Assembly (NCBI RefSeq): GCF_003334255.1
Contig: NZ_QOWU01000014.1
Length of the DNA stretch: 64,000 nucleotides
Source of the DNA: Escherichia coli
Lineage (GTDB): Bacteria; Pseudomonadota; Gammaproteobacteria; Enterobacterales; Enterobacteriaceae
Direction: 5' to 3' (one strand)
The notes under the pieces are model-generated. The model was not told the origin of the DNA and made no database searches. It saw only the letters and a program-made list of their open reading frames with translations. Both the position numbers and the translations under genes were made by a program. Below are positions 1 to 64,000 of this stretch, one piece after another. How positions within the stretch are numbered: position 1 is the stretch's first letter; each line of letters begins with the position of its first letter.

Positions 1-1
1 T

Positions 2-670
2 TTCAATATCCTGGCGGTGTGCGTACGCGGTGGGGCGATGATGTATTACGTCACATGGATTTTGGGCACGCCGGAAGTGTTTGTCGCTTTTCTCACCACT
101 TATTGCGTGGGTAACCTGATTGGTTCCGCACTGGCAAAACCTCTGACCGACTGGAAATGTAAAGTCACTATCTTCTGGTGGACGAACGCCCTGCTGGCAG
201 TGATTAGCCTCGCGATGTTCTTTGTTCCCATGCAGGCCAGCATCACTATGTTTGTCTTCATCTTCGTGATTGGTGTGTTGCATCAACTGGTGACACCTAT
301 CCAGTGGGTAATGATGTCCGATACCGTCGACTACGGCGAGTGGTGCAATGGTAAACGCCTGACCGGGATCAGTTTTGCTGGCACGCTGTTTGTGCTCAAA
401 CTGGGGTTGGCCTTCGGCGGCGCTCTTATCGGCTGGATGCTGGCTTATGGCGGATATGATGCGGCAGAAAAAGCGCAGAACAGCGCCACGATTAGCATCA
501 TTATTGCGCTATTCACGATTGTTCCGGCGATCTGTTATTTGCTGAGCGCGATTATCGCTAAACGCTACTACTCACTCACGACGCACAATCTGAAAACCGT
601 TATGGAACAGCTGGCTCAGGGTAAACGCCGTTGCCAGCAACAATTCACCTCTCAAGAAGTGCAGAACTAA
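2..670 (+). CDS. yicJ: GPH-family sugar:cation symporter YicJ, C-terminal part (5' end lies outside window)
   Basis: ORF track 17..670 is an in-frame open tail reaching the window edge; hydrophobic transporter-like sequence; directly upstream of yicI as in E. coli. Confidence 0.8.
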   Translation, partial: FNILAVCVRGGAMMYYVTWILGTPEVFVAFLTTYCVGNLIGSALAKPLTDWKCKVTIFWWTNALLAVISLAMFFVPMQASITMFVFIFVIGVLHQLVTPIQWVMMSDTVDYGEWCNGKRLTGISFAGTLFVLKLGLAFGGALIGWMLAYGGYDAAEKAQNSATISIIIALFTIVPAICYLLSAIIAKRYYSLTTHNLKTVMEQLAQGKRRCQQQFTSQEVQN

Positions 671-679
671 GGAACGGCA

Positions 680-2998
680 ATGAAAATTAGCGATGGAAAC
701 TGGTTGATTCAACCTGGCCTCAATTTGATTCACCCGCTTCAGGTGTTCGAGGTTGAACAGCAGGATAATGAAATGGTGGTCTATGCTGCCCCCCGTGATG
801 TGCGTGAACGTACCTGGCAGCTTGATACGCCTTTATTTACGTTGCGCTTTTTCTCCCCACAGGAAGGTATTGTCGGTGTGCGGATTGAGCATTTTCAGGG
901 GGCGCTGAATAACGGTCCTCATTATCCGCTCAATATTTTGCAGGACGTGAAGGTCACAATCGAAAACACAGAACGTTATGCTGAGTTTAAAAGTGGCAAC
1001 TTAAGCGCGCGTGTCAGCAAAGGTGAGTTCTGGTCACTGGATTTTCTGCGCAACGGCGAACGTATTACCGGTAGTCAGGTGAAAAATAATGGCTACGTGC
1101 AGGACACGAATAATCAACGCAATTATATGTTTGAGCGGCTTGATCTTGGCGTTGGCGAAACAGTTTACGGTCTGGGAGAGCGCTTTACTGCCCTGGTGCG
1201 CAATGGCCAGACGGTAGAGACCTGGAACCGGGACGGCGGCACAAGTACTGAACAGGCGTATAAAAATATCCCGTTCTACATGACTAACCGTGGTTATGGG
1301 GTACTGGTCAATCATCCCCAGTGTGTCTCTTTTGAAGTGGGATCGGAGAAAGTCTCCAAAGTGCAGTTCAGCGTTGAGAGTGAATATCTCGAATACTTTG
1401 TTATCGACGGCCCGACGCCGAAAGCGGTACTTGATCGTTATACCCGCTTTACTGGTCGTCCGGCGCTGCCGCCCGCGTGGTCCTTCGGCCTGTGGCTAAC
1501 CACTTCATTTACCACCAACTACGACGAAGCGACGGTAAACAGCTTTATCGATGGTATGGCGGAACGCAATCTGCCGCTGCATGTTTTCCACTTTGACTGT
1601 TTCTGGATGAAAGCCTTCCAGTGGTGCGATTTTGAGTGGGACCCGCTGACTTTCCCTGACCCGGAAGGGATGATCCGCCGCCTGAAAGCGAAAGGACTGA
1701 AAATCTGCGTCTGGATTAACCCCTATATCGGTCAAAAATCCCCCGTCTTTAAAGAGTTACAAGAGAAAGGCTATTTACTCAAACGCCCGGACGGTTCGCT
1801 ATGGCAGTGGGATAAATGGCAGCCAGGTCTGGCGATTTATGACTTTACCAATCCGGATGCCTGCAAATGGTACGCCGACAAACTGAAAGGTCTGGTCGCG
1901 ATGGGCGTTGATTGCTTTAAGACCGACTTTGGCGAACGTATCCCAACTGATGTTCAGTGGTTTGACGGTTCCGATCCGCAGAAAATGCATAACCATTATG
2001 CGTACATCTACAACGAACTGGTGTGGAACGTGCTCAAGGACACCGTTGGTGAGGAAGAAGCTGTCTTGTTTGCCCGCTCGGCCTCCGTCGGTGCGCAGAA
2101 ATTCCCGGTACACTGGGGTGGCGATTGTTACGCTAACTACGAATCAATGGCGGAAAGCCTGCGCGGTGGTTTGTCTATTGGCCTTTCAGGTTTTGGCTTC
2201 TGGAGCCACGATATCGGCGGCTTTGAAAATACCGCTCCGGCGCACGTTTACAAACGCTGGTGCGCGTTTGGTTTGCTCTCCAGCCATAGCCGTTTACACG
2301 GTAGCAAATCTTATCGTGTGCCGTGGGCCTACGATGATGAGTCCTGTGATGTGGTGCGCTTCTTCACGCAACTGAAATGCCGCATGATGCCGTATCTGTA
2401 TCGTGAAGCTGCGCGTGCGAACGCGCGGGGTACGCCGATGATGCGGGCCATGATGATGGAGTTCCCGGACGATCCGGCTTGTGATTACCTTGACCGTCAA
2501 TACATGTTAGGCGACAACGTGATGGTTGCGCCGGTGTTCACTGAAGCGGGCGATGTGCAGTTCTACCTGCCGGAAGGTCGCTGGACACACCTGTGGCACA
2601 ACGATGAACTCGACGGTAGTCGCTGGCATAAACAGCAGCACGGCTTCCTGAGTCTGCCCGTTTATGTGCGTGATAACACTCTACTGGCGCTGGGCAACAA
2701 CGATCAACGTCCCGATTACGTGTGGCACGAAGGCACGGCATTCCACCTCTTTAATCTGCAAGACGGGCATGAAGCCGTCTGTGAAGTGCCCGCTGCTGAC
2801 GGATCGGTGATCTTTACTTTAAAAGCAGCACGTACTGGCAACACGATTACTGTGACTGGTGCGGGCGAGGCGAAGAACTGGACACTGTGCCTGCGCAATG
2901 TTGTGAAAGTAAATGGTCTGCAAGACGGTTCGCAGGCTGAAAGTGAGCAGGGGCTGGTGGTGAAGCCTCAAGGGAATGCGCTGACAATTACGTTGTAA
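680..2998 (+). CDS. yicI: alpha-xylosidase (GH31)
   Basis: 772 aa ORF; length and sequence match E. coli YicI; 10 nt after yicJ stop (operon). Confidence 0.93.
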
Positions 2999-3012
2999 TC
3001 TATTGATGGAAT

Positions 3013-3039
3013 GCCGGGTACGTCTGAGTCGTACCCGGC
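3013..3039. terminator. bidirectional hairpin terminator between convergent yicI and yicH
   Basis: Inverted repeat gccgggtacgtctgagtcgtacccggc. Confidence 0.6.
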
Positions 3040-3050
3040 GAGATTGATGT

Positions 3051-4760
3051 TTACCGCACCGGCTCCGTCGATGTAACTTCACCGCTGGAAACGATGCCAG
3101 CATTCATGGTTTGAGTCACTTGCTGCTTTGCGGCGTTCACGGCATGCAATTGCCCGCTAACCGTAGGTTTCAACGGGACATTGGCCTGAATATCGCCACT
3201 GGCGGTAAGCTGAATATTGCCGTCGCCAGTCAACGGTAATTCAGGCCATCCCCACTGTTGCAAAATATTCACCGGCACACCGCGTCCATTCAGGCTGATA
3301 TGTGTCTGACGTTGTGGCGTTTGTGAAACACTGGCGGTGGCTTCCAGAATGCCTTTTTCAGTAAATGCACTCAGTTCGCTGATATTCACCGTGCTGCTGT
3401 TGGCGGTCAGCGCCAGCGACGGGCGACGAACATCAACACGATTGAATGTCGCGGCGGCGGCATTCAGATTCGCCGAGCCACTCCAGACGCCCCATTTATG
3501 ATCGGTAACCAGCGTCAGGTTGGCACCGTAACCATCGAGCGCGGTGAGCTGCCACGGGAAGTCAGGGTCGATATCAATGATCAGATTGCGGCTGGCGCTA
3601 AATCTCTTCAGTTGCAGGCTGTTTAACCAACCGGGTGTCGTTTCCATCCACAACTGTTGCCAGTTTTTCGGCAAGGTATATTCCAGCCCGGCAATTGCCG
3701 CATCATCAAGGATCAACGTTTTCCCGTCACGCAGCCAGTTCCCTGACGTTCTGACCATACCCCCTTCCCAGCGGCTGGTGAACTGGCGCAGCGCTACGCC
3801 CTGCGGGGAAAATTCCGTGTTTATAATCGGGTCAAATAAATGCAGCGAACCATAAATGAACTCGCTAGCGTTCATCGACAGTTTGCCTTCCTGTGTCTGC
3901 CAGTCATCTTTACTGAAGGTCATGTTGCGCAAGCTGAGATCGAGGTCGGTCACCGCCCAGTCCGGACCTTGCAAACGAGCATCGATCACTTCCAGGCGAC
4001 CAATCTGCAACGACGGGACAGAGCGTAATGGCGCAAAGAAGTCGGTTAGCGATTTTTCGCTTTGTAGACGTATATCCGCCATGCGCAGGTTTTCCACTTG
4101 CCAGCTGCCGTCGGCGTTACGCTGCGCGTTTCCGGTTAATGTCCCGCGGGCGATGTCGGCACCCAGGTTAGTCAGCGTAACGCGATCGTTATCAATACTG
4201 CCTTCAATCAGTACATTGGTGGCAGGAACATCATTGAGCGAAAGCGATCCGGCACTAAACTGAATCTGCGCCTTCGTACCCAGCACTTTACCGGCTTTTG
4301 GTGACCACGGAACTACGCCGCCATTTACCCGCTGCGCGCTCAGTTTCCATTCGCTATTCGGGCTATTAAACGCCATATCACGCAGTTGCAGACGATCGGC
4401 TTTGAACGGTAGCGGCGCGGTCTGGTCGGTGAGATTCAGCGTCCCGTTTTCCAGCAGGATGGTATCGACATGGCGTGGTTCGGTCAGTTGCCGACTGCTT
4501 AGCGCAATGTCGACACTTTTGGCCACCAGGGTCGCGGGCTGGCCATCACGACCAAACGTGACGTTCTCCAGCACGATATGAGATGGCGCGGAAAAACGGT
4601 GATCCATCGCCCCGAAGGCCAGATGATAGTCGCTATTCTCGGAAACCCATGCGCTGATATGTTCTGCTCCCCAGCGGGTTTGCAGAAGAAAATAGAGGCC
4701 AGCGATCGCCACTAACAGAGCGATGAGAATGTAGAGAAGCAGCTTCCCAATAAATTTCAT
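3051..4760 (-). CDS. yicH: AsmA-family outer membrane biogenesis protein YicH
   Basis: ORF 3051..4784 with N-terminal signal-anchor (MKFIGKLLLYILIALLVAIAGLYF); start trimmed to Met9. Confidence 0.85.
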   Translation of the reverse strand: MKFIGKLLLYILIALLVAIAGLYFLLQTRWGAEHISAWVSENSDYHLAFGAMDHRFSAPSHIVLENVTFGRDGQPATLVAKSVDIALSSRQLTEPRHVDTILLENGTLNLTDQTAPLPFKADRLQLRDMAFNSPNSEWKLSAQRVNGGVVPWSPKAGKVLGTKAQIQFSAGSLSLNDVPATNVLIEGSIDNDRVTLTNLGADIARGTLTGNAQRNADGSWQVENLRMADIRLQSEKSLTDFFAPLRSVPSLQIGRLEVIDARLQGPDWAVTDLDLSLRNMTFSKDDWQTQEGKLSMNASEFIYGSLHLFDPIINTEFSPQGVALRQFTSRWEGGMVRTSGNWLRDGKTLILDDAAIAGLEYTLPKNWQQLWMETTPGWLNSLQLKRFSASRNLIIDIDPDFPWQLTALDGYGANLTLVTDHKWGVWSGSANLNAAAATFNRVDVRRPSLALTANSSTVNISELSAFTEKGILEATASVSQTPQRQTHISLNGRGVPVNILQQWGWPELPLTGDGNIQLTASGDIQANVPLKPTVSGQLHAVNAAKQQVTQTMNAGIVSSGEVTSTEPVR

Positions 4761-4880
4761 GGTCTTCCATCCCGTGAAATGCACATAAGGGAGTTATGCA
4801 CGATTTACGCGCAATCCTCAAGGCGGGAATGGTTAAAGAGGTGAGACTGCGGCGGTAATTATCTTACCGCCGCCAGTGAA

Positions 4881-6272
4881 TTACTGTTTTTCTGGTGGGA
4901 AAATCAGATTCAGCACGATGGCAGTAATACCGCCCGCGGCGATCCCGGAGGAGAGCAGGTTTTTCAGCCATTCAGGGGCAAACTGCAAAATCAGCGGCTG
5001 CTGAGACACGCCCAGACCAACCGCCAGCGACAGCGCGATAATCAGAATCGCCCGACGGTTCAGCGGCTCACGAGAAACGATACGCACACCGGAGGCGGCG
5101 ATGGTGCCAAACATTACAAGCGTTGCGCCGCCCAGAACCGGTTCTGGAATGTGTTGTACAAAACCGCTCACTGCCGGGAACAGACCCAGCACGATCAACA
5201 TCAGCGCGACGACAAAACCGACATAGCGGCTGGCAACACCAGTCAACTGGATCACTCCGTTGTTTTGCCCGAAGCAGGAGTTCGGGAAGGTGTTAAACAC
5301 CGCCGAAACAAACGAGTTCAGGCCGTTTGCCAGCACGCCGCCTTTCAGGCGTTTCATGTACAGCGGACCGGACACTGGCTGTTCGGAAACGTCAGAGGTC
5401 GCCGTGATATCGCCAATGGTTTCCAGCGAAGTGATCATAAAGACCAGCATCAGCGGCAGCAGCAGACTCCATTCAATGCCAAGACCGTAATAGAGCGGCG
5501 TTGGCACCATAATCAGTTCTTGCGTCATAGGTTCGTTGCTTTCTGGCAACATGCCCATAAACCACGCCAGCGCATATCCGGCCGCCATCGCAATTACCAG
5601 TGAGGCCACGCGTAAGTAAGGGTTACGTTGACGGTTAAGCAGGATAATTAAGGCTAAGACCACGCCTGCCAGCAGCAGATTTTTCGGTGCGCCGAAGGTG
5701 TTATCGCTCATGGCTGCGTAACCGCCGCCAATGGACGTTAACCCAACCTGAATTAGCGACAGGCCGATAATCATCACCACAACGCCAGAAACCAGCGGCG
5801 TAATAATGCGGCGCGCCAGATGCAGAACGCGGGAGATCACCATCTCGGTGCAACTTGCCAGCATCAACGTGCCGAACAAAGCCGCCATCATGGTAGGAAC
5901 ATCAGCACCACCGGTTTTCAGCGCGGTACCGCCCATAATCAGCGGGGCAACAAAGTTGAAGCTGGTGCCCTGAATAGACAACAGCCCGGAGCCAACCGGA
6001 CCCCAGGCCTTAATTTGAATAATCGATGCCACACCGGAGGCAAACAGCGACATACTAATAATGTGTTGCGTGTCTTGTGCCGGTAAACCCAGCGCCTGGC
6101 AGATTAATAGCGCTGGCGTGATCACCGCAACGAACATCGCCAGCAGATGCTGACAGGCGGCAAACAGGGTTTGAGGAAGCGGCGGACGATCTTCAAGACG
6201 GTAAATCAGTTCGCTGTTTTGAGTCTGCGCAACCGGTTGCGCATTTTCTGACTCGAGGGTGGAAACAGACAT
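4881..6272 (-). CDS. xanP: xanthine permease (NCS2 family)
   Basis: 466 aa ORF, polytopic membrane protein; synteny yicH-xanP-gltS; start trimmed to Met4. Confidence 0.88.
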
Positions 6273-6551
6273 CGAAAACAATCCCGTGGTAGCAAAGCGG
6301 GCATTTTAGCTGACCGAAAGAGAAAAGCAAACGTTTGCCACATCCTCATCTAAATATTTAAATGAGATAAATGCACTTTTTTATATAACTTTTGGTATTT
6401 TTCTGCTTAAAATCCATGCCATTTGTTCATTAACAGCTGAGAATTTGACCCAGGAAAGCATAACTCGATACCCGTCATAGTTCATGAAGTTGCCACTGCG
6501 CGATGAAGTATGACGAGTATGAAAGAGTGATGCGGATACAAAGGAGTAACT

Positions 6552-7757
6552 ATGTTTCATCTCGATACTTTAGCAACGCTTGTTGCCGCAACGCTGACGT
6601 TGCTGCTCGGGCGTAAGTTGGTCCATTCCGTCTCCTTTTTGAAGAAATACACCATACCGGAACCTGTTGCGGGTGGTTTGTTGGTGGCGCTGGCGCTACT
6701 AGTACTGAAAAAAAGCATGGGCTGGGAAGTCAACTTTGATATGTCCCTGCGCGATCCGTTAATGCTGGCTTTCTTCGCCACCATTGGCCTGAACGCCAAC
6801 ATTGCCAGTTTGCGTGCCGGTGGGCGTGTGGTTGGCATCTTCTTGATTGTGGTTGTTGGTCTGTTGGTGATGCAAAATGCCATTGGCATTGGTATGGCTA
6901 GCTTGTTAGGGCTTGATCCGCTGATGGGGCTGTTGGCCGGTTCTATTACGCTTTCCGGCGGTCACGGTACGGGCGCTGCGTGGAGTAAATTGTTCATTGA
7001 ACGTTATGGCTTCACCAATGCGACGGAAGTGGCGATGGCCTGTGCAACGTTCGGTCTGGTGCTGGGCGGCTTGATTGGCGGTCCGGTGGCGCGCTATCTG
7101 GTGAAACACTCCACCACGCCGAACGGTATTCCGGATGACCAGGAAGTCCCGACGGCGTTTGAAAAGCCGGATGTGGGACGCATGATCACCTCGTTGGTGC
7201 TGATTGAAACTATCGCGCTGATTGCTATCTGCCTGACGGTGGGGAAAATTGTTGCGCAACTTTTGGCTGGCACTGCTTTTGAACTGCCGACCTTCGTCTG
7301 TGTACTGTTTGTTGGCGTGATTCTGAGCAACGGTCTGTCAATAATGGGCTTTTACCGCGTCTTTGAGCGTGCGGTATCCGTGCTGGGTAACGTAAGCTTG
7401 TCGTTGTTCCTGGCGATGGCGTTGATGGGGCTGAAACTGTGGGAGCTGGCTTCGCTGGCGCTGCCGATGCTGGCGATTCTGGTGGTACAGACCATCTTCA
7501 TGGCGTTGTATGCCATCTTCGTTACCTGGCGCATGATGGGCAAAAACTACGATGCGGCAGTGCTGGCTGCGGGTCACTGTGGTTTTGGCCTCGGTGCAAC
7601 GCCAACGGCAATCGCCAACATGCAGGCGATCACTGAACGCTTTGGCCCGTCGCACATGGCGTTTTTGGTGGTGCCGATGGTCGGTGCGTTCTTTATCGAT
7701 ATCGTCAATGCGCTGGTAATTAAGTTGTATTTGATGTTGCCGATTTTTGCCGGTTAA
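6552..7757 (+). CDS. gltS: sodium/glutamate symporter
   Basis: 401 aa ORF; sequence and length match GltS. Confidence 0.93.
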   Translation: MFHLDTLATLVAATLTLLLGRKLVHSVSFLKKYTIPEPVAGGLLVALALLVLKKSMGWEVNFDMSLRDPLMLAFFATIGLNANIASLRAGGRVVGIFLIVVVGLLVMQNAIGIGMASLLGLDPLMGLLAGSITLSGGHGTGAAWSKLFIERYGFTNATEVAMACATFGLVLGGLIGGPVARYLVKHSTTPNGIPDDQEVPTAFEKPDVGRMITSLVLIETIALIAICLTVGKIVAQLLAGTAFELPTFVCVLFVGVILSNGLSIMGFYRVFERAVSVLGNVSLSLFLAMALMGLKLWELASLALPMLAILVVQTIFMALYAIFVTWRMMGKNYDAAVLAAGHCGFGLGATPTAIANMQAITERFGPSHMAFLVVPMVGAFFIDIVNALVIKLYLMLPIFAG

Positions 7758-7765
7758 CCGATGAA

Positions 7766-7787
7766 GCGGCGGTAGAAGTGCCGCCGC
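7766..7787. terminator. hairpin terminator between convergent gltS and recG
   Basis: Inverted repeat gcggcggtagaagtgccgccgc just after gltS stop. Confidence 0.55.
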
Positions 7788-7925
7788 AACAAAGACAAAT
7801 GCCTGATACGCTTCGCTTATCAAGCCTGCGTATTGATTCATAATTTATTGAATTTGTAGGGTGATGAATCGCATCCGGCAGGAAGGTAGGGTAACCTGAA
7901 ATGGCGGTCTTCTCACTGCCGCCTT

Positions 7926-10007
7926 TTACGCATTCGAGTAACGTTCCGTCTCCGGCATCCAGCGTTCTATCAGGGCTTTTGCCTGTTGTGGGTAACGTTC
8001 GTGAATATGGCGTGCCAGGCGCTGAACTTCCGGGATCATCGCCTGATCGCGCAGTAAATCCGCCACTTTAAATTCAGCATTACCCGTCTGACGCGTGCCT
8101 AACAATTCGCCAGGGCCGCGAATCTCCAGATCTTTTTGCGCAATCACAAAACCGTCGTTACTGTCGCGCAGCACTTGCAGGCGAATTTGCGCCGTTTTAG
8201 AAAGCGGCGTTTTGTAGAGCAGCACGCAGTGAGAAGCCACCGCGCCACGACCTACGCGCCCGCGCAGCTGGTGTAACTGCGCCAGACCCAGACGCTCCGG
8301 GTTTTCGATAATCATCAGACTGGCGTTAGGCACATCAACGCCGACTTCAATAACGGTTGTGGCAACCAGCAGGTGTAGCTCACCTTGTTTAAACGACGCC
8401 ATCACCGCCTGTTTCTCGGCAGGTTTCATCCGCCCGTGTACCAGGCCAACGTTCAACTCTGGTAGCGCCAGTTTCAACTCTTCCCAGGTAGCTTCCGCCG
8501 CCTGCGCTTCCAGCAATTCCGACTCTTCAATCAACGTACAAACCCAGTATGCCTGACGACCTTCAGTTATGCAGGCGTGGTGCACGCGGTCAATGATGTC
8601 GGTACGGCGGGTATCAGGAATAGCGACCGTAGTCACTGGCGTGCGGCCTGGCGGCAGCTCATCTATCACCGAGGTATCGAGATCGGCATACGCAGTCATT
8701 GCCAGCGTGCGGGGGATCGGCGTGGCGGTCATGATCAACTGATGCGGATGGAAGCCCTGCTGCTGGCCTTTCTCCCACAATGCCAGACGCTGATGCACGC
8801 CAAAACGATGCTGTTCGTCGATAATCACCAGCGCCAGGCCGTTAAACTGCACCTGTTCCTGGAAGATGGCGTGTGTACCGACAATCATCTGCACCTGACC
8901 GCTGGCGATGGCTTCCTGCTGTGCCAGCCGTGCTTTACCTTTCTGCTTACCGGCGAGCCAGCCCACTTCGATACCGAGCGGTGCAAACCAGTTGCGGAAG
9001 TTATTGGCGTGCTGCTCGGCGAGTAATTCGGTTGGTGCCATCAATGCTACCTGTTTGCCGTGGGCAATCGCACGCAACGCGGCGAGGGCGGCGACCAGCG
9101 TTTTACCGGAACCTACATCGCCCTGCACCAGACGCATCATCGGCACATCCAGCGCCATATCGCGCTCGATCTCCGCCACTACGCGTGCCTGTGCGCCCGT
9201 TGGCTTGAACGGTAAGGCGGCGAGGAGTTTATTTTTCAGCGTGTCATTGGCGCTCAGCGGCTGGGCATGAAAACGCTGTGCTCCGGCACGTAAGGCTAAC
9301 ATGCTGAGGTTGTGCGCCAGCAGTTCTTCCAGAATCAGACGACGTTGCGCCGGATGCTGCCCGGTTTCCAGATCGCTAAGCTGTAGCGTCGGTGGCGGGC
9401 GGTGCAAAGTGCGCAACGCTTCCGGTAGCGTCATCATTCCTTGTGACAGTTCCGGCGGCAGGAGTTCTTCAATGGCGCAGGTGTCGAGCAGATCCAGCGC
9501 CTGGTCGGTTAATTTACGCAGCGTGGCCTGCTTTACGCCTTCCGTTGTTGGATAAACCGGCGTGAGCGTTTCCTGTAATTCTGGCGTGCTGAGATCGCCC
9601 TGCACGCGGTATTCCGGGTGGATCATCTCCGCACCATATTTACCGCGCTTTGCTTCGCCATAAGCCAGTACACGGCGGCCCGCCGCCAGGCTATTTTTCA
9701 TTGCCGCGCTGAAATTGAAAAAGCGCATGGTGAGGATGCCGGAACCGTCGCTGATCTGGCAGGTCATCATCCGCCGACCGCCGAAGGAGATATTGCAGTT
9801 CAGCACTTCGCCTTCCACCGTGGCATAAACGCCCGGCAGTAGTTCTCCGATGGGGTAGAGATGGGTGCGATCTTCGTAGCGCAGGGGAAGGTGTAAGAGT
9901 AGATCCTGCACGGTATGCAGGTTGATTTTCGCCAGTTTGTTACTAAGTGCTGCGCCAACGCCCGTTAGGGAACTGAGTGGGACAGCATCTAACAGGCGAC
10001 CTTTCAT
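7926..10007 (-). CDS. recG: ATP-dependent DNA helicase RecG
   Basis: ORF 7926..10040; helicase motifs (GDVGSGKT, DEQHRFG); start trimmed to Met12 giving 693 aa. Confidence 0.95.
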   Translation of the reverse strand: MKGRLLDAVPLSSLTGVGAALSNKLAKINLHTVQDLLLHLPLRYEDRTHLYPIGELLPGVYATVEGEVLNCNISFGGRRMMTCQISDGSGILTMRFFNFSAAMKNSLAAGRRVLAYGEAKRGKYGAEMIHPEYRVQGDLSTPELQETLTPVYPTTEGVKQATLRKLTDQALDLLDTCAIEELLPPELSQGMMTLPEALRTLHRPPPTLQLSDLETGQHPAQRRLILEELLAHNLSMLALRAGAQRFHAQPLSANDTLKNKLLAALPFKPTGAQARVVAEIERDMALDVPMMRLVQGDVGSGKTLVAALAALRAIAHGKQVALMAPTELLAEQHANNFRNWFAPLGIEVGWLAGKQKGKARLAQQEAIASGQVQMIVGTHAIFQEQVQFNGLALVIIDEQHRFGVHQRLALWEKGQQQGFHPHQLIMTATPIPRTLAMTAYADLDTSVIDELPPGRTPVTTVAIPDTRRTDIIDRVHHACITEGRQAYWVCTLIEESELLEAQAAEATWEELKLALPELNVGLVHGRMKPAEKQAVMASFKQGELHLLVATTVIEVGVDVPNASLMIIENPERLGLAQLHQLRGRVGRGAVASHCVLLYKTPLSKTAQIRLQVLRDSNDGFVIAQKDLEIRGPGELLGTRQTGNAEFKVADLLRDQAMIPEVQRLARHIHERYPQQAKALIERWMPETERYSNA

Positions 10008-10012
10008 GGCAC

Positions 10013-10702
10013 TTACCCTGCAGCCTGCATAGTAGCCCACCAGTCGGCATCAGCTTCGATCTCGCCTTGCTGATTGACGTGGGGATAAGGCAGGCCTTTG
10101 CGTTTTGCGACTTTCGCCAGCACCGGATAGCCGCCTTCAAACAACAGGCGTTGTTGCTCTGCTTCCGGCAACATGCTGTTTTCACGCAGGTACATGCCTG
10201 CATTTTGCCGCTGACGCTGGGCTTCGTAAAGAATGAGGGCTGAGGCAACGGAAACATTCAGCGACTGCACCATGCCGATCATCGGAATGATGATGTCCTG
10301 ATCCGCCAGGGCCAATGCTTCCTGCGTGATGCCCGTTTTCTCCTGTCCCATCAAAATGCAGGTCGGGCGAGTGTAATCAATTTCGCGGAAATCGACAGCG
10401 TTATCAGAAAGATGGGTTGCCAGAATCTGCATGCCCTGGCCTTTGAGATGAGCGACGGCATCGCCAATGGTGCGGTGTGTTTTCACCTGTACCCAGCTGT
10501 TACTACCCGCCGCTGCCGAAGCCATGGTGCGCATGCGGCTACCAGGCCAGACGGCGTGAACTTCATGTACGCCAACGGCATCTGCGGTACGAATAATCGC
10601 AGAAACGTTATGAGGTTTGTGGACCTGCTCCATGCAGACGGTCAGATCAGGCTGCCGCCTGGCGAGCATTTCGCAGATGCGTGCATAACGTGTTGGGTTC
10701 AT
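10013..10702 (-). CDS. trmH: tRNA (guanosine18-2'-O)-methyltransferase
   Basis: 229 aa SpoU-family ORF, last gene of spoT operon. Confidence 0.93.
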   Translation of the reverse strand: MNPTRYARICEMLARRQPDLTVCMEQVHKPHNVSAIIRTADAVGVHEVHAVWPGSRMRTMASAAAGSNSWVQVKTHRTIGDAVAHLKGQGMQILATHLSDNAVDFREIDYTRPTCILMGQEKTGITQEALALADQDIIIPMIGMVQSLNVSVASALILYEAQRQRQNAGMYLRENSMLPEAEQQRLLFEGGYPVLAKVAKRKGLPYPHVNQQGEIEADADWWATMQAAG

Positions 10703-10708
10703 AAAACA

Positions 10709-12817
10709 TTAATTTCGGTTTCGGGTGACTTTAATCACGTCTGGCATCACGCGGATTTTGCGCATGATATTCGCCAGATGCACACGGTCACGAGCGGTCA
10801 GACGAATAAAGGCGCTGTAGACGCGACCATCTTTCTCTTCCGTATTCAAACTTTGAATATTCGAAGTCGTGGTGTTAATTGCCGCCGTCAGGTTTGCCAG
10901 CGCACCCTGATGATTGAACATCTCCACCTTGATTTCGGTGATGAACTCCTGCGCCGTCTCTTTATCCCATTCCACAGCCATAAACTTCTCTGGCTCTTTC
11001 TGGTAGCCACGGATATTACGGCAGGATTCATGGTGGATCACCAGACCTTTACCGGGGCTGACGTGGGCGATAATCGGGTCGCCAGGAATAGGGCGGCAGC
11101 ATTTCGCAAAGGTGATCAGCACGCCATCGGCACCTTTAATGGGCAGATGTCCGTGGCTTTGGGTTGCCGGTGGAATGGAGGCGTCCCCATGTTGCAGATT
11201 TTTCGCGACCACCACGCTCATTGCGTTACCAAGTCCGATTTCTGCCAGCAGATCGTCAAGCGTTGCCAGCTTCATGCGATCCAGCTCGCGCTGAATATTT
11301 TCCTGCGGGATTTCATTCAGCTTACGGCTACCACCCAAAGCATGGTTGAGCAGACGACGGCCCAGGCTTACAGAATCATCACGCTTGAGGTTTTTCAGCA
11401 ACTGACGAATTTTGGCGCGCGCTTTCGAGCTAACGACAAAGTTCAGCCAAGCGGCATTCGGGCGAGCGCCCGGAGCGGTAATGATTTCAACGGTTTGACC
11501 GCTGGTAAGCGGCTGCGACAGCGGGTAAGGCTGGCGGTCAACGCGTGCGCCCACGCAGGCATGACCGATATCGGTATGCACTGCATAAGCGAAGTCGACG
11601 GGCGTTGCACCGGCAGGCAGCTCGACAATGCGCCCTTCCGGTGTGAAAACGTAAATCTCATCCGGGAAGAGATCGGATTTAACGCTCTCGATAAATTCAA
11701 ACGAACTACCGGCGCTCTGTTGCAGCTCCAGCAGGCTTTGCATCCAGCGCTGGGCGCGGATTTGTGCGGTAGTACTGGTTTCGCCGTGCTCTTTATAAGC
11801 CCAGTGCGCGGCAACACCCATCTCCGCCATCTGGTCCATATCTTCGGTACGGATCTGGACCTCAACCGGCACACCGTGCGGGCCGATCATCGAGGTGTGC
11901 AAAGACTGATAGCCGTTCGCTTTTGGAATGGCGATATAGTCTTTCACGCGGCCCGGACGCGGCTTGTACAGGCTGTGCATCTGGCCCAGCACGCGATAAC
12001 AGGTGTCAGAATCATTGACGATCACGCGGAAAGCGTAGATGTCCATGATCGAGTGAAAACGCTGCTCTTTGAGCACCATTTTGCAGTAAATCGAATAAAG
12101 ATGCTTCTCGCGACCACTGACGCGGCACGGTATTCCCGCTTCCTGCAAACGCCCTTCGATTTCAGAAAGAATCTTCTGGATCATCTCTTTACGGTTGCCG
12201 CGCGCGGCTTTCACCACTTCTTTGATTACGCGATAACGGTTGGGATACAGCGCCTCAAAACCCAGCTCTTCGAGTTCGGTTTTAATGTGGTGGATACCTA
12301 AACGGTGCGCCAGCGGGCTATAAATTTCGAGAGTTTCACGGGCGATGCGGCGACGTTTGTCCGGGCGAAGTGAGCCCAGCGTGCGCATGTTGTGGGTACG
12401 GTCGGCAAGTTTGATGAGGATGACGCGGATATCCTGCACCATCGCCATAATCATCTTGCGAAAGTTTTCGGCCTGCGCCTCTTTCTTATCGCGGAACTTG
12501 AGTTTATCAAGTTTCGACACCCCCTCTACCAGCTCGGCGACGCTTTTACCAAAAAGCTGTTCCATATCCTGGTAGGTGGCGGGAGTATCTTCAATCACGT
12601 CATGCAGCAGCGCCGCCATCAGCGTTTCATAGTCGAGTTTCATCTCGGCCAGAATGCAGGCAACCGCTACCGGGTGCGTGATATAGGGTTCACCGCTTGA
12701 ACGTGTTTGCCCCTCGTGAGCATCACGTGCAACGAGATACGCCTGCCGCAGACGCTTGATTTGGTCTTCCGGCAGGTAGGTTTGAATCAGTTGATTCAGG
12801 CTTTCAAACAGATACAA
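10709..12817 (-). CDS. spoT: bifunctional (p)ppGpp synthetase II / ppGpp pyrophosphohydrolase
   Basis: 702 aa ORF; HD domain (HDVIEDT), synthetase, TGS and ACT regions recognisable. Confidence 0.97.
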   Translation of the reverse strand: MYLFESLNQLIQTYLPEDQIKRLRQAYLVARDAHEGQTRSSGEPYITHPVAVACILAEMKLDYETLMAALLHDVIEDTPATYQDMEQLFGKSVAELVEGVSKLDKLKFRDKKEAQAENFRKMIMAMVQDIRVILIKLADRTHNMRTLGSLRPDKRRRIARETLEIYSPLAHRLGIHHIKTELEELGFEALYPNRYRVIKEVVKAARGNRKEMIQKILSEIEGRLQEAGIPCRVSGREKHLYSIYCKMVLKEQRFHSIMDIYAFRVIVNDSDTCYRVLGQMHSLYKPRPGRVKDYIAIPKANGYQSLHTSMIGPHGVPVEVQIRTEDMDQMAEMGVAAHWAYKEHGETSTTAQIRAQRWMQSLLELQQSAGSSFEFIESVKSDLFPDEIYVFTPEGRIVELPAGATPVDFAYAVHTDIGHACVGARVDRQPYPLSQPLTSGQTVEIITAPGARPNAAWLNFVVSSKARAKIRQLLKNLKRDDSVSLGRRLLNHALGGSRKLNEIPQENIQRELDRMKLATLDDLLAEIGLGNAMSVVVAKNLQHGDASIPPATQSHGHLPIKGADGVLITFAKCCRPIPGDPIIAHVSPGKGLVIHHESCRNIRGYQKEPEKFMAVEWDKETAQEFITEIKVEMFNHQGALANLTAAINTTTSNIQSLNTEEKDGRVYSAFIRLTARDRVHLANIMRKIRVMPDVIKVTRNRN

Positions 12818-12835
12818 GGGCGACCCGCTTTGTGA

Positions 12836-13111
12836 TTAACGACGACCTTCAGCAATAGCGGTAACGGCTTGTAATTCAGCGGCTTCCTGCTCTTGCTGTT
12901 CCTGGCGTTCGCGAACGTCGAGGATCTGGTTGTTGATCAGACCTTCTTCGATTTCGCGCAGCGCGATTACAGTGGTTTTATCGTTTTCTTCCGGTACCAG
13001 CGGATCCTTTCCGCCTACCTGCATCTGACGAGCGCGACGCGCGGCGACCAGTACCAGGTCAAAACGGTTACCAATTTTCTCTACAGCGTCCTGAACAGTT
13101 ACGCGTGCCAT
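12836..13111 (-). CDS. rpoZ: RNA polymerase omega subunit
   Basis: 91 aa [34 protein letters not shown]. Confidence 0.97.
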
Positions 13112-13165
13112 ACTTAAAAAGCTCCACAGGTGAAGAAATGACTGGGCATGATACTGAAATCAGGT

Positions 13166-16343
<3,178 letters not shown>

Positions 16344-16633
16344 GGTTCTCTCCCTAAAAATCTGTCTGGCAGGGTAGCGATTTGTGCGCATTGTCACGAT
16401 TGAGATTTTTTAAGGTGAGGGGAAATTGATAACTTGTAGTTATGTGAAATCGCTATTTTCTGTAGCAGAGATGCATTCTTCTGACTTCTTGTCTGAGAAA
16501 ATGCATAAGAAAAAATAGGTTAAAACTGAGGGGGGAAAAGAAAGGTGCAATATTTAGCCATTGTGTTCACTGCACCTGGACCTTGGCTTACGCATCGGGT
16601 GTCTCAATCAACAAAAAGAGTTTTTAGTTTCTG

Positions 16634-17458
16634 CTATTTCTTCTCTGTAATTTTTACACTGTTTTCCAACTGCTTGATGCTGACCTGCGGGGTCGGCAAC
16701 TCCTCAGGCATGGTTCCGCCAAGTTCCTGAATGGTTTGCCTCACCTTGCGACCCACGTCAAAGTGTGTGGTGTTTGCTTGCTGTTTTGAATTCACGCCAT
16801 CCCGCTTGAGTTTTTCTTCTGTTTGGGTAGCTCGAAAGAGATTAGCCGCCAGTTCTGTTGAACCCATATGATCCAGGATCTTCTGATTCTTTTTCAGCCC
16901 CTTCCGCTGATGAATAGCTTTCTGATCTAATCCACCATACAGCCCCCGGTAACCATGATTCTGAAATATGGCGAAATCGATAGCTGTCGCTCCCCCAGCT
17001 TGCTGCGCTGCCTCAACCAATTGTTTGTTATGTTCTTTCAATTCATTTCTCAGAAAAAGACGCTTTTCGTCTTCACGAAGTTGCCTGAAAGCTTCATCGT
17101 CAGCCAGCTCCTGCCGTCGGGTCTGGATAGCAAAATAAGTTTGCCCTGCCGCAATAACCGGTTTCGCAGGGTCGCCGTTTTGTACTACCAGGTAACAGGC
17201 ATAGCGGGAGAGATGAACATCTTCAAGTTCTCGTTGAGCCCCTGAACCTAATACAACCATTTTGGTGGTTTCAACGAAATGGTCAGATGCAGCTTGATTG
17301 CTGGCTTCGCACGCTTGAGTCGCGCGGGCCAGTACCTTTTGAAAATTGCGCCAGTCCCGATAATCCAGTAACGGTGCCAATTCTCTAGCTGACCAAAATT
17401 CTTGCCCTTCAGTGCCATAATGCCGTATTTCTTCAAAAGGTTGATGATGTTCGTTCAT
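16634..17458 (-). CDS. dinD: DNA damage-inducible protein D
   Basis: ORF 16634..17470 (274-278 aa); LexA box immediately upstream. Confidence 0.85.
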   Translation of the reverse strand: MNEHHQPFEEIRHYGTEGQEFWSARELAPLLDYRDWRNFQKVLARATQACEASNQAASDHFVETTKMVVLGSGAQRELEDVHLSRYACYLVVQNGDPAKPVIAAGQTYFAIQTRRQELADDEAFRQLREDEKRLFLRNELKEHNKQLVEAAQQAGGATAIDFAIFQNHGYRGLYGGLDQKAIHQRKGLKKNQKILDHMGSTELAANLFRATQTEEKLKRDGVNSKQQANTTHFDVGRKVRQTIQELGGTMPEELPTPQVSIKQLENSVKITEKK

Positions 17459-17503
17459 TGCCCACTCCATGTGATATCGATTGCAAAGAAAGTAAATCTG
17501 TAA

Positions 17504-17519
17504 CTGTATTTATATACAG
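17504..17519 (-). promoter_or_regulatory. LexA (SOS) box CTGTATTTATATACAG upstream of dinD
   Basis: Perfect CTG-N10-CAG palindrome with AT-rich centre about 35 nt upstream of dinD ORF start. Confidence 0.75.
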
Positions 17520-17613
17520 TTGTGAGTATCTCACGTTCTCAGTGTGCTGGGCAAAAAAACATCGCAAAATCTGGAGCAGGCACGCAAAACAGAATTGAAG
17601 TTGCGGGGAAGAA

Positions 17614-17645
17614 AAATGCCGCTCTGTTTGAGTGGGCGGCATTTG
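17614..17645 (-). terminator. yicC rho-independent terminator
   Basis: Hairpin gccgctc..gagtgggcggc with flanking T-run on minus strand downstream of yicC stop. Confidence 0.5.
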
Positions 17646-17678
17646 TGAAGGCTGAAAAGTAAGAATTAGTGTTACGAG

Positions 17679-18542
17679 TTACTCAATATTCTGAATCTGC
17701 TCGCGCATCTGCTCAATCAACACTTTCAGCTCGATGGCGGAGTTTGTCACTTCGGCATTGATAGATTTCGACGCAAGAGTGTTCGACTCGCGGTTGAATT
17801 CCTGCATCATAAAGTCCAGACGACGACCAACGGCTTCTTTTTTCTTCAGAATGTTGTAGGTCTCTTTGACATGCGCTTCCAGGCGGTCCAGTTCTTCGGC
17901 AACGTCAATTCGTTGTGCCAGCAGAACCAACTCCTGCTCCAGACGGTTGTTTTCCAACTGAACCTGAGCATCTTCCAGCTTCGCGACCAGACGCTCACGC
18001 TGCCATTGCAGGATTTCCGGCATATGGGCGCGGACTTTGACCACTTCGGCGGTGACGCCTTCCAGACGCTGCTCGATCAATGCTTTCAGTGCCTGACCTT
18101 CGGTTTCGCGCGCGACAATAAAGTCGTCCAGCGTACCATCCAGCGCCGCGAGAATTTCAGCGGCAATGGCGTCGAGATCCTGCTCCTGGGCTGCCATCAC
18201 GCCCGGCCAGCGCAGAATATCAACCGGGTTGATTTCCCCTTCGTCACTCTGCATTTTTACCCAGTTCGCGGCAGTTACCAGCTGTTTAGCCAGTTTTTCA
18301 TTGAGGATCAGCTCACCTTGTGCGCTAACATCTGGCTCATAGCGCAGGGTACATTCCACTTTACCGCGCGTCAGGCGAGAACGAATACGCTCGCGAACGA
18401 CAGGTTCAAGGCTACGGAACTGCTCCGGCAGACGAAAGTAAGTTTCCAGATAACGCTGGTTTACCGAGCGCATTTCCCAGGTTGCGCTCCCCCATTCACC
18501 CTTGATTTCACGCCGGGCGTAGGCGGTCATACTGCGGATCAT
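17679..18542 (-). CDS. yicC: YicC-family stress-induced protein
   Basis: 287 aa ORF MIRSMTAYARRE...; divergent from rph. Confidence 0.9.
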   Translation of the reverse strand: MIRSMTAYARREIKGEWGSATWEMRSVNQRYLETYFRLPEQFRSLEPVVRERIRSRLTRGKVECTLRYEPDVSAQGELILNEKLAKQLVTAANWVKMQSDEGEINPVDILRWPGVMAAQEQDLDAIAAEILAALDGTLDDFIVARETEGQALKALIEQRLEGVTAEVVKVRAHMPEILQWQRERLVAKLEDAQVQLENNRLEQELVLLAQRIDVAEELDRLEAHVKETYNILKKKEAVGRRLDFMMQEFNRESNTLASKSINAEVTNSAIELKVLIEQMREQIQNIE

Positions 18543-18668
18543 AGACGTTCCTGTTTATAAAAGGAGAGGTGGAAGGATTATAGCCATCGATGCCTTGTCA
18601 GGATAGGAATAACCGCCGGAAGTCCGTATAATGCGCAGCCACATTTGTTTCAAGCCGGAGATTTCAAT

Positions 18669-19385
18669 ATGCGTCCAGCAGGCCGTAGCAATAATCAGGT
18701 GCGTCCCGTTACCCTGACTCGTAACTATACAAAACATGCAGAAGGCTCGGTGCTGGTCGAATTTGGCGATACCAAAGTGTTGTGTACCGCCTCTATTGAA
18801 GAAGGCGTGCCGCGCTTCCTGAAAGGTCAGGACCAGGGCTGGATCACCGCAGAGTACGGCATGCTGCCACGTTCTACCCACACCCGTAACGCTCGTGAAG
18901 CGGCGAAAGGTAAGCAGGGTGGACGCACAATGGAAATCCAGCGTCTGATCGCCCGTGCTCTTCGCGCGGCAGTAGATTTGAAAGCGCTGGGTGAGTTCAC
19001 CATTACGCTGGACTGCGACGTGCTTCAGGCTGATGGTGGCACGCGTACCGCGTCGATTACGGGTGCCTGCGTGGCGCTGGCAGATGCGCTACAGAAGCTG
19101 GTGGAAAACGGCAAGCTGAAAACCAACCCGATGAAAGGGATGGTAGCCGCAGTTTCTGTCGGTATTGTAAACGGTGAAGCAATTTGCGATCTGGAATACG
19201 TTGAAGACTCAGCCGCAGAGACCGACATGAACGTAGTGATGACCGAAGACGGGCGCATCATTGAAGTGCAGGGGACGGCAGAAGGCGAGCCGTTCACCCA
19301 TGAAGAGCTACTCACCTTGTTGGCGCTGGCCCGAGGGGGAATCGAATCCATTGTAGCGACGCAGAAGGCGGCGCTGGCAAACTGA
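18669..19385 (+). CDS. rph: ribonuclease PH (intact, full-length)
   Basis: ORF 18645..19385; start trimmed to [14 protein letters not shown]; full 238 aa C-terminus ...ATQKAALAN present. Confidence 0.95.
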
Positions 19386-19392
19386 TTTTTAA

Positions 19393-19418
19393 GGCGACTG
19401 ATGAGTCGCCTTTTTTTT
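19393..19418 (+). terminator. pyrE attenuator / rph-distal rho-independent terminator (GGCGACTGATGAGTCGCC + T8)
   Basis: GC hairpin followed by 8 T, 8 nt after rph stop and about 30 nt before pyrE start. Confidence 0.8.
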
Positions 19419-19450
19419 GTCTGTAGAAAAGTAAGATGAGGAGCGAAGGC

Positions 19451-20092
19451 ATGAAACCATATCAGCGCCAGTTTATTGAATTTGCGCTTAGCAAGCAGGT
19501 GTTAAAGTTTGGCGAGTTTACGCTGAAATCCGGGCGCAAAAGCCCCTATTTCTTCAACGCCGGGCTGTTTAATACCGGGCGCGACCTGGCACTGTTAGGC
19601 CGTTTTTACGCTGAAGCATTGGTGGATTCTGGCATTGAGTTCGATCTGCTGTTTGGCCCTGCTTACAAAGGGATCCCGATTGCGACCACTACCGCCGTGG
19701 CGCTGGCGGAGCATCATGACCTTGACCTGCCGTACTGCTTTAACCGCAAAGAGGCAAAAGACCACGGTGAAGGCGGCAATCTGGTTGGTAGCGCGTTACA
19801 AGGACGCGTAATGCTGGTAGATGATGTGATCACCGCCGGAACGGCGATTCGCGAATCGATGGAGATTATTCAGGCTAATGGCGCGACGCTTGCTGGCGTA
19901 TTGATTTCGCTTGATCGTCAGGAACGGGGGCGCGGCGAGATTTCGGCGATTCAGGAAGTTGAGCGTGATTACAACTGCAAAGTGATCTCTATCATCACCC
20001 TGAAAGATCTGATTGCCTATCTGGAAGAGAAGCCGGAAATGGCGGAACATCTGGCGGCGGTTAAGGCCTATCGCGAAGAGTTTGGCGTTTAA
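19451..20092 (+). CDS. pyrE: orotate phosphoribosyltransferase
   Basis: ORF 19436..20092; start trimmed to [13 protein letters not shown] (213 aa). Confidence 0.95.
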
Positions 20093-20100
20093 AGAAACTC

Positions 20101-20122
20101 GCCGGATGAAAAGTCATCCGGC
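20101..20122. terminator. hairpin between convergent pyrE and slmA
   Basis: Inverted repeat gccggatgaaaagtcatccggc. Confidence 0.55.
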
Positions 20123-20128
20123 GTCATA

Positions 20129-20725
20129 TTACTGCAACTGCGCGGCAATTAGCGGCCAGCGGGCGTCAAAATCATCCGTCGGGCGGTATTTAAATTCGCT
20201 GCGGACAAAACGTGACAGCATACCTTCACAGAAGGCCAGGATCTGGCTTGCCAGCAGGGTTTCATCGGTGGTGTAACCTTCACCCTCACGCATTCTCTTT
20301 TCACGCAATACCTGACGCAGCTGCGCTTCAATACGCTCGAACAGCTGGTTGATACGCCCTTGCAGGCGATCCTGTTCAAACATCAGCGCATGACCAGTGA
20401 GGATGCGGGTCAGGCCAGGATTACGCTCACCAAAACCGAGAAGCAGCAACACAATCAGACGCAGGCGCGCTGTGGTGTCTTTCTCATCTTTCAGAATCAG
20501 GTTGATGCGAGTAATCAGGCTATCTTCGATAAACTCAATCAGGCTATCGAACATGCGGGTCTTACTGGGGAAGTGGCGATACAGTGCCGCTTCGGAAACG
20601 CCGACAGAGGCGGCCAGTTTTGCCGTCGTGATACGTTGGCTTCCATCGCTGGATTCCAGCATCAGCGCCAGAGACTGAAGTATTTCCTCGCGACGGTTCC
20701 TTTTCGCAGTTTGTTTTTCTGCCAT
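20129..20725 (-). CDS. slmA: nucleoid occlusion factor SlmA (TetR family)
   Basis: ORF 20129..20767; start trimmed to [17 protein letters not shown] (198 aa); TetR HTH. Confidence 0.93.
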
Positions 20726-20831
20726 GTTACAAAATACCCCTGAAAATAAGCACTTGCCAGGCGGCACCCACGCTATGACCGCAAACGAAATGTTTGCGGC
20801 TATGTTATGACGTTATTCGGATGCGTATGTG

Positions 20832-21287
20832 TTACTGACGACCAGAGTGACCAAAGCCGCCTTCACCGCGGTCGGTGGCGTCGAAATCTTCCACCAGATT
20901 AAATTCAGCCTGTACTACCGGAACAAAAATCATCTGGGCGATGCGTTCGCCAGGTTGAATGGTGAAGCTGTCCTGACCACGGTTCCAAACGGAAATCATC
21001 AACTGGCCCTGATAGTCAGAATCGATCAATCCTACCAGGTTACCAAGCACGATACCGTGCTTATGTCCCAATCCGGAGCGCGGCAGCATCATTGCCGCCA
21101 GTGAAGGATCGGCAATATGAATCGCCAGCCCGGTCGGAACCAGCGTAGTGTCACCCGGAGCCAGTTCTACGGCGTCGTCGAGACAGGCACGCAGGTCAAG
21201 TCCGGCAGAGCCAGAGGTGGCATAAGTCGGGAGCGGAAATTCCTTCCCAACGCGCGGGTCCAGAATCTTAACGTCGATTTTTTTCAT
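20832..21287 (-). CDS. dut: dUTP diphosphatase
   Basis: 152 aa ORF; start trimmed to second Met ([12 protein letters not shown]); start lies within 3' end of coaBC. Confidence 0.95.
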
Positions 21288-22488
21288 CATAACGGGTCAC
21301 GATCTCGTCGAGTAATAATTGGCCAAGGAGCTCTTTGCGCTCAAGCGGTAAGACTTTATCTCCGTCCTGCCAGAAAAGGTGTAATGCGTTGTTGTCGCTG
21401 TTAAATCCTTGAGTTGGCTGGGAAACATCGTTCGCGCAGATCAGATCAAGGTTTTTACGGATACGTTTTTGCCGGGCGTATTCTTCCACATTATTTGTTT
21501 CGGCGGCAAATCCAACGACGTAGGGTCGATGGTCTTTTAGTGCGGCAACGCCTGCGACGATATCGGGGTTTTTAACCATTTTTATTGTTAATTCATCACC
21601 CTGCGTGGCCTGCTTTTTGATTTTTTCTGGGGCCACGGTAGCTGCGCGATAATCCGCCACGGCGGCGCAACCGATAAAAATATTTTGCTGCTGTACAGAA
21701 GCATTCACGGCGGCTTCCATTTCCAGCGCGGTCATCACATCAACACGTTTAACAAACGGTGGCGTCGGTAGTGAAACCGGACCTGATACCAGCGTGACGT
21801 TCGCGCCACGACGGGCAGCGGCGGCGGCGATAGCAAAACCCATCTTGCCGGAGCTGTGATTAGAGATATAACGCACCGGATCGAGCGGTTCACGCGTCGG
21901 GCCGGCGGTAATCATAATGTTCAGATGTTTCAGGTCGTTGACGGGCGAAAAATGCGCTACCGCCATATCCACAATGGTTAATGGATCGAGCATTCGCCCT
22001 GGGCCGATATCACCACAAGCCTGACTGCCACTGTCTGGCCCCCAGATCAGCAAACCACGGGAAGCAAGCACCTCTAAATTATGCTGCGTGGCAGCGGCAC
22101 GGTACATCTGCTGGTTCATGGCGGGGAGCACGGCTACAGGCGCAGGTGTAGCCAGACAAATCGTCGATACCAGGTCATTCGCCATTCCGGCAGCAACACG
22201 GGCAATCAAATCTGCCGTGGCAGGGGCGAGAATCACTAAATCAGCCCATTTACCCAGCTCAATATGGCCCATAGCGGCTTCGGCTGCCGGGTCCAGCAGA
22301 CTGTCGGAAACGGGATAACCAGAAACCGCCTGCAAGCTAAGTGGGGTGATAAAGGCTTTTGCCGCTTCGGTCATGGCTACGCGGACGTCGGCCCCGCGAT
22401 CGCGCAAACGACGCACCAGTTCAGGGGTTTTATAGGCAGCAATACCGCCGCTAACGCCGAGAACGATTTTTTTACCGGCCAGGCTCAT
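21268..22488 (-). CDS. coaBC: phosphopantothenoylcysteine decarboxylase / phosphopantothenate-cysteine ligase
   Basis: ORF 21268..22560; start trimmed to [20 protein letters not shown] (406 aa). Confidence 0.95.
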
Positions 22489-22653
22489 GATGATTTTTCC
22501 TGTTGGGTGACACCAGAAGTTGGCGATTTTATCACAATACTTTTGTTGTCGTGCCTTCACCTGAGATTCACTTTGCGAGGCTCTTTCCAGGATTGAAAAC
22601 TGGCCGTCGATTTAACGGAACGACTATGACAGGATGCGAGCACCACAAAGGAG

Positions 22654-23328
22654 GTGAAGGTGAAAAACAATGCACAGCTGTTGATGCCGCGCGAAAAAAT
22701 GCTGAAGTTTGGTATTAGCGCCTTAACGGATGTCGAGCTGCTGGCGCTATTTCTGCGTACCGGAACGCGCGGTAAAGATGTATTAACCCTGGCAAAAGAG
22801 ATGCTGGAGAATTTCGGCTCTCTTTATGGCTTGTTAACCTCTGAATATGAACAATTTAGTGGTGTTCATGGAATTGGCGTAGCGAAATTTGCCCAGTTAA
22901 AGGGGATTGCTGAACTGGCGCGACGTTACTACAACGTGCGGATGCGTGAAGAAAGCCCTTTACTCAGCCCGGAGATGACGCGGGAATTTTTACAAAGCCA
23001 GCTCACGGGTGAGGAGCGGGAGATCTTTATGGTGATCTTTCTCGACTCCCAACACCGGGTTATAACGCATAGCCGTCTTTTTTCCGGCACGCTAAACCAT
23101 GTTGAAGTCCATCCTCGGGAAATTATCCGCGAAGCGATAAAAATAAACGCCTCGGCGCTGATCCTTGCACATAATCATCCTTCGGGTTGTGCTGAACCCA
23201 GTAAAGCGGATAAACTCATTACTGAACGGATAATAAAGAGTTGTCAGTTCATGGATTTACGCGTGCTCGACCATATCGTGATTGGGCGTGGAGAGTATGT
23301 TTCTTTTGCCGAACGCGGCTGGATTTAA
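22654..23328 (+). CDS. yicR: RadC-like JAB-domain protein (UPF0758)
   Basis: 224 aa ORF; JAMM-like motif HNHPSG. Confidence 0.9.
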
Positions 23329-23523
23329 CCCGCTATGCGCGATCCTTCGGGATCTTTGTCTGTTCGGGACTTGAGCACATCGCTGAGTCAGCGTATACTA
23401 CGCCACCTTTGAGAATCTCGGGTTTGGCATTTGGGCCTGGCAATCGAGAGTTCACATAGAACTGCGATGACCGGGCTGTAAAGCCTGACGAGGCGCCAAT
23501 ACCCCATACGAAGCTCGAGCTAA

Positions 23524-23781
<258 letters not shown>

Positions 23782-23798
23782 GTACTTAGAGGAAATAA

Positions 23799-23969
<171 letters not shown>

Positions 23970-23989
23970 TTCTCGCTTTGATGTAACGA

Positions 23990-24016
23990 AAAACCTCGCT
24001 CCGGCGGGGTTTTTTG
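23990..24016 (+). terminator. rpmBG terminator
   Basis: GC-rich hairpin (ctcgctccggcgggg) followed by T-run after rpmG stop. Confidence 0.6.
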
Positions 24017-24066
24017 TTATCTGCTTACCCCCATATTGATTGCATCTGTTCATTCCTGGAGATGCT

Positions 24067-24876
24067 ATGCCTGAATTACCCGAAGTTGAAACCAGCCGCC
24101 GCGGCATAGAACCGCATCTCGTTGGTGCAACCATTCTTCATGCTGTGGTGCGCAACGGACGCTTGCGCTGGCCGGTTTCAGAAGAGATCTACCGATTAAG
24201 CGATCAACCAGTGCTTAGCGTGCAGCGGCGGGCTAAATATCTGCTGCTGGAGCTGCCTGAGGGCTGGATTATCATTCATTTGGGGATGTCTGGCAGCCTG
24301 CGCATCCTTCCAGAAGAACTTCCCCCTGAGAAGCATGACCATGTTGATTTGGTGATGAGCAACGGCAAAGTGCTGCGCTACACCGATCCGCGCCGCTTTG
24401 GTGCCTGGCTGTGGACCAAAGAGCTGGAAGGGCACAACGTGCTGGCCCATCTTGGACCGGAGCCGCTTAGCGACGATTTCAACGGTGAGTACCTGCATCA
24501 GAAGTGCGCGAAGAAAAAAACGGCGATTAAACCGTGGCTGATGGATAACAAGCTGGTGGTAGGGGTAGGTAATATTTATGCCAGCGAATCACTGTTTGCG
24601 GCGGGGATCCATCCGGATCGGCTGGCGTCATCACTGTCGCTGGCAGAGTGTGAATTGTTAGCTCGGGTGATTAAAGCGGTGTTGCTGCGTTCGATTGAGC
24701 AGGGTGGTACAACGCTGAAAGATTTTCTGCAAAGTGATGGTAAACCGGGCTATTTCGCGCAGGAATTGCAGGTTTACGGGCGAAAAGGCGAGCCGTGTCG
24801 GGTGTGCGGTACGCCGATTGTGGCGACTAAACATGCGCAGCGGGCAACGTTTTATTGTCGGCAGTGCCAGAAGTAA
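24067..24876 (+). CDS. mutM: formamidopyrimidine-DNA glycosylase
   Basis: ORF 24040..24876; start trimmed to [13 protein letters not shown]; C-terminal zinc finger CRVCGTP...CRQCQ. Confidence 0.95.
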
Positions 24877-24885
24877 TTCATGCGC

Positions 24886-24907
24886 GCCGGATGGCATACC
24901 ATCCGGC
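24886..24907. repeat. REP-like palindrome after mutM (gccggatggcataccatccggc)
   Basis: Perfect inverted repeat with REP-like GCCGGATG arm. Confidence 0.55.
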
Positions 24908-24914
24908 ATAAACG

Positions 24915-26679
<1,765 letters not shown>

Positions 26680-27030
26680 AGTAAATAGCTGACTTATGGA
26701 TGTGCTGGGGATTCTATGTATTTAGCTGTGGCTTTACCATTACTTTTCCCGTTTTTGACTTAAATAGCAATTTACCCGCCAATTCTTGCTGAACATCTAT
26801 ACTTTTTTTGTATTTTTATGCGATTCATTGATTTCTGCTGTACGTGCAGGAAGGAATCGCAGAGCAACAGTGAAAGAATATGGTTGCTAATGATTTTATT
26901 TGATTGATTTCTTTATTGAAAATCAACAATGTGCTTAAAAATCATTCGGGTCGGATTGCCGCGAAAGAAGTGATACACTAGCGCGTCAATATCAGTGCGG
27001 TATCAGTATTCAGGTAGCTGTTGAGCCTGG

Positions 27031-27042
27031 GGCGGTAGCGTG
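27031..27042 (+). promoter_or_regulatory. ops element (GGCGGTAGCGTG) within JUMPStart sequence, RfaH recruitment site in the waaQ operon leader
   Basis: Exact 12-mer ggcggtagcgtg read about 50 nt upstream of waaQ start. Confidence 0.8.
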
Positions 27043-27091
27043 CTTTTTCTGCTTCACCTTAATCGGATAATCTCAACAAAAAGAGTTACTT

Positions 27092-28150
27092 GTGGATAAG
27101 CCATTTCGAAGAATTTTGCTCATTAAGATGCGTTTTCATGGGGATATGTTATTAACTACTCCCGTCATTAGTTCGCTGAAAAAAAATTACCCTGACGCAA
27201 AAATCGATGTGCTGCTTTATCAGGACACCATCCCGATCCTGTCTGAAAATCCAGAGATTAACGCGCTCTACGGCATAAAAAATAAAAAAGCAAAAGCCTC
27301 AGAAAAAATTGCCAACTTTTTTCATCTCATCAAGGTATTACGTGCCAATAAGTATGACCTTATCGTCAATCTTACCGATCAATGGATGGTTGCTATACTG
27401 GTTCGCTTATTAAATGCTCGTGTGAAAATTTCCCAGGATTATCATCATCGGCAGTCTGCTTTTTGGCGTAAAAGTTTCACCCATTTGGTGCCGTTGCAGG
27501 GTGGAAATGTGGTGGAAAGTAACTTATCCGTGCTGACACCATTGGGACTTGATTCGTTGGTGAAGCAGACAACCATGAGTTACCCGCCTGCAAGCTGGAA
27601 ACGTATGCGTCGCGAACTTGATCACGCTGGTGTTGGACAAAATTATGTGGTTATCCAACCTACGGCGCGGCAAATCTTCAAATGCTGGGACAACGCCAAG
27701 TTTTCCGCTGTGATTGATGCCTTACATGCTAGTGGTTATGAAGTCGTTCTGACGTCCGGCCCGGATAAAGACGATCTGGCCTGCGTCAATGAAATTGCGC
27801 AGGGATGCCAGACGCCACCAGTAACGGCGCTGGCTGGAAAGGTGACCTTCCCGGAACTTGGTGCGTTAATCGATCATGCGCAGCTGTTTATTGGCGTTGA
27901 TTCCGCACCGGCGCATATTGCCGCTGCAGTTAATACGCCGCTGATATCGCTGTTTGGTGCGACAGACCATATTTTCTGGCGTCCCTGGTCAAATAACATG
28001 ATTCAATTCTGGGCGGGAGATTACCGGGAAATGCCAACGCGCGATCAGCGTGACCGAAATGAGATGTATCTTTCGGTTATTCCGGCGGCAGATGTCATTG
28101 CTGCTGTCGATAAATTACTGCCCTTCTCCACGACAGGTACGTCGTTATGA
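27092..28150 (+). CDS. waaQ: LPS heptosyltransferase III
   Basis: 352 aa ORF from GTG; first gene after ops element; annotated start may be the internal TTG or ATG 8-12 codons in. Confidence 0.88.
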   Translation: MDKPFRRILLIKMRFHGDMLLTTPVISSLKKNYPDAKIDVLLYQDTIPILSENPEINALYGIKNKKAKASEKIANFFHLIKVLRANKYDLIVNLTDQWMVAILVRLLNARVKISQDYHHRQSAFWRKSFTHLVPLQGGNVVESNLSVLTPLGLDSLVKQTTMSYPPASWKRMRRELDHAGVGQNYVVIQPTARQIFKCWDNAKFSAVIDALHASGYEVVLTSGPDKDDLACVNEIAQGCQTPPVTALAGKVTFPELGALIDHAQLFIGVDSAPAHIAAAVNTPLISLFGATDHIFWRPWSNNMIQFWAGDYREMPTRDQRDRNEMYLSVIPAADVIAAVDKLLPFSTTGTSL

Positions 28151-29271
28151 TCGTTGCTTTTTGTTTATATAAATATTTTCCCTTTGGCGGTTTGCAGCGC
28201 GATTTTATGCGTATTGCTCAGACAGTCGCCGCCCGAGGTCATCATGTTCGGGTTTATACCCAGTCGTGGGAAGGCGAATGCCCTGATGTATTTGAACTGA
28301 TCAAAGTGCCGGTTAAATCGCATACCAATCACGGGCGCAATGCGGAGTATTTTACCTGGGTGCAAAAACATTTACGCGAACATCCCGTCGATAAAGTCGT
28401 TGGATTCAACAAAATGCCGGGGCTGGACGTTTATTATGCCGCTGATGTTTGTTATGCCGAGAAAGTAGCGCAGGAGAAAGGCTTTTTCTATCGCCTGACG
28501 TCACGTTATCGCCATTATGCCGCCTTTGAGCGGGCAACCTTCGAACAGGGCAAGCCGACACAGCTGCTGATGCTGACAGATAAGCAAATCGCCGATTTCC
28601 AGAAACATTATCAGACTGAAGCGGAGCGTTTTCATATTCTGCCACCGGGGATTTATCCTGATCGTAAATATAGCCAGCAGCCAGCCAATAGCCGTGAAAT
28701 CTTCCGTAAGAAGAATGGAATAACCGAACAACAATATTTATTGTTGCAGGTCGGTTCAGACTTCACGCGTAAAGGTGTCGATCGTTCCATTGAAGCACTT
28801 GCTTCTTTACCGGATTCGCTGCGCCACAACACATTGCTATATGTTGTTGGGCAGGATAAACCGCGAAAATTTGAGGCGCTGGCAGAAAAACGCGGCGTGC
28901 GCAGTAATGTTCACTTCTTCTCGGGGCGCAATGATGTCTCGGAATTAATGGCGGCGGCGGATTTATTACTGCATCCTGCCTACCAGGAAGCGGCGGGAAT
29001 TGTGCTGCTGGAAGCGATTACTGCAGGATTACCGGTACTAACAACAGCCGTTTGTGGCTATGCGCCTTATATTGTCGAGGCCAATTGCGGCGAGGCTATT
29101 GCTGAGCCATTCCGCCAGGAAACATTGAATGAGATTTTACGCAAAGCGTTAACGCAATCTTCATTGCGCCAGGCCTGGGCGGAAAATGCGCGACATTATG
29201 CTGATACACAAGATTTATACAGTCTGCCAGAGAAAGCGGCGGATATCATAACGGGTGGTCTGGATGGTTGA
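28147..29271 (+). CDS. waaG: LPS core glucosyltransferase I (GT4)
   Basis: 374 aa ORF; 4 nt overlap with waaQ stop. Confidence 0.95.
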
Positions 29272-30061
29272 ACTTAAAGAGCCGTTTGCCACGTTATGGC
29301 GCGGTAAAGATCCTTTTGAGGAAGTTAAAACCTTGCAGGGTGAGATATTTCGTGAACTGGAAACTCGCCGTACTCTGCGCTTTGAAATGGCGGGAAAAAG
29401 CTATTTTCTCAAATGGCATCGCGGCACGACCCTGAAAGAGATAATCAAAAATTTACTCTCATTGCGGATGCCAGTATTAGGCGCAGACCGCGAATGGAAT
29501 GCGATTCATCGACTGCGGGATGTCGGCGTTGATACTATGTATGGGGTGGCATTCGGCGAAAAAGGCATGAATCCGCTGACCAGAACCTCGTTTATTATTA
29601 CCGAAGATCTGACACCAACCATAAGTCTGGAAGATTACTGTGCTGACTGGGCGACCAACCCACCAGATGTTCGCGTAAAGCGTATGCTTATTAAGCGTGT
29701 CGCGACGATGGTGCGCGATATGCATGCTGCGGGCATTAATCACCGTGACTGTTATATCTGTCATTTCCTGCTGCACTTGCCTTTTTCCGGTAAGGAAGAG
29801 GAGTTAAAAATTTCGGTAATTGACCTGCACCGGGCGCAGCTTCGCACGCGCGTTCCACGTCGTTGGCGCGATAAAGATCTTATTGGACTTTATTTTTCTT
29901 CGATGAATATTGGCCTGACTCAGCGGGATATCTGGCGGTTTATGAAGGTGTATTTTGCCGCTCCGCTTAAAGACATTCTCAAGCAGGAACAAGGACTGCT
30001 GTTGCAAGCAGAAGCAAAAGCCACAAAAATCAGGGAAAGAACGATTCGAAAATCGTTGTAA
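29264..30061 (+). CDS. waaP: LPS core heptose(I) kinase
   Basis: ORF 29255..30061; start trimmed to [14 protein letters not shown] (265 aa); overlaps waaG 3' end. Confidence 0.93.
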
Positions 30062-30103
30062 CCCGTAACTTATTTTTGCCAAAATTTTGGATACAGAATA
30101 AAT

Positions 30104-31111
30104 ATGTCTCAACTCAATGATAGTGACATCATCCTTTTTGAGTATAATTTTCATTATCAAAATATAAGATCTAAAAATACTCTTGATATAGCATTTGGTA
30201 TTGACAGAAATTTTCTTTTTGGATGTGGTGTAGCCATCGCATCTATTCTATTAAACAATAGAGAAATCTCTTGTGAATTTCATGTTTTCACAGATTATAT
30301 CAGTGATAAAGACAAATTATATTTTTCTGATTTAGCAAAACAATATAATTCAAGAATTAATATTTATGTTATCAATTGTGATAAGCTGAAGTCATTACCA
30401 AGCACGAAAAACTGGACTTACGCAACATATTTTCGATTTATAATTGCAGATTATTTCTATCATAAACATGAAAAAATACTATATCTTGATGCAGATATTG
30501 CTTGCAAGGGTAGTATTAAAGAACTCTTAGATTATCAATTTTCTACTAATGAAATTGCCGCAGTTGTAGCTGAAAGAGATGTTGAATGGTGGCAAAATCG
30601 AGCCTCGGTATTAACTACACCACAGTTAGCTTCTGGATATTTCAATGCTGGTTTTTTACTGATAAATATTGATGAGTGGAATCTAAATAACATTTCGTCA
30701 AAAGCTATTGAAATGTTGCGTGACCCAGATTGGGTAAGTAAAATCACCCACCTTGATCAAGATGTACTGAATGTATTATTGAATGGTAAAGTGAAGTTTA
30801 TTTCGGAGAAATATAATACCCGATATAGTATTAACTATGAATTAAAAGACAAAGTTGATAATCCAGTCAATGATGACACCGTGTTTATACACTATGTGGG
30901 ACCTACAAAACCCTGGCATGAGTGGGCTGACTATCCGGTGTCACGTAGTTTTTTGATCGCCAAAGCAGCTTCTCCGTGGAGTAAAGAAGATTTACTTAAA
31001 CCTGTAAATAGCAATCAGTATCGGTATTGTGCAAAACATAAATTTAAACAAAAGCATTATATGGCAGGCATTTTTAATTATTTAAAGTATTATAAAGAAA
31101 AATGCTTCTAA
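30104..31111 (+). CDS. waaI: GT8-family LPS outer-core hexosyltransferase (R3-type WaaI-like)
   Basis: 335 aa ORF, low GC; GT8 features (DxD region LYLDADI, C-terminal HYxGxxKPW-like motif); position after waaP. Confidence 0.65.
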   Translation: MSQLNDSDIILFEYNFHYQNIRSKNTLDIAFGIDRNFLFGCGVAIASILLNNREISCEFHVFTDYISDKDKLYFSDLAKQYNSRINIYVINCDKLKSLPSTKNWTYATYFRFIIADYFYHKHEKILYLDADIACKGSIKELLDYQFSTNEIAAVVAERDVEWWQNRASVLTTPQLASGYFNAGFLLINIDEWNLNNISSKAIEMLRDPDWVSKITHLDQDVLNVLLNGKVKFISEKYNTRYSINYELKDKVDNPVNDDTVFIHYVGPTKPWHEWADYPVSRSFLIAKAASPWSKEDLLKPVNSNQYRYCAKHKFKQKHYMAGIFNYLKYYKEKCF

Positions 31112-31136
31112 AGATTTAAGGTTAAAATAATTCATT

Positions 31137-31844
31137 ATGATATATAATAAAACGATAAATGGGTTGAAAGTTTTCATAAAAGATAATGATCCCTTTTATG
31201 AGCAAGTTCTAAATGACTTTTTAACTTGCAGGGTTAAAACATTAAAAGTTTTTCGTTCTATTGATGATACTAAAGTCATTCTTATTGACACTGCTCGTGG
31301 ACCTCTTGTACTTAAAGTTTATGCGCCAAAGCATAAAATGACCGAACGTTTCTTAAAATCTTGCATAAAAAAAGATTATTATGAAAATTTAATTTATCAA
31401 ACCGATCGGGTACGTGGTGAAGGCATCCAATCAATTAATGACTATTTTTTGCTAGCTGAACGTAAAACATTAAATTTCGCTCATTATTATATTATGCTCA
31501 TTGAGTATATTGAAGGTGTCGGGTTAAATGAGTATTTGGAAATTTCTGAAGATCTGAAGGATCAATTATCAGAATCGATAAAAGAGTTGCATCAGCATGG
31601 AATGGTGTCTGGCGATCCTCATAAAGGAAATTTTATAGTATCCGAAAAAGGTTTAAGACTAATTGACCTTTCAGGTAAAAAAACAACCGCTGTTTTAAAA
31701 GCAAAAGATCGCATTGATCTTGAACGGCACTATAATATAAAAAATGAATTGAAAGACTTTGGCTATACATATCTTATATTCAAAAAGAAAATTAAAAAAG
31801 TAATCAGGGATGTAAAAGTCAAACTAGGATTGAAGAGCAAATAA
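31137..31844 (+). CDS. waaY: LPS core heptose(II) kinase
   Basis: 235 aa low-GC ORF, kinase-like; position between two GT8 genes. Confidence 0.75.
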   Translation: MIYNKTINGLKVFIKDNDPFYEQVLNDFLTCRVKTLKVFRSIDDTKVILIDTARGPLVLKVYAPKHKMTERFLKSCIKKDYYENLIYQTDRVRGEGIQSINDYFLLAERKTLNFAHYYIMLIEYIEGVGLNEYLEISEDLKDQLSESIKELHQHGMVSGDPHKGNFIVSEKGLRLIDLSGKKTTAVLKAKDRIDLERHYNIKNELKDFGYTYLIFKKKIKKVIRDVKVKLGLKSK

Positions 31845-31868
31845 TGATTATGATGAAGGGTAATTAAA

Positions 31869-32882
31869 TTGGATTTTAAACATCTTACTCAATTTAAAGA
31901 TATAATTGAACTGGACAAGCGCCCCGTTAAACTTGATGAACGGGAAACGTTTAATGTCTCATGGGGTATTGATGAGAACTACCAGGTTGGGGCTGCGATT
32001 TCAATTGCTTCAATTCTTGAAAATAATAAACAAAACAAATTTACCTTTCACATAATCGCTGATTACTTAGACAAAGAGTATATTGAATTATTATCACAAT
32101 TAGCAACGAAGTATCAAACAGTAATTAAATTATATCATATTGATTCTGAGCCATTGAAGGCGCTACCTCAATCAAATATCTGGCCAGTATCTATTTATTA
32201 TCGTTTGCTTTCATTTGATTATTTTTCTGCGCGATTGGATTCATTATTATATCTTGATGCTGATATCGTCTGTAAGGGTTCATTGAACGAGTTAATAGCA
32301 TTAGAGTTTAAAGATGAATATGGGGCAGTGGTAATTGATGTAGATGCTATGCAAAGTAAAAGCGCTGAGCGTTTGTGTAATGAGGATTTTAACGGTAGCT
32401 ATTTTAACTCTGGTGTAATGTATATTAATTTACGGGAATGGTTAAAACAAAGACTAACGGAAAAATTCTTTGATCTATTATCAGATGAGTCAATTATAAA
32501 AAAATTAAAGTACCCGGATCAAGATATTTTAAACTTAATGTTTCTACATCATGCTAAAATATTACCGAGAAAATATAATTGTATTTATACTATAAAGTCA
32601 GAATTTGAAGAAAAAAATAGTGAATATTACACCCGGTTTATTAATGATGACACTGTCTTCATACATTATACTGGTATAACTAAGCCATGGCATGATTGGG
32701 CGAACTACGCCTCTGCAGATTATTTTCGTAATATTTATAATATATCACCATGGAGAAATATACCTTATAAAAAAGCTGTTAAAAAACATGAGTACAAAGA
32801 AAAATATAAACACTTGCTTTACCAGAAAAAATTTCTCGATGGTGTTTTTACAGCAATTAAATATAATGTTATGAAAGGTTAA
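31869..32882 (+). CDS. waaJ: GT8-family LPS outer-core glycosyltransferase (WaaJ-like)
   Basis: 337 aa ORF, paralogous to 30104..31111 (LYLDADIVCKGS, FIHYTGxTKPWH). Confidence 0.65.
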   Translation: MDFKHLTQFKDIIELDKRPVKLDERETFNVSWGIDENYQVGAAISIASILENNKQNKFTFHIIADYLDKEYIELLSQLATKYQTVIKLYHIDSEPLKALPQSNIWPVSIYYRLLSFDYFSARLDSLLYLDADIVCKGSLNELIALEFKDEYGAVVIDVDAMQSKSAERLCNEDFNGSYFNSGVMYINLREWLKQRLTEKFFDLLSDESIIKKLKYPDQDILNLMFLHHAKILPRKYNCIYTIKSEFEEKNSEYYTRFINDDTVFIHYTGITKPWHDWANYASADYFRNIYNISPWRNIPYKKAVKKHEYKEKYKHLLYQKKFLDGVFTAIKYNVMKG

Positions 32883-32890
32883 TATACGAG

Positions 32891-34033
32891 ATGGTTGATA
32901 AAATAATATTTACGGTTACTCCTATTTTTTCAATTCCTCCTCGCGGAGCGGCTGCTGTTGAAACGTGGATGTATCAGGTTGCTCAGCGTACCAATTTTCC
33001 AAATCGTATTGTTTGTATCAAAAATCCAGGATACTCAAATTACACCTTTGTTAATGATAATTGTAGTATTCATAGGGTTGGATTCAGTCGCATATATAAG
33101 CGGTTATTTCAAAAATGGACAAGACTTGATCCTCTTCCATATTCACAGAGAATATTGAATATTGCACATGATTTTCCTATAACGAAAGAAAGTGTTATTG
33201 TAGTTCATAATAGCATGAAGCTATACACTCAAATTCGTAAGCGAGCTCCTCAGGCAAGAGTGGTTATACATATGCATAATGCATTTGAACCAAAATTGCT
33301 TGAGCAAAATGTTAAAATGATAGTGCCTAGTTTATACTTGAAAAAGTATTACCAATCTTATTTAGCAAATGCAGATATTGAGATTGTACCAAATGGAATT
33401 GATTTAGAAACCTATCAATCTAATTTTCAGCCGATCACTAGAAGCGAACTTAATATCTCCCCTGAAGAGAAAATTATTTTTTATGCTGGGCGTATCGTCC
33501 CTGACAAAGGCATATTGCTGTTGATGCAATCATTCGAAAAATTGGCCGCTGCTCACAAAAATTTAAAATTAGTTGTGATTGGTGATTATACAGAAATGAG
33601 TAAAAGTGACAAAGGTGCATATCAACGCAATGTCAGGGAAATTGCAAAACGTTTGAAGGATCGTTGCATTATGTTAGGAAGCATACCGCCTGAAAAGATG
33701 CATTGTTATTACCCACTGGCAGATTTAGTCGTCATTCCTTCCCAGTTCCAGGAACCATTTTGCATGGTGGCAATTGAAGCTATGGGTGCTGGTAAGCCTG
33801 TTTTAGTGAGTACGCGTGGGGGGATGACGGAATTTGTCAAAGAAAATACTACGGGATTCCATTTAAAAGAACCTATGACTGCAGACTCCATAAGCAGCGA
33901 TATTTTAAAAACGTTAGCGAATCCTGAATTAACAGCAGTTGCAAAGCAAGGTCAGGACTTTGTGTTTGATCACTACAGTTGGGATGGCGTAACTCAAAGA
34001 TTCGAAGAGGTTATTCATAATTGGTTTGAATAA
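32891..34033 (+). CDS. waaD: GT4-family glycosyltransferase, terminal outer-core transferase (R3 WaaD-like)
   Basis: 380 aa low-GC ORF with GT4 C-terminal motifs (EPFCMVAIEAMGAGKPV); last gene before convergent waaL. Confidence 0.55.
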   Translation: MVDKIIFTVTPIFSIPPRGAAAVETWMYQVAQRTNFPNRIVCIKNPGYSNYTFVNDNCSIHRVGFSRIYKRLFQKWTRLDPLPYSQRILNIAHDFPITKESVIVVHNSMKLYTQIRKRAPQARVVIHMHNAFEPKLLEQNVKMIVPSLYLKKYYQSYLANADIEIVPNGIDLETYQSNFQPITRSELNISPEEKIIFYAGRIVPDKGILLLMQSFEKLAAAHKNLKLVVIGDYTEMSKSDKGAYQRNVREIAKRLKDRCIMLGSIPPEKMHCYYPLADLVVIPSQFQEPFCMVAIEAMGAGKPVLVSTRGGMTEFVKENTTGFHLKEPMTADSISSDILKTLANPELTAVAKQGQDFVFDHYSWDGVTQRFEEVIHNWFE

Positions 34034-34035
34034 AT

Positions 34036-34066
34036 AAAAAGGCCGCATTATGCAGCCTTTTTTATT
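34036..34066. terminator. bidirectional terminator between convergent waaD and waaL
   Basis: A-run, hairpin ggccgcattatgcagcc, T-run. Confidence 0.65.
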
Positions 34067-34068
34067 TT

Positions 34069-35277
34069 TTACTTGTTTTTCATCGCTAATAATAAGCCGG
34101 CGTAAACGCCTAATAAATTTGGTTCAATTTGTTCTACGTTTCCACGGATAACAAAATAACCTATAAAAGATAGTAAGATTATATAATATGCATTATATGG
34201 TGAGCGATATTTATTCTTGACGCCATTTTTTATACACTCTTTCAATATTGCACAGTATAGCATCATAAGACTTACCAGCCCTAATAAACCAGTGCCAAAC
34301 CAGATGAATAGCGCAAAATTATGTGGCCCTATTGATTGTCTAAAGGTCCATTCTGGATAATCAATGACACGTTTATTATAGACATCTTTATATGCAACGT
34401 TACCGTAACCATAACCAATAACAGGATTTTCTAATATTAGATCGAGTGCGCTGCCTTGAGTACCATTTGCATAGCGATAAGAACTATTAGTTTGTTGAAG
34501 TTTATACGTTAGCTTTGCGGTCATCTCCTTATGTGTGAAAATAACCGACAATGCAATGATGGCAACCATTACTCCTACTAATAGTAACTTCCATTGTTTA
34601 AACATCAGAATCCATATTAATCCAATGACTAACACGGAAAGCCAGGCCCCTCTGGATAAAGTTCCTAATATCAGAAAAATAAAAATAACGCTTAGAACCA
34701 CAAAAGAAATGCGGTATTTTGCTGATTTGATAAGCCAGAGATTTAACAATGCAGGGAATAAAAAGACCATCGAGTCAGAAATGCTACGGTGTCTATAATC
34801 TGCGAATGGCATTATCCCTTGTTGATAGTCCTTATAATAGGTAATCAATTCAGAAAAACAGCGTAAGCCCAACGCACTAATAAATGAGAAGAAAACGATT
34901 TTTTCGACATCTTCTCTTTTCTCGTCTCTCAATATGATCGGTATTGCTATTGTGCATAGTAAAGTATTCTCAATAATAGCTTTGAAAATTTCCTTCATGC
35001 TAGCACCTGCATCAGGGGATTGAAGAAGTGACAGCAATGCAGCAATAGTTAATATGGCAACACTACCAAAAAGAAATGTTTTAAATAGTGAGAGATAGTG
35101 TTTTGGCCGTTTGCAGAGATAGACGATTGTCGTTATTGTCATAAGAATAACAATAAGATGTTTATACCTTGTAATCCCACCCAAAAAATAGGTGGTAATG
35201 AATAAGAATACGAGAGCTCTGTTCCAGTACGCTATCCAGTTTTTTTTCTCGAGAGAGAAAAATAATGTTGAGGTCAT
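34069..35277 (-). CDS. waaL: O-antigen ligase
   Basis: 402 aa polytopic membrane ORF, low GC; immediately downstream of waaC with ATGA-type overlap. Confidence 0.85.
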   Translation of the reverse strand: MTSTLFFSLEKKNWIAYWNRALVFLFITTYFLGGITRYKHLIVILMTITTIVYLCKRPKHYLSLFKTFLFGSVAILTIAALLSLLQSPDAGASMKEIFKAIIENTLLCTIAIPIILRDEKREDVEKIVFFSFISALGLRCFSELITYYKDYQQGIMPFADYRHRSISDSMVFLFPALLNLWLIKSAKYRISFVVLSVIFIFLILGTLSRGAWLSVLVIGLIWILMFKQWKLLLVGVMVAIIALSVIFTHKEMTAKLTYKLQQTNSSYRYANGTQGSALDLILENPVIGYGYGNVAYKDVYNKRVIDYPEWTFRQSIGPHNFALFIWFGTGLLGLVSLMMLYCAILKECIKNGVKNKYRSPYNAYYIILLSFIGYFVIRGNVEQIEPNLLGVYAGLLLAMKNK

Positions 35278-36266
35278 CTTATCTCCGATGTCAACTTATT
35301 GGTTATTATTTCAAGATTTAAATTTTGAAAAACGGTTTGAGCTGGCAAATCTGCAAGAGACATACTTGTAGAACGACACTCTACTTGATTCTTCCCATAC
35401 CCACCAATTAATCCCGGATCGGTTGGTCCATAAACCGTGATATTGGGTCTATCCAGTGCCGCCGTTAAATGGCTTAACCCCGTATCCACCGACACTACAA
35501 ATTTAGCCCCGGCCAGCACGCGGGCAACGCCTTCCAGACTCATCTTCGGCAATACTTCAACATAAGCAAATCCTTCCGCCAGTCGTTTCGCCCGTTCTTC
35601 CTCATGCGGCGCGCCCCACGGAAGTTTAATCCGTATTCCTGAATCAGCCAGTAAACCAATCAATTCTCGCCAGTGTTCTTCCGGCCAGTGTTTATCATCA
35701 CGGGTCGTCGCATGAAGAAATACGGCATATTCGCCAGCATCTGTAGGCAGGTTCGTCAGAAAATGCTGTGCGATAGCATAATCGCCCTGGGTTTGCGGTT
35801 TGCTATAGCCCAAACTTTTGGCAAACAGTTCGCGGGTGCGTTCTACGGCGTGCTGCTGTTTTGCAATATGATGCTTACGATTGTAAAACAGGCTGGCTAA
35901 AGGTTCGCGAGCGGTTTGCCAGTCCATGCCATGCTTTACGCCATGCGCCAGACGCGTCACCAGCGCCGCGCTTTTTACCAGCCCCTGAGCGTCGATAACT
36001 GCGTCATAGTTCTCTGCTTGTAGCGCTTCACGAAACGCTTTGCGTTCCGCTTTTATGGGGGCCGAGAACCAGGCTTTACGCCAGCGACGTATTGCCACAG
36101 GAATAACTCGCTCAACGGCAGCGTGCCAGGAAGGAATCTGTGCGAACCCTTCTTCCACCACCCAGTCAAACTTAATCCCTGGGATTGCCTGCTGGGCATC
36201 AGTGAGTGCGGGCAACGTATGGAGAACATCGCCCATCGACGATGTTTTAACGATCAAAACCCGCAT
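35274..36266 (-). CDS. waaC: LPS heptosyltransferase I
   Basis: 330 aa ORF MRVLIVKTSSMGDVLHTLPALTDA... Confidence 0.95.
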   Translation of the reverse strand: MRVLIVKTSSMGDVLHTLPALTDAQQAIPGIKFDWVVEEGFAQIPSWHAAVERVIPVAIRRWRKAWFSAPIKAERKAFREALQAENYDAVIDAQGLVKSAALVTRLAHGVKHGMDWQTAREPLASLFYNRKHHIAKQQHAVERTRELFAKSLGYSKPQTQGDYAIAQHFLTNLPTDAGEYAVFLHATTRDDKHWPEEHWRELIGLLADSGIRIKLPWGAPHEEERAKRLAEGFAYVEVLPKMSLEGVARVLAGAKFVVSVDTGLSHLTAALDRPNITVYGPTDPGLIGGYGKNQVECRSTSMSLADLPAQTVFQNLNLEIITNKLTSEIR

Positions 36267-36269
36267 CCG

Positions 36270-37316
36270 TCAGGCTTCCTCTTGTAACAATAGCGCGTTG
36301 AGTTCTTCCAGTACGCGCTGGGGAGTAATGTCGATTAAGCTCTGGTGATAACCCTCCGCAGCGTCACCTTTACGCACTTTGTGATAGCCGGTAATCAAAC
36401 GGATCACGCGCGCTTTATGGGATAGCGGCGGTGTGAAGTCCGGGCTACTCGGACCATACAGGGCAACCAGCGGACGATTGAGCGCCGCCGCAACATGCAT
36501 CAGGCCAGAATCGTTAGTGACAATGGCTTTACAGGCTGCAATCAGGATAACCGCTTGATCAAGCTGTGTTTCCCCCGCCAGGTTCCGACACCATGCCTGC
36601 TGCTCGGTATTCAAAGCGGCAAGAATCTCATTGCCCGCTTCATGATCTTTCGCCGAGCCAAACAGAACCACCTGATAACCTTCATCAATCAGCTGCTTTG
36701 CCAGCTCCGCATAGTGGTAGTGTGGCCAGCGTTTTGCCGGACCAAACTCCGCACCCGGGCAAAAACCAATCATCGGACGTTCTGATGAAAGCGAAAATTG
36801 ATTACAGGTATATGATTTTTCACCTTCGCTCACCTGCAACTGCGGCCATAACAATGGCTGCGGCAGATCTTGTGCTGTGCGCATAATGCCTTTGTCATAG
36901 GCCAGCGCTATATAGCGTTCCACCATTAGCGGCCAGGCTTCTTTATCGAGCACGCGTACATCGTTGAGTAAACCGTAGCGCATCTCGCCGCGCCAGCCGG
37001 TGCGATGAGGAATACCCGCGAAGAAAGGCACTAATGCAGATTTGAAGGAGTTGGGTAAGACGTAGGCGCGGTCGTAGCGCTTTTCACGCAGGCTATGACC
37101 CAGTTTGCGGCGTTCGCCGATTTCCAGCGCTCCGTGACCGAGAGGCATAGGAATAGCTTCGTTAACTTCCGGCATCCGCGATAATAATGGACGGCACCAT
37201 GCCGGTGCCATCACATCGATTATCGCCTGGGGATAGCGCGCCTGGAGCGTGCGATAGAGACTTTGCGACATCATCATGTCGCCAACCCAAGACGGGCCGA
37301 TCACCAGTATTTTCAT
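36270..37316 (-). CDS. waaF: LPS heptosyltransferase II
   Basis: 348 aa ORF MKILVIGPSWVGDMMMSQSLYRTLQ... Confidence 0.95.
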   Translation of the reverse strand: MKILVIGPSWVGDMMMSQSLYRTLQARYPQAIIDVMAPAWCRPLLSRMPEVNEAIPMPLGHGALEIGERRKLGHSLREKRYDRAYVLPNSFKSALVPFFAGIPHRTGWRGEMRYGLLNDVRVLDKEAWPLMVERYIALAYDKGIMRTAQDLPQPLLWPQLQVSEGEKSYTCNQFSLSSERPMIGFCPGAEFGPAKRWPHYHYAELAKQLIDEGYQVVLFGSAKDHEAGNEILAALNTEQQAWCRNLAGETQLDQAVILIAACKAIVTNDSGLMHVAAALNRPLVALYGPSSPDFTPPLSHKARVIRLITGYHKVRKGDAAEGYHQSLIDITPQRVLEELNALLLQEEA

Positions 37317-37325
37317 GCAGAGCTC

Positions 37326-38258
37326 TTATGCGTCGCGATTCAGCCAGGCCATGTATTCCGTTACACCTTCAGCAACGGTTTTGAACGGTTTGTCGTAACC
37401 CGCCGCGCGCAGATTCGTCAGATCTGCCTGAGTGAACGCCTGATAGCGGCCTTTCAGTTTATCCGGGAACGGAATGTATTCGATCTGGCCTTTCTTGTGA
37501 TAAGCCAGCGTAGCATCAGCTACCGCCTGGAAGGATTCCGCACGACCAGTACCGAGATTGAAGATGCCGGAAACGCCATTTTCCAGGAACCACAGATTCA
37601 CATCAGCCACGTCGCCCACATAGACGAAGTCGCGTTTGAAGTTCTCGCTACCTTCAAACAGCTTCGGTGATTCACCGTTGTTAAGCTGGGTGTTGAGATG
37701 GAAAGCGACGCTCGCCATGCTGCCTTTATGGCCTTCACGCGGTCCATAAACGTTGAAATAACGGAAGCCAACAATCTGCGAGTTCGCTTCAGGCAGGATT
37801 TGACGAACATATTCATCAAACAGGAATTTTGAGTAACCGTAGACGTTCAACGGTTTTTCGTACTCGCGGGATTCAATAAAGTCGGAGGTGCGTCCGCCGT
37901 AGGTGGCTGCGGAAGAAGCGTACAGGAACGGGATTTCACGCTCCAGGCAGTAGTGCAGCAGCTCCTTGGAGTATTGATAGTTGTTATCCATCATATACTT
38001 GCCGTCCCACTCGGTGGTGGAAGAGCACGCGCCTTCGTGGAAAATCGCTTCGACATCGCCGAACTCTTCGCCAGCCATAATCTGGATCAGGAAGTCTTCC
38101 TTATCCATATAGTCTGCGATATTCAGATCCACCAGGTTCACAAACTTGGTGCCGTCTTTCAGGTTGTCCACCACCAGAATATCGGTGATGCCTTTATCAT
38201 TCAGGGCTTTAACGATGTTGCTGCCGATAAAGCCCGCGCCGCCGGTAACGATGATCAT
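37326..38258 (-). CDS. hldD: ADP-L-glycero-D-manno-heptose 6-epimerase
   Basis: 310 aa [22 protein letters not shown] (Rossmann fold). Confidence 0.97.
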
Positions 38259-38561
38259 AACTGTAACCTTCGAATTATGGAGTCAGAGACAATCTCAGAC
38301 ACGAATGTCTGTAATCATACCATCACATCCGAATCCCTTCAGCCCTTTACATAGAGGTGCAAGGATGCTAATTGCAACAAACTAGTTTGGGTTTTAGCTA
38401 GTCCTTCATGGCGGATGTTGGTTTTGCATGTGAATAGTGCTTTAGTATCAATATTCCGATGTATGATAAATAACGGAAGCATTTGAATGGATAATATACA
38501 GTATACATTCTATTAATATTTATGATATAATTCTTTTTTTATATTAATGGTCTTATTAGTA

Positions 38562-39419
38562 ATGAAATCATCCACCACAATTATCACTGCATATTTTGAC
38601 ATTGGTAGAGGGGATTGGACTGCTAATAAAGGGTTCCGTGAAAAACTAGCTCGTTCAGTTGATGTTTATTTTAGTTACTTTGAGCGTCTGGCCGCACTTG
38701 AAAATGAGATGATTATTTTCACTTCTCCCGATTTGAAACCAAGGGTTGAAGCGATTCGCAACGGAAAACCAACAACGGTTATCGTTATCGATATAAAAAA
38801 GAAATTTAGATATATCAGAAGTCGTATCGAAAAAATTCAAAAAGATGAGTCGTTTACAAATAGACTTGAGCCTCGACAATTAAAAAACCCAGAGTACTGG
38901 TCACCAGAGTATGTTTTGGTATGTAACCTTAAGGCCTATTTTGTAAATAAAGCTATCAACATGGGCTTAGTGAAAACGCCTCTTGTTGCGTGGATAGATT
39001 TTGGCTATTGCCGTAAGCCAAATGTAACTCGAGGATTGAAAATTTGGGATTTCCCATTTGATGAAAGTAAGATGCATCTTTTCACTATAAAAAAAGGGCT
39101 TACTGTCACATCTCAACAACAGGTTTTTGATTTCATGATTGGCAATCATGTATATATTATTGGGGGCGCAATTGTTGGTTCACAGCATAAATGGAAAGAA
39201 TTCTATAAATTAGTTCTGGAAAGTCAAAAAATAACACTAAATAATAACATTGTGGACGATGACCAGGGCATTTTTGTCATGTGCTATTACAAACGCCCCG
39301 ATCTCTTCAACCTAAACTATCTGGGGAGAGGAAAATGGTTCGATTTGTTTCGCTGCTTCAGGAGTAACACTTTAGGGGCAAAAATGCAGGCGCTGAGAAT
39401 TTTCCTTTCAAGAAAATAG
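38562..39419 (+). CDS. htrL: HtrL/YibB family protein
   Basis: ORF 38547..39419, AT-rich; start trimmed to Met6; divergent from hldD. Confidence 0.82.
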   Translation: MKSSTTIITAYFDIGRGDWTANKGFREKLARSVDVYFSYFERLAALENEMIIFTSPDLKPRVEAIRNGKPTTVIVIDIKKKFRYIRSRIEKIQKDESFTNRLEPRQLKNPEYWSPEYVLVCNLKAYFVNKAINMGLVKTPLVAWIDFGYCRKPNVTRGLKIWDFPFDESKMHLFTIKKGLTVTSQQQVFDFMIGNHVYIIGGAIVGSQHKWKEFYKLVLESQKITLNNNIVDDDQGIFVMCYYKRPDLFNLNYLGRGKWFDLFRCFRSNTLGAKMQALRIFLSRK

Positions 39420-39693
39420 GTTTCCCTCCATTAGTGGGTAGCGTTTTGATACCAACTGAGATAGGAAAAATGATGCTTTGGCATCATTTTTTCTTTTTAT
39501 ATCAATGCAGTAAAATCAATCATCATTATGCCCAGCCAAAACTGTACAGTTTTTCTACTATCTGTAGGTGTTGAGAGACATCAAGTTACACGTTATTTAT
39601 CCTGAATTTTGCAGAAGTGTTAACGCGTTATCTCGTCGCGACCTATAAGTTTGGGTAATATGTGCTGGAATTTGCCCTGTCTGGAGAATCGCA

Positions 39694-40890
39694 ATGCGTG
39701 GAGAATTTTATCAGCAGTTAACCAACGATCTGGAAACCGCACGGGCGGAAGGGTTGTTTAAAGAAGAGCGCATTATTACGTCTGCGCAGCAAGCAGATAT
39801 CACTGTGGCTGATGGAAGCCACGTCATTAACTTTTGTGCCAACAACTATCTCGGGCTGGCGAATCATCCTGATCTGATTGCGGCGGCAAAGGCGGGAATG
39901 GATTCTCACGGTTTCGGCATGGCTTCGGTGCGTTTTATTTGCGGCACTCAGGACAGCCATAAAGAGCTTGAACAAAAACTGGCGGCCTTCCTGGGGATGG
40001 AAGATGCGATTCTCTACTCTTCCTGCTTTGATGCTAACGGTGGCCTGTTTGAAACGCTTCTGGGTGCGGAAGACGCCATTATCTCCGACGCACTGAACCA
40101 CGCGTCTATTATTGATGGTGTGCGTCTGTGCAAAGCTAAACGCTATCGCTATGCCAACAACGATATGCAGGAGCTGGAAGCACGTCTGAAAGAAGCGCGT
40201 GAAGCCGGTGCGCGTCATGTGCTGATCGCCACCGATGGTGTGTTCTCAATGGACGGCGTGATTGCCAACCTGAAGGGCGTTTGCGATCTGGCAGATAAAT
40301 ATGATGCCCTGGTGATGGTAGACGACTCCCACGCGGTCGGTTTTGTCGGTGAAAATGGTCGTGGTTCCCATGAATACTGCGATGTGATGGGCCGGGTCGA
40401 TATTATCACCGGTACGCTTGGTAAAGCGCTGGGCGGGGCTTCTGGTGGTTATACCGCGGCGCGCAAAGAAGTGGTTGAGTGGCTGCGCCAGCGTTCTCGT
40501 CCGTACCTGTTCTCCAACTCGCTGGCACCGGCCATTGTTGCCGCGTCCATCAAAGTACTGGAGATGGTCGAAGCGGGCAGCGAACTGCGTGACCGTCTGT
40601 GGGCGAACGCGCGTCAGTTCCGTGAGCAAATGTCGGCGGCGGGCTTTACCCTGGCGGGAGCCGATCACGCCATTATTCCGGTCATGCTTGGTGATGCGGT
40701 AGTGGCGCAGAAATTTGCCCGTGAGCTGCAAAAAGAGGGCATTTACGTTACCGGTTTCTTCTATCCGGTCGTTCCGAAAGGTCAGGCGCGTATTCGTACC
40801 CAGATGTCTGCGGCGCATACCCCTGAGCAAATTACGCGTGCAGTAGAAGCATTTACGCGTATTGGTAAACAACTGGGCGTTATCGCCTGA
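39694..40890 (+). CDS. kbl: 2-amino-3-ketobutyrate CoA ligase (glycine C-acetyltransferase)
   Basis: 398 aa PLP-dependent ORF. Confidence 0.97.
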
Positions 40891-40899
40891 GGATGTGAG

Positions 40900-41925
40900 A
40901 TGAAAGCGTTATCCAAACTGAAAGCGGAAGAGGGCATCTGGATGACCGACGTTCCTGTACCGGAACTCGGGCATAACGATCTGCTGATTAAAATCCGTAA
41001 AACAGCCATCTGCGGGACTGACGTTCACATCTATAACTGGGATGAGTGGTCGCAAAAAACCATCCCGGTGCCGATGGTCGTGGGCCATGAATATGTCGGT
41101 GAAGTGGTAGGTATTGGTCAGGAAGTGAAAGGCTTCAAGATCGGCGATCGCGTTTCTGGCGAAGGCCATATCACCTGTGGTCATTGCCGCAACTGTCGTG
41201 GTGGTCGTACCCATTTGTGCCGCAACACGATAGGCGTTGGTGTTAATCGCCCGGGCTGCTTTGCCGAATATCTGGTGATCCCGGCATTCAACGCCTTCAA
41301 AATCCCCGACAATATTTCCGATGACTTAGCCGCAATTTTTGATCCCTTCGGTAACGCCGTGCATACCGCGCTGTCGTTTGATCTGGTGGGCGAAGATGTG
41401 CTGGTTTCTGGTGCAGGTCCGATAGGTATTATGGCTGCGGCGGTGGCGAAACACGTTGGTGCACGCAATGTGGTGATCACCGATGTTAACGAATACCGCC
41501 TTGAGCTGGCGCGCAAAATGGGTATCACCCGTGCGGTTAACGTCGCGAAAGAAAACCTTAATGATGTGATGGCTGAACTGGGCATGACCGAAGGCTTTGA
41601 TGTCGGTCTGGAAATGTCCGGCGCGCCGCCAGCGTTTCGTACCATGCTCGATACCATGAACCACGGCGGTCGTATTGCGATGCTGGGTATTCCACCGTCT
41701 GACATGTCTATCGACTGGACCAAAGTGATCTTTAAAGGCTTGTTCATTAAAGGCATTTACGGTCGTGAGATGTTTGAAACCTGGTACAAGATGGCGGCGC
41801 TGATTCAGTCTGGCCTCGATCTCTCGCCGATCATTACCCATCGTTTCTCTATCGATGATTTCCAGAAGGGCTTTGACGCCATGCGTTCGGGCCAGTCCGG
41901 GAAAGTTATTCTGAGCTGGGATTAA
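40900..41925 (+). CDS. tdh: L-threonine 3-dehydrogenase
   Basis: 341 aa zinc-ADH ORF, 9 nt after kbl. Confidence 0.97.
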
Positions 41926-41930
41926 CACGA

Positions 41931-41958
41931 AAAAGGGCTGGTATTCCAGCCCTTTTGC
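41931..41958 (+). terminator. tdh rho-independent terminator
   Basis: Hairpin gggctggtattccagccc followed by TTTT. Confidence 0.7.
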
Positions 41959-42163
41959 CTGAGGATAATCCGTTAAATATGTAAAATCCTGTCAGTGTAA
42001 TAAAGATATCGTAATTGCGCTGATCTCTTATATAGCTGCTCTCATTATCTCTCTACCCTGAAGTGACTCTCTCACCTGTAAAAATAATATCTCACAGGCT
42101 TAATAGTTTCTTAATACAAAGCCTGTAAAACGTCAGGATAACTTCAGAGGTCGTCGGTAATTT

Positions 42164-43198
42164 ATGATGAACAGCACCAATAAACTTAGTGTTATTATTC
42201 CGTTATATAATGCGGGCGATGATTTCCGCACTTGTATGGAATCTTTAATTACGCAAACCTGGACTGCTCTGGAAATCATTATTATTAACGATGGTTCAAC
42301 GGATAATTCTGTTGAAATAGCAAAGCATTACGCAGAAAACTATCCGCACGTTCGTTTGTTGCATCAGGCGAATGCTGGCGCATCGGTGGCGCGTAATCGT
42401 GGGATCGAGGTGGCAACGGGCAAATATGTCGCTTTTGTCGATGCTGACGATGAAGTCTATCCCACCATGTACGAAACGCTGATGACCATGGCGTTAGAGG
42501 ACGACCTCGATGTAGCGCAGTGCAACGCTGACTGGTGTTTTCGTGAAACGGGAGAAACCTGGCAATCTATCCCCAGCGATCGCCTTCGCTCAACCGGTGT
42601 ATTAACCGGCCCGGACTGGCTGCGGATGGGGCTTTCTTCGCGCCGTTGGACTCACGTTGTCTGGATGGGGGTTTATCGCCGCGATGTTATTGTTAAAAAT
42701 AACATTAAATTTATTGCCGGATTACATCATCAGGATATTGTCTGGACAACAGAATTCATGTTTAATGCGCTGCGTGCGCGATATACCGAGCAATCATTAT
42801 ATAAATATTATCTGCATAATACGTCAGTGAGTCGGTTGCATAGACAAGGGAATAAAAACCTTAATTATCAACGTCACTATATTAAGATTACCCGCCTGCT
42901 GGAGAAATTAAATCGAAATTATGCCGACAAAATTACGATTTATCCGGAATTTCATCAGCAAATAACTTACGAAGCATTGCGTGTTTGCCATGCGGTGCGC
43001 AAAGAGCCGGATATTCTTACCCGCCAACGGATGATTGCCGAGATATTTACTTCCGGTATGTATAAGCGCCTGATTACCAATGTGCGCAGCGTGAAGGTGG
43101 GTTACCAGGCGTTACTGTGGTCTTTCCGCTTATGGCAATGGCGCGACAAAACGCGGTCGCACCATCGCATTACGCGTAGCGCCTTTAATTTGCGCTAG
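42164..43198 (+). CDS. waaH: GT2-family glycosyltransferase WaaH/YibD
   Basis: 344 aa ORF; GT2 N-terminus (LSVIIPLYNAGDDF, DADDEVYP). Confidence 0.88.
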   Translation: MMNSTNKLSVIIPLYNAGDDFRTCMESLITQTWTALEIIIINDGSTDNSVEIAKHYAENYPHVRLLHQANAGASVARNRGIEVATGKYVAFVDADDEVYPTMYETLMTMALEDDLDVAQCNADWCFRETGETWQSIPSDRLRSTGVLTGPDWLRMGLSSRRWTHVVWMGVYRRDVIVKNNIKFIAGLHHQDIVWTTEFMFNALRARYTEQSLYKYYLHNTSVSRLHRQGNKNLNYQRHYIKITRLLEKLNRNYADKITIYPEFHQQITYEALRVCHAVRKEPDILTRQRMIAEIFTSGMYKRLITNVRSVKVGYQALLWSFRLWQWRDKTRSHHRITRSAFNLR

Positions 43199-44144
43199 CG
43201 TTAAACTTCGCCGCTTCGGGCTGTTTGCCCCAGCCTTGCCACTGATGCTGGAAGTAAACGATCAGCGTGCTCTGGCTGATGCTTTCGCTTAATACTTCAA
43301 AGAAGCGATTAGCATAAACAGGTTCTATCGGTTTCTTCGGTTTGCACAGCTTCACGCCACGGAACGGATTACGCGGTGCATCAGGCACAGCGTTTTTCGG
43401 CGGTGTAGAAGTATCAACCTGCGGTTCATTCAGCAAGCTGCTGGCTTTCACCAGCGTAATGTCTGGCGGCAGGTTATAAACCATCTGTTGCAACACGCGT
43501 ACCGTTGCAGGGTGAGGATGCCCAATGGCAATGGTCGAACCGTTGCGACGCGCCAGGTCAATTGCGCGATTAAATTGCACACGGATGTCCGCTTCATTTT
43601 GCGAATCGTCGAGGAATACCTTCCGTTTGATCACCTTCACGCCAGTGCCTTGCGCGGCGCGCATCGCCTGGGTATTACCGATGGTTACGCTGTCGAGGAA
43701 GTAAAGATTGTAACGCTCCAGCGCCTGCATCACTTTCTGCATACCAAACAGGTTAGAGGTCATCTTGCTGCCCATGTGGTTGTTGATCCCCACGGCATAG
43801 GGCACGTTATTGACCGCACTACGAATAATGCGCTCAATTTCGTCGCTGCTCATCTCCGGGCGTAGCGTATTTTTCTCCAGCGGCTGTTTACTCAACGGTG
43901 CCATCGGGAGATGAATCAACACTTCGTGCCCGCTGTTATGCGCTTTGGTCGCCATCTCTCTGGCGTGCGGTGAATCGGGTAATACAGCGACGGAGATAGC
44001 GGAAGGCATCGCCAGCACCTGGTTTTCGTTGTGCGGGCGATACCCAAAATCATCAATGACGATGGCAAGTTTGCCAGCAAGTACGGGGGAGGAGAGCGCC
44101 AACAGAGCGGCAAATGCAAGAACGTTACGACGAAATGGAAACAA
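43185..44144 (-). CDS. yibQ: divergent polysaccharide deacetylase family protein YibQ
   Basis: 319 aa ORF with signal peptide; 3' end overlaps waaH 3' end convergently by 14 nt. Confidence 0.85.
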   Translation of the reverse strand: MFPFRRNVLAFAALLALSSPVLAGKLAIVIDDFGYRPHNENQVLAMPSAISVAVLPDSPHAREMATKAHNSGHEVLIHLPMAPLSKQPLEKNTLRPEMSSDEIERIIRSAVNNVPYAVGINNHMGSKMTSNLFGMQKVMQALERYNLYFLDSVTIGNTQAMRAAQGTGVKVIKRKVFLDDSQNEADIRVQFNRAIDLARRNGSTIAIGHPHPATVRVLQQMVYNLPPDITLVKASSLLNEPQVDTSTPPKNAVPDAPRNPFRGVKLCKPKKPIEPVYANRFFEVLSESISQSTLIVYFQHQWQGWGKQPEAAKFNASAN

Positions 44145-44147
44145 AAC

Positions 44148-45407
44148 TTATCTTCCCAACCACGGCTGTGGATTGACCGCCTGACCCTGGCGGCGAATTT
44201 CGAAATAGAGTGAAGGCCGACCCTGACCGCCACTGCTGCCCACCAGTGCAATCGGCTGGCCCGCGCGAACCTGCGAACCAACGCTCACCAGTGCGCTCTG
44301 ATTATAGCCGTAAAGACTCATGTCGCCTTTACCATGCTCAACCACCACCACCAGACCGTAGCCTTGCAGCCAGTCAGCCAGAATCACCCGACCGTCGGCA
44401 ATCGCTTTAACTTCAGTACCTTCAGAAGCACCGATAACCATACCTTTCCAGCGTAATTCACCCTGTAGCTGTTCGCCATAGCGATGCAGCGTCGGCCCGC
44501 GAACCGGCCAGAATGCCTGACCACGCGGCGCGCCCAGACCACCGGTACGGGACATCAGCGATTTTTCGCTTTCGGTCGGTTTGTAGGTGGTGCCTTTGCG
44601 CGTCGCTTCTTTCTGGCGGTCGCGAACCGCCTGGGCCTCACGTGCTTCTCGTTCTGCACGCGCTTTCGCCGCGGCTTCCGCACGGGCAATGCTGTTACGC
44701 AGACGGGATTCGTTGGCGCGCAGCTCGCTCAACTGTTGCTGACCTTGCTGGATGGAAGACTCCAGCCCTGCCAGCGTCTTTTTACGCTCGTTCAGCGCCT
44801 GAGTCAGTTTCGCCTGTTGGGCGCGCTGCTCATATAACAGCGTTTGTTGCTCGCTCTGTTTCTCTTCCAGTTCAGCACGCTGCATGGCGACTTCTTCACG
44901 CGTTTGCTTCAACTGGGCAATGGTTTCTTGTCGCGCCTGGTTGAGATAGCCGAAATAAGCCTGTAAACGCTGTCCACGCTGGCTTTCTTCACCGCTGAGA
45001 ATCAGCTGAATACCGGTATGCTCGCCCTGACGGAATGCGGCATCCAGTTGTGCGGCGAGGCTGCGCTCCTGGGCGGCTTTTTGCTGCTCCAGTTTGGCAA
45101 TCGACGCGTTCATCTCATCAATCTGTTTATTGAGTTGATTGAGCGTGTTTTGCGTTTCGCGCAGCTTACGGGTGGCTTCAGAGATCGCTTCTTCCTGCTT
45201 TTTCAATTGTGCGAGCAGGCTTGCGCGTTGTTGTTGCTTTTGGCGTACCGCGCGCTCTTTTGCGGCGATGTCAGCCTGAATAGATTTGAGTTGGTCACGC
45301 TCATCCGCGTGGGCGGAAAAGGCGCACAACAATACGCCAGCGCTAAGAACGCTGGCGTAGATGATGGGCCTGATTGCAAACCTGCGCGGTTTCACGGCCC
45401 GTGTCAT
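44148..45407 (-). CDS. envC: murein hydrolase activator EnvC (coiled-coil plus LytM domain)
   Basis: ORF 44148..45431; start trimmed to Met9; long coiled-coil then LytM-like C-terminus. Confidence 0.9.
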   Translation of the reverse strand: MTRAVKPRRFAIRPIIYASVLSAGVLLCAFSAHADERDQLKSIQADIAAKERAVRQKQQQRASLLAQLKKQEEAISEATRKLRETQNTLNQLNKQIDEMNASIAKLEQQKAAQERSLAAQLDAAFRQGEHTGIQLILSGEESQRGQRLQAYFGYLNQARQETIAQLKQTREEVAMQRAELEEKQSEQQTLLYEQRAQQAKLTQALNERKKTLAGLESSIQQGQQQLSELRANESRLRNSIARAEAAAKARAEREAREAQAVRDRQKEATRKGTTYKPTESEKSLMSRTGGLGAPRGQAFWPVRGPTLHRYGEQLQGELRWKGMVIGASEGTEVKAIADGRVILADWLQGYGLVVVVEHGKGDMSLYGYNQSALVSVGSQVRAGQPIALVGSSGGQGRPSLYFEIRRQGQAVNPQPWLGR

Positions 45408-45440
45408 GGTATTAATCGCCTTTCCCCTCATGGGGAGGGA

Positions 45441-46985
45441 TTATTCCACGATGAACAGCGGCTTACCAGTCATCTCTTGCGGGATTTCCATACCCATCAG
45501 CGACAACATGGTCGGCGCGATGTCAGAAAGTTTGCCGCCTTCAACCGCTTTCACGTTCTTATCACCAACGTAAATCAGCGGAACTGGCAGGTTGGTGTGT
45601 GCCGTGTGTGCCTGACCCGTTGCCGGATCGCGCATCTGCTCAGCGTTACCGTGGTCAGCGGTGATCAGCAGTTGTCCACCCACGGACTCAACCGCTTTCG
45701 CGACTTCTTCCACGCAGTGATCCAGCGCTTCAACCGCTTTAACCGCCGCTTCCATCACCCCGGTGTGACCTACCATGTCGCCGTTCGGATAGTTACAGAT
45801 GATGGTGTCGTATTTGCCGCTCTTGATGGCCGCAACCAGTTTTTCGGTCAGCTCTGCGGAGCTCATTTCCGGTTGCAGATCGTAGGTAGCCACTTTCGGT
45901 GAGTTGATCAGAATGCGATCTTCGCCTTTGAACGACTCTTCTACGCCACCGTTGAAGAAGAAAGTAACGTGGGCATATTTTTCGGTTTCGGAAATACGCA
46001 ACTGAGTTTTGTCGTTTTTCGCCATCCACTCGCCGAAGGTGTTAACCAGGGAAGCGGGTGGGTAAGCAACCGCAGTTTTGATGTCAGCGGCGTATTCGGT
46101 CAGCATCACGAAATCGACGTTAACCACTTTCTTACGCGCGAAGCCATCGAAATCAGCGTTCACGAAAGCACGAGTGATTTCACGCGCGCGGTCAGCACGG
46201 AAGTTCATGAAAATCAGTGCATCGCCGTCTTCCATTGCCGCGTCTGGCTGACCTTCAGCACGGATAACGGTCGCTTTCACGAATTCATCATTTTCGTCGC
46301 GAGCATAAGCAGCCTGCAAACCAGCAACGGCGGTATCGGCCTGGAACTCGCCCTGCGCCAGAGTCAGCAGGTCATAAGCTTTTTCTACGCGATCCCAACG
46401 GTTATCGCGGTCCATCGCGTAGTAACGACCAATGATGGACGCTACGCGGCCTTTGCCCAGCGCGGCAAATTTTTCTTCGAATTTTTTCAGCGAGGATTCA
46501 GCACTGCGCGGCGGAGTGTCGCGACCGTCAAGGAATGCGTGCAGGTAGATTTTTTCTGCGCCACGTTCAGCTGCCAGTTCTACCATCGCCATGATGTGAT
46601 CTTCGTGGCTGTGTACGCCGCCTGCGGAGAGCAGACCCATAATGTGTACCGCTTTGCCTGCGTTTTTCGCTTTATTTACCGCGCCAGTCAGCACCGGATT
46701 AGCAAAGAAAGCGCGATCTTTGATTTCAACGTCCAGACGAGTCAGGTCCTGATACACGATGCGGCCGGCACCCAGGTTAACGTGGCCTACTTCGGAGTTA
46801 CCCATCTGACGGTCAGGCAGACCGACTTCCAGACCGGAAGCGTCGATTAGGGTATGCGGACGATTGGCCCACAGTGCATCCATTACCGGGGTTTTAGCAC
46901 TAAAAATGGCGTTATCCTGCTGTTCTTCGCGATAGCCATAGCCATCCAGAATCACCAGTACCATAGGTTTTTTAGAAACCGACAT
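45441..46985 (-). CDS. gpmM: 2,3-bisphosphoglycerate-independent phosphoglycerate mutase
   Basis: ORF 45441..47129 starts at an upstream alternative start; trimmed to [17 protein letters not shown] (514 aa). Confidence 0.95.
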
Positions 46986-47229
46986 TGCGACAACCTCATA
47001 CTCAAGAGTCAAAATTTGCGTAATTTTACTACAGCTGAATCGATAAAATAGCCTCTGAAGATCAAAATATACGACCGCTCGCGGCAAGCCGATGCCAGAT
47101 TTACGCTTTTTTTTCGTCGCGCCCCGCAAAATTGCATTCCAGTTAACGCGCTGGCTGTATTTGCCGCACCGCGCAGGTATACTCCTTTCCTGGTTTTTTT
47201 AATCACTACGTCGGGAGTTGTTACCCCCC

Positions 47230-47661
47230 ATGCAAGAAATTATGCAATTTGTTGGCCGTCATCCCATACTGAGTATCGCCTGGATCGCGTTACTGGTGGC
47301 GGTTCTTGTGACTACGTTTAAGAGCCTGACCTCGAAAGTGAAGGTGATTACTCGTGGTGAAGCTACGCGTCTGATCAACAAAGAAGACGCTGTGGTTGTG
47401 GATTTACGTCAGCGTGATGACTTCCGTAAAGGCCATATCGCAGGTTCTATTAATCTGTTGCCGAGCGAAATCAAAGCCAACAATGTTGGTGAGCTTGAGA
47501 AGCACAAAGACAAACCGGTTATCGTGGTAGACGGTTCTGGCATGCAGTGCCAGGAGCCTGCAAACGCACTGACGAAAGCTGGTTTTGCGCAAGTATTCGT
47601 GCTGAAAGAAGGCGTCGCTGGCTGGGCTGGCGAAAACTTGCCTTTGGTGCGCGGCAAATAA
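47230..47661 (+). CDS. yibN: rhodanese-domain inner membrane protein YibN
   Basis: ORF 47218..47661; start trimmed to [12 protein letters not shown]. Confidence 0.88.
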
Positions 47662-47802
47662 TTTACCTGTCGTCTTTCATGATGCAGGCCGTTAGCTGCA
47701 ATTAGGCCCCCAGCGACTTATTGTTATAAGCTTCTGGGGACACTCCATTTTGCTGCCGCCCTGCAACATGAAATTTCAGGGTAAAAAAACAGGAGCTAAT
47801 TT

Positions 47803-48054
47803 ATGGCCAATGTTGAAATCTATACCAAAGAAACCTGCCCGTATTGCCATCGTGCAAAAGCACTGCTGAGCAGCAAGGGCGTGAGTTTCCAGGAGCTGCC
47901 GATCGATGGCAACGCCGCCAAGCGTGAAGAGATGATCAAACGCAGCGGTCGCACCACGGTTCCCCAGATTTTTATTGACGCACAGCACATTGGCGGCTGT
48001 GATGACTTGTATGCATTGGATGCACGTGGTGGACTGGATCCCCTGCTGAAATAA
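47803..48054 (+). CDS. grxC: glutaredoxin 3
   Basis: 83 aa ORF with CPYC active site. Confidence 0.96.
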
Positions 48055-48116
48055 CGTGTGAACGTTGGCATTACATTGCGCAGTATTTAAGGACAACACT
48101 TAAGGGTTTTCTACAC

Positions 48117-48584
48117 ATGTCAGAACAAAACAACACTGAAATGACTTTCCAGATCCAACGTATTTATACCAAGGATATCTCTTTCGAAGCGCCGAACGCG
48201 CCGCACGTTTTCCAGAAAGATTGGCAACCAGAAGTTAAACTTGATCTGGATACGGCATCTTCCCAACTGGCAGATGACGTATACGAAGTGGTACTGCGTG
48301 TTACCGTAACGGCCTCTTTGGGCGAAGAAACCGCGTTCCTGTGTGAAGTTCAGCAGGGCGGTATTTTCTCCATCGCGGGTATCGAAGGCACCCAGATGGC
48401 GCATTGCCTGGGAGCATACTGCCCGAACATTCTGTTCCCGTATGCTCGTGAGTGCATCACCAGCATGGTATCCCGCGGTACATTCCCGCAACTGAACCTT
48501 GCGCCGGTTAACTTCGATGCGCTGTTCATGAACTATTTGCAGCAGCAGGCTGGCGAAGGTACTGAAGAACATCAGGATGCCTGA
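48117..48584 (+). CDS. secB: protein-export chaperone SecB
   Basis: 155 aa [32 protein letters not shown]. Confidence 0.97.
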
Positions 48585-49603
48585 TGAACCAACGTAATGC
48601 TTCAATGACTGTGATCGGTGCCGGCTCGTACGGCACCGCTCTTGCCATCACCCTGGCAAGAAATGGCCACGAGGTTGTCCTCTGGGGCCATGACCCTGAA
48701 CATATCGCAACGCTTGAACGCGACCGCTGTAACGCCGCGTTTCTCCCCGATGTGCCTTTTCCCGATACGCTCCATCTTGAAAGCGATCTCGCCACTGCGC
48801 TGGCAGCCAGCCGTAATATTCTCGTCGTCGTACCCAGCCATGTCTTTGGTGAAGTGCTGCGCCAGATTAAACCACTGATGCGTCCTGATGCGCGTCTGGT
48901 GTGGGCGACCAAAGGGCTGGAAGCGGAAACCGGACGTCTGTTACAGGACGTGGCGCGTGAGGCCTTAGGCGATCAAATTCCGCTGGCGGTTATCTCTGGC
49001 CCAACGTTTGCGAAAGAACTGGCGGCAGGTTTACCGACAGCTATTTCGCTGGCCTCGACCGATCAGACCTTTGCCGATGATCTCCAGCAGCTGCTGCACT
49101 GCGGCAAAAGTTTCCGCGTTTACAGCAATCCGGATTTCATTGGCGTGCAGCTTGGCGGCGCGGTGAAAAACGTTATTGCCATTGGTGCGGGGATGTCCGA
49201 CGGTATCGGTTTTGGTGCGAATGCGCGTACGGCGCTGATCACCCGTGGGCTGGCTGAAATGTCGCGTCTTGGTGCGGTGCTGGGTGCCGACCCTGCCACC
49301 TTTATGGGCATGGCGGGGCTTGGCGATCTGGTGCTTACCTGTACCGACAACCAGTCGCGTAACCGCCGTTTTGGCATGATGCTCGGTCAGGGCATGGATG
49401 TACAAAGCGCGCAGGAGAAGATTGGTCAGGTGGTGGAAGGCTACCGCAATACGAAAGAAGTCCGCGAACTGGCGCATCGCTTCGGCGTTGAAATGCCAAT
49501 AACCGAGGAAATTTATCAAGTATTATATTGCGGAAAAAAAGCGCGCGAGGCAGCATTGACTTTACTAGGTCGTGCACGCAAGGACGAGCGCAGCAGCCAC
49601 TAA
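48584..49603 (+). CDS. gpsA: NAD(P)H-dependent glycerol-3-phosphate dehydrogenase
   Basis: 339 aa ORF; start overlaps secB stop by 1 nt. Confidence 0.97.
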
Positions 49604-49682
49604 CCCCAGGGAACCTTTGTTACCGCTATGACCCGGCCCGCGCAGAACGGGCCGGTCATTATCTCATCGTGTGGAGTAAGCA

Positions 49683-50504
49683 ATGTCGTGTGAAGAACTG
49701 GAAATTGTCTGGAACAATATTAAAGCCGAAGCCAGAACGCTGGCGGACTGTGAGCCAATGCTGGCCAGTTTTTACCACGCGACGCTACTCAAGCACGAAA
49801 ACCTTGGCAGTGCACTGAGCTACATGCTGGCGAACAAGCTGTCATCGCCAATTATGCCTGCTATTGCTATCCGTGAAGTGGTGGAAGAAGCCTACGCCGC
49901 TGACCCGGAAATGATCGCCTCTGCGGCCTGTGATATTCAGGCGGTGCGTACCCGCGACCCGGCAGTCGATAAATACTCAACCCCGTTGTTATACCTGAAG
50001 GGTTTTCATGCCTTGCAGGCCTATCGCATCGGTCACTGGTTGTGGAATCAGGGGCGTCGCGCACTGGCAATCTTTCTGCAAAACCAGGTTTCTGTGACGT
50101 TCCAGGTCGATATTCACCCGGCAGCAAAAATTGGTCGCGGTATCATGCTTGACCACGCGACAGGCATCGTCGTTGGTGAAACGGCGGTGATTGAAAACGA
50201 CGTATCGATTCTGCAATCTGTGACGCTTGGCGGTACGGGTAAATCTGGTGGTGACCGTCACCCGAAAATTCGTGAAGGTGTGATGATTGGCGCGGGCGCG
50301 AAAATCCTCGGCAATATTGAAGTTGGGCGCGGCGCGAAGATTGGCGCAGGTTCCGTGGTGCTGCAACCGGTGCCGCCGCATACCACCGCCGCTGGCGTTC
50401 CGGCTCGTATTGTCGGTAAACCAGACAGCGATAAGCCATCAATGGATATGGACCAGCATTTCAACGGTATTAACCATACATTTGAGTATGGGGATGGGAT
50501 CTAA
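49683..50504 (+). CDS. cysE: serine O-acetyltransferase
   Basis: 273 aa ORF with hexapeptide repeats. Confidence 0.97.
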   Translation: MSCEELEIVWNNIKAEARTLADCEPMLASFYHATLLKHENLGSALSYMLANKLSSPIMPAIAIREVVEEAYAADPEMIASAACDIQAVRTRDPAVDKYSTPLLYLKGFHALQAYRIGHWLWNQGRRALAIFLQNQVSVTFQVDIHPAAKIGRGIMLDHATGIVVGETAVIENDVSILQSVTLGGTGKSGGDRHPKIREGVMIGAGAKILGNIEVGRGAKIGAGSVVLQPVPPHTTAAGVPARIVGKPDSDKPSMDMDQHFNGINHTFEYGDGI

Positions 50505-50556
50505 TGTCCTGTGATCGTGCCGGATGCGATGTAATCATCTATCCGGCCTACAGTAA

Positions 50557-51030
50557 CTAATCTCTCAATACCGCTCCCGGATACCCCAACTGCCGCCAGG
50601 CTTCATACACCACTACCGACACCGCATTGGACAGATTCATGCTGCGGCTGTCCGGCACCATCGGAATGCGAATTTTTTGTTCAGCGGGCAGGGCATCAAG
50701 AATGCTCGCTGGCAGGCCGCGTGTTTCCGGGCCGAACATCAGATAATCGCCATCCTGATAGCTTACGGCGCTGTGAGCAGGTGTACCTTTCGTGGTGAGG
50801 GCGAACAGGCGCTGGGGATTTTCTGCTTCGAGGAACGCGCGATAGTCATGATGACGCGTAACGGCGGTAAACTCGTGATAGTCCAGCCCCGCGCGGCGCA
50901 GGCGCTTATCGTCCCAGGCAAATCCCATCGGTTCGATGATATGCAGACGAAAGCCGGTATTAGCGCAAAGACGGATGATGTTGCCAGTATTTGGCGGAAT
51001 TTCTGGTTCGTAAAGTACGATGTTTAGCAT
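50557..51030 (-). CDS. trmL: tRNA (cytidine/uridine-2'-O)-methyltransferase TrmL
   Basis: 157 aa SpoU-family ORF. Confidence 0.93.
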
Positions 51031-51087
51031 ACTGCCCCCTTAGTGCGGGGGCAGGATAGCAGAAAATTGGTGAGCAGTGCGGCCTTT

Positions 51088-51218
51088 TCCCCTCACCCCG
51101 GCCCTCTCCCCGGAGGGGCGAGGGAGAAAAAAAGAGTGCGGTGTCGTTTCAGAGTGAGGGAGTACATACAGCGCCGAACGGTCCCCTCTCCCTGAGGGAG
51201 AGGGTTAGGGTGAGGGGG
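51088..51218. repeat. pair of GC-rich palindromic repeat units (CCCTCACCC / CCCTCTCCC arms) in trmL-lldD intergenic region
   Basis: cccctcaccccggccctctccccggaggggcgagggag and gtcccctctccctgagggagagggttagggtgaggggg. Confidence 0.6.
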
Positions 51219-51227
51219 CGCAAACGA

Positions 51228-52418
51228 CTATGCCGCATTCCCTTTCGCCATGGGATCCAGTGCCGCAGGCAACTCTTTACCCAGCCCCTGCACCAGCGAA
51301 TCTTGCGTAATTTCGCTGATCGATTTCGCGCCAGTCAGCGTCATCGCCACTTTCATCTCTTTTTCGATCAGATTTAGCAGGTTAGCTACACCCGCCTGGC
51401 CCGCTGTTGCCAGCGCATACAAGAAAGCACGACCCAGCAGTACGGTGTCGGCACCGAGCGCAATCATACGCACGACATCAAGCCCGTTACGAATTCCGCT
51501 ATCCGCCAGAATGGCGATATCACCTTTCACCGCATCTGCAATAGCGGGCAACGCACGAGCGGAAGAGAGTACACCGTCCAGCTGGCGGCCACCGTGGTTA
51601 GAAACCACAATTCCATCAGCACCAAAACGTACGGCATCGCGCGCATCTTCCGGATCGAGGATCCCTTTGATCACCATCGGGCCATCCCAGAAATCGCGGA
51701 TCCACTCAAGGTCTTTCCATGAGATAGACGGATCGAAGTTATTCCCCAGCCAGCCGATGTAATCTTCCAGTCCGGTCGGTTTGCCGAGATAAGCTGAGAT
51801 ATTACCTAAATCATGCGGACGACCGTTCAGACCCACATCCCACGCCCATTGCGGATGCGTCACCGCCTGCAAGTAACGGCGCATTGCCGCATTCGGGCCG
51901 CTCATACCTGAATGCGCATCACGGTAGCGTGCGCCCGGTGTCGGCATATCCACGGTGAAAACCAGCGTCGAACAACCCGCTGCTTTTGCTCGCTCCAGCG
52001 CGTTACGCATAAAGCCGCGATCGCGCAGTACATAAAGCTGGAACCACATTGGGCGCTTGATGGCTGGCGCGACTTCTTCAATCGGGCAAACGGAAACCGT
52101 CGAGAGAGTAAACGGAATGCCATGCGCGTCCGCCGCTTTGGCTGCCTGAACTTCGCCACGACGCGCATACATGCCACACAAACCCACCGGTGCCAGTGCT
52201 ACCGGCATCGACAATTTCTCATTAAACAGCGTCGTTTCCAGGCTTAAGTCGGACATGTTTTTCAGAATACGCTGGCGCAGTGCCACTTCTGACAAATCTT
52301 CCACGTTGCGGCGCAGCGTGTATTCAGAATATGCACCACCATCCATATAGTGGAACAGGAACGGCGGCAGAATGCGTTGCGCTGCGGCGCGATAATCGCT
52401 GGCTGCGGAAATAATCAT
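51228..52418 (-). CDS. lldD: L-lactate dehydrogenase (FMN-dependent)
   Basis: 396 aa ORF; overlaps lldR stop (ATGA-type). Confidence 0.97.
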
Positions 52419-53191
52419 GCGTTTTTCTCCCTCGAATGCTCATTATGCTCACCGGGCAGGCGGGTAATCCGTGCGTGGCGAGCCTGATCTTCATCGAATC
52501 GTTTCATGGTGGTGTGAACAAAACTAAGGTGCGCCATCATTGCTTTACGCGCCCCGTCGGCATCACCAGCAAAAATGGCGTCAATGACAGCCTGATGTTG
52601 TTCGGTCAGTTGTGAAAAAACCGGTGGCACCAGATACATCCGCTGACGGCTATGCTTCACTGAGGATTGCAGGACATCGAAGAAACCGCGCATGGTTTGC
52701 AGCAGCACGATGTTATGTGAGGCTTCGGCAATCGCCAGATGAAAACGAACGTCCGCTTGTGAGGCGATATCCGGGTCTTCACTTAGCGTTGCTTCAAAGC
52801 AAAGCTGAATCTTTTCTTTGTCGCCAGGTGTGGCGCGCATTGCCGCATGCCATGCGGTGCTGGCTTCAATGGCGTAGCGGGCTTCCAGAATATCGAAACT
52901 GTAATCCGGATCATCGGCCATCAGCGTTTTTAGCGGCTGGACGATGTTTTGCTCCGACCATGTGTCATGACGCCAGCGAATAAACGTCCCGCCGCCGCGT
53001 CGACTGAGCAGCACGCCTTCGCTCACCAGTTTTGCCAGTGCCTCGCGCAGTGAATTACGCGATACGCCGAGTTGCATCGCCAGTTGACGTTCAGCGGGCA
53101 ACTTCATGCCCGCCTCCAGGTTTTTTTCATCAATCAGCGCCCGCACACGATCGGCAACCTCGTCTGACAGGCGTCTGGGTAAAACAATCAT
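52415..53191 (-). CDS. lldR: GntR-family regulator LldR
   Basis: ORF 52415..53206; start trimmed to [15 protein letters not shown] (258 aa). Confidence 0.95.
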
Positions 53192-54846
53192 TAAGGAATC
53201 ATCCACGTTAAGACATAAGCCTGAAGCGTGGTGATCACGCCCACCATACAGGTGAAGATCAGGCTGTGTTTGACAGTAAAGCGGAACAAATCAGACTCTT
53301 TGCCCACCAGGCCTACCGCCGCACAGGCGATAGCGATAGATTGCGGGGAGATCATCTTACCGGTGACGCCACCGGTGGTATTGGCGGCAACCAGCAACAG
53401 ATCAGAGACGCCAATTTGTTGTGCTGCGGTGGCTTGCAGCGCGGCGAACAGGGCGTTAGATGAGGTATCCGACCCGGTCAGGAATACCCCCAGCCAGCCG
53501 AGGAACGGCGAGAAGAAGGTGAATGCATGACCGGTGTGCGCCAGTGCCAGCGCCAGGGTTGATGACAGTCCGGAATAGTTCGAAATAAAGGCGAATGCCA
53601 GCACCATACCGATGGAGTAGATGGGCAGAGCCAGTTCTTTCAGCGTGCTGCCGAAGGTGCTGATAGCGTCAGACGGTTTCATCTTCAGCCAGACAATCGA
53701 GAGCAGTGCAGCAAACAGAATGGCGGTGCCGGTGGCAGAGAACCAGTCAAACTTAAACACGGCGGCATAGGCTGTAGCCTCGCTGACCACTGGCGGCATA
53801 CGGGCAACCAGTTTATCGAGGTACGGCACCGGAATGTTGATCACCCACTCATACAGCGCGCCACCCGATGCGAACAGGGCTTTAAACGGCGGGATACTCC
53901 ACAGTGTTACGGTAGCTGTCAGGAACAGGAATGGTGTCCAGGCACGTAACACCTGACCCGCAGTGTAACCGGTGTGGGCCAGCGTCATATCAACCTGTGA
54001 CGCCCCCAAATCACCAAAACGGAATACGCGCACTGGCTGCCAGCGTTTGAGGAACAGCGTCAGGCAGAGCAGTGATACCAGCGAAGAGATAATGTCCGGC
54101 AGCTCCGGCCCAATGAAGTTAGAGCTAAGGTACTGAGCGATGGCAAACGAGCCGCCCGCAACCACGACCGCAGGCCAGGTTTCTTTGATACCGCGCCAGC
54201 CGTCCATAATCGCCATGATCCAGAACAGCACGATGATGGTCATAAACGGTAGCTGACGCCCCACCATCTGGCCAATCTCAAAGCTGTCGATGCCTGTTAC
54301 CTGTCCGGCAACCAGGATTGGAATGCCCATCGCACCAAATGCCACTGGCGCGGTGTTAACAATCAGGCACAGCCCGGCGGCGTACAGCGGTTTAAAGCCC
54401 AGACCGACCAGCAATGCGGCGGTAATTGCTACCGGTGCGCCAAAGCCTGCAGCTCCTTCGAGGAACGCGCCGAAACAGAAACCGACGATCAGCATTTGCA
54501 GGCGCTGGTCTGGGGTTATCGAAAGAATAGACGAGCGAATGATGTCAAACTGCCCGGTTTTCACCGAGATCTTATAGACGAACACTGCTGCAATAATGAT
54601 CCACGCGATGGGCCACAAACCATAGAAGAAGCCATAAACCACCGAGGCCAGCGCGTTAGCGACCGGCATTTTATAGAACAGCAAAGCCACGGCAAGGGCG
54701 ATTGCCACCGTCCATGAGGCGGCGACGTATCCTTTCAGTTTGAGCTTAATCAGCGCAAAGAAGAAAAACAGGATGGGAAGCGATGCTATCAGACTGGAAA
54801 GCCAGATATTCCCGGCGGGATCGTAGTTTTGTTGCCAGAGATTCAT
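53191..54846 (-). CDS. lldP: L-lactate permease
   Basis: ORF 53191..54873; start trimmed to [13 protein letters not shown] (551 aa). Confidence 0.95.
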
Positions 54847-55137
54847 TGCAGGTCTCCTGGAGTCCACGCACATCGTGTAATGAGTCTGTTGCTCATCTCC
54901 TTGTCACACGTTGTGTAAAAGTGGCACTGCCAATTGTGTTGTGTAGGGATAATGACAATGAATAGTTAACTAAATGTTATGTATTGGCAACGTTGATGTG
55001 AGTTTTAATTGGGGAATTGTGAACCAGAGGTCAGATAAGCGAAGAATTGGTAGGGCCAATTTTTTGGTGAAGGGAGATGTCTGGTAAAGAAAAGGGCAAT
55101 CCTCATCAGAGAATTGCCCTTAGATTGTTGATCCAGA

Positions 55138-55190
55138 GCGCCTTATCTTGCCGGATGCGGCGTGAACACCTTACTCGGCCTATAGGAATG
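55138..55190. repeat. REP element between lldP and yibL
   Basis: gccttatcttgccggatgcggcgtgaacaccttactcggcctatagg, REP-like. Confidence 0.6.
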
Positions 55191-55219
55191 TGCAGAATCA
55201 CCCTGTAGATACTGTGTTC

Positions 55220-55582
55220 TTAAAACGCGGTCTTTGAAAACCCAGTCATCTCCTGCAGGCCCATTTCGCGGCCCAGTGCGGTCATTGGGTGCACAACGAC
55301 CAGTCCGCGAACACTTTTCTTCAGCTTGCCCATATCAGCCTGCTCTTTTTTGGTAATTGCGCGCTGGAATGGCATCTTCATCAGCTTCTGTGCTTCTTTA
55401 CTCAGTTTTTGGCTATGAACTTCACGCAGGCGAGCAATTTCTGCTTCCAGCGTGGCTTTCTCTTTTTCCAGCTCGGCATATTTGTCTGCGGCTTCAACCA
55501 GCGAAAGATCGGCCTGCTGGTGGCGGATGGCGTCCAGGCGATCGCTGAGACGTTTGATTTCGTTTTTTTCGACTTCTTTCAT
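55220..55582 (-). CDS. yibL: uncharacterised protein YibL
   Basis: 120 aa [31 protein letters not shown]... Confidence 0.88.
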
Positions 55583-55866
55583 GTGATGGCTTCTGATAAA
55601 GATAAATTTATAGCCCCTAGTATGCGCGACCAGGTGCTTTGTTCACAACTAATGACATTGTAATAGTTCTGTAACGTAATCATTAACATGCTCAAAAACT
55701 ACGCAATTCGTTGATTAATTAAGAAATCTATAGAAAAAAGATAATAAACAGCAGCGGATGATTATTGAGGATTCAGCACGTTTTCCTTAATGTCATCTTT
55801 ACCGGGAACCTAAACTAAAATTGGCGGCCGCGCATTCCCGGCGCGGGGTAATACGGAGATATCATC

Positions 55867-56076
55867 ATGGGCAAATTAGGTGAAAACGTTCCGCTTCTTA
55901 TCGATAAAGCCGTAGATTTCATGGCATCAAGCCAGGCGTTCCGGGAGTATCTGAAAAAACTTCCTCCCCGTAACGCGATTCCGTCCGGAATACCCGATGA
56001 AAGCGTGCCGTTATATCTACAACGTCTGGAGTATTATCGTCGGCTTTATCGGCCGAAGCAGGTAGAGGGGCAGTAA
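55867..56076 (+). CDS. yibT: small uncharacterised protein YibT
   Basis: 69 aa ORF; position between yibL and mtlR matches E. coli yibT. Confidence 0.7.
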
Positions 56077-56087
56077 GCAGACGTTGC

Positions 56088-56675
56088 TTACTTTTGAAAG
56101 GCTTTTTTTAAGCTGATTTTGGAAATCAGCTCAGTCAGTGAAAGGACCATTGTTGATCGCACAGCCTGTTGATAGCGCTGAATTTGCATTGCATACAAAC
56201 TGGAGTCTGCTGGTTCAAACTGTGGCGGCGGTGGTAACGCCGCCACGCAGTGCAGTTCACCAAAGGGTCCAAGGATTTCGTCGTCGGTAAAGGCGTACTC
56301 GTTGCCGTCGTGATTTAGCTCTTCACGCAATGCCATCAGCAGTTCCGCATCTTCGTATTCCTGGCGGTTAATGACGCCCAACCCGTAAATGAGTTTTAAA
56401 CGCACAGAAAGATCGCCCAGCGGACCATCGCCGTCGAGTAACGGTTCTACAGCATACTTCACCGCGTAATCGTCTTTGCGGAATACCTGAAGCACCAGAA
56501 GATTTACCGCCTCGGTCAGGAGCTCGACGGCGGTGATCAGAAAGCTTCGCACGGTTTTGCCAGCATTCAGACGCTCAAGCACACGGTTTTCAAAGGCCTG
56601 GGTTTGTTCCATTGTTGCCTGCATATCTGACAATCTGTTATTCGGGCGCAGGGTGTCCTGCGCCTGGTCCACCAT
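56088..56675 (-). CDS. mtlR: mannitol operon repressor
   Basis: 195 aa ORF, last gene of mtlADR. Confidence 0.95.
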   Translation of the reverse strand: MVDQAQDTLRPNNRLSDMQATMEQTQAFENRVLERLNAGKTVRSFLITAVELLTEAVNLLVLQVFRKDDYAVKYAVEPLLDGDGPLGDLSVRLKLIYGLGVINRQEYEDAELLMALREELNHDGNEYAFTDDEILGPFGELHCVAALPPPPQFEPADSSLYAMQIQRYQQAVRSTMVLSLTELISKISLKKAFQK

Positions 56676-57823
56676 TATTGCATTGCTTTATAAGCGGTTA
56701 CCGCCTCGGATACAACCTCGCTGTTGGCATCAAGACCGGAAATCTGTGCCAGCGCCGCCTGCGGACCTTTGTCAGCGATCAGTGCTGCCAGTTCCTGAGC
56801 CTGCGGATCATCTTCACTGCGGAAGTGCATTGCAGCGGCAATACCTTCAATCAGGTTTTTATGTGGCAGACCATATTCCAGCGTACCGAGCAGTGGCTTG
56901 ATCAGACGGTCGCCAGCACTCAGTTTACGCAGTGGCTGACGGCCTACGCGCTCTACATCATCTTTCAGATACGGGTTCTCAAAACGGCCGAGAATTTTCT
57001 GGATGTACGCCGCATGCTTGTCAGCGTCAAAGCCGTAGCGCTTGATCAATACTGCACCACTTTCTTCCATCGCACCTTTTACCACCGCGCGGATTTTCTC
57101 GTCGAGAATCGCGTCACGAATGGTCTGATGACCGGCCAGTTTTCCGAGGTACGCGGTTATAGCATGACCCGTGTTCAGGGTGAAGAGTTTACGTTCGACA
57201 AATGCCATCAGGTTGTCGGTTAACTCCATGCCTGGGATGTTCGGCAGTGCGCCTTTGAACTGCGTTTTATCGACAATCCATTCGCTGAAGGTTTCTACCG
57301 TCACTTCCAGCGGATCGTTAGTTGCCGAAGCCGAAGGCGGTACGATGCGGTCAACGGCGGAATCGACAAAGCCAACGTGTTCTTCTACCCACGCTTTGGC
57401 GTCTTCCGGCAGGGCGTTCATCACATGGCCTTTCAGCTGCGTGGTACCGCGTACCATGTTTTCACAGGCGATGATGTTCAGCGGGGATTCATTACCTTGT
57501 TCTTTACGTTTCACCAGCCCTTTGGCGATTGCCGGAGCAATACGTTCCAGCACAACCGGGCCAACGGCGGTAGTGACTAAATCAACCTGAGCAATCAGAT
57601 CAACGACATCATCACCAATGCTGCTGACAGCATTGACGCCGGAAACGGTATCTACCTGCTCGGTTTCACCAACCACATGTACCTGATAGCTATGACGGGC
57701 ATTCAGGGCATCAAGTACCACCTGATTGACATCGGCAAACGTCAGTTGGATACCCGCGTCTGCCAGCAGTTTACCGATAAAGCCACGACCGATATTACCT
57801 GCGCCAAAATGTAATGCTTTCAT
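56675..57823 (-). CDS. mtlD: mannitol-1-phosphate 5-dehydrogenase
   Basis: ORF 56675..58141 runs upstream through REP sequences; trimmed to [15 protein letters not shown] (382 aa). Confidence 0.96.
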
Positions 57824-57849
57824 AGTATTAACCTTCATCAATGTTTTTA

Positions 57850-58048
57850 CCCGAGAGGGCTGGGGTGAGGCTTTTCCCTCACCCAAACCCTCTCCGTGAG
57901 GAGAGGGGCAGCGCCGGATGCGGCGTAAGCGCCTTATCCGGCCTACAAGAACGTGCAAATTCAACAAATTGTGATGCATCCTGTAGGCCTGATAAGCGTA
58001 GCGCATCAGGCAATTAACCCCACCTTCTCCATGTGGAGAGGGTGGGAT
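57850..58048. repeat. BIME/REP cluster in mtlA-mtlD intergenic region
   Basis: Two REP units (gccggatgcggcgtaagcgccttatccggcctaca; gatgcatcctgtaggcctgataagcgtagcgcatcaggc) plus CCCTCACCC/CCCTCTCC palindromes. Confidence 0.75.
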
Positions 58049-58052
58049 TGGA

Positions 58053-59966
58053 TTACTTACGACCTGCCAGCAGTTCCAGCACTTCATCCACGCTGGTGGT
58101 GTGTGCCAGACGCTCGATGACGGACTCATCATCCAGTGCATTGGTCAGGCTGGTGATAACCTGAATGTGCTCGTTGTTACGGGCAGCAATACCAATCACC
58201 AGACGGGCAATGTCATCTTCTTCTTCACCGAAGCGCACGCCTTCCGGGTACTGGCAGAACACGACGCCCGTTTTCAGTACGCGATCTTTCGCTTCAACCG
58301 TACCGTGTGGCACCGCGATAGACTCACCCAGATAAGTCGGGGTCAGTTTTTCACGATCCAGCATCGCCTGAACGTATTCCGGCTCAACGTAACCGCCTTT
58401 CACCAGCTGCTCGCCAGCAAAACGAATCGCTTCTTCTTTGGTTGCCGCTTTGCGACCGAGGAAGATGTTCTCCGCGCCTAGCTTGAACAGGTTAGCACTG
58501 GAATCGTCAAAGCTGTCTTTCAGGCTGTCTTTTACTTTCTCTTCGTTTGCCGTGTGGCGTTGGGCAGCAACCAGACGTTCGGTCAGGCTGGTGTACAGGC
58601 CGCTGTCGAGGAAGTTGGTCAGCGAAATATGCTGTGCCTGCGGAACCTGGCGCATAGCGCGTTCGGTCAGGTCACGGTGAGTGATGACGAGGTCCACATC
58701 TGGCGGCAGGTTGTTGATCGCGCTGTTAGTAACAGAAATCTGCGACAGACCTGCATCCTGAATTTTCTTACGCAGAACGCCTGCGCCCATCGCACTGGAA
58801 CCCATACCGGCGTCACAGGCAACGATGATTTTACGTACGTGGCTCAGGTCGTTAGTCACATCGCCAGCAGACAGCGGAGATGCGCCTTTAGACTCAGCTT
58901 TCATGTCCTGCATACGACGAGTTGCTGCTTCAATATCATCTTCTTCTTTCACTTTGCTGGTTTTCAGCAAAATAGCAGAGACAACGAAGGAGACAGCCAT
59001 CGCCGCACACACACCCGCGATGTTAGCGAAGTAAGCACCTTTTGGTGTCATCGCCAGTACAGCAAGGATAGAACCCGGAGATGCCGGAGAAACCAGACCA
59101 CCGCCCAGGATAGTCAGCGTGAACACGCCAGTCATACCGCCGAGGATGACTGCGAGGATCAGACGCGGATTCATCAGCACATACGGGAAGTAGATTTCGT
59201 GGATACCCCCCAGGAAGTGGATGATTGCCGCACCGCCCGCAGACTGTTTAGCGCTACCACGACCAAAGAACATGTACGCCAGCAGCACGCCCATACCTGG
59301 ACCTGGGTTAGCTTCAATCAGGAAGAAGATTGATTTACCCAGTTCATGGGACTGCTGAATACCCAGCGGCGAGAAGATACCGTGGTTAATGGCGTTGTTG
59401 AGGAACAGGATTTTCGCCGGTTCAACAAAGATAGACGCCAGCGGCAGCATGTCATGGACAACCATGAAGTTAACGCCCGCAGCCAGCATTTTGGACAGGG
59501 CTTCAACAATCGGGCCAATGCCGAGGAATGCCAGAATAGCGAGGATCATCCCGATGATGCCTGCGGAGAAGTTATTCACCAGCATCTCAAAACCGGATTT
59601 GATCTTACCGTCTACCCAGCGGTCGAAGTGCTTAATGCACCAGCCGCCCAGCGGACCTGCAATCATAGAACCGAGGAACATCGGCATGTCTGCGCCGACG
59701 ATAACGCCCATGGTGGTGATGGCACCGACTACGCCGCCACGTTCGCCGCCTACCAGCTTACCACCGGTATAACCGATCAGCAGCGGCAGGAGATAAGTGA
59801 TCATCGGCCCGACCAGCTTCGCCAGCGTCTCGTTCGGTAACCACCCTGTTGGAATAAATAACGCGGTGATGATACCCCACGCGATAAACGCGCCGATATT
59901 TGGCATCACCATGTTGCTGAGGAAACGACCAAAGCTTTGCACTTTGATCTTAATATCGGATGACAT
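58053..59966 (-). CDS. mtlA: PTS mannitol-specific EIICBA
   Basis: 637 aa [30 protein letters not shown]... Confidence 0.97.
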
Positions 59967-60109
59967 AAAAACACCCCTTCTTATGTTTGCTGTCGCGCAG
60001 GCTGGAAGCCCGAGGTTTTTTGTTAATGTGGCGGCAGAGGTAGCCGGACCTTGTAGATACTGCGAAATCTGGCACTGAATCGGTTAACTGTCCAGTCGAC
60101 GGCCTTTTG

Positions 60110-60125
60110 TGTGATATCAATCACA
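60110..60125. promoter_or_regulatory. CRP-binding site TGTGATATCAATCACA in mtlA upstream region
   Basis: TGTGA-N6-TCACA palindrome. Confidence 0.65.
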
Positions 60126-60226
60126 TAAATATAGGGGGTAGAGAGGTAATTGACGTGACGTTCATCACAAAACGCTTGTGTAAAAAAGCAACAAGGCGGC
60201 GATTTTCGCTAAAAATGGCATTTAAA

Positions 60227-60242
60227 TGTGAGTAGTGTCACA
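60227..60242. promoter_or_regulatory. CRP-binding site TGTGAGTAGTGTCACA in mtlA upstream region
   Basis: TGTGA-N6-TCACA palindrome. Confidence 0.6.
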
Positions 60243-60270
60243 TTTTTGTTTTGATGGTTTGTTGAATCTT

Positions 60271-60286
60271 TGTGATCTGAATCACA
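60271..60286. promoter_or_regulatory. CRP-binding site TGTGATCTGAATCACA in mtlA upstream region
   Basis: TGTGA-N6-TCACA palindrome. Confidence 0.65.
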
Positions 60287-60502
60287 AGATATTTTCTTAC
60301 GGCGTTCACCTGATGTGATCTACAGCATGTTATGCCTTCGTCATACAATCGTTATGTAACTAAGCAACTCATCACCTCTAAAAATTATTCTTTGGTGTTA
60401 TGGCGAGAATCGCGAACCCGGATTATTGTCAAAATATCAGCCTGACTCCCTTCTGGCTGCCAGCCCAAAAACAACACTGATAAACGTGAATCCGAGGCAG
60501 AT

Positions 60503-60865
60503 ATGTTTCTAAACTATTTCGCGTTGGGAGTGCTGATCTTCGTCTTTCTGGTGATTTTTTATGGAATCATCGCGATACATGACATCCCTTATCTGATTGC
60601 CAAAAAGCGCAACCATCCCCATGCCGACGCTATTCATACGGCGGGCTGGGTGAGCCTGTTTACTCTGCATGTTATCTGGCCGTTTCTGTGGATCTGGGCG
60701 ACGCTCTATCAACCGGAGCGTGGCTGGGGTATGCAGTCACATGTTGCGTCGCAGGAGAAAGCGACTGACCCGGAAATCGCCGCACTTTCTGACCGAATTT
60801 CCCGGCTGGAGCATCAACTCGCCGCCGAGAAAAAGACTGACTATTCCACGTTCCCGGAGATCTAA
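60503..60865 (+). CDS. yibI: DUF3302-like small inner membrane protein YibI
   Basis: 120 aa ORF with two TM segments; 2 nt before yibH. Confidence 0.85.
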
Positions 60866-60867
60866 TT

Positions 60868-62004
60868 ATGGATCTATTGATTGTTTTAACTTACGTGGCG
60901 CTGGCGTGGGCGGTCTTTAAAATCTTCCGCATTCCGGTAAATCAGTGGACGCTGGCGACGGCGGCGCTGGGAGGCGTGTTTCTGGTGAGTGGTTTGATTT
61001 TGTTGATGAACTACAACCACCCTTACACTTTTACCGCGCAAAAGGCAGTGATAGCGATCCCTATCACGCCACAGGTGACGGGAATTGTTACTGAAGTCAC
61101 TGACAAGAATAATCAGCTTATTCAAAAGGGCGAGGTGCTTTTTAAGCTCGACCCGGTTCGTTACCAGGCGCGAGTTGACAGACTTCAGGCTGACCTGATG
61201 ACGGCGACGCATAATATAAAGACGCTGCGTGCGCAGCTCACTGAAGCGCAGGCCAACACCACCCAGGTTTCAGCGGAGCGCGACCGTCTGTTTAAAAATT
61301 ATCAACGTTACTTGAAAGGCAGCCAGGCGGCGGTGAATCCGTTCTCGGAACGTGACATCGACGATGCGCGGCAAAATTTCCTCGCGCAGGATGCGCTGGT
61401 GAAAGGCTCGGTGGCGGAGCAGGCGCAGATCCAGAGCCAGCTCGACAGTATGGTTAACGGCGAGCAATCGCAGATTGTGAGCTTAAGAGCGCAACTTACT
61501 GAAGCAAAATATAACCTTGAGCAGACTGTCATTCGCGCGCCGAGCAATGGCTACGTTACTCAGGTACTGATCCGCCCAGGTACATACGCAGCTGCCTTGC
61601 CGCTGCGTCCGGTGATGGTCTTCATCCCCGAGCAAAAACGGCAAATTGTCGCCCAATTTCGGCAAAACTCGCTGTTACGTCTGAAACCCGGCGATGATGC
61701 GGAAGTGGTGTTTAACGCGCTACCTGGGCAGGTGTTTCACGGCAAACTGACTAGTATTTTACCTGTCGTGCTAGGCGGTTCTTATCAGGCGCAGGGGGTA
61801 TTGCAATCATTAACGGTCGTGCCCGGCACGGACGGTGTGCTGGGAACCATTGAACTGGACCCTAACGATGATATCGATGCCTTACCCGACGGCATCTACG
61901 CCCAGGTGGCGGTTTACTCCGACCATTTCAGCCATGTTTCGGTGATGCGGAAAGTGCTGCTAAGAATGACCAGCTGGATGCATTATCTTTATTTGGATCA
62001 TTGA
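60868..62004 (+). CDS. yibH: HlyD-family membrane fusion protein YibH
   Basis: 378 aa ORF; N-terminal TM, coiled-coil, C-terminal beta-barrel HlyD-like region. Confidence 0.88.
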
Positions 62005-62463
62005 GGGGGAGGGGGGAGATTATGGAACTTTGCTCCTTGTAAGGACTAATTATTTTTGCATATTACTTCATTAGCTGCGATGATTTTTCTTTAATATTCA
62101 TTATGTTAATAAGTTCTGGATGAGTGTGCTCTCATTGGATTTTTTATCCGTCTTGTTCTGCCGCAGGATGAGACTATACATCGTCGAGATCGCAATGATG
62201 ATATGAGTTGTTCCTCCTGCGACGGCTCTAATCAAAAAAGAGCAGGAGTGCTTTTCCATCTATTGCGATGATGGCTTTATTATCTGAAGGATGACAGTCA
62301 CATTTAAAAAATATTTAATCTATAGATCACAATGTAGGGTCATGGAATATATGTATACAACTATTTTCTTCTTCACTTTTAATTATCGTATTCATTATAA
62401 AACTAAGTTAAAAAAACTCCTGGAGAGTGAGTTATTAATATATTTTTAAATAAAATTAAGTTA

Positions 62464-62984
62464 TCATTCATCGATGCACTTTATAGAATCATCAATGGCC
62501 ATAATAGTACTATTAACTCTCAATTTTATATTTTTATCATCACTACAAATATTAACTGAATTTATATCAATGATTTTTTTATTCTTATCTTTTATTTTAT
62601 TTACTGTTTCAATGCAATCAGCGGCAAGTTGGAGTGGATTTAGATTTTTCAGATATGGTCTTATGATCTTTCCCTTACTTAATAAATAGCATGTATAGGA
62701 TTCGGAAAGTCCAGCATCTATTTTGTACCTCATTATATTAGATAAGGATGTGAGAAATTCCTTGTTATCATTCGCAGCCATATATGCCAGTCCGAGTTCA
62801 GCCTCTGCGGCCTTACAGGCAAAATAGCTTAGTGAACACGCTTTTCGTCCCTCTTTAGTACTGGCTGATATTAGTGCCCATAATATTGCTTTGTCTGCCA
62901 AATCTAACTCTCTCTGAAATTGTCTTGCAGTAACTGCACTCGCAGAAATAGAGAAAAAAATACAATTGTTAATAATCTTGCCAT
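62464..62984 (-). CDS. Sel1-like repeat protein, putative Rhs-toxin immunity protein; in-frame ORF covers 62464..62901 only, upstream ATG (62982..62984) with signal peptide is out of frame across a T7 tract
   Basis: ORF track 62464..62901 starts at TTG; ATG 5 nt after the upstream CT ORF stop encodes MARLLTIVFF.. then frame is lost in homopolymer at 62954..62960; low GC. Confidence 0.45.
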
Positions 62985-62989
62985 ATTTT

Positions 62990-63600
62990 TTAGTCCGTAA
63001 CTGTTAATGTGCTATCTGGCTCTGAAAATATTAACTCATTTAATTTTTGCATGTCATTAGATAAACCAGTTATACAACCCTCGGAACAGAATCGAGGTCC
63101 TAAAGACGGACCAAAAGCGTTTAAACAACTATGTATTGAAAATCCATTGCGATTATAAGTTCCTGTATTAACTGACGGTACTAATCGTATGCCGTCAGGT
63201 TTTCTATTGCTTGCTCCCGGGTCATTAACATTCCAACTCCATAGGCCTTGAGGTATTGGCCATCTATTTATAAATGTGTACAACGGGGATTATTTTTACA
63301 TTGCATATTATTACCAGAAGCGACTGGAATACTAAGCACATCATAAAAATTATCATCACATGGTATATCTGAAACACACGAAAGCATACCTAAAGTTATG
63401 CTGTATAAACAGGTGGCTAATCCCAAGGGGATCGATTCCAGAAATCGGGTTCAACGGATACTGATAAAAATTCCACCTACCTTCCAGCCCAATCGGAGCC
63501 TGAGTGTTATACCGCCCCTGCTGCGGTTAATGTTACCGATAATAGTTATAGTACAGCCCTGATTCATCATCATACTACTGCTGCGGCAGTCTGATGAACT
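62990..63600 (-). pseudogene. degenerate orphan Rhs fragment: Rhs core C-terminal remnant (..[45 protein letters not shown]) plus C-terminal toxin-tip coding sequence split over three frames
   Basis: Manual translation of minus strand; ORF track shows only the 97 aa tail 62990..63283; stops and frame changes interrupt the core motif; no intact start. Confidence 0.55.
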
Positions 63601-63607
63601 ATTGCTT

Positions 63608-63982
63608 TTACGGATTCTCCTTATTCTTCCTTCTATCCATTCGCTTTAGCTTTTTGAGCTCTTGAAGTTTGCTCTTTGCATCAATATTACCGTTATTTAC
63701 AGCGAATTCCATCCAATAAATAGCTCTATTCAAATTATAATATTCTGATAATGTTGGATTTGTATCTGATAAAAAGACCCCATAATTAAACTGCGCTGTA
63801 ACATTCCCCTGAGATGCTGATCTTTCCAAGAATCGCAATTGTTTGTAAATGTTATTTTTAGTAAAGCAGTAATATTGATATAGTCGAAATGATGCCTCTG
63901 AATCACCATGTTGTGATTTATACTTCAGTTTCATCAACTTTTCTTCACTTAAATCATAGGTCATTGCTGTAGACCCCATCAT
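63608..63982 (-). CDS. Sel1-like repeat protein, putative immunity protein of the upstream Rhs toxin module
   Basis: 124 aa low-GC ORF with Sel1/TPR-like repeats (AQFNYGVFL..., AIYWMEFAVNNG); directly upstream of the Rhs core remnant. Confidence 0.5.
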   Translation of the reverse strand: MMGSTAMTYDLSEEKLMKLKYKSQHGDSEASFRLYQYYCFTKNNIYKQLRFLERSASQGNVTAQFNYGVFLSDTNPTLSEYYNLNRAIYWMEFAVNNGNIDAKSKLQELKKLKRMDRRKNKENP

Positions 63983-64000
63983 ACTTTCGTTTTGTTTTAT

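Follow-up and report, generated by a model that had tools for sequence, protein, structure and literature searches.

Orphan toxin/immunity modules occur downstream of rhs and cdi genes. The immunity family that concerns us here, Imm57, was defined as a mostly α-helical immunity protein with conserved D, SE, and C positions, linked to Tox-LD-peptidase toxins (Zhang et al. 2012, PMC3482391), and no member of this family has been experimentally characterized in the literature that we searched. On the toxin side, the DUF2778/Tlde1 effector of Salmonella is an L,D-carboxypeptidase that cuts peptidoglycan stem peptides and is toxic only in the periplasm; Shigella and Escherichia have this domain fused to the C-terminus of Rhs proteins, and its immunity proteins bear Sec signals or membrane anchors (Sibinelli-Sousa et al., bioRxiv 10.1101/2020.02.18.954545). 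In E. coli MG1655, the gene of interest to the present work, yibV (b4615), is annotated as "PF15596 family protein YibV", starting from an internal TTG and encoding 111 aa, and it is given in EcoCyc/RefSeq as a PF15596 protein "surrounded by pseudogenes" (PMC11551758).

The yibV Locus and Its Reading Frames

We analyzed a stretch of 64,000 nucleotides from E. coli (contig NZ_QOWU01000014.1), referred to as the window throughout, at one end of which lies a copy of this locus. The gene order at the yibV locus is rhsA, yibA, yibJ, yibG, yibS/yibW (Rhs fragments), yibV, yibU, yibH, yibI, and mtlA, with yibV as the immunity gene in an orphan Rhs toxin/immunity module downstream of rhsA. A megablast search shows that 3,700 of the 5,426 complete E. 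coli genomes carry the region 62400-63300, chromosomal in every case, with the feature under the match annotated as "Imm57 family immunity protein". In K-12 AG100 and WCHEC035123, PGAP labels the gene at the same place "Imm57 family immunity protein, frameshifted", and labels the Rhs core remnant [quoted passage not shown], such that public annotation already records the frameshift as well as the family and the Rhs context. The features discussed in this work are as follows:

62464..62984, minus strand: yibV, read here as a pseudogene of the Imm57 immunity family, running from its ancestral ATG to a TGA stop (521 nt; 522 nt in intact alleles)
62954..62960, minus strand: T7 run (A7 on the plus strand), position of the probable inactivating 1-nt loss (T8 or C+T7 in intact alleles)
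62935..62984, minus strand: region that codes in the T8 form for the ancestral signal-peptide-like N-terminus, MARLLTIVFFFSISASA, and that is here out of frame with the mature domain
62904..62984, minus strand: 26-codon ORF in the ATG frame, MARLLTIVFFSLFLRVQLLQDNFRES and then a stop
62464..62901, minus strand: 145-aa ORF from an internal TTG, with the entire Imm57 domain and without the export signal
62574..62580, minus strand: second homopolymer of yibV (coding-strand A7), at which T7 genomes frequently carry secondary frameshifts
62990..63387, minus strand: K-12 yibW, an orphan C-terminal toxin tip of a Rhs protein in a degraded state, of the L,D-peptidase type (Tlde1/DUF2778)
63356..63574, minus strand: Rhs core remnant, K-12 yibS, ending at a DPxGL-type core/tip boundary (GIDPLGI)
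63608..64000, minus strand: yibG, a Sel1-repeat protein annotated as "sel1 repeat family protein", which is part of the preceding orphan module and continues beyond the window

The preliminary description of this DNA had pointed to an ATG at 62982..62984, from which translation halts after 26 codons, and to a long ORF (62464..62901) that lies in another frame and is open back past this ATG, with a T7 run at 62954..62960 in between; each of these coordinates is confirmed. The toxin-tip ORF (62990..63283, 97 aa, minus strand) terminates in TAA at 62992-62990, the yibV ATG follows 5 nt past this stop codon (62984-62982), and the frame of the 145-aa ORF remains open upstream via ...KKYGKIINNCIFFSISASAV..., beyond the yibV ATG. 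As written, the yibV of the window contains no uninterrupted frame from the conserved start of the family to the stop codon, and in alignments with intact alleles the frame differs at the T tract alone. When one T is inserted in the T7 run of the window sequence (minus strand), the two frames fuse, as had been proposed, into a 173-aa ORF, MARLLTIVFFFSISASAVTARQFQ..., and this T8-repaired protein is identical at the amino acid level (Nd = 0) to the product of the natural T8 allele of O121:H19 FWSEC0006, annotated as WP_000113243.1. Since the repaired protein both matches Imm57 from end to end, as described below, and has a natural T8 twin, the pattern is not one that has arisen by chance.

Three observations on the local sequence may be recorded alongside. 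Position 62976 of the window is an A where 16 of 16 compared E. coli genomes have a G (AGA vs AGG, synonymous in the ATG frame), and a 901-nt query taken from the window finds a top match of at most 99.9% identity in the genome collection. In addition, a cluster in nr (P0008), with 788 sequences under the name "Imm57 family immunity protein", starts with MNNCIFFSISASAV. This matches an ATT start at 62971-62973, in the downstream frame of the T7 allele, and looks like a choice made in annotation to get round the frameshift.

The partner toxin tip is itself damaged. Its intact 135-aa homologue in 23CRST026 is annotated as a "tlde1 domain-containing protein" (Tlde1_dom, E = 2.2e-7), and this tlde1-domain gene stops 4 nt before the Imm57 ATG. 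Relative to 23CRST026, the window tip carries a CAA to TAA change and a 1-nt deletion near 63268-63285, and also a 9-nt in-frame deletion, with a lesion near 63317. The C-terminal part of the 97-aa residual ORF still gives weak matches, to Tlde1_dom (E = 0.008, 38 residues) and to YkuD (E = 0.038), and the window tip has no significant Tlde1_dom match in an intact ORF joined to a delivery domain, the Rhs core upstream of it being a 219-nt fragment (its boundary was read from the translation of the ORF at 63356..63454). The degraded form of the tip is present in about 3,480 genomes, and no full-length Rhs protein bearing this tip was located in the E. coli collection. Judged from its sequence, the tip is a broken remnant, and the window appears to have no live cognate toxin. 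The earlier proposal of a periplasmic immunity protein tightly coupled to the upstream toxin tip thus stands as far as gene order is concerned, with the immunity gene directly after the tip, but not as a working pair, as the tip is broken here.

With regard to the surroundings of the module, K-12 yibG begins with MKACLLLFFYFSFICQLHGA, which resembles a signal peptide of its own, while the window yibG runs off the end of the window, and a shorter, different version of yibG is found in some strains (99-3165 type). In 23CRST026, an intact ISAs1-family transposase lies just upstream of the intact tip (4340-5877 of the sequence compared), and K-12 and the window (about 62100-62300) have just a short H-repeat/ISAs1 remnant (yibU), downstream of yibV. 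A promoter and terminator scan of 62300-63700 gave no signal above shuffled expectation.

Family and Putative Export Signal of the Intact Protein

The Pfam family Imm57 (PF15596) matches the T8-repaired window protein with E = 1.9e-47 over model positions 2-100 of 100, the domain occupying residues 30-127 of the 173-aa protein, and it matches the intact 23CRST026 allele over the full model with E = 2e-44. The gene had initially been described as Sel1-like; however, neither the intact allele nor the repaired window protein shows a Sel1 (PF08238) match at E ≤ 10 in Pfam, and the top fold matches include no Sel1/TPR structure, consisting of weak generic helical repeats. We therefore dropped the Sel1 identity in favor of the full-length Imm57 match, the Sel1 protein of this locus being the neighboring yibG. 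Searches of NCBIfam returned no family for the intact protein, the truncated protein, or the toxin tip, and a sequence search of the PDB returned no match below E = 0.01.

The AlphaFold model of the Imm57 protein is all-helical, with a pLDDT of 94.4. In an alignment of 85 sequences, C124 and C147 are invariant and D90, C99, and C170 are nearly so, and the family consensus GGLSEDY is represented by AGLSESY in the window. We found 177 Imm57 relatives among the 1.84 billion cluster representatives searched, of which 105 are 160-200 aa in length. Two arrangements involving Imm57 sequences are worth noting. The first is an E. coli protein of 148 aa (P0044) that continues in frame from a Rhs core fragment into the 45 C-terminal residues of Imm57, suggesting that some strain may have lost the tip, together with most of the immunity gene, through a deletion or recombination event. 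The second is an Imm57 homologue, 55% identical and with a clear signal peptide, which is found in metagenome-derived contigs in a toxin-less array of immunity genes that also contains a second, weak Imm57, Rap1a, MafI2, and DUF7668, located between housekeeping genes (L017 4217-6528; L018 1769-4080); this array indicates that, elsewhere, genes of the Imm57 type are retained as orphans.

A signal peptide with an AxA cleavage site had been anticipated on the repaired protein, and the N-terminus of the T8 form bears this out by a hydropathy heuristic: it reads MAR / LLTIVFFFSIS / ASA-V, with an arginine at position 3, an A-S-A site, and a hydropathy maximum of 2.77, and in this way shows a charged n-region, a hydrophobic h-region, and small residues at -3/-1. 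By the same heuristic, in which a strongly hydrophobic 10-residue stretch is sought in the first 30 residues and internal 30-residue blocks serve as controls, a hydrophobic N-terminal stretch is present in 97 of the 105 full-length Imm57 representatives, vs 0-14 of 105 for the internal blocks. In the window as written, by comparison, the signal region is out of frame with the Imm57 domain. The four conserved cysteines would suit a disulfide-bonded periplasmic protein, and the periplasmic idea put forward in the preliminary description fits the family in each of these respects, as well as in its association with Tlde1/DUF2778 toxins, which are toxic in the periplasm (bioRxiv 10.1101/2020.02.18.954545). 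Taken on these grounds, the intact protein is best read as a putative Sec-exported periplasmic inhibitor of a Tlde1-type toxin, where we infer the export, the disulfide bonds, the binding of the toxin, and the protection that would have been lost with the frame.

Natural Alleles of the T Tract and of a Second Homopolymer

Comparison of the length of the T tract across E. coli genomes, as had been recommended, reveals three types of allele: the window type (allele A), with GTA followed by T7, which is frameshifted; allele B, with GTA followed by T8, which has an intact 522-nt ORF; and the divergent allele C, with GTGC followed by T7 (or a variant thereof), both fetched copies of which are intact. 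Among the 3,331 genomes with the A/B sequence type, approximately 3,232 (97%) have T7, 65 (2%, including O121:H19) have T8, 22 (0.7%) have T6, and ~0 have T9, where these counts derive from BLAST identity bands obtained with 61-86-nt queries centered on the tract (exact vs one-off) and include long-read assemblies prone to homopolymer errors, such that a few percent of the calls may be misassigned. Allele C is found in ~316 of the 5,426 complete E. coli genomes, 138 of these being exact matches, and all but one of the non-exact matches that were sampled differ by a substitution and carry no indel. The intact form persists in ~10% of the locus-bearing E. coli genomes, O121:H19 being one example. 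As all intact lineages have eight pyrimidines at the tract, the T7 of the window is most simply explained as a one-base loss. The possibility had also been raised that orthologues in other genomes might start at the internal TTG and lack a signal peptide, or that the tract might be T7 throughout, with neither T8 alleles nor a conserved upstream frame; we find instead that intact orthologues start at the ATG, and that both T8 alleles and the upstream frame are present in other genomes.

These counts bear directly on whether the lesion is real. Homopolymers are a classic site of sequencing and assembly errors, and T8 alleles do occur, so that the sequenced strain might in fact carry T8 and an intact gene. 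However, exactly seven T are found in ~3,232 of the 3,331 genomes of this sequence type, from many laboratories and platforms and including MG1655, BL21, O111:H8, and EDL933-type O157:H7, and PGAP flags the frameshift throughout. The presence of T7 in ~3,232 complete genomes, MG1655 among them, identifies it as a real inherited allele, and we regard the chance that the window merely reflects a sequencing error as practically negligible.

All 12 of the T8 alleles that were fetched are annotated as an intact 522-nt CDS, with five recurring protein accessions between them, and three of the 12 genomes encode exactly the repaired window protein. Some of these alleles, in O121:H19 FWSEC0006, NCTC9064, T2, 99-3165, O6:H16 2011EL-1370-2, and FMU073332, are on a haplotype that is 99.6% identical to the window, and the rest are on other haplotypes, with a different upstream toxin-tip sequence in DETEC-C31, O157:H16 Santai, B2, PSJ-14, EC529, and ABW_A19. 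Overall, the T8 alleles fall on a small number of haplotypes marked by linked SNPs, as seen for example in several independent O121:H19 genomes.

Further downstream, the second homopolymer of yibV also varies in length, with A7 in 2,130, A8 in 998, and A6 in 103 genomes of the A/B sequence type; A8 is found in K-12 and in EDL933 and other O157:H7 strains, and A6 in CT29 and O111:H8. In contrast, all 14 of the frame-intact alleles that we fetched have A7. When the frequency in the population is used as the basis for comparison, A6 or A8 is found in 0 of the 12 T8 alleles vs ~33% expected by random draw, which corresponds to P of about 0.009, or of about 0.14 if just five T8 haplotypes are counted as independent. 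This comparison was used instead of a Fisher test of the A-run between the fetched intact and frameshifted alleles (P = 0.002), which we set aside because some of the T7 genomes had been chosen for their odd lengths.

The same data allow one to assess phase variation, in which the T run would act as a contingency tract, with slipped-strand mispairing giving an ON state at T8 and an OFF state at T7 or T6. Three tract lengths do exist in the species (22 genomes with T6, ~3,232 with T7, and 65 with T8), and T8 is found on a haplotype 99.6% identical to the window, as would be expected if the tract switched. Nevertheless, the distribution is one-sided, with 97% of the genomes at T7, and the way in which T8 recurs on the same few haplotypes, along with linked SNPs and the same protein accessions, looks like inheritance rather than switching. 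In addition, the second-site A6/A8 lesion that is absent from all 12 T8 alleles is present in ~33% of the genomes of the sequence type, and in this third of the population a return to T8 could not restore the gene. A tract of 7-8 nt is also short for a contingency locus in repair-proficient E. coli. Occasional reversion from T7 to T8 may occur; a dedicated phase switch is, in our assessment, very unlikely. Of the options offered at the outset for this gene (pseudogene, slipped-strand variability, or sequencing error), it is therefore the first that stands, while switching is poorly supported by the 97% share of T7, and error is contradicted by the ~3,232 genomes that share this allele.

Probable Decay of yibV and Comparison with Known Systems

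Comparing allele C, which is divergent and intact, with the window allele after repair gives a dN/dS of ~0.3, indicating that yibV was under purifying selection before the frameshift, and the rest of the yibV ORF is still intact in 63% of the genomes, the window among them. The mRNA of K-12 yibV is detectable and AZT-responsive (PMC11228462), and so the locus is transcribed.

The last two of these observations would be compatible with recoding, in which slippage during transcription, or a ribosome slipping by -1 in its P site on U7, could supply a small amount of exported Imm57, and thereby partial immunity, in T7/A7 strains. Slippage on A/T runs is a known phenomenon, and a -1 shift at GUA-UUU-UUU-U would yield exactly the T8 product. 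The tract is short, however, and it forms an imperfect tandem-slippage heptamer (an A precedes the run), while about a third of the genomes of the sequence type are without the downstream frame, which argues against selection for the slippage product. An intact remainder is, moreover, the expected appearance of a young pseudogene at identities of at least 99%. We consider recoding to be distinctly unlikely on this basis. A broader version of this idea is that the T7/A7 homopolymer might act as a slow reversible valve, through which either a trickle of U7 slippage or rare T7 to T8 reversion would re-arm an orphan immunity gene, and if this were true, T8 reversion would re-arm lineages that meet competitors with Tlde1-type Rhs toxins; we would call this idea improbable.

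One may also ask whether a truncated product could be functional in its own right, be it a TTG-initiated cytoplasmic YibV or the 26-aa peptide with a role of its own. MG1655 annotates a 111-aa YibV from the TTG, the entire Pfam domain is contained in the 145-aa ORF, and the 26-aa peptide is hydrophobic, all of which would be in keeping with such a role. Against this, all intact orthologues, together with 97 of the 105 family representatives, begin farther upstream and include an export signal, and the four conserved cysteines point to an oxidizing compartment. Furthermore, the A8 frameshift leaves the K-12 version without the last two conserved cysteines, the C-terminal end varies by lineage (A6, A7, or A8), and there is no promoter signal above chance in the scan described above. 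A functional truncated product thus appears extremely unlikely.

Taken together, the slips in the A-run and the broken tip argue for a fixed, decaying pseudogene and not a phase switch. This reading is the one favored by the evidence and agrees with the RefSeq/PGAP annotation, and we consider it very probable that yibV is an Imm57 immunity gene of an orphan Rhs module, its product presumably once exported against a Tlde1-type toxin, that was inactivated by a T8 to T7 change and is now decaying. According to this reading, ancestral yibV would have encoded a 173-aa Imm57-family protein, the first ~17 residues of which would serve as a Sec signal peptide, such that the all-helical, four-cysteine mature domain would be exported to the periplasm, where its binding would block an L,D-peptidase domain of the Tlde1/DUF2778 type that competitors deliver on a Rhs protein. 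In the window lineage, one T would have been lost from the T8 run at codons 9-11, with translation from the ATG then predicted to stop after 26 codons, leaving the Imm57 domain readable just from weak internal starts (ATT or TTG), without the export signal. As internal-start products lack this signal, no periplasmic immunity protein would be made, and any such product would be expected to stay in the cytoplasm, unable to meet the toxin. The lesion would be old and inherited, with yibV now probably decaying neutrally beside a partner tip that carries a nonsense codon and frameshifts of its own.

The significance of these observations beyond curation is small. They would nevertheless explain K-12 yibV as the frameshifted remnant of a signal-bearing Imm57 protein, as opposed to a 111-aa cytoplasmic protein, and they provide a natural pair of T8 and T7 alleles, one base apart in the tract, that could be used to test Imm57 function. 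More generally, yibV offers a small, clean example of the decay of an orphan toxin/immunity module by homopolymer slippage.

The closest known counterpart is K-12 yibV itself (b4615), with which the window shares the locus, the T7 frameshift, the flanks (yibG, the yibS/W remnants, and yibH), and 99.7% DNA identity. K-12 differs in having an additional +1 frameshift (A8) and a product of 111 aa, whereas the window, with A7, has a single lesion. With the Imm57 family as a whole, the window copy shares the full-length HMM match, the helical fold, the conserved D/SE/C positions, and a neighboring toxin of the LD-peptidase type, but it differs in being frameshifted. The likeness to Sel1-repeat proteins such as YibG extends to small, helical, signal-bearing putative immunity proteins located in the same Rhs array.

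Among functionally described systems, the Tlde1/Tldi1 (Tae5/Tai5) T6SS pair of Salmonella Typhimurium shares the toxin domain family, DUF2778/Tlde1_dom, as well as the logic of a periplasmic peptidoglycan-attacking toxin countered by a Sec-signal-bearing immunity protein (bioRxiv 10.1101/2020.02.18.954545). The two differ in their immunity families, which is DUF2195 there and Imm57 here, and in the toxin, which is a stand-alone effector there and a degraded Rhs C-terminal tip here. Finally, the yibV locus shares with the orphan modules of rhs and cdi loci the array of a Rhs core fragment, a tip, and an immunity gene after a full-length rhs gene, and, as in these modules, it adjoins an ISAs1/H-repeat remnant; what sets it apart is that, in most E. 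coli, the toxin and the immunity gene alike are pseudogenes.

What the first reader, a model, noticed from the sequence alone, without database searches (positions are those of the whole stretch)
62990..63600. Degenerate orphan Rhs core-end and toxin-tip fragment on the minus strand
Manual minus-strand translation gives ..YDDESGLYYNYYR(stop)H(stop)[35 protein letters not shown], which looks like the conserved end of an Rhs core (YYDP..GRY..QDPIGL..NxYQY..NP....DPxGL) just before the variable toxin tip. The motif is broken by two stops and a frame change at DPLG; the downstream toxin-tip sequence continues in another frame, then returns to the first frame as the 97 aa ORF 62990..63283. This is a decayed displaced toxin cassette of the kind found downstream of main rhs genes; the intact rhsA would lie beyond 64000 on the minus strand. 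K-12 carries Rhs-family pseudogene fragments in the equivalent position.
Basis: partly seen in the sequence, partly recalled or inferred. Interest (0 to 1): 0.55.

Follow-up and report, generated by a model that had tools for sequence, protein, structure and literature searches.

The report
Dead orphan Rhs toxin tip (yibS/yibW)
This is the already-annotated, broken leftover of a displaced Rhs toxin cassette (E. coli K-12 pseudogenes yibS/yibW with the immunity gene yibV); the dead toxin was a cell-wall-cutting Tlde1-type enzyme, so the finding is correct but ordinary.

Summary
The observation and its interpretation both hold. On the minus strand, 63607-62990 encodes the last ~60 codons of an Rhs core, ending in the DPLG motif. 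It matches TIGR03696 at 47.4 bits (cut-off 32.5). A ~143-aa toxin tip follows.

The 611-bp segment is 100% identical to K-12 MG1655, where it is annotated as pseudogenes yibS/yibW. About 3,480 of 5,426 complete E. coli genomes carry the same decayed allele, and about 200 carry an open-frame allele at this position.

New here:
- The next gene (62984-62464) is its Imm57 immunity gene, frameshifted in a T-run.

The same domain caps full-length Rhs proteins elsewhere. Neighbouring genomes show stacked displaced tips, with this one the most distal. It is a known kind of feature, already annotated and non-functional, so interest is low.

The parts
63422..63607 (-). Remnant of the C-terminal end of an Rhs core (about 60 codons, ending in the [10 protein letters not shown] demarcation motif). 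It has no start codon and no YD-repeat shell. Four in-frame stops lie at 63601-63599, 63577-63575, 63535-63533 and 63529-63527. A +1 insertion sits near 63431, inside the DPLG codons. This is K-12 yibS.
   Evidence: TIGR03696 scores 47.4 bits (cut-off 32.5), and NF041261 matches positions 1210-1261 of 1261. The remnant is colinear with the intact core end in L005. PGAP annotates 63574-63356 as 'RHS repeat-associated core domain-containing protein, internal stop, missing N-terminus'.
63271..63420 (-). First part of the toxin tip, read one frame away from the core: LATCLYS...CKNNPRCTHL. It carries a 9-bp in-frame deletion of one TGGTAATAA repeat copy after 63317 (SGNNGNNM becomes SGNNM). It ends in a TAA stop (63270-63268) where intact alleles have CAA. 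This is part of K-12 yibW.
62990..63268 (-). Second part of the toxin tip, back in the core's frame after a -1 deletion at 63271: NRWPIPQG...HSC...SEGCITG...TLTVTD, then the stop. It holds the YkuD/Tlde1-type catalytic His (63133-63131) and Cys (63076-63074). The nearly invariant Gly of NRGPIP has become Trp.
62464..62984 (-). Cognate immunity gene of the Imm57 family (K-12 yibV region). A 1-base deletion in a T-run near 62961 (T8 to T7) breaks the frame inside the signal-peptide-like N-terminus. The longest remaining ORF (62464-62901, 145 aa, TTG start) lacks that N-terminus.
   Evidence: The repaired translation matches Pfam Imm57 PF15596 at E 1.9e-47. PGAP calls it 'Imm57 family immunity protein, frameshifted'. 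Intact 173-aa versions exist in L004, L005 and L008.
63608..64000 (-). yibG (Sel1-repeat protein), cut by the window end. It is the gene paired with the next-upstream displaced tip (yibJ), and it marks the upstream boundary of this module.
   Evidence: Annotation in WG5 and K-12. In O157:H7 EC4115 yibG directly follows the main rhs gene.

Best explanation

Inferred ancestral mechanism:
- The tip was the C-terminal cargo of a full-length Rhs protein and was released at the DPxGL junction.
- It was delivered, most likely by a type VI secretion system, into a neighbour's periplasm.
- There it acted as a Tlde1-type L,D-carboxypeptidase/transpeptidase on peptidoglycan stem peptides.
- The periplasmic Imm57 protein encoded next to it protected the producer.

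A new tip then recombined onto the main gene. That left this cassette downstream with only about 60 codons of core, no start codon and no delivery shell.

Shown here:
- In the K-12-type lineage the toxin acquired four stops, two frameshifts, a 9-bp deletion and a Gly-to-Trp change.
- The immunity gene then lost its frame in a T-run.
- Nothing translatable links the pieces, so no toxin can be made.

Inferred rather than shown: the enzymatic activity, the delivery route and the order of events.
For: Rhs core end:
- One search gives TIGR03696 at 47.4 bits (cut-off 32.5) and an RHS_core match to the last 52 model positions.
- One search shows that a profile including this region hits the C-terminal core of solved Rhs, Tc and teneurin proteins (E down to 1.5e-12).

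Lesions.

Identity with the K-12 yibS/yibW pseudogenes: (100.0% over 611 bp).

Population:
- One search finds 3,481 genomes with the decayed type and about 204 in the intact-type lineage.
- Open-frame alleles occur at the same position in L003 and L004.
- Strain B2 (L005) reads through from a longer core fragment into the tip with a single stop.

Toxin identity:
- Full-length relatives are 82-83% identical in E. coli and 57-60% in Ralstonia and Paraburkholderia, with PF10908 precomputed.
- 16 of 20 relatives match Pfam Tlde1_dom, best E 1.6e-9.
- The AF2 model has pLDDT 85.1 and pTM 0.81.

Rhs cargo: the domain is always C-terminal among the 150 listed of 367 hits. Six hosts of 1,378-1,570 aa are true Rhs proteins whose Rhs_assc_core ends within a few residues of where the tip begins.

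Immunity:
- Imm57 matches at E 1.9e-47.
- Zhang et al. 2012 (PMC3482391) pair Tox-LD-peptidase on RHS proteins with Imm16/Imm57.
- Rhs-DUF2778 fusions are reported in bioRxiv 10.1101/2020.02.18.954545.

Stacked displaced tips:
- The O157:H7 main rhs gene carries the K-12 'yibJ' tip and is followed by yibG.
- O103:H2 has a further RhsB-type tip in front.

Timing: dN/dS is 0.22-0.25 against intact alleles, so most divergence predates inactivation.
Against: - The window copy alone matches Pfam Tlde1_dom only weakly (E 0.014). A sequence profile of the tip finds no PDB entry. The toxin assignment therefore rests on relatives and on a predicted structure of an intact allele that is about 85% identical, not on the window sequence itself.
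- The motif differs from the canonical (S/T)HGC by having Glu for the second His (SEGC).
- The main rhs gene and any secretion system lie outside the window.
- No expression data were available, so translation of the 97-aa or 145-aa ORFs cannot be excluded.
- The coding signal is still well preserved, so 'fossil' describes the lesions, not extensive erosion.
Confidence: 0.93

Rival explanations
1. This is a silent but still usable cassette. The core-end homology lets the module recombine onto the main rhs gene and re-arm the cell with a Tlde1 tip, as proposed for orphan rhs-CT/rhsI modules.
For: Recombination between core fragments at this locus clearly happens:
- Strain B2 (L005) has the yibJ core fragment joined directly to this tip, with the yibJ tip and yibG absent.
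- The O157:H7 main gene carries the K-12 orphan yibJ tip.

Poole et al. 2011 (PMC3150448) describe orphan modules as expanding the toxin repertoire.
Against: - In the window allele the lesions lie inside the tip itself (+1, -1, a stop, a 9-bp deletion, G to W), so recombination in the core would transfer a dead tip.
- Two of the four core stops lie only 35-37 codons upstream of DPLG, leaving very little clean homology.
- No E. coli hit sampled shows this tip on a full-length rhs gene.
Confidence: 0.04
2. One of the surviving small ORFs is expressed and has a function of its own. Candidates are the 97-aa ORF 62990-63283, which carries the His/Cys motif, and the 145-aa signal-less Imm57 ORF 62464-62901.
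For: - The 97-aa ORF is deposited as a protein in public sets (P0004, 480 member sequences).
- K-12 annotates yibV as a protein.
- The catalytic codons are intact.
Against: - The 97-aa ORF starts at a TTG and lacks the first ~50 residues of the domain, which form three of the predicted beta-strands. It also has the Gly-to-Trp change and no export signal.
- NCBIfam finds nothing in it.
- The pseudogene is no better conserved than adjacent intergenic DNA.
- The Imm57 ORF lacks the hydrophobic N-terminus needed to reach the periplasm.
Confidence: 0.03
3. The stops and frameshifts are sequencing or assembly errors in an intact gene.
For: Two of the frame changes lie in short homopolymer runs (C-run near 63431, A-run at 63271).
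Against: - The same 611 bp occurs at >=99% identity in 3,475 records from independently finished genomes, including K-12 MG1655, BL21 and O157:H7.
- The four stop codons are base substitutions.
- Open-frame alleles differ at many other sites as well.
Confidence: 0.005

Closest known systems
E. coli K-12 pseudogenes yibS (b4650) and yibW (b4651), with yibV (b4615, 'PF15596 family protein')
   Same: The sequence is 100% identical over window 62990-63607 and sits in the same position between yibG and yibH.
   Different: In the window the Imm57 gene has only the T-run frameshift. K-12 has an additional extra A near window 62580 that truncates yibV. Over the 1.6 kb searched, the window's best matches are E. 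coli C and WG5 at 99.9%.
Orphan rhs-CT/rhsI modules and C-terminal displacement (Poole et al. 2011, PMC3150448; Jackson et al. 2009, cited there)
   Same: It has a short stretch of core-end coding sequence up to DPxGL, a variable tip and a small immunity gene. [quoted passage not shown]
   Different: Here both the toxin and the immunity gene are inactivated. Functional orphans keep open frames.
Tlde1a (Salmonella Typhimurium STM14_0336; PDB 7UMA), a T6SS L,D-carboxypeptidase/transpeptidase effector
   Different: - It is only 19% identical to Tlde1a.
- It is an Rhs C-terminal tip rather than a stand-alone effector.
- The His-to-Cys spacing is 18 residues, as in classical YkuD enzymes, against 9 in Tlde1a (H121, C131).
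- The residue before Gly-Cys is Glu, not His.
- The immunity protein is Imm57, not DUF2195 (Tldi1).
Tox-LD-peptidase polymorphic toxins with Imm57 (Zhang et al. 2012, PMC3482391) and Rhs-DUF2778 fusions (bioRxiv 10.1101/2020.02.18.954545)
   Same: It has the architecture those studies describe: RHS repeats, an L,D-peptidase tip and an Imm57 neighbour.
   Different: The window copy is a broken orphan, not a full-length fusion.

Membership tests
Rhs C-terminal core end (orphan rhs-CT) | Match to the RHS repeat-associated core domain (TIGR03696) above its curated cut-off | tested here: met
   47.4 bits against a cut-off of 32.5, E 2e-12, model positions 24-76 of 76.
Rhs C-terminal core end (orphan rhs-CT) | PxxxxDPxGL demarcation motif at the core/tip junction | tested here: met
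   [10 protein letters not shown] lies at 63451-63422. The final Leu is read only after the +1 frameshift. Intact alleles read NPITDIDPLGL.
Rhs C-terminal core end (orphan rhs-CT) | Orphan status: no YD-repeat shell, no start codon, downstream of a full-length rhs gene | tested here: met
   Core homology starts right after the yibG stop, leaving about 60 codons. The main rhs gene lies upstream in genomes 99.9-100% identical over this stretch. The main gene itself is outside the window.
Rhs C-terminal core end (orphan rhs-CT) | Open reading frame through core end and tip (a functional orphan) | tested here: not met
   The region holds four stops in the core end, a fifth stop inside the tip, and two frameshifts.
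Tlde1 / DUF2778 (PF10908) L,D-peptidase effectors | Significant match to Pfam PF10908 | tested here: inconclusive
   The repaired window copy gives E 0.014. Of 20 aligned relatives, 16 match at E<=1e-3, best 1.6e-9. The family is met for the relatives and only marginally for this copy alone.
Tlde1 / DUF2778 (PF10908) L,D-peptidase effectors | L,D-transpeptidase (YkuD) fold | tested here: met
Tlde1 / DUF2778 (PF10908) L,D-peptidase effectors | Catalytic motif H-X(14-17)-(S/T)HGC-h with conserved His and Cys | tested here: met
   The window reads H(63133-63131)-x15-S-E-G-C(63076-63074)-I. His, Ser, Gly and Cys are invariant across 16 relatives. One deviation: Glu (Ala or Gly in a few relatives) replaces the second His. 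The motif is taken from PMC9638812.
Tlde1 / DUF2778 (PF10908) L,D-peptidase effectors | L,D-carboxypeptidase / D-amino-acid exchange activity on peptidoglycan, and periplasmic toxicity | not testable with these tools
   This needs expression of a repaired tip and muropeptide analysis.
Tlde1 / DUF2778 (PF10908) L,D-peptidase effectors | Delivery by a type VI secretion system | not tested
   No secretion genes lie near the locus in the regions inspected. The rest of the genome is unavailable.
Imm57 immunity proteins (PF15596) | Significant Pfam match, and position immediately downstream of an L,D-peptidase toxin tip | tested here: met
   E 1.9e-47 over model positions 2-100 of 100. The gene starts 6 bp after the toxin stop. 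The pairing is described in PMC3482391.
Imm57 immunity proteins (PF15596) | Intact reading frame with an export signal | tested here: not met
   A T8-to-T7 deletion near 62961 breaks the frame within the hydrophobic N-terminus. About 3,313 genomes share T7 and 69 have T8.

The most novel reading that the evidence does not exclude
The immunity half of the module may not be fully dead. Its only lesion in this window is a 1-base slip in a T-run, and 69 genomes have the in-frame T8 form. At least one of them (strain 99-3165) carries an identical dead toxin. The run might therefore toggle by slippage, giving switchable orphan immunity against Rhs-Tlde1 attackers in a lineage that no longer makes the toxin.
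Probability: 0.06. Interest if true: 0.35.

Novelty: already known. Interest (0 to 1): 0.1.

Why it matters
It matters little in itself. The locus is annotated in the K-12 reference as pseudogenes yibS/yibW plus yibV, and the architecture (Rhs with an L,D-peptidase tip and Imm57) was described in 2012 and 2020.

The modest value added is threefold:
- a precise lesion map;
- the assignment of the dead K-12 tip to the Tlde1/YkuD fold;
- a clear example, from the compared genomes, of stacked C-terminal displacement in which the most distal module is the most decayed and the toxin was lost before its immunity gene.

Tried and rejected
- **Unusual conservation of the pseudogene.** O157:H7 is 99.8% identical to the window over it, which suggested selection. 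This is rejected. Flanking genes and intergenic DNA are equally similar (99.2-100%) in the same strains.
- **Sequence search of solved structures with the tip profile.** It found nothing even at E<=10. The mixed core-plus-tip profile hit only Rhs cores. A fold comparison was needed instead.
- **NCBIfam on the 97-aa ORF and on Imm57.** No meaningful hit.
- **Literature search for yibS/yibW/yibV.** It returned almost only unrelated acronyms.
- **Sequencing-error explanation.** Rejected by identity across thousands of finished genomes.
- **dN/dS near 1 as a sign of long neutral decay.** Not found. The ratio is 0.22-0.25, so most divergence from the intact alleles predates inactivation.

Full report
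**Observation**

- Frame 0 reads ...[49 protein letters not shown].
- The neighbouring frame continues [50 protein letters not shown].
- Frame 0 then resumes as the 97-aa ORF 62990-63283.

The Rhs assignment is statistically solid.
- A stop-masked, frame-repaired translation matches TIGR03696 (RHS repeat-associated core domain) at 47.4 bits against a curated cut-off of 32.5, covering model positions 24-76 of 76.
- It also matches the last 52 positions of the 1,261-position RHS_core model.
- A profile containing this region hits the C-terminal core of solved Rhs, Tc-toxin and teneurin structures.

**Identity with a known locus**

The 1.6-kb stretch occurs in 3,705 of 5,426 complete E. coli genomes.
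- Window 62990-63600 is 100.0% identical to K-12 MG1655 and BL21.
- In the K-12 reference the stretch is annotated as pseudogenes yibS (b4650) and yibW (b4651). They are followed by yibV ('PF15596 family protein') and the yibU pseudogene. The surrounding order is rhsA-yibA-yibJ-yibG-...-yibH-yibI-mtlA.
- PGAP annotates the same pieces in strain WG5 (99.9% identical) as an 'RHS repeat-associated core domain-containing protein' pseudogene with an internal stop. The next gene is a frameshifted 'Imm57 family immunity protein'.
This rests on synteny, not on the window itself.

**Lesion map**

I aligned the window allele to open-frame alleles at the same chromosomal position (L003, L004, L005).
- Core homology starts immediately after the yibG stop (63610-63608). 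The window reads KQ*FIRLPQQ*YDDESGLYYNYYR*H*PQQGRY, where strain B2 reads [33 protein letters not shown].
- The core remnant therefore holds four stops: 63601-63599, 63577-63575, 63535-63533 and 63529-63527.
- A +1 insertion near 63431 shifts the frame inside DPLG.
- A 9-bp deletion after 63317 removes one copy of a TGGTAATAA tandem repeat (SGNNGNNM becomes SGNNM).
- At 63271 a CAA-to-TAA change plus a 1-base deletion ends the shifted frame and returns reading to frame 0.
- The nearly invariant Gly of NRGPIP is Trp.

**What the tip is**

Full-length relatives exist.
- E. coli relatives are 82-83% identical.
- Ralstonia and Paraburkholderia Rhs fragments are 57-60% identical.
- Most carry a precomputed PF10908 (Tlde1 domain) hit.

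The window copy alone is only marginal against Pfam: Tlde1_dom E 0.014 and YkuD E 0.061. Of 20 aligned relatives, 16 match Tlde1_dom at E<=1e-3.

I built a 16-sequence alignment of the toxin domain, with an intact E. coli allele as first sequence.
- It gave a confident AlphaFold model (pLDDT 85.1, pTM 0.81).
- The Foldseek top 12 PDB hits are all YkuD-fold peptidoglycan enzymes, including DpaA, YkuD, Pgp2, Bd1075, Csd6 and Ldtfm.

The published motif H-X14-17-(S/T)HGC-h (PMC9638812) is present as H-x15-SEGCI. The His (63133-63131) and Cys (63076-63074) codons are intact. The second His is Glu throughout most of this subfamily.

An exhaustive profile search found 367 proteins.
- Among the 150 best listed, the domain sits at or near the C-terminal end.
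- Six hosts of 1,378-1,570 aa have YD repeats and an Rhs_assc_core domain that ends within a few residues of where the tip begins.
- So this is a genuine Rhs cargo domain.

**Immunity gene**

Six bases after the toxin stop, 62984-62464 encodes an Imm57 protein (PF15596, E 1.9e-47 after repair).
- Its frame is broken by a 1-base deletion in a T-run (T8 to T7, near 62961).
- The break lies inside a strongly hydrophobic N-terminus (MARLLTIVFFFSISASAVTA; Kyte-Doolittle 11-residue windows of 1.5-2.45). This looks like a Sec signal peptide, which is an inference.
- A periplasmic immunity protein fits a peptidoglycan-directed toxin.
- Zhang et al. 2012 list Tox-LD-peptidase with RHS repeats and Imm16/Imm57 as its immunity partners.
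- The Tlde1 (Tae5) preprint reports Rhs-DUF2778 fusions and cites that pairing.

**Population and history**

Of 3,685 genomes holding this tip, 3,481 have the K-12-type decayed allele. About 204 fall in the intact-type lineage: 137 at >=99%, 49 at 95-99% and 18 at 90-95% identity to the L004 open frame.

The locus shows stacked displacement.
- O103:H2 has an RhsB-type tip with yhhH on the main gene. Downstream follow yibA, the yibJ fragment, yibG, this pseudogene and Imm57.
- In O157:H7 the main gene itself carries the 'yibJ' tip and is followed directly by yibG.
- In strain B2 the yibJ core fragment is joined directly to this tip.
- The Tlde1/Imm57 module is always the most distal.

On timing:
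- dN/dS between the window tip and intact alleles is 0.22-0.25, with dS 0.26-0.28. The alleles therefore diverged mostly while functional, and the lesions came later.
- Strain 99-3165 has a toxin remnant identical to the window's but an in-frame (T8) Imm57.
- T8 occurs in 69 genomes against about 3,313 with T7.
- The toxin therefore died before the immunity gene, or the T-run can revert.

**Checks that came to nothing**

- The high identity of the pseudogene between phylogroups is matched by flanking genes and intergenic DNA, so there is no sign of special constraint.
- Sequence search of the PDB with the tip profile was empty.
- The gene-name literature search was uninformative.

**Mechanism**

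The ancestral function is inferred from established knowledge of Rhs and Tlde1 systems (PMC3150448, PMC9638812, 10.1101/2020.02.18.954545).
- The Rhs shell encloses the tip and releases it at the DPxGL junction.
- The tip is delivered into a neighbour's periplasm.
- There the L,D-peptidase trims or exchanges the fourth residue of peptidoglycan stem peptides and blocks cross-linking.
- Imm57 protects sibling cells.

The present state is shown directly: no start codon, no shell, five stops, two frameshifts and a frameshifted immunity gene. The module is inert.

**Verdict**

The feature is already known and annotated, so interest is low (0.1).

Noticed in passing
window 62101-62299 (minus strand), between the Imm57 gene and yibH: This is a short fragment of an ISAs1-family (H-repeat) transposase, equivalent to the K-12 pseudogene yibU. 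In strain 500010 (L004 5855-6991) a full ISAs1 transposase sits immediately upstream of the open-frame Tlde1 tip and replaces yibG.
   Followed up: partly
L006 (O157:H7 EC4115) 4078-8780; L007 (O103:H2) 1850-8780: In O157:H7 the main rhs gene is followed directly by yibG, so the tip that is an orphan (yibJ) in K-12 sits on the main gene there. O103:H2 has a further RhsB-type tip with yhhH stacked in front. This is a clean natural series of C-terminal displacement at one locus.
   Followed up: partly
L005 (strain B2) 6710-7620: A longer Rhs-core fragment (the yibJ core) reads straight into the Tlde1 tip, with a single stop near the end (E to stop in ...LIFS*PDSTL). The yibJ tip and yibG are absent. 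This looks like a deletion by recombination between the two core-end repeats.
   Followed up: partly
window ~62961 (T-run) and ~62580 (A-run) in the Imm57 gene: The T-run is T7 in about 3,313 genomes and T8 (in frame) in 69, including one with an identical dead toxin (L008). K-12 also has an extra A in the A-run, which the window lacks. It is unresolved whether T7/T8 reflects ancestry or slippage.
   Followed up: partly
window 63317 (9-bp deletion): The in-frame deletion removes one copy of a perfect 9-bp tandem repeat (TGGTAATAA x2 in intact alleles). It takes out the Gly of the near-invariant ASGNNG motif. This is probably a replication-slippage event.
   Followed up: no
toxin-domain alignment A2 (relatives of window 62990-63420): This Rhs-borne subfamily has SEGC (Glu) where Tlde1a and YkuD enzymes have (S/T)HGC. 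Its His-to-Cys spacing is that of classical YkuD enzymes rather than the shorter Tlde1a spacing. It also has several invariant cysteines (C4, C15, C44, C50, C102, C115), which suggests disulfides. The consequence for activity is unknown.
   Followed up: no
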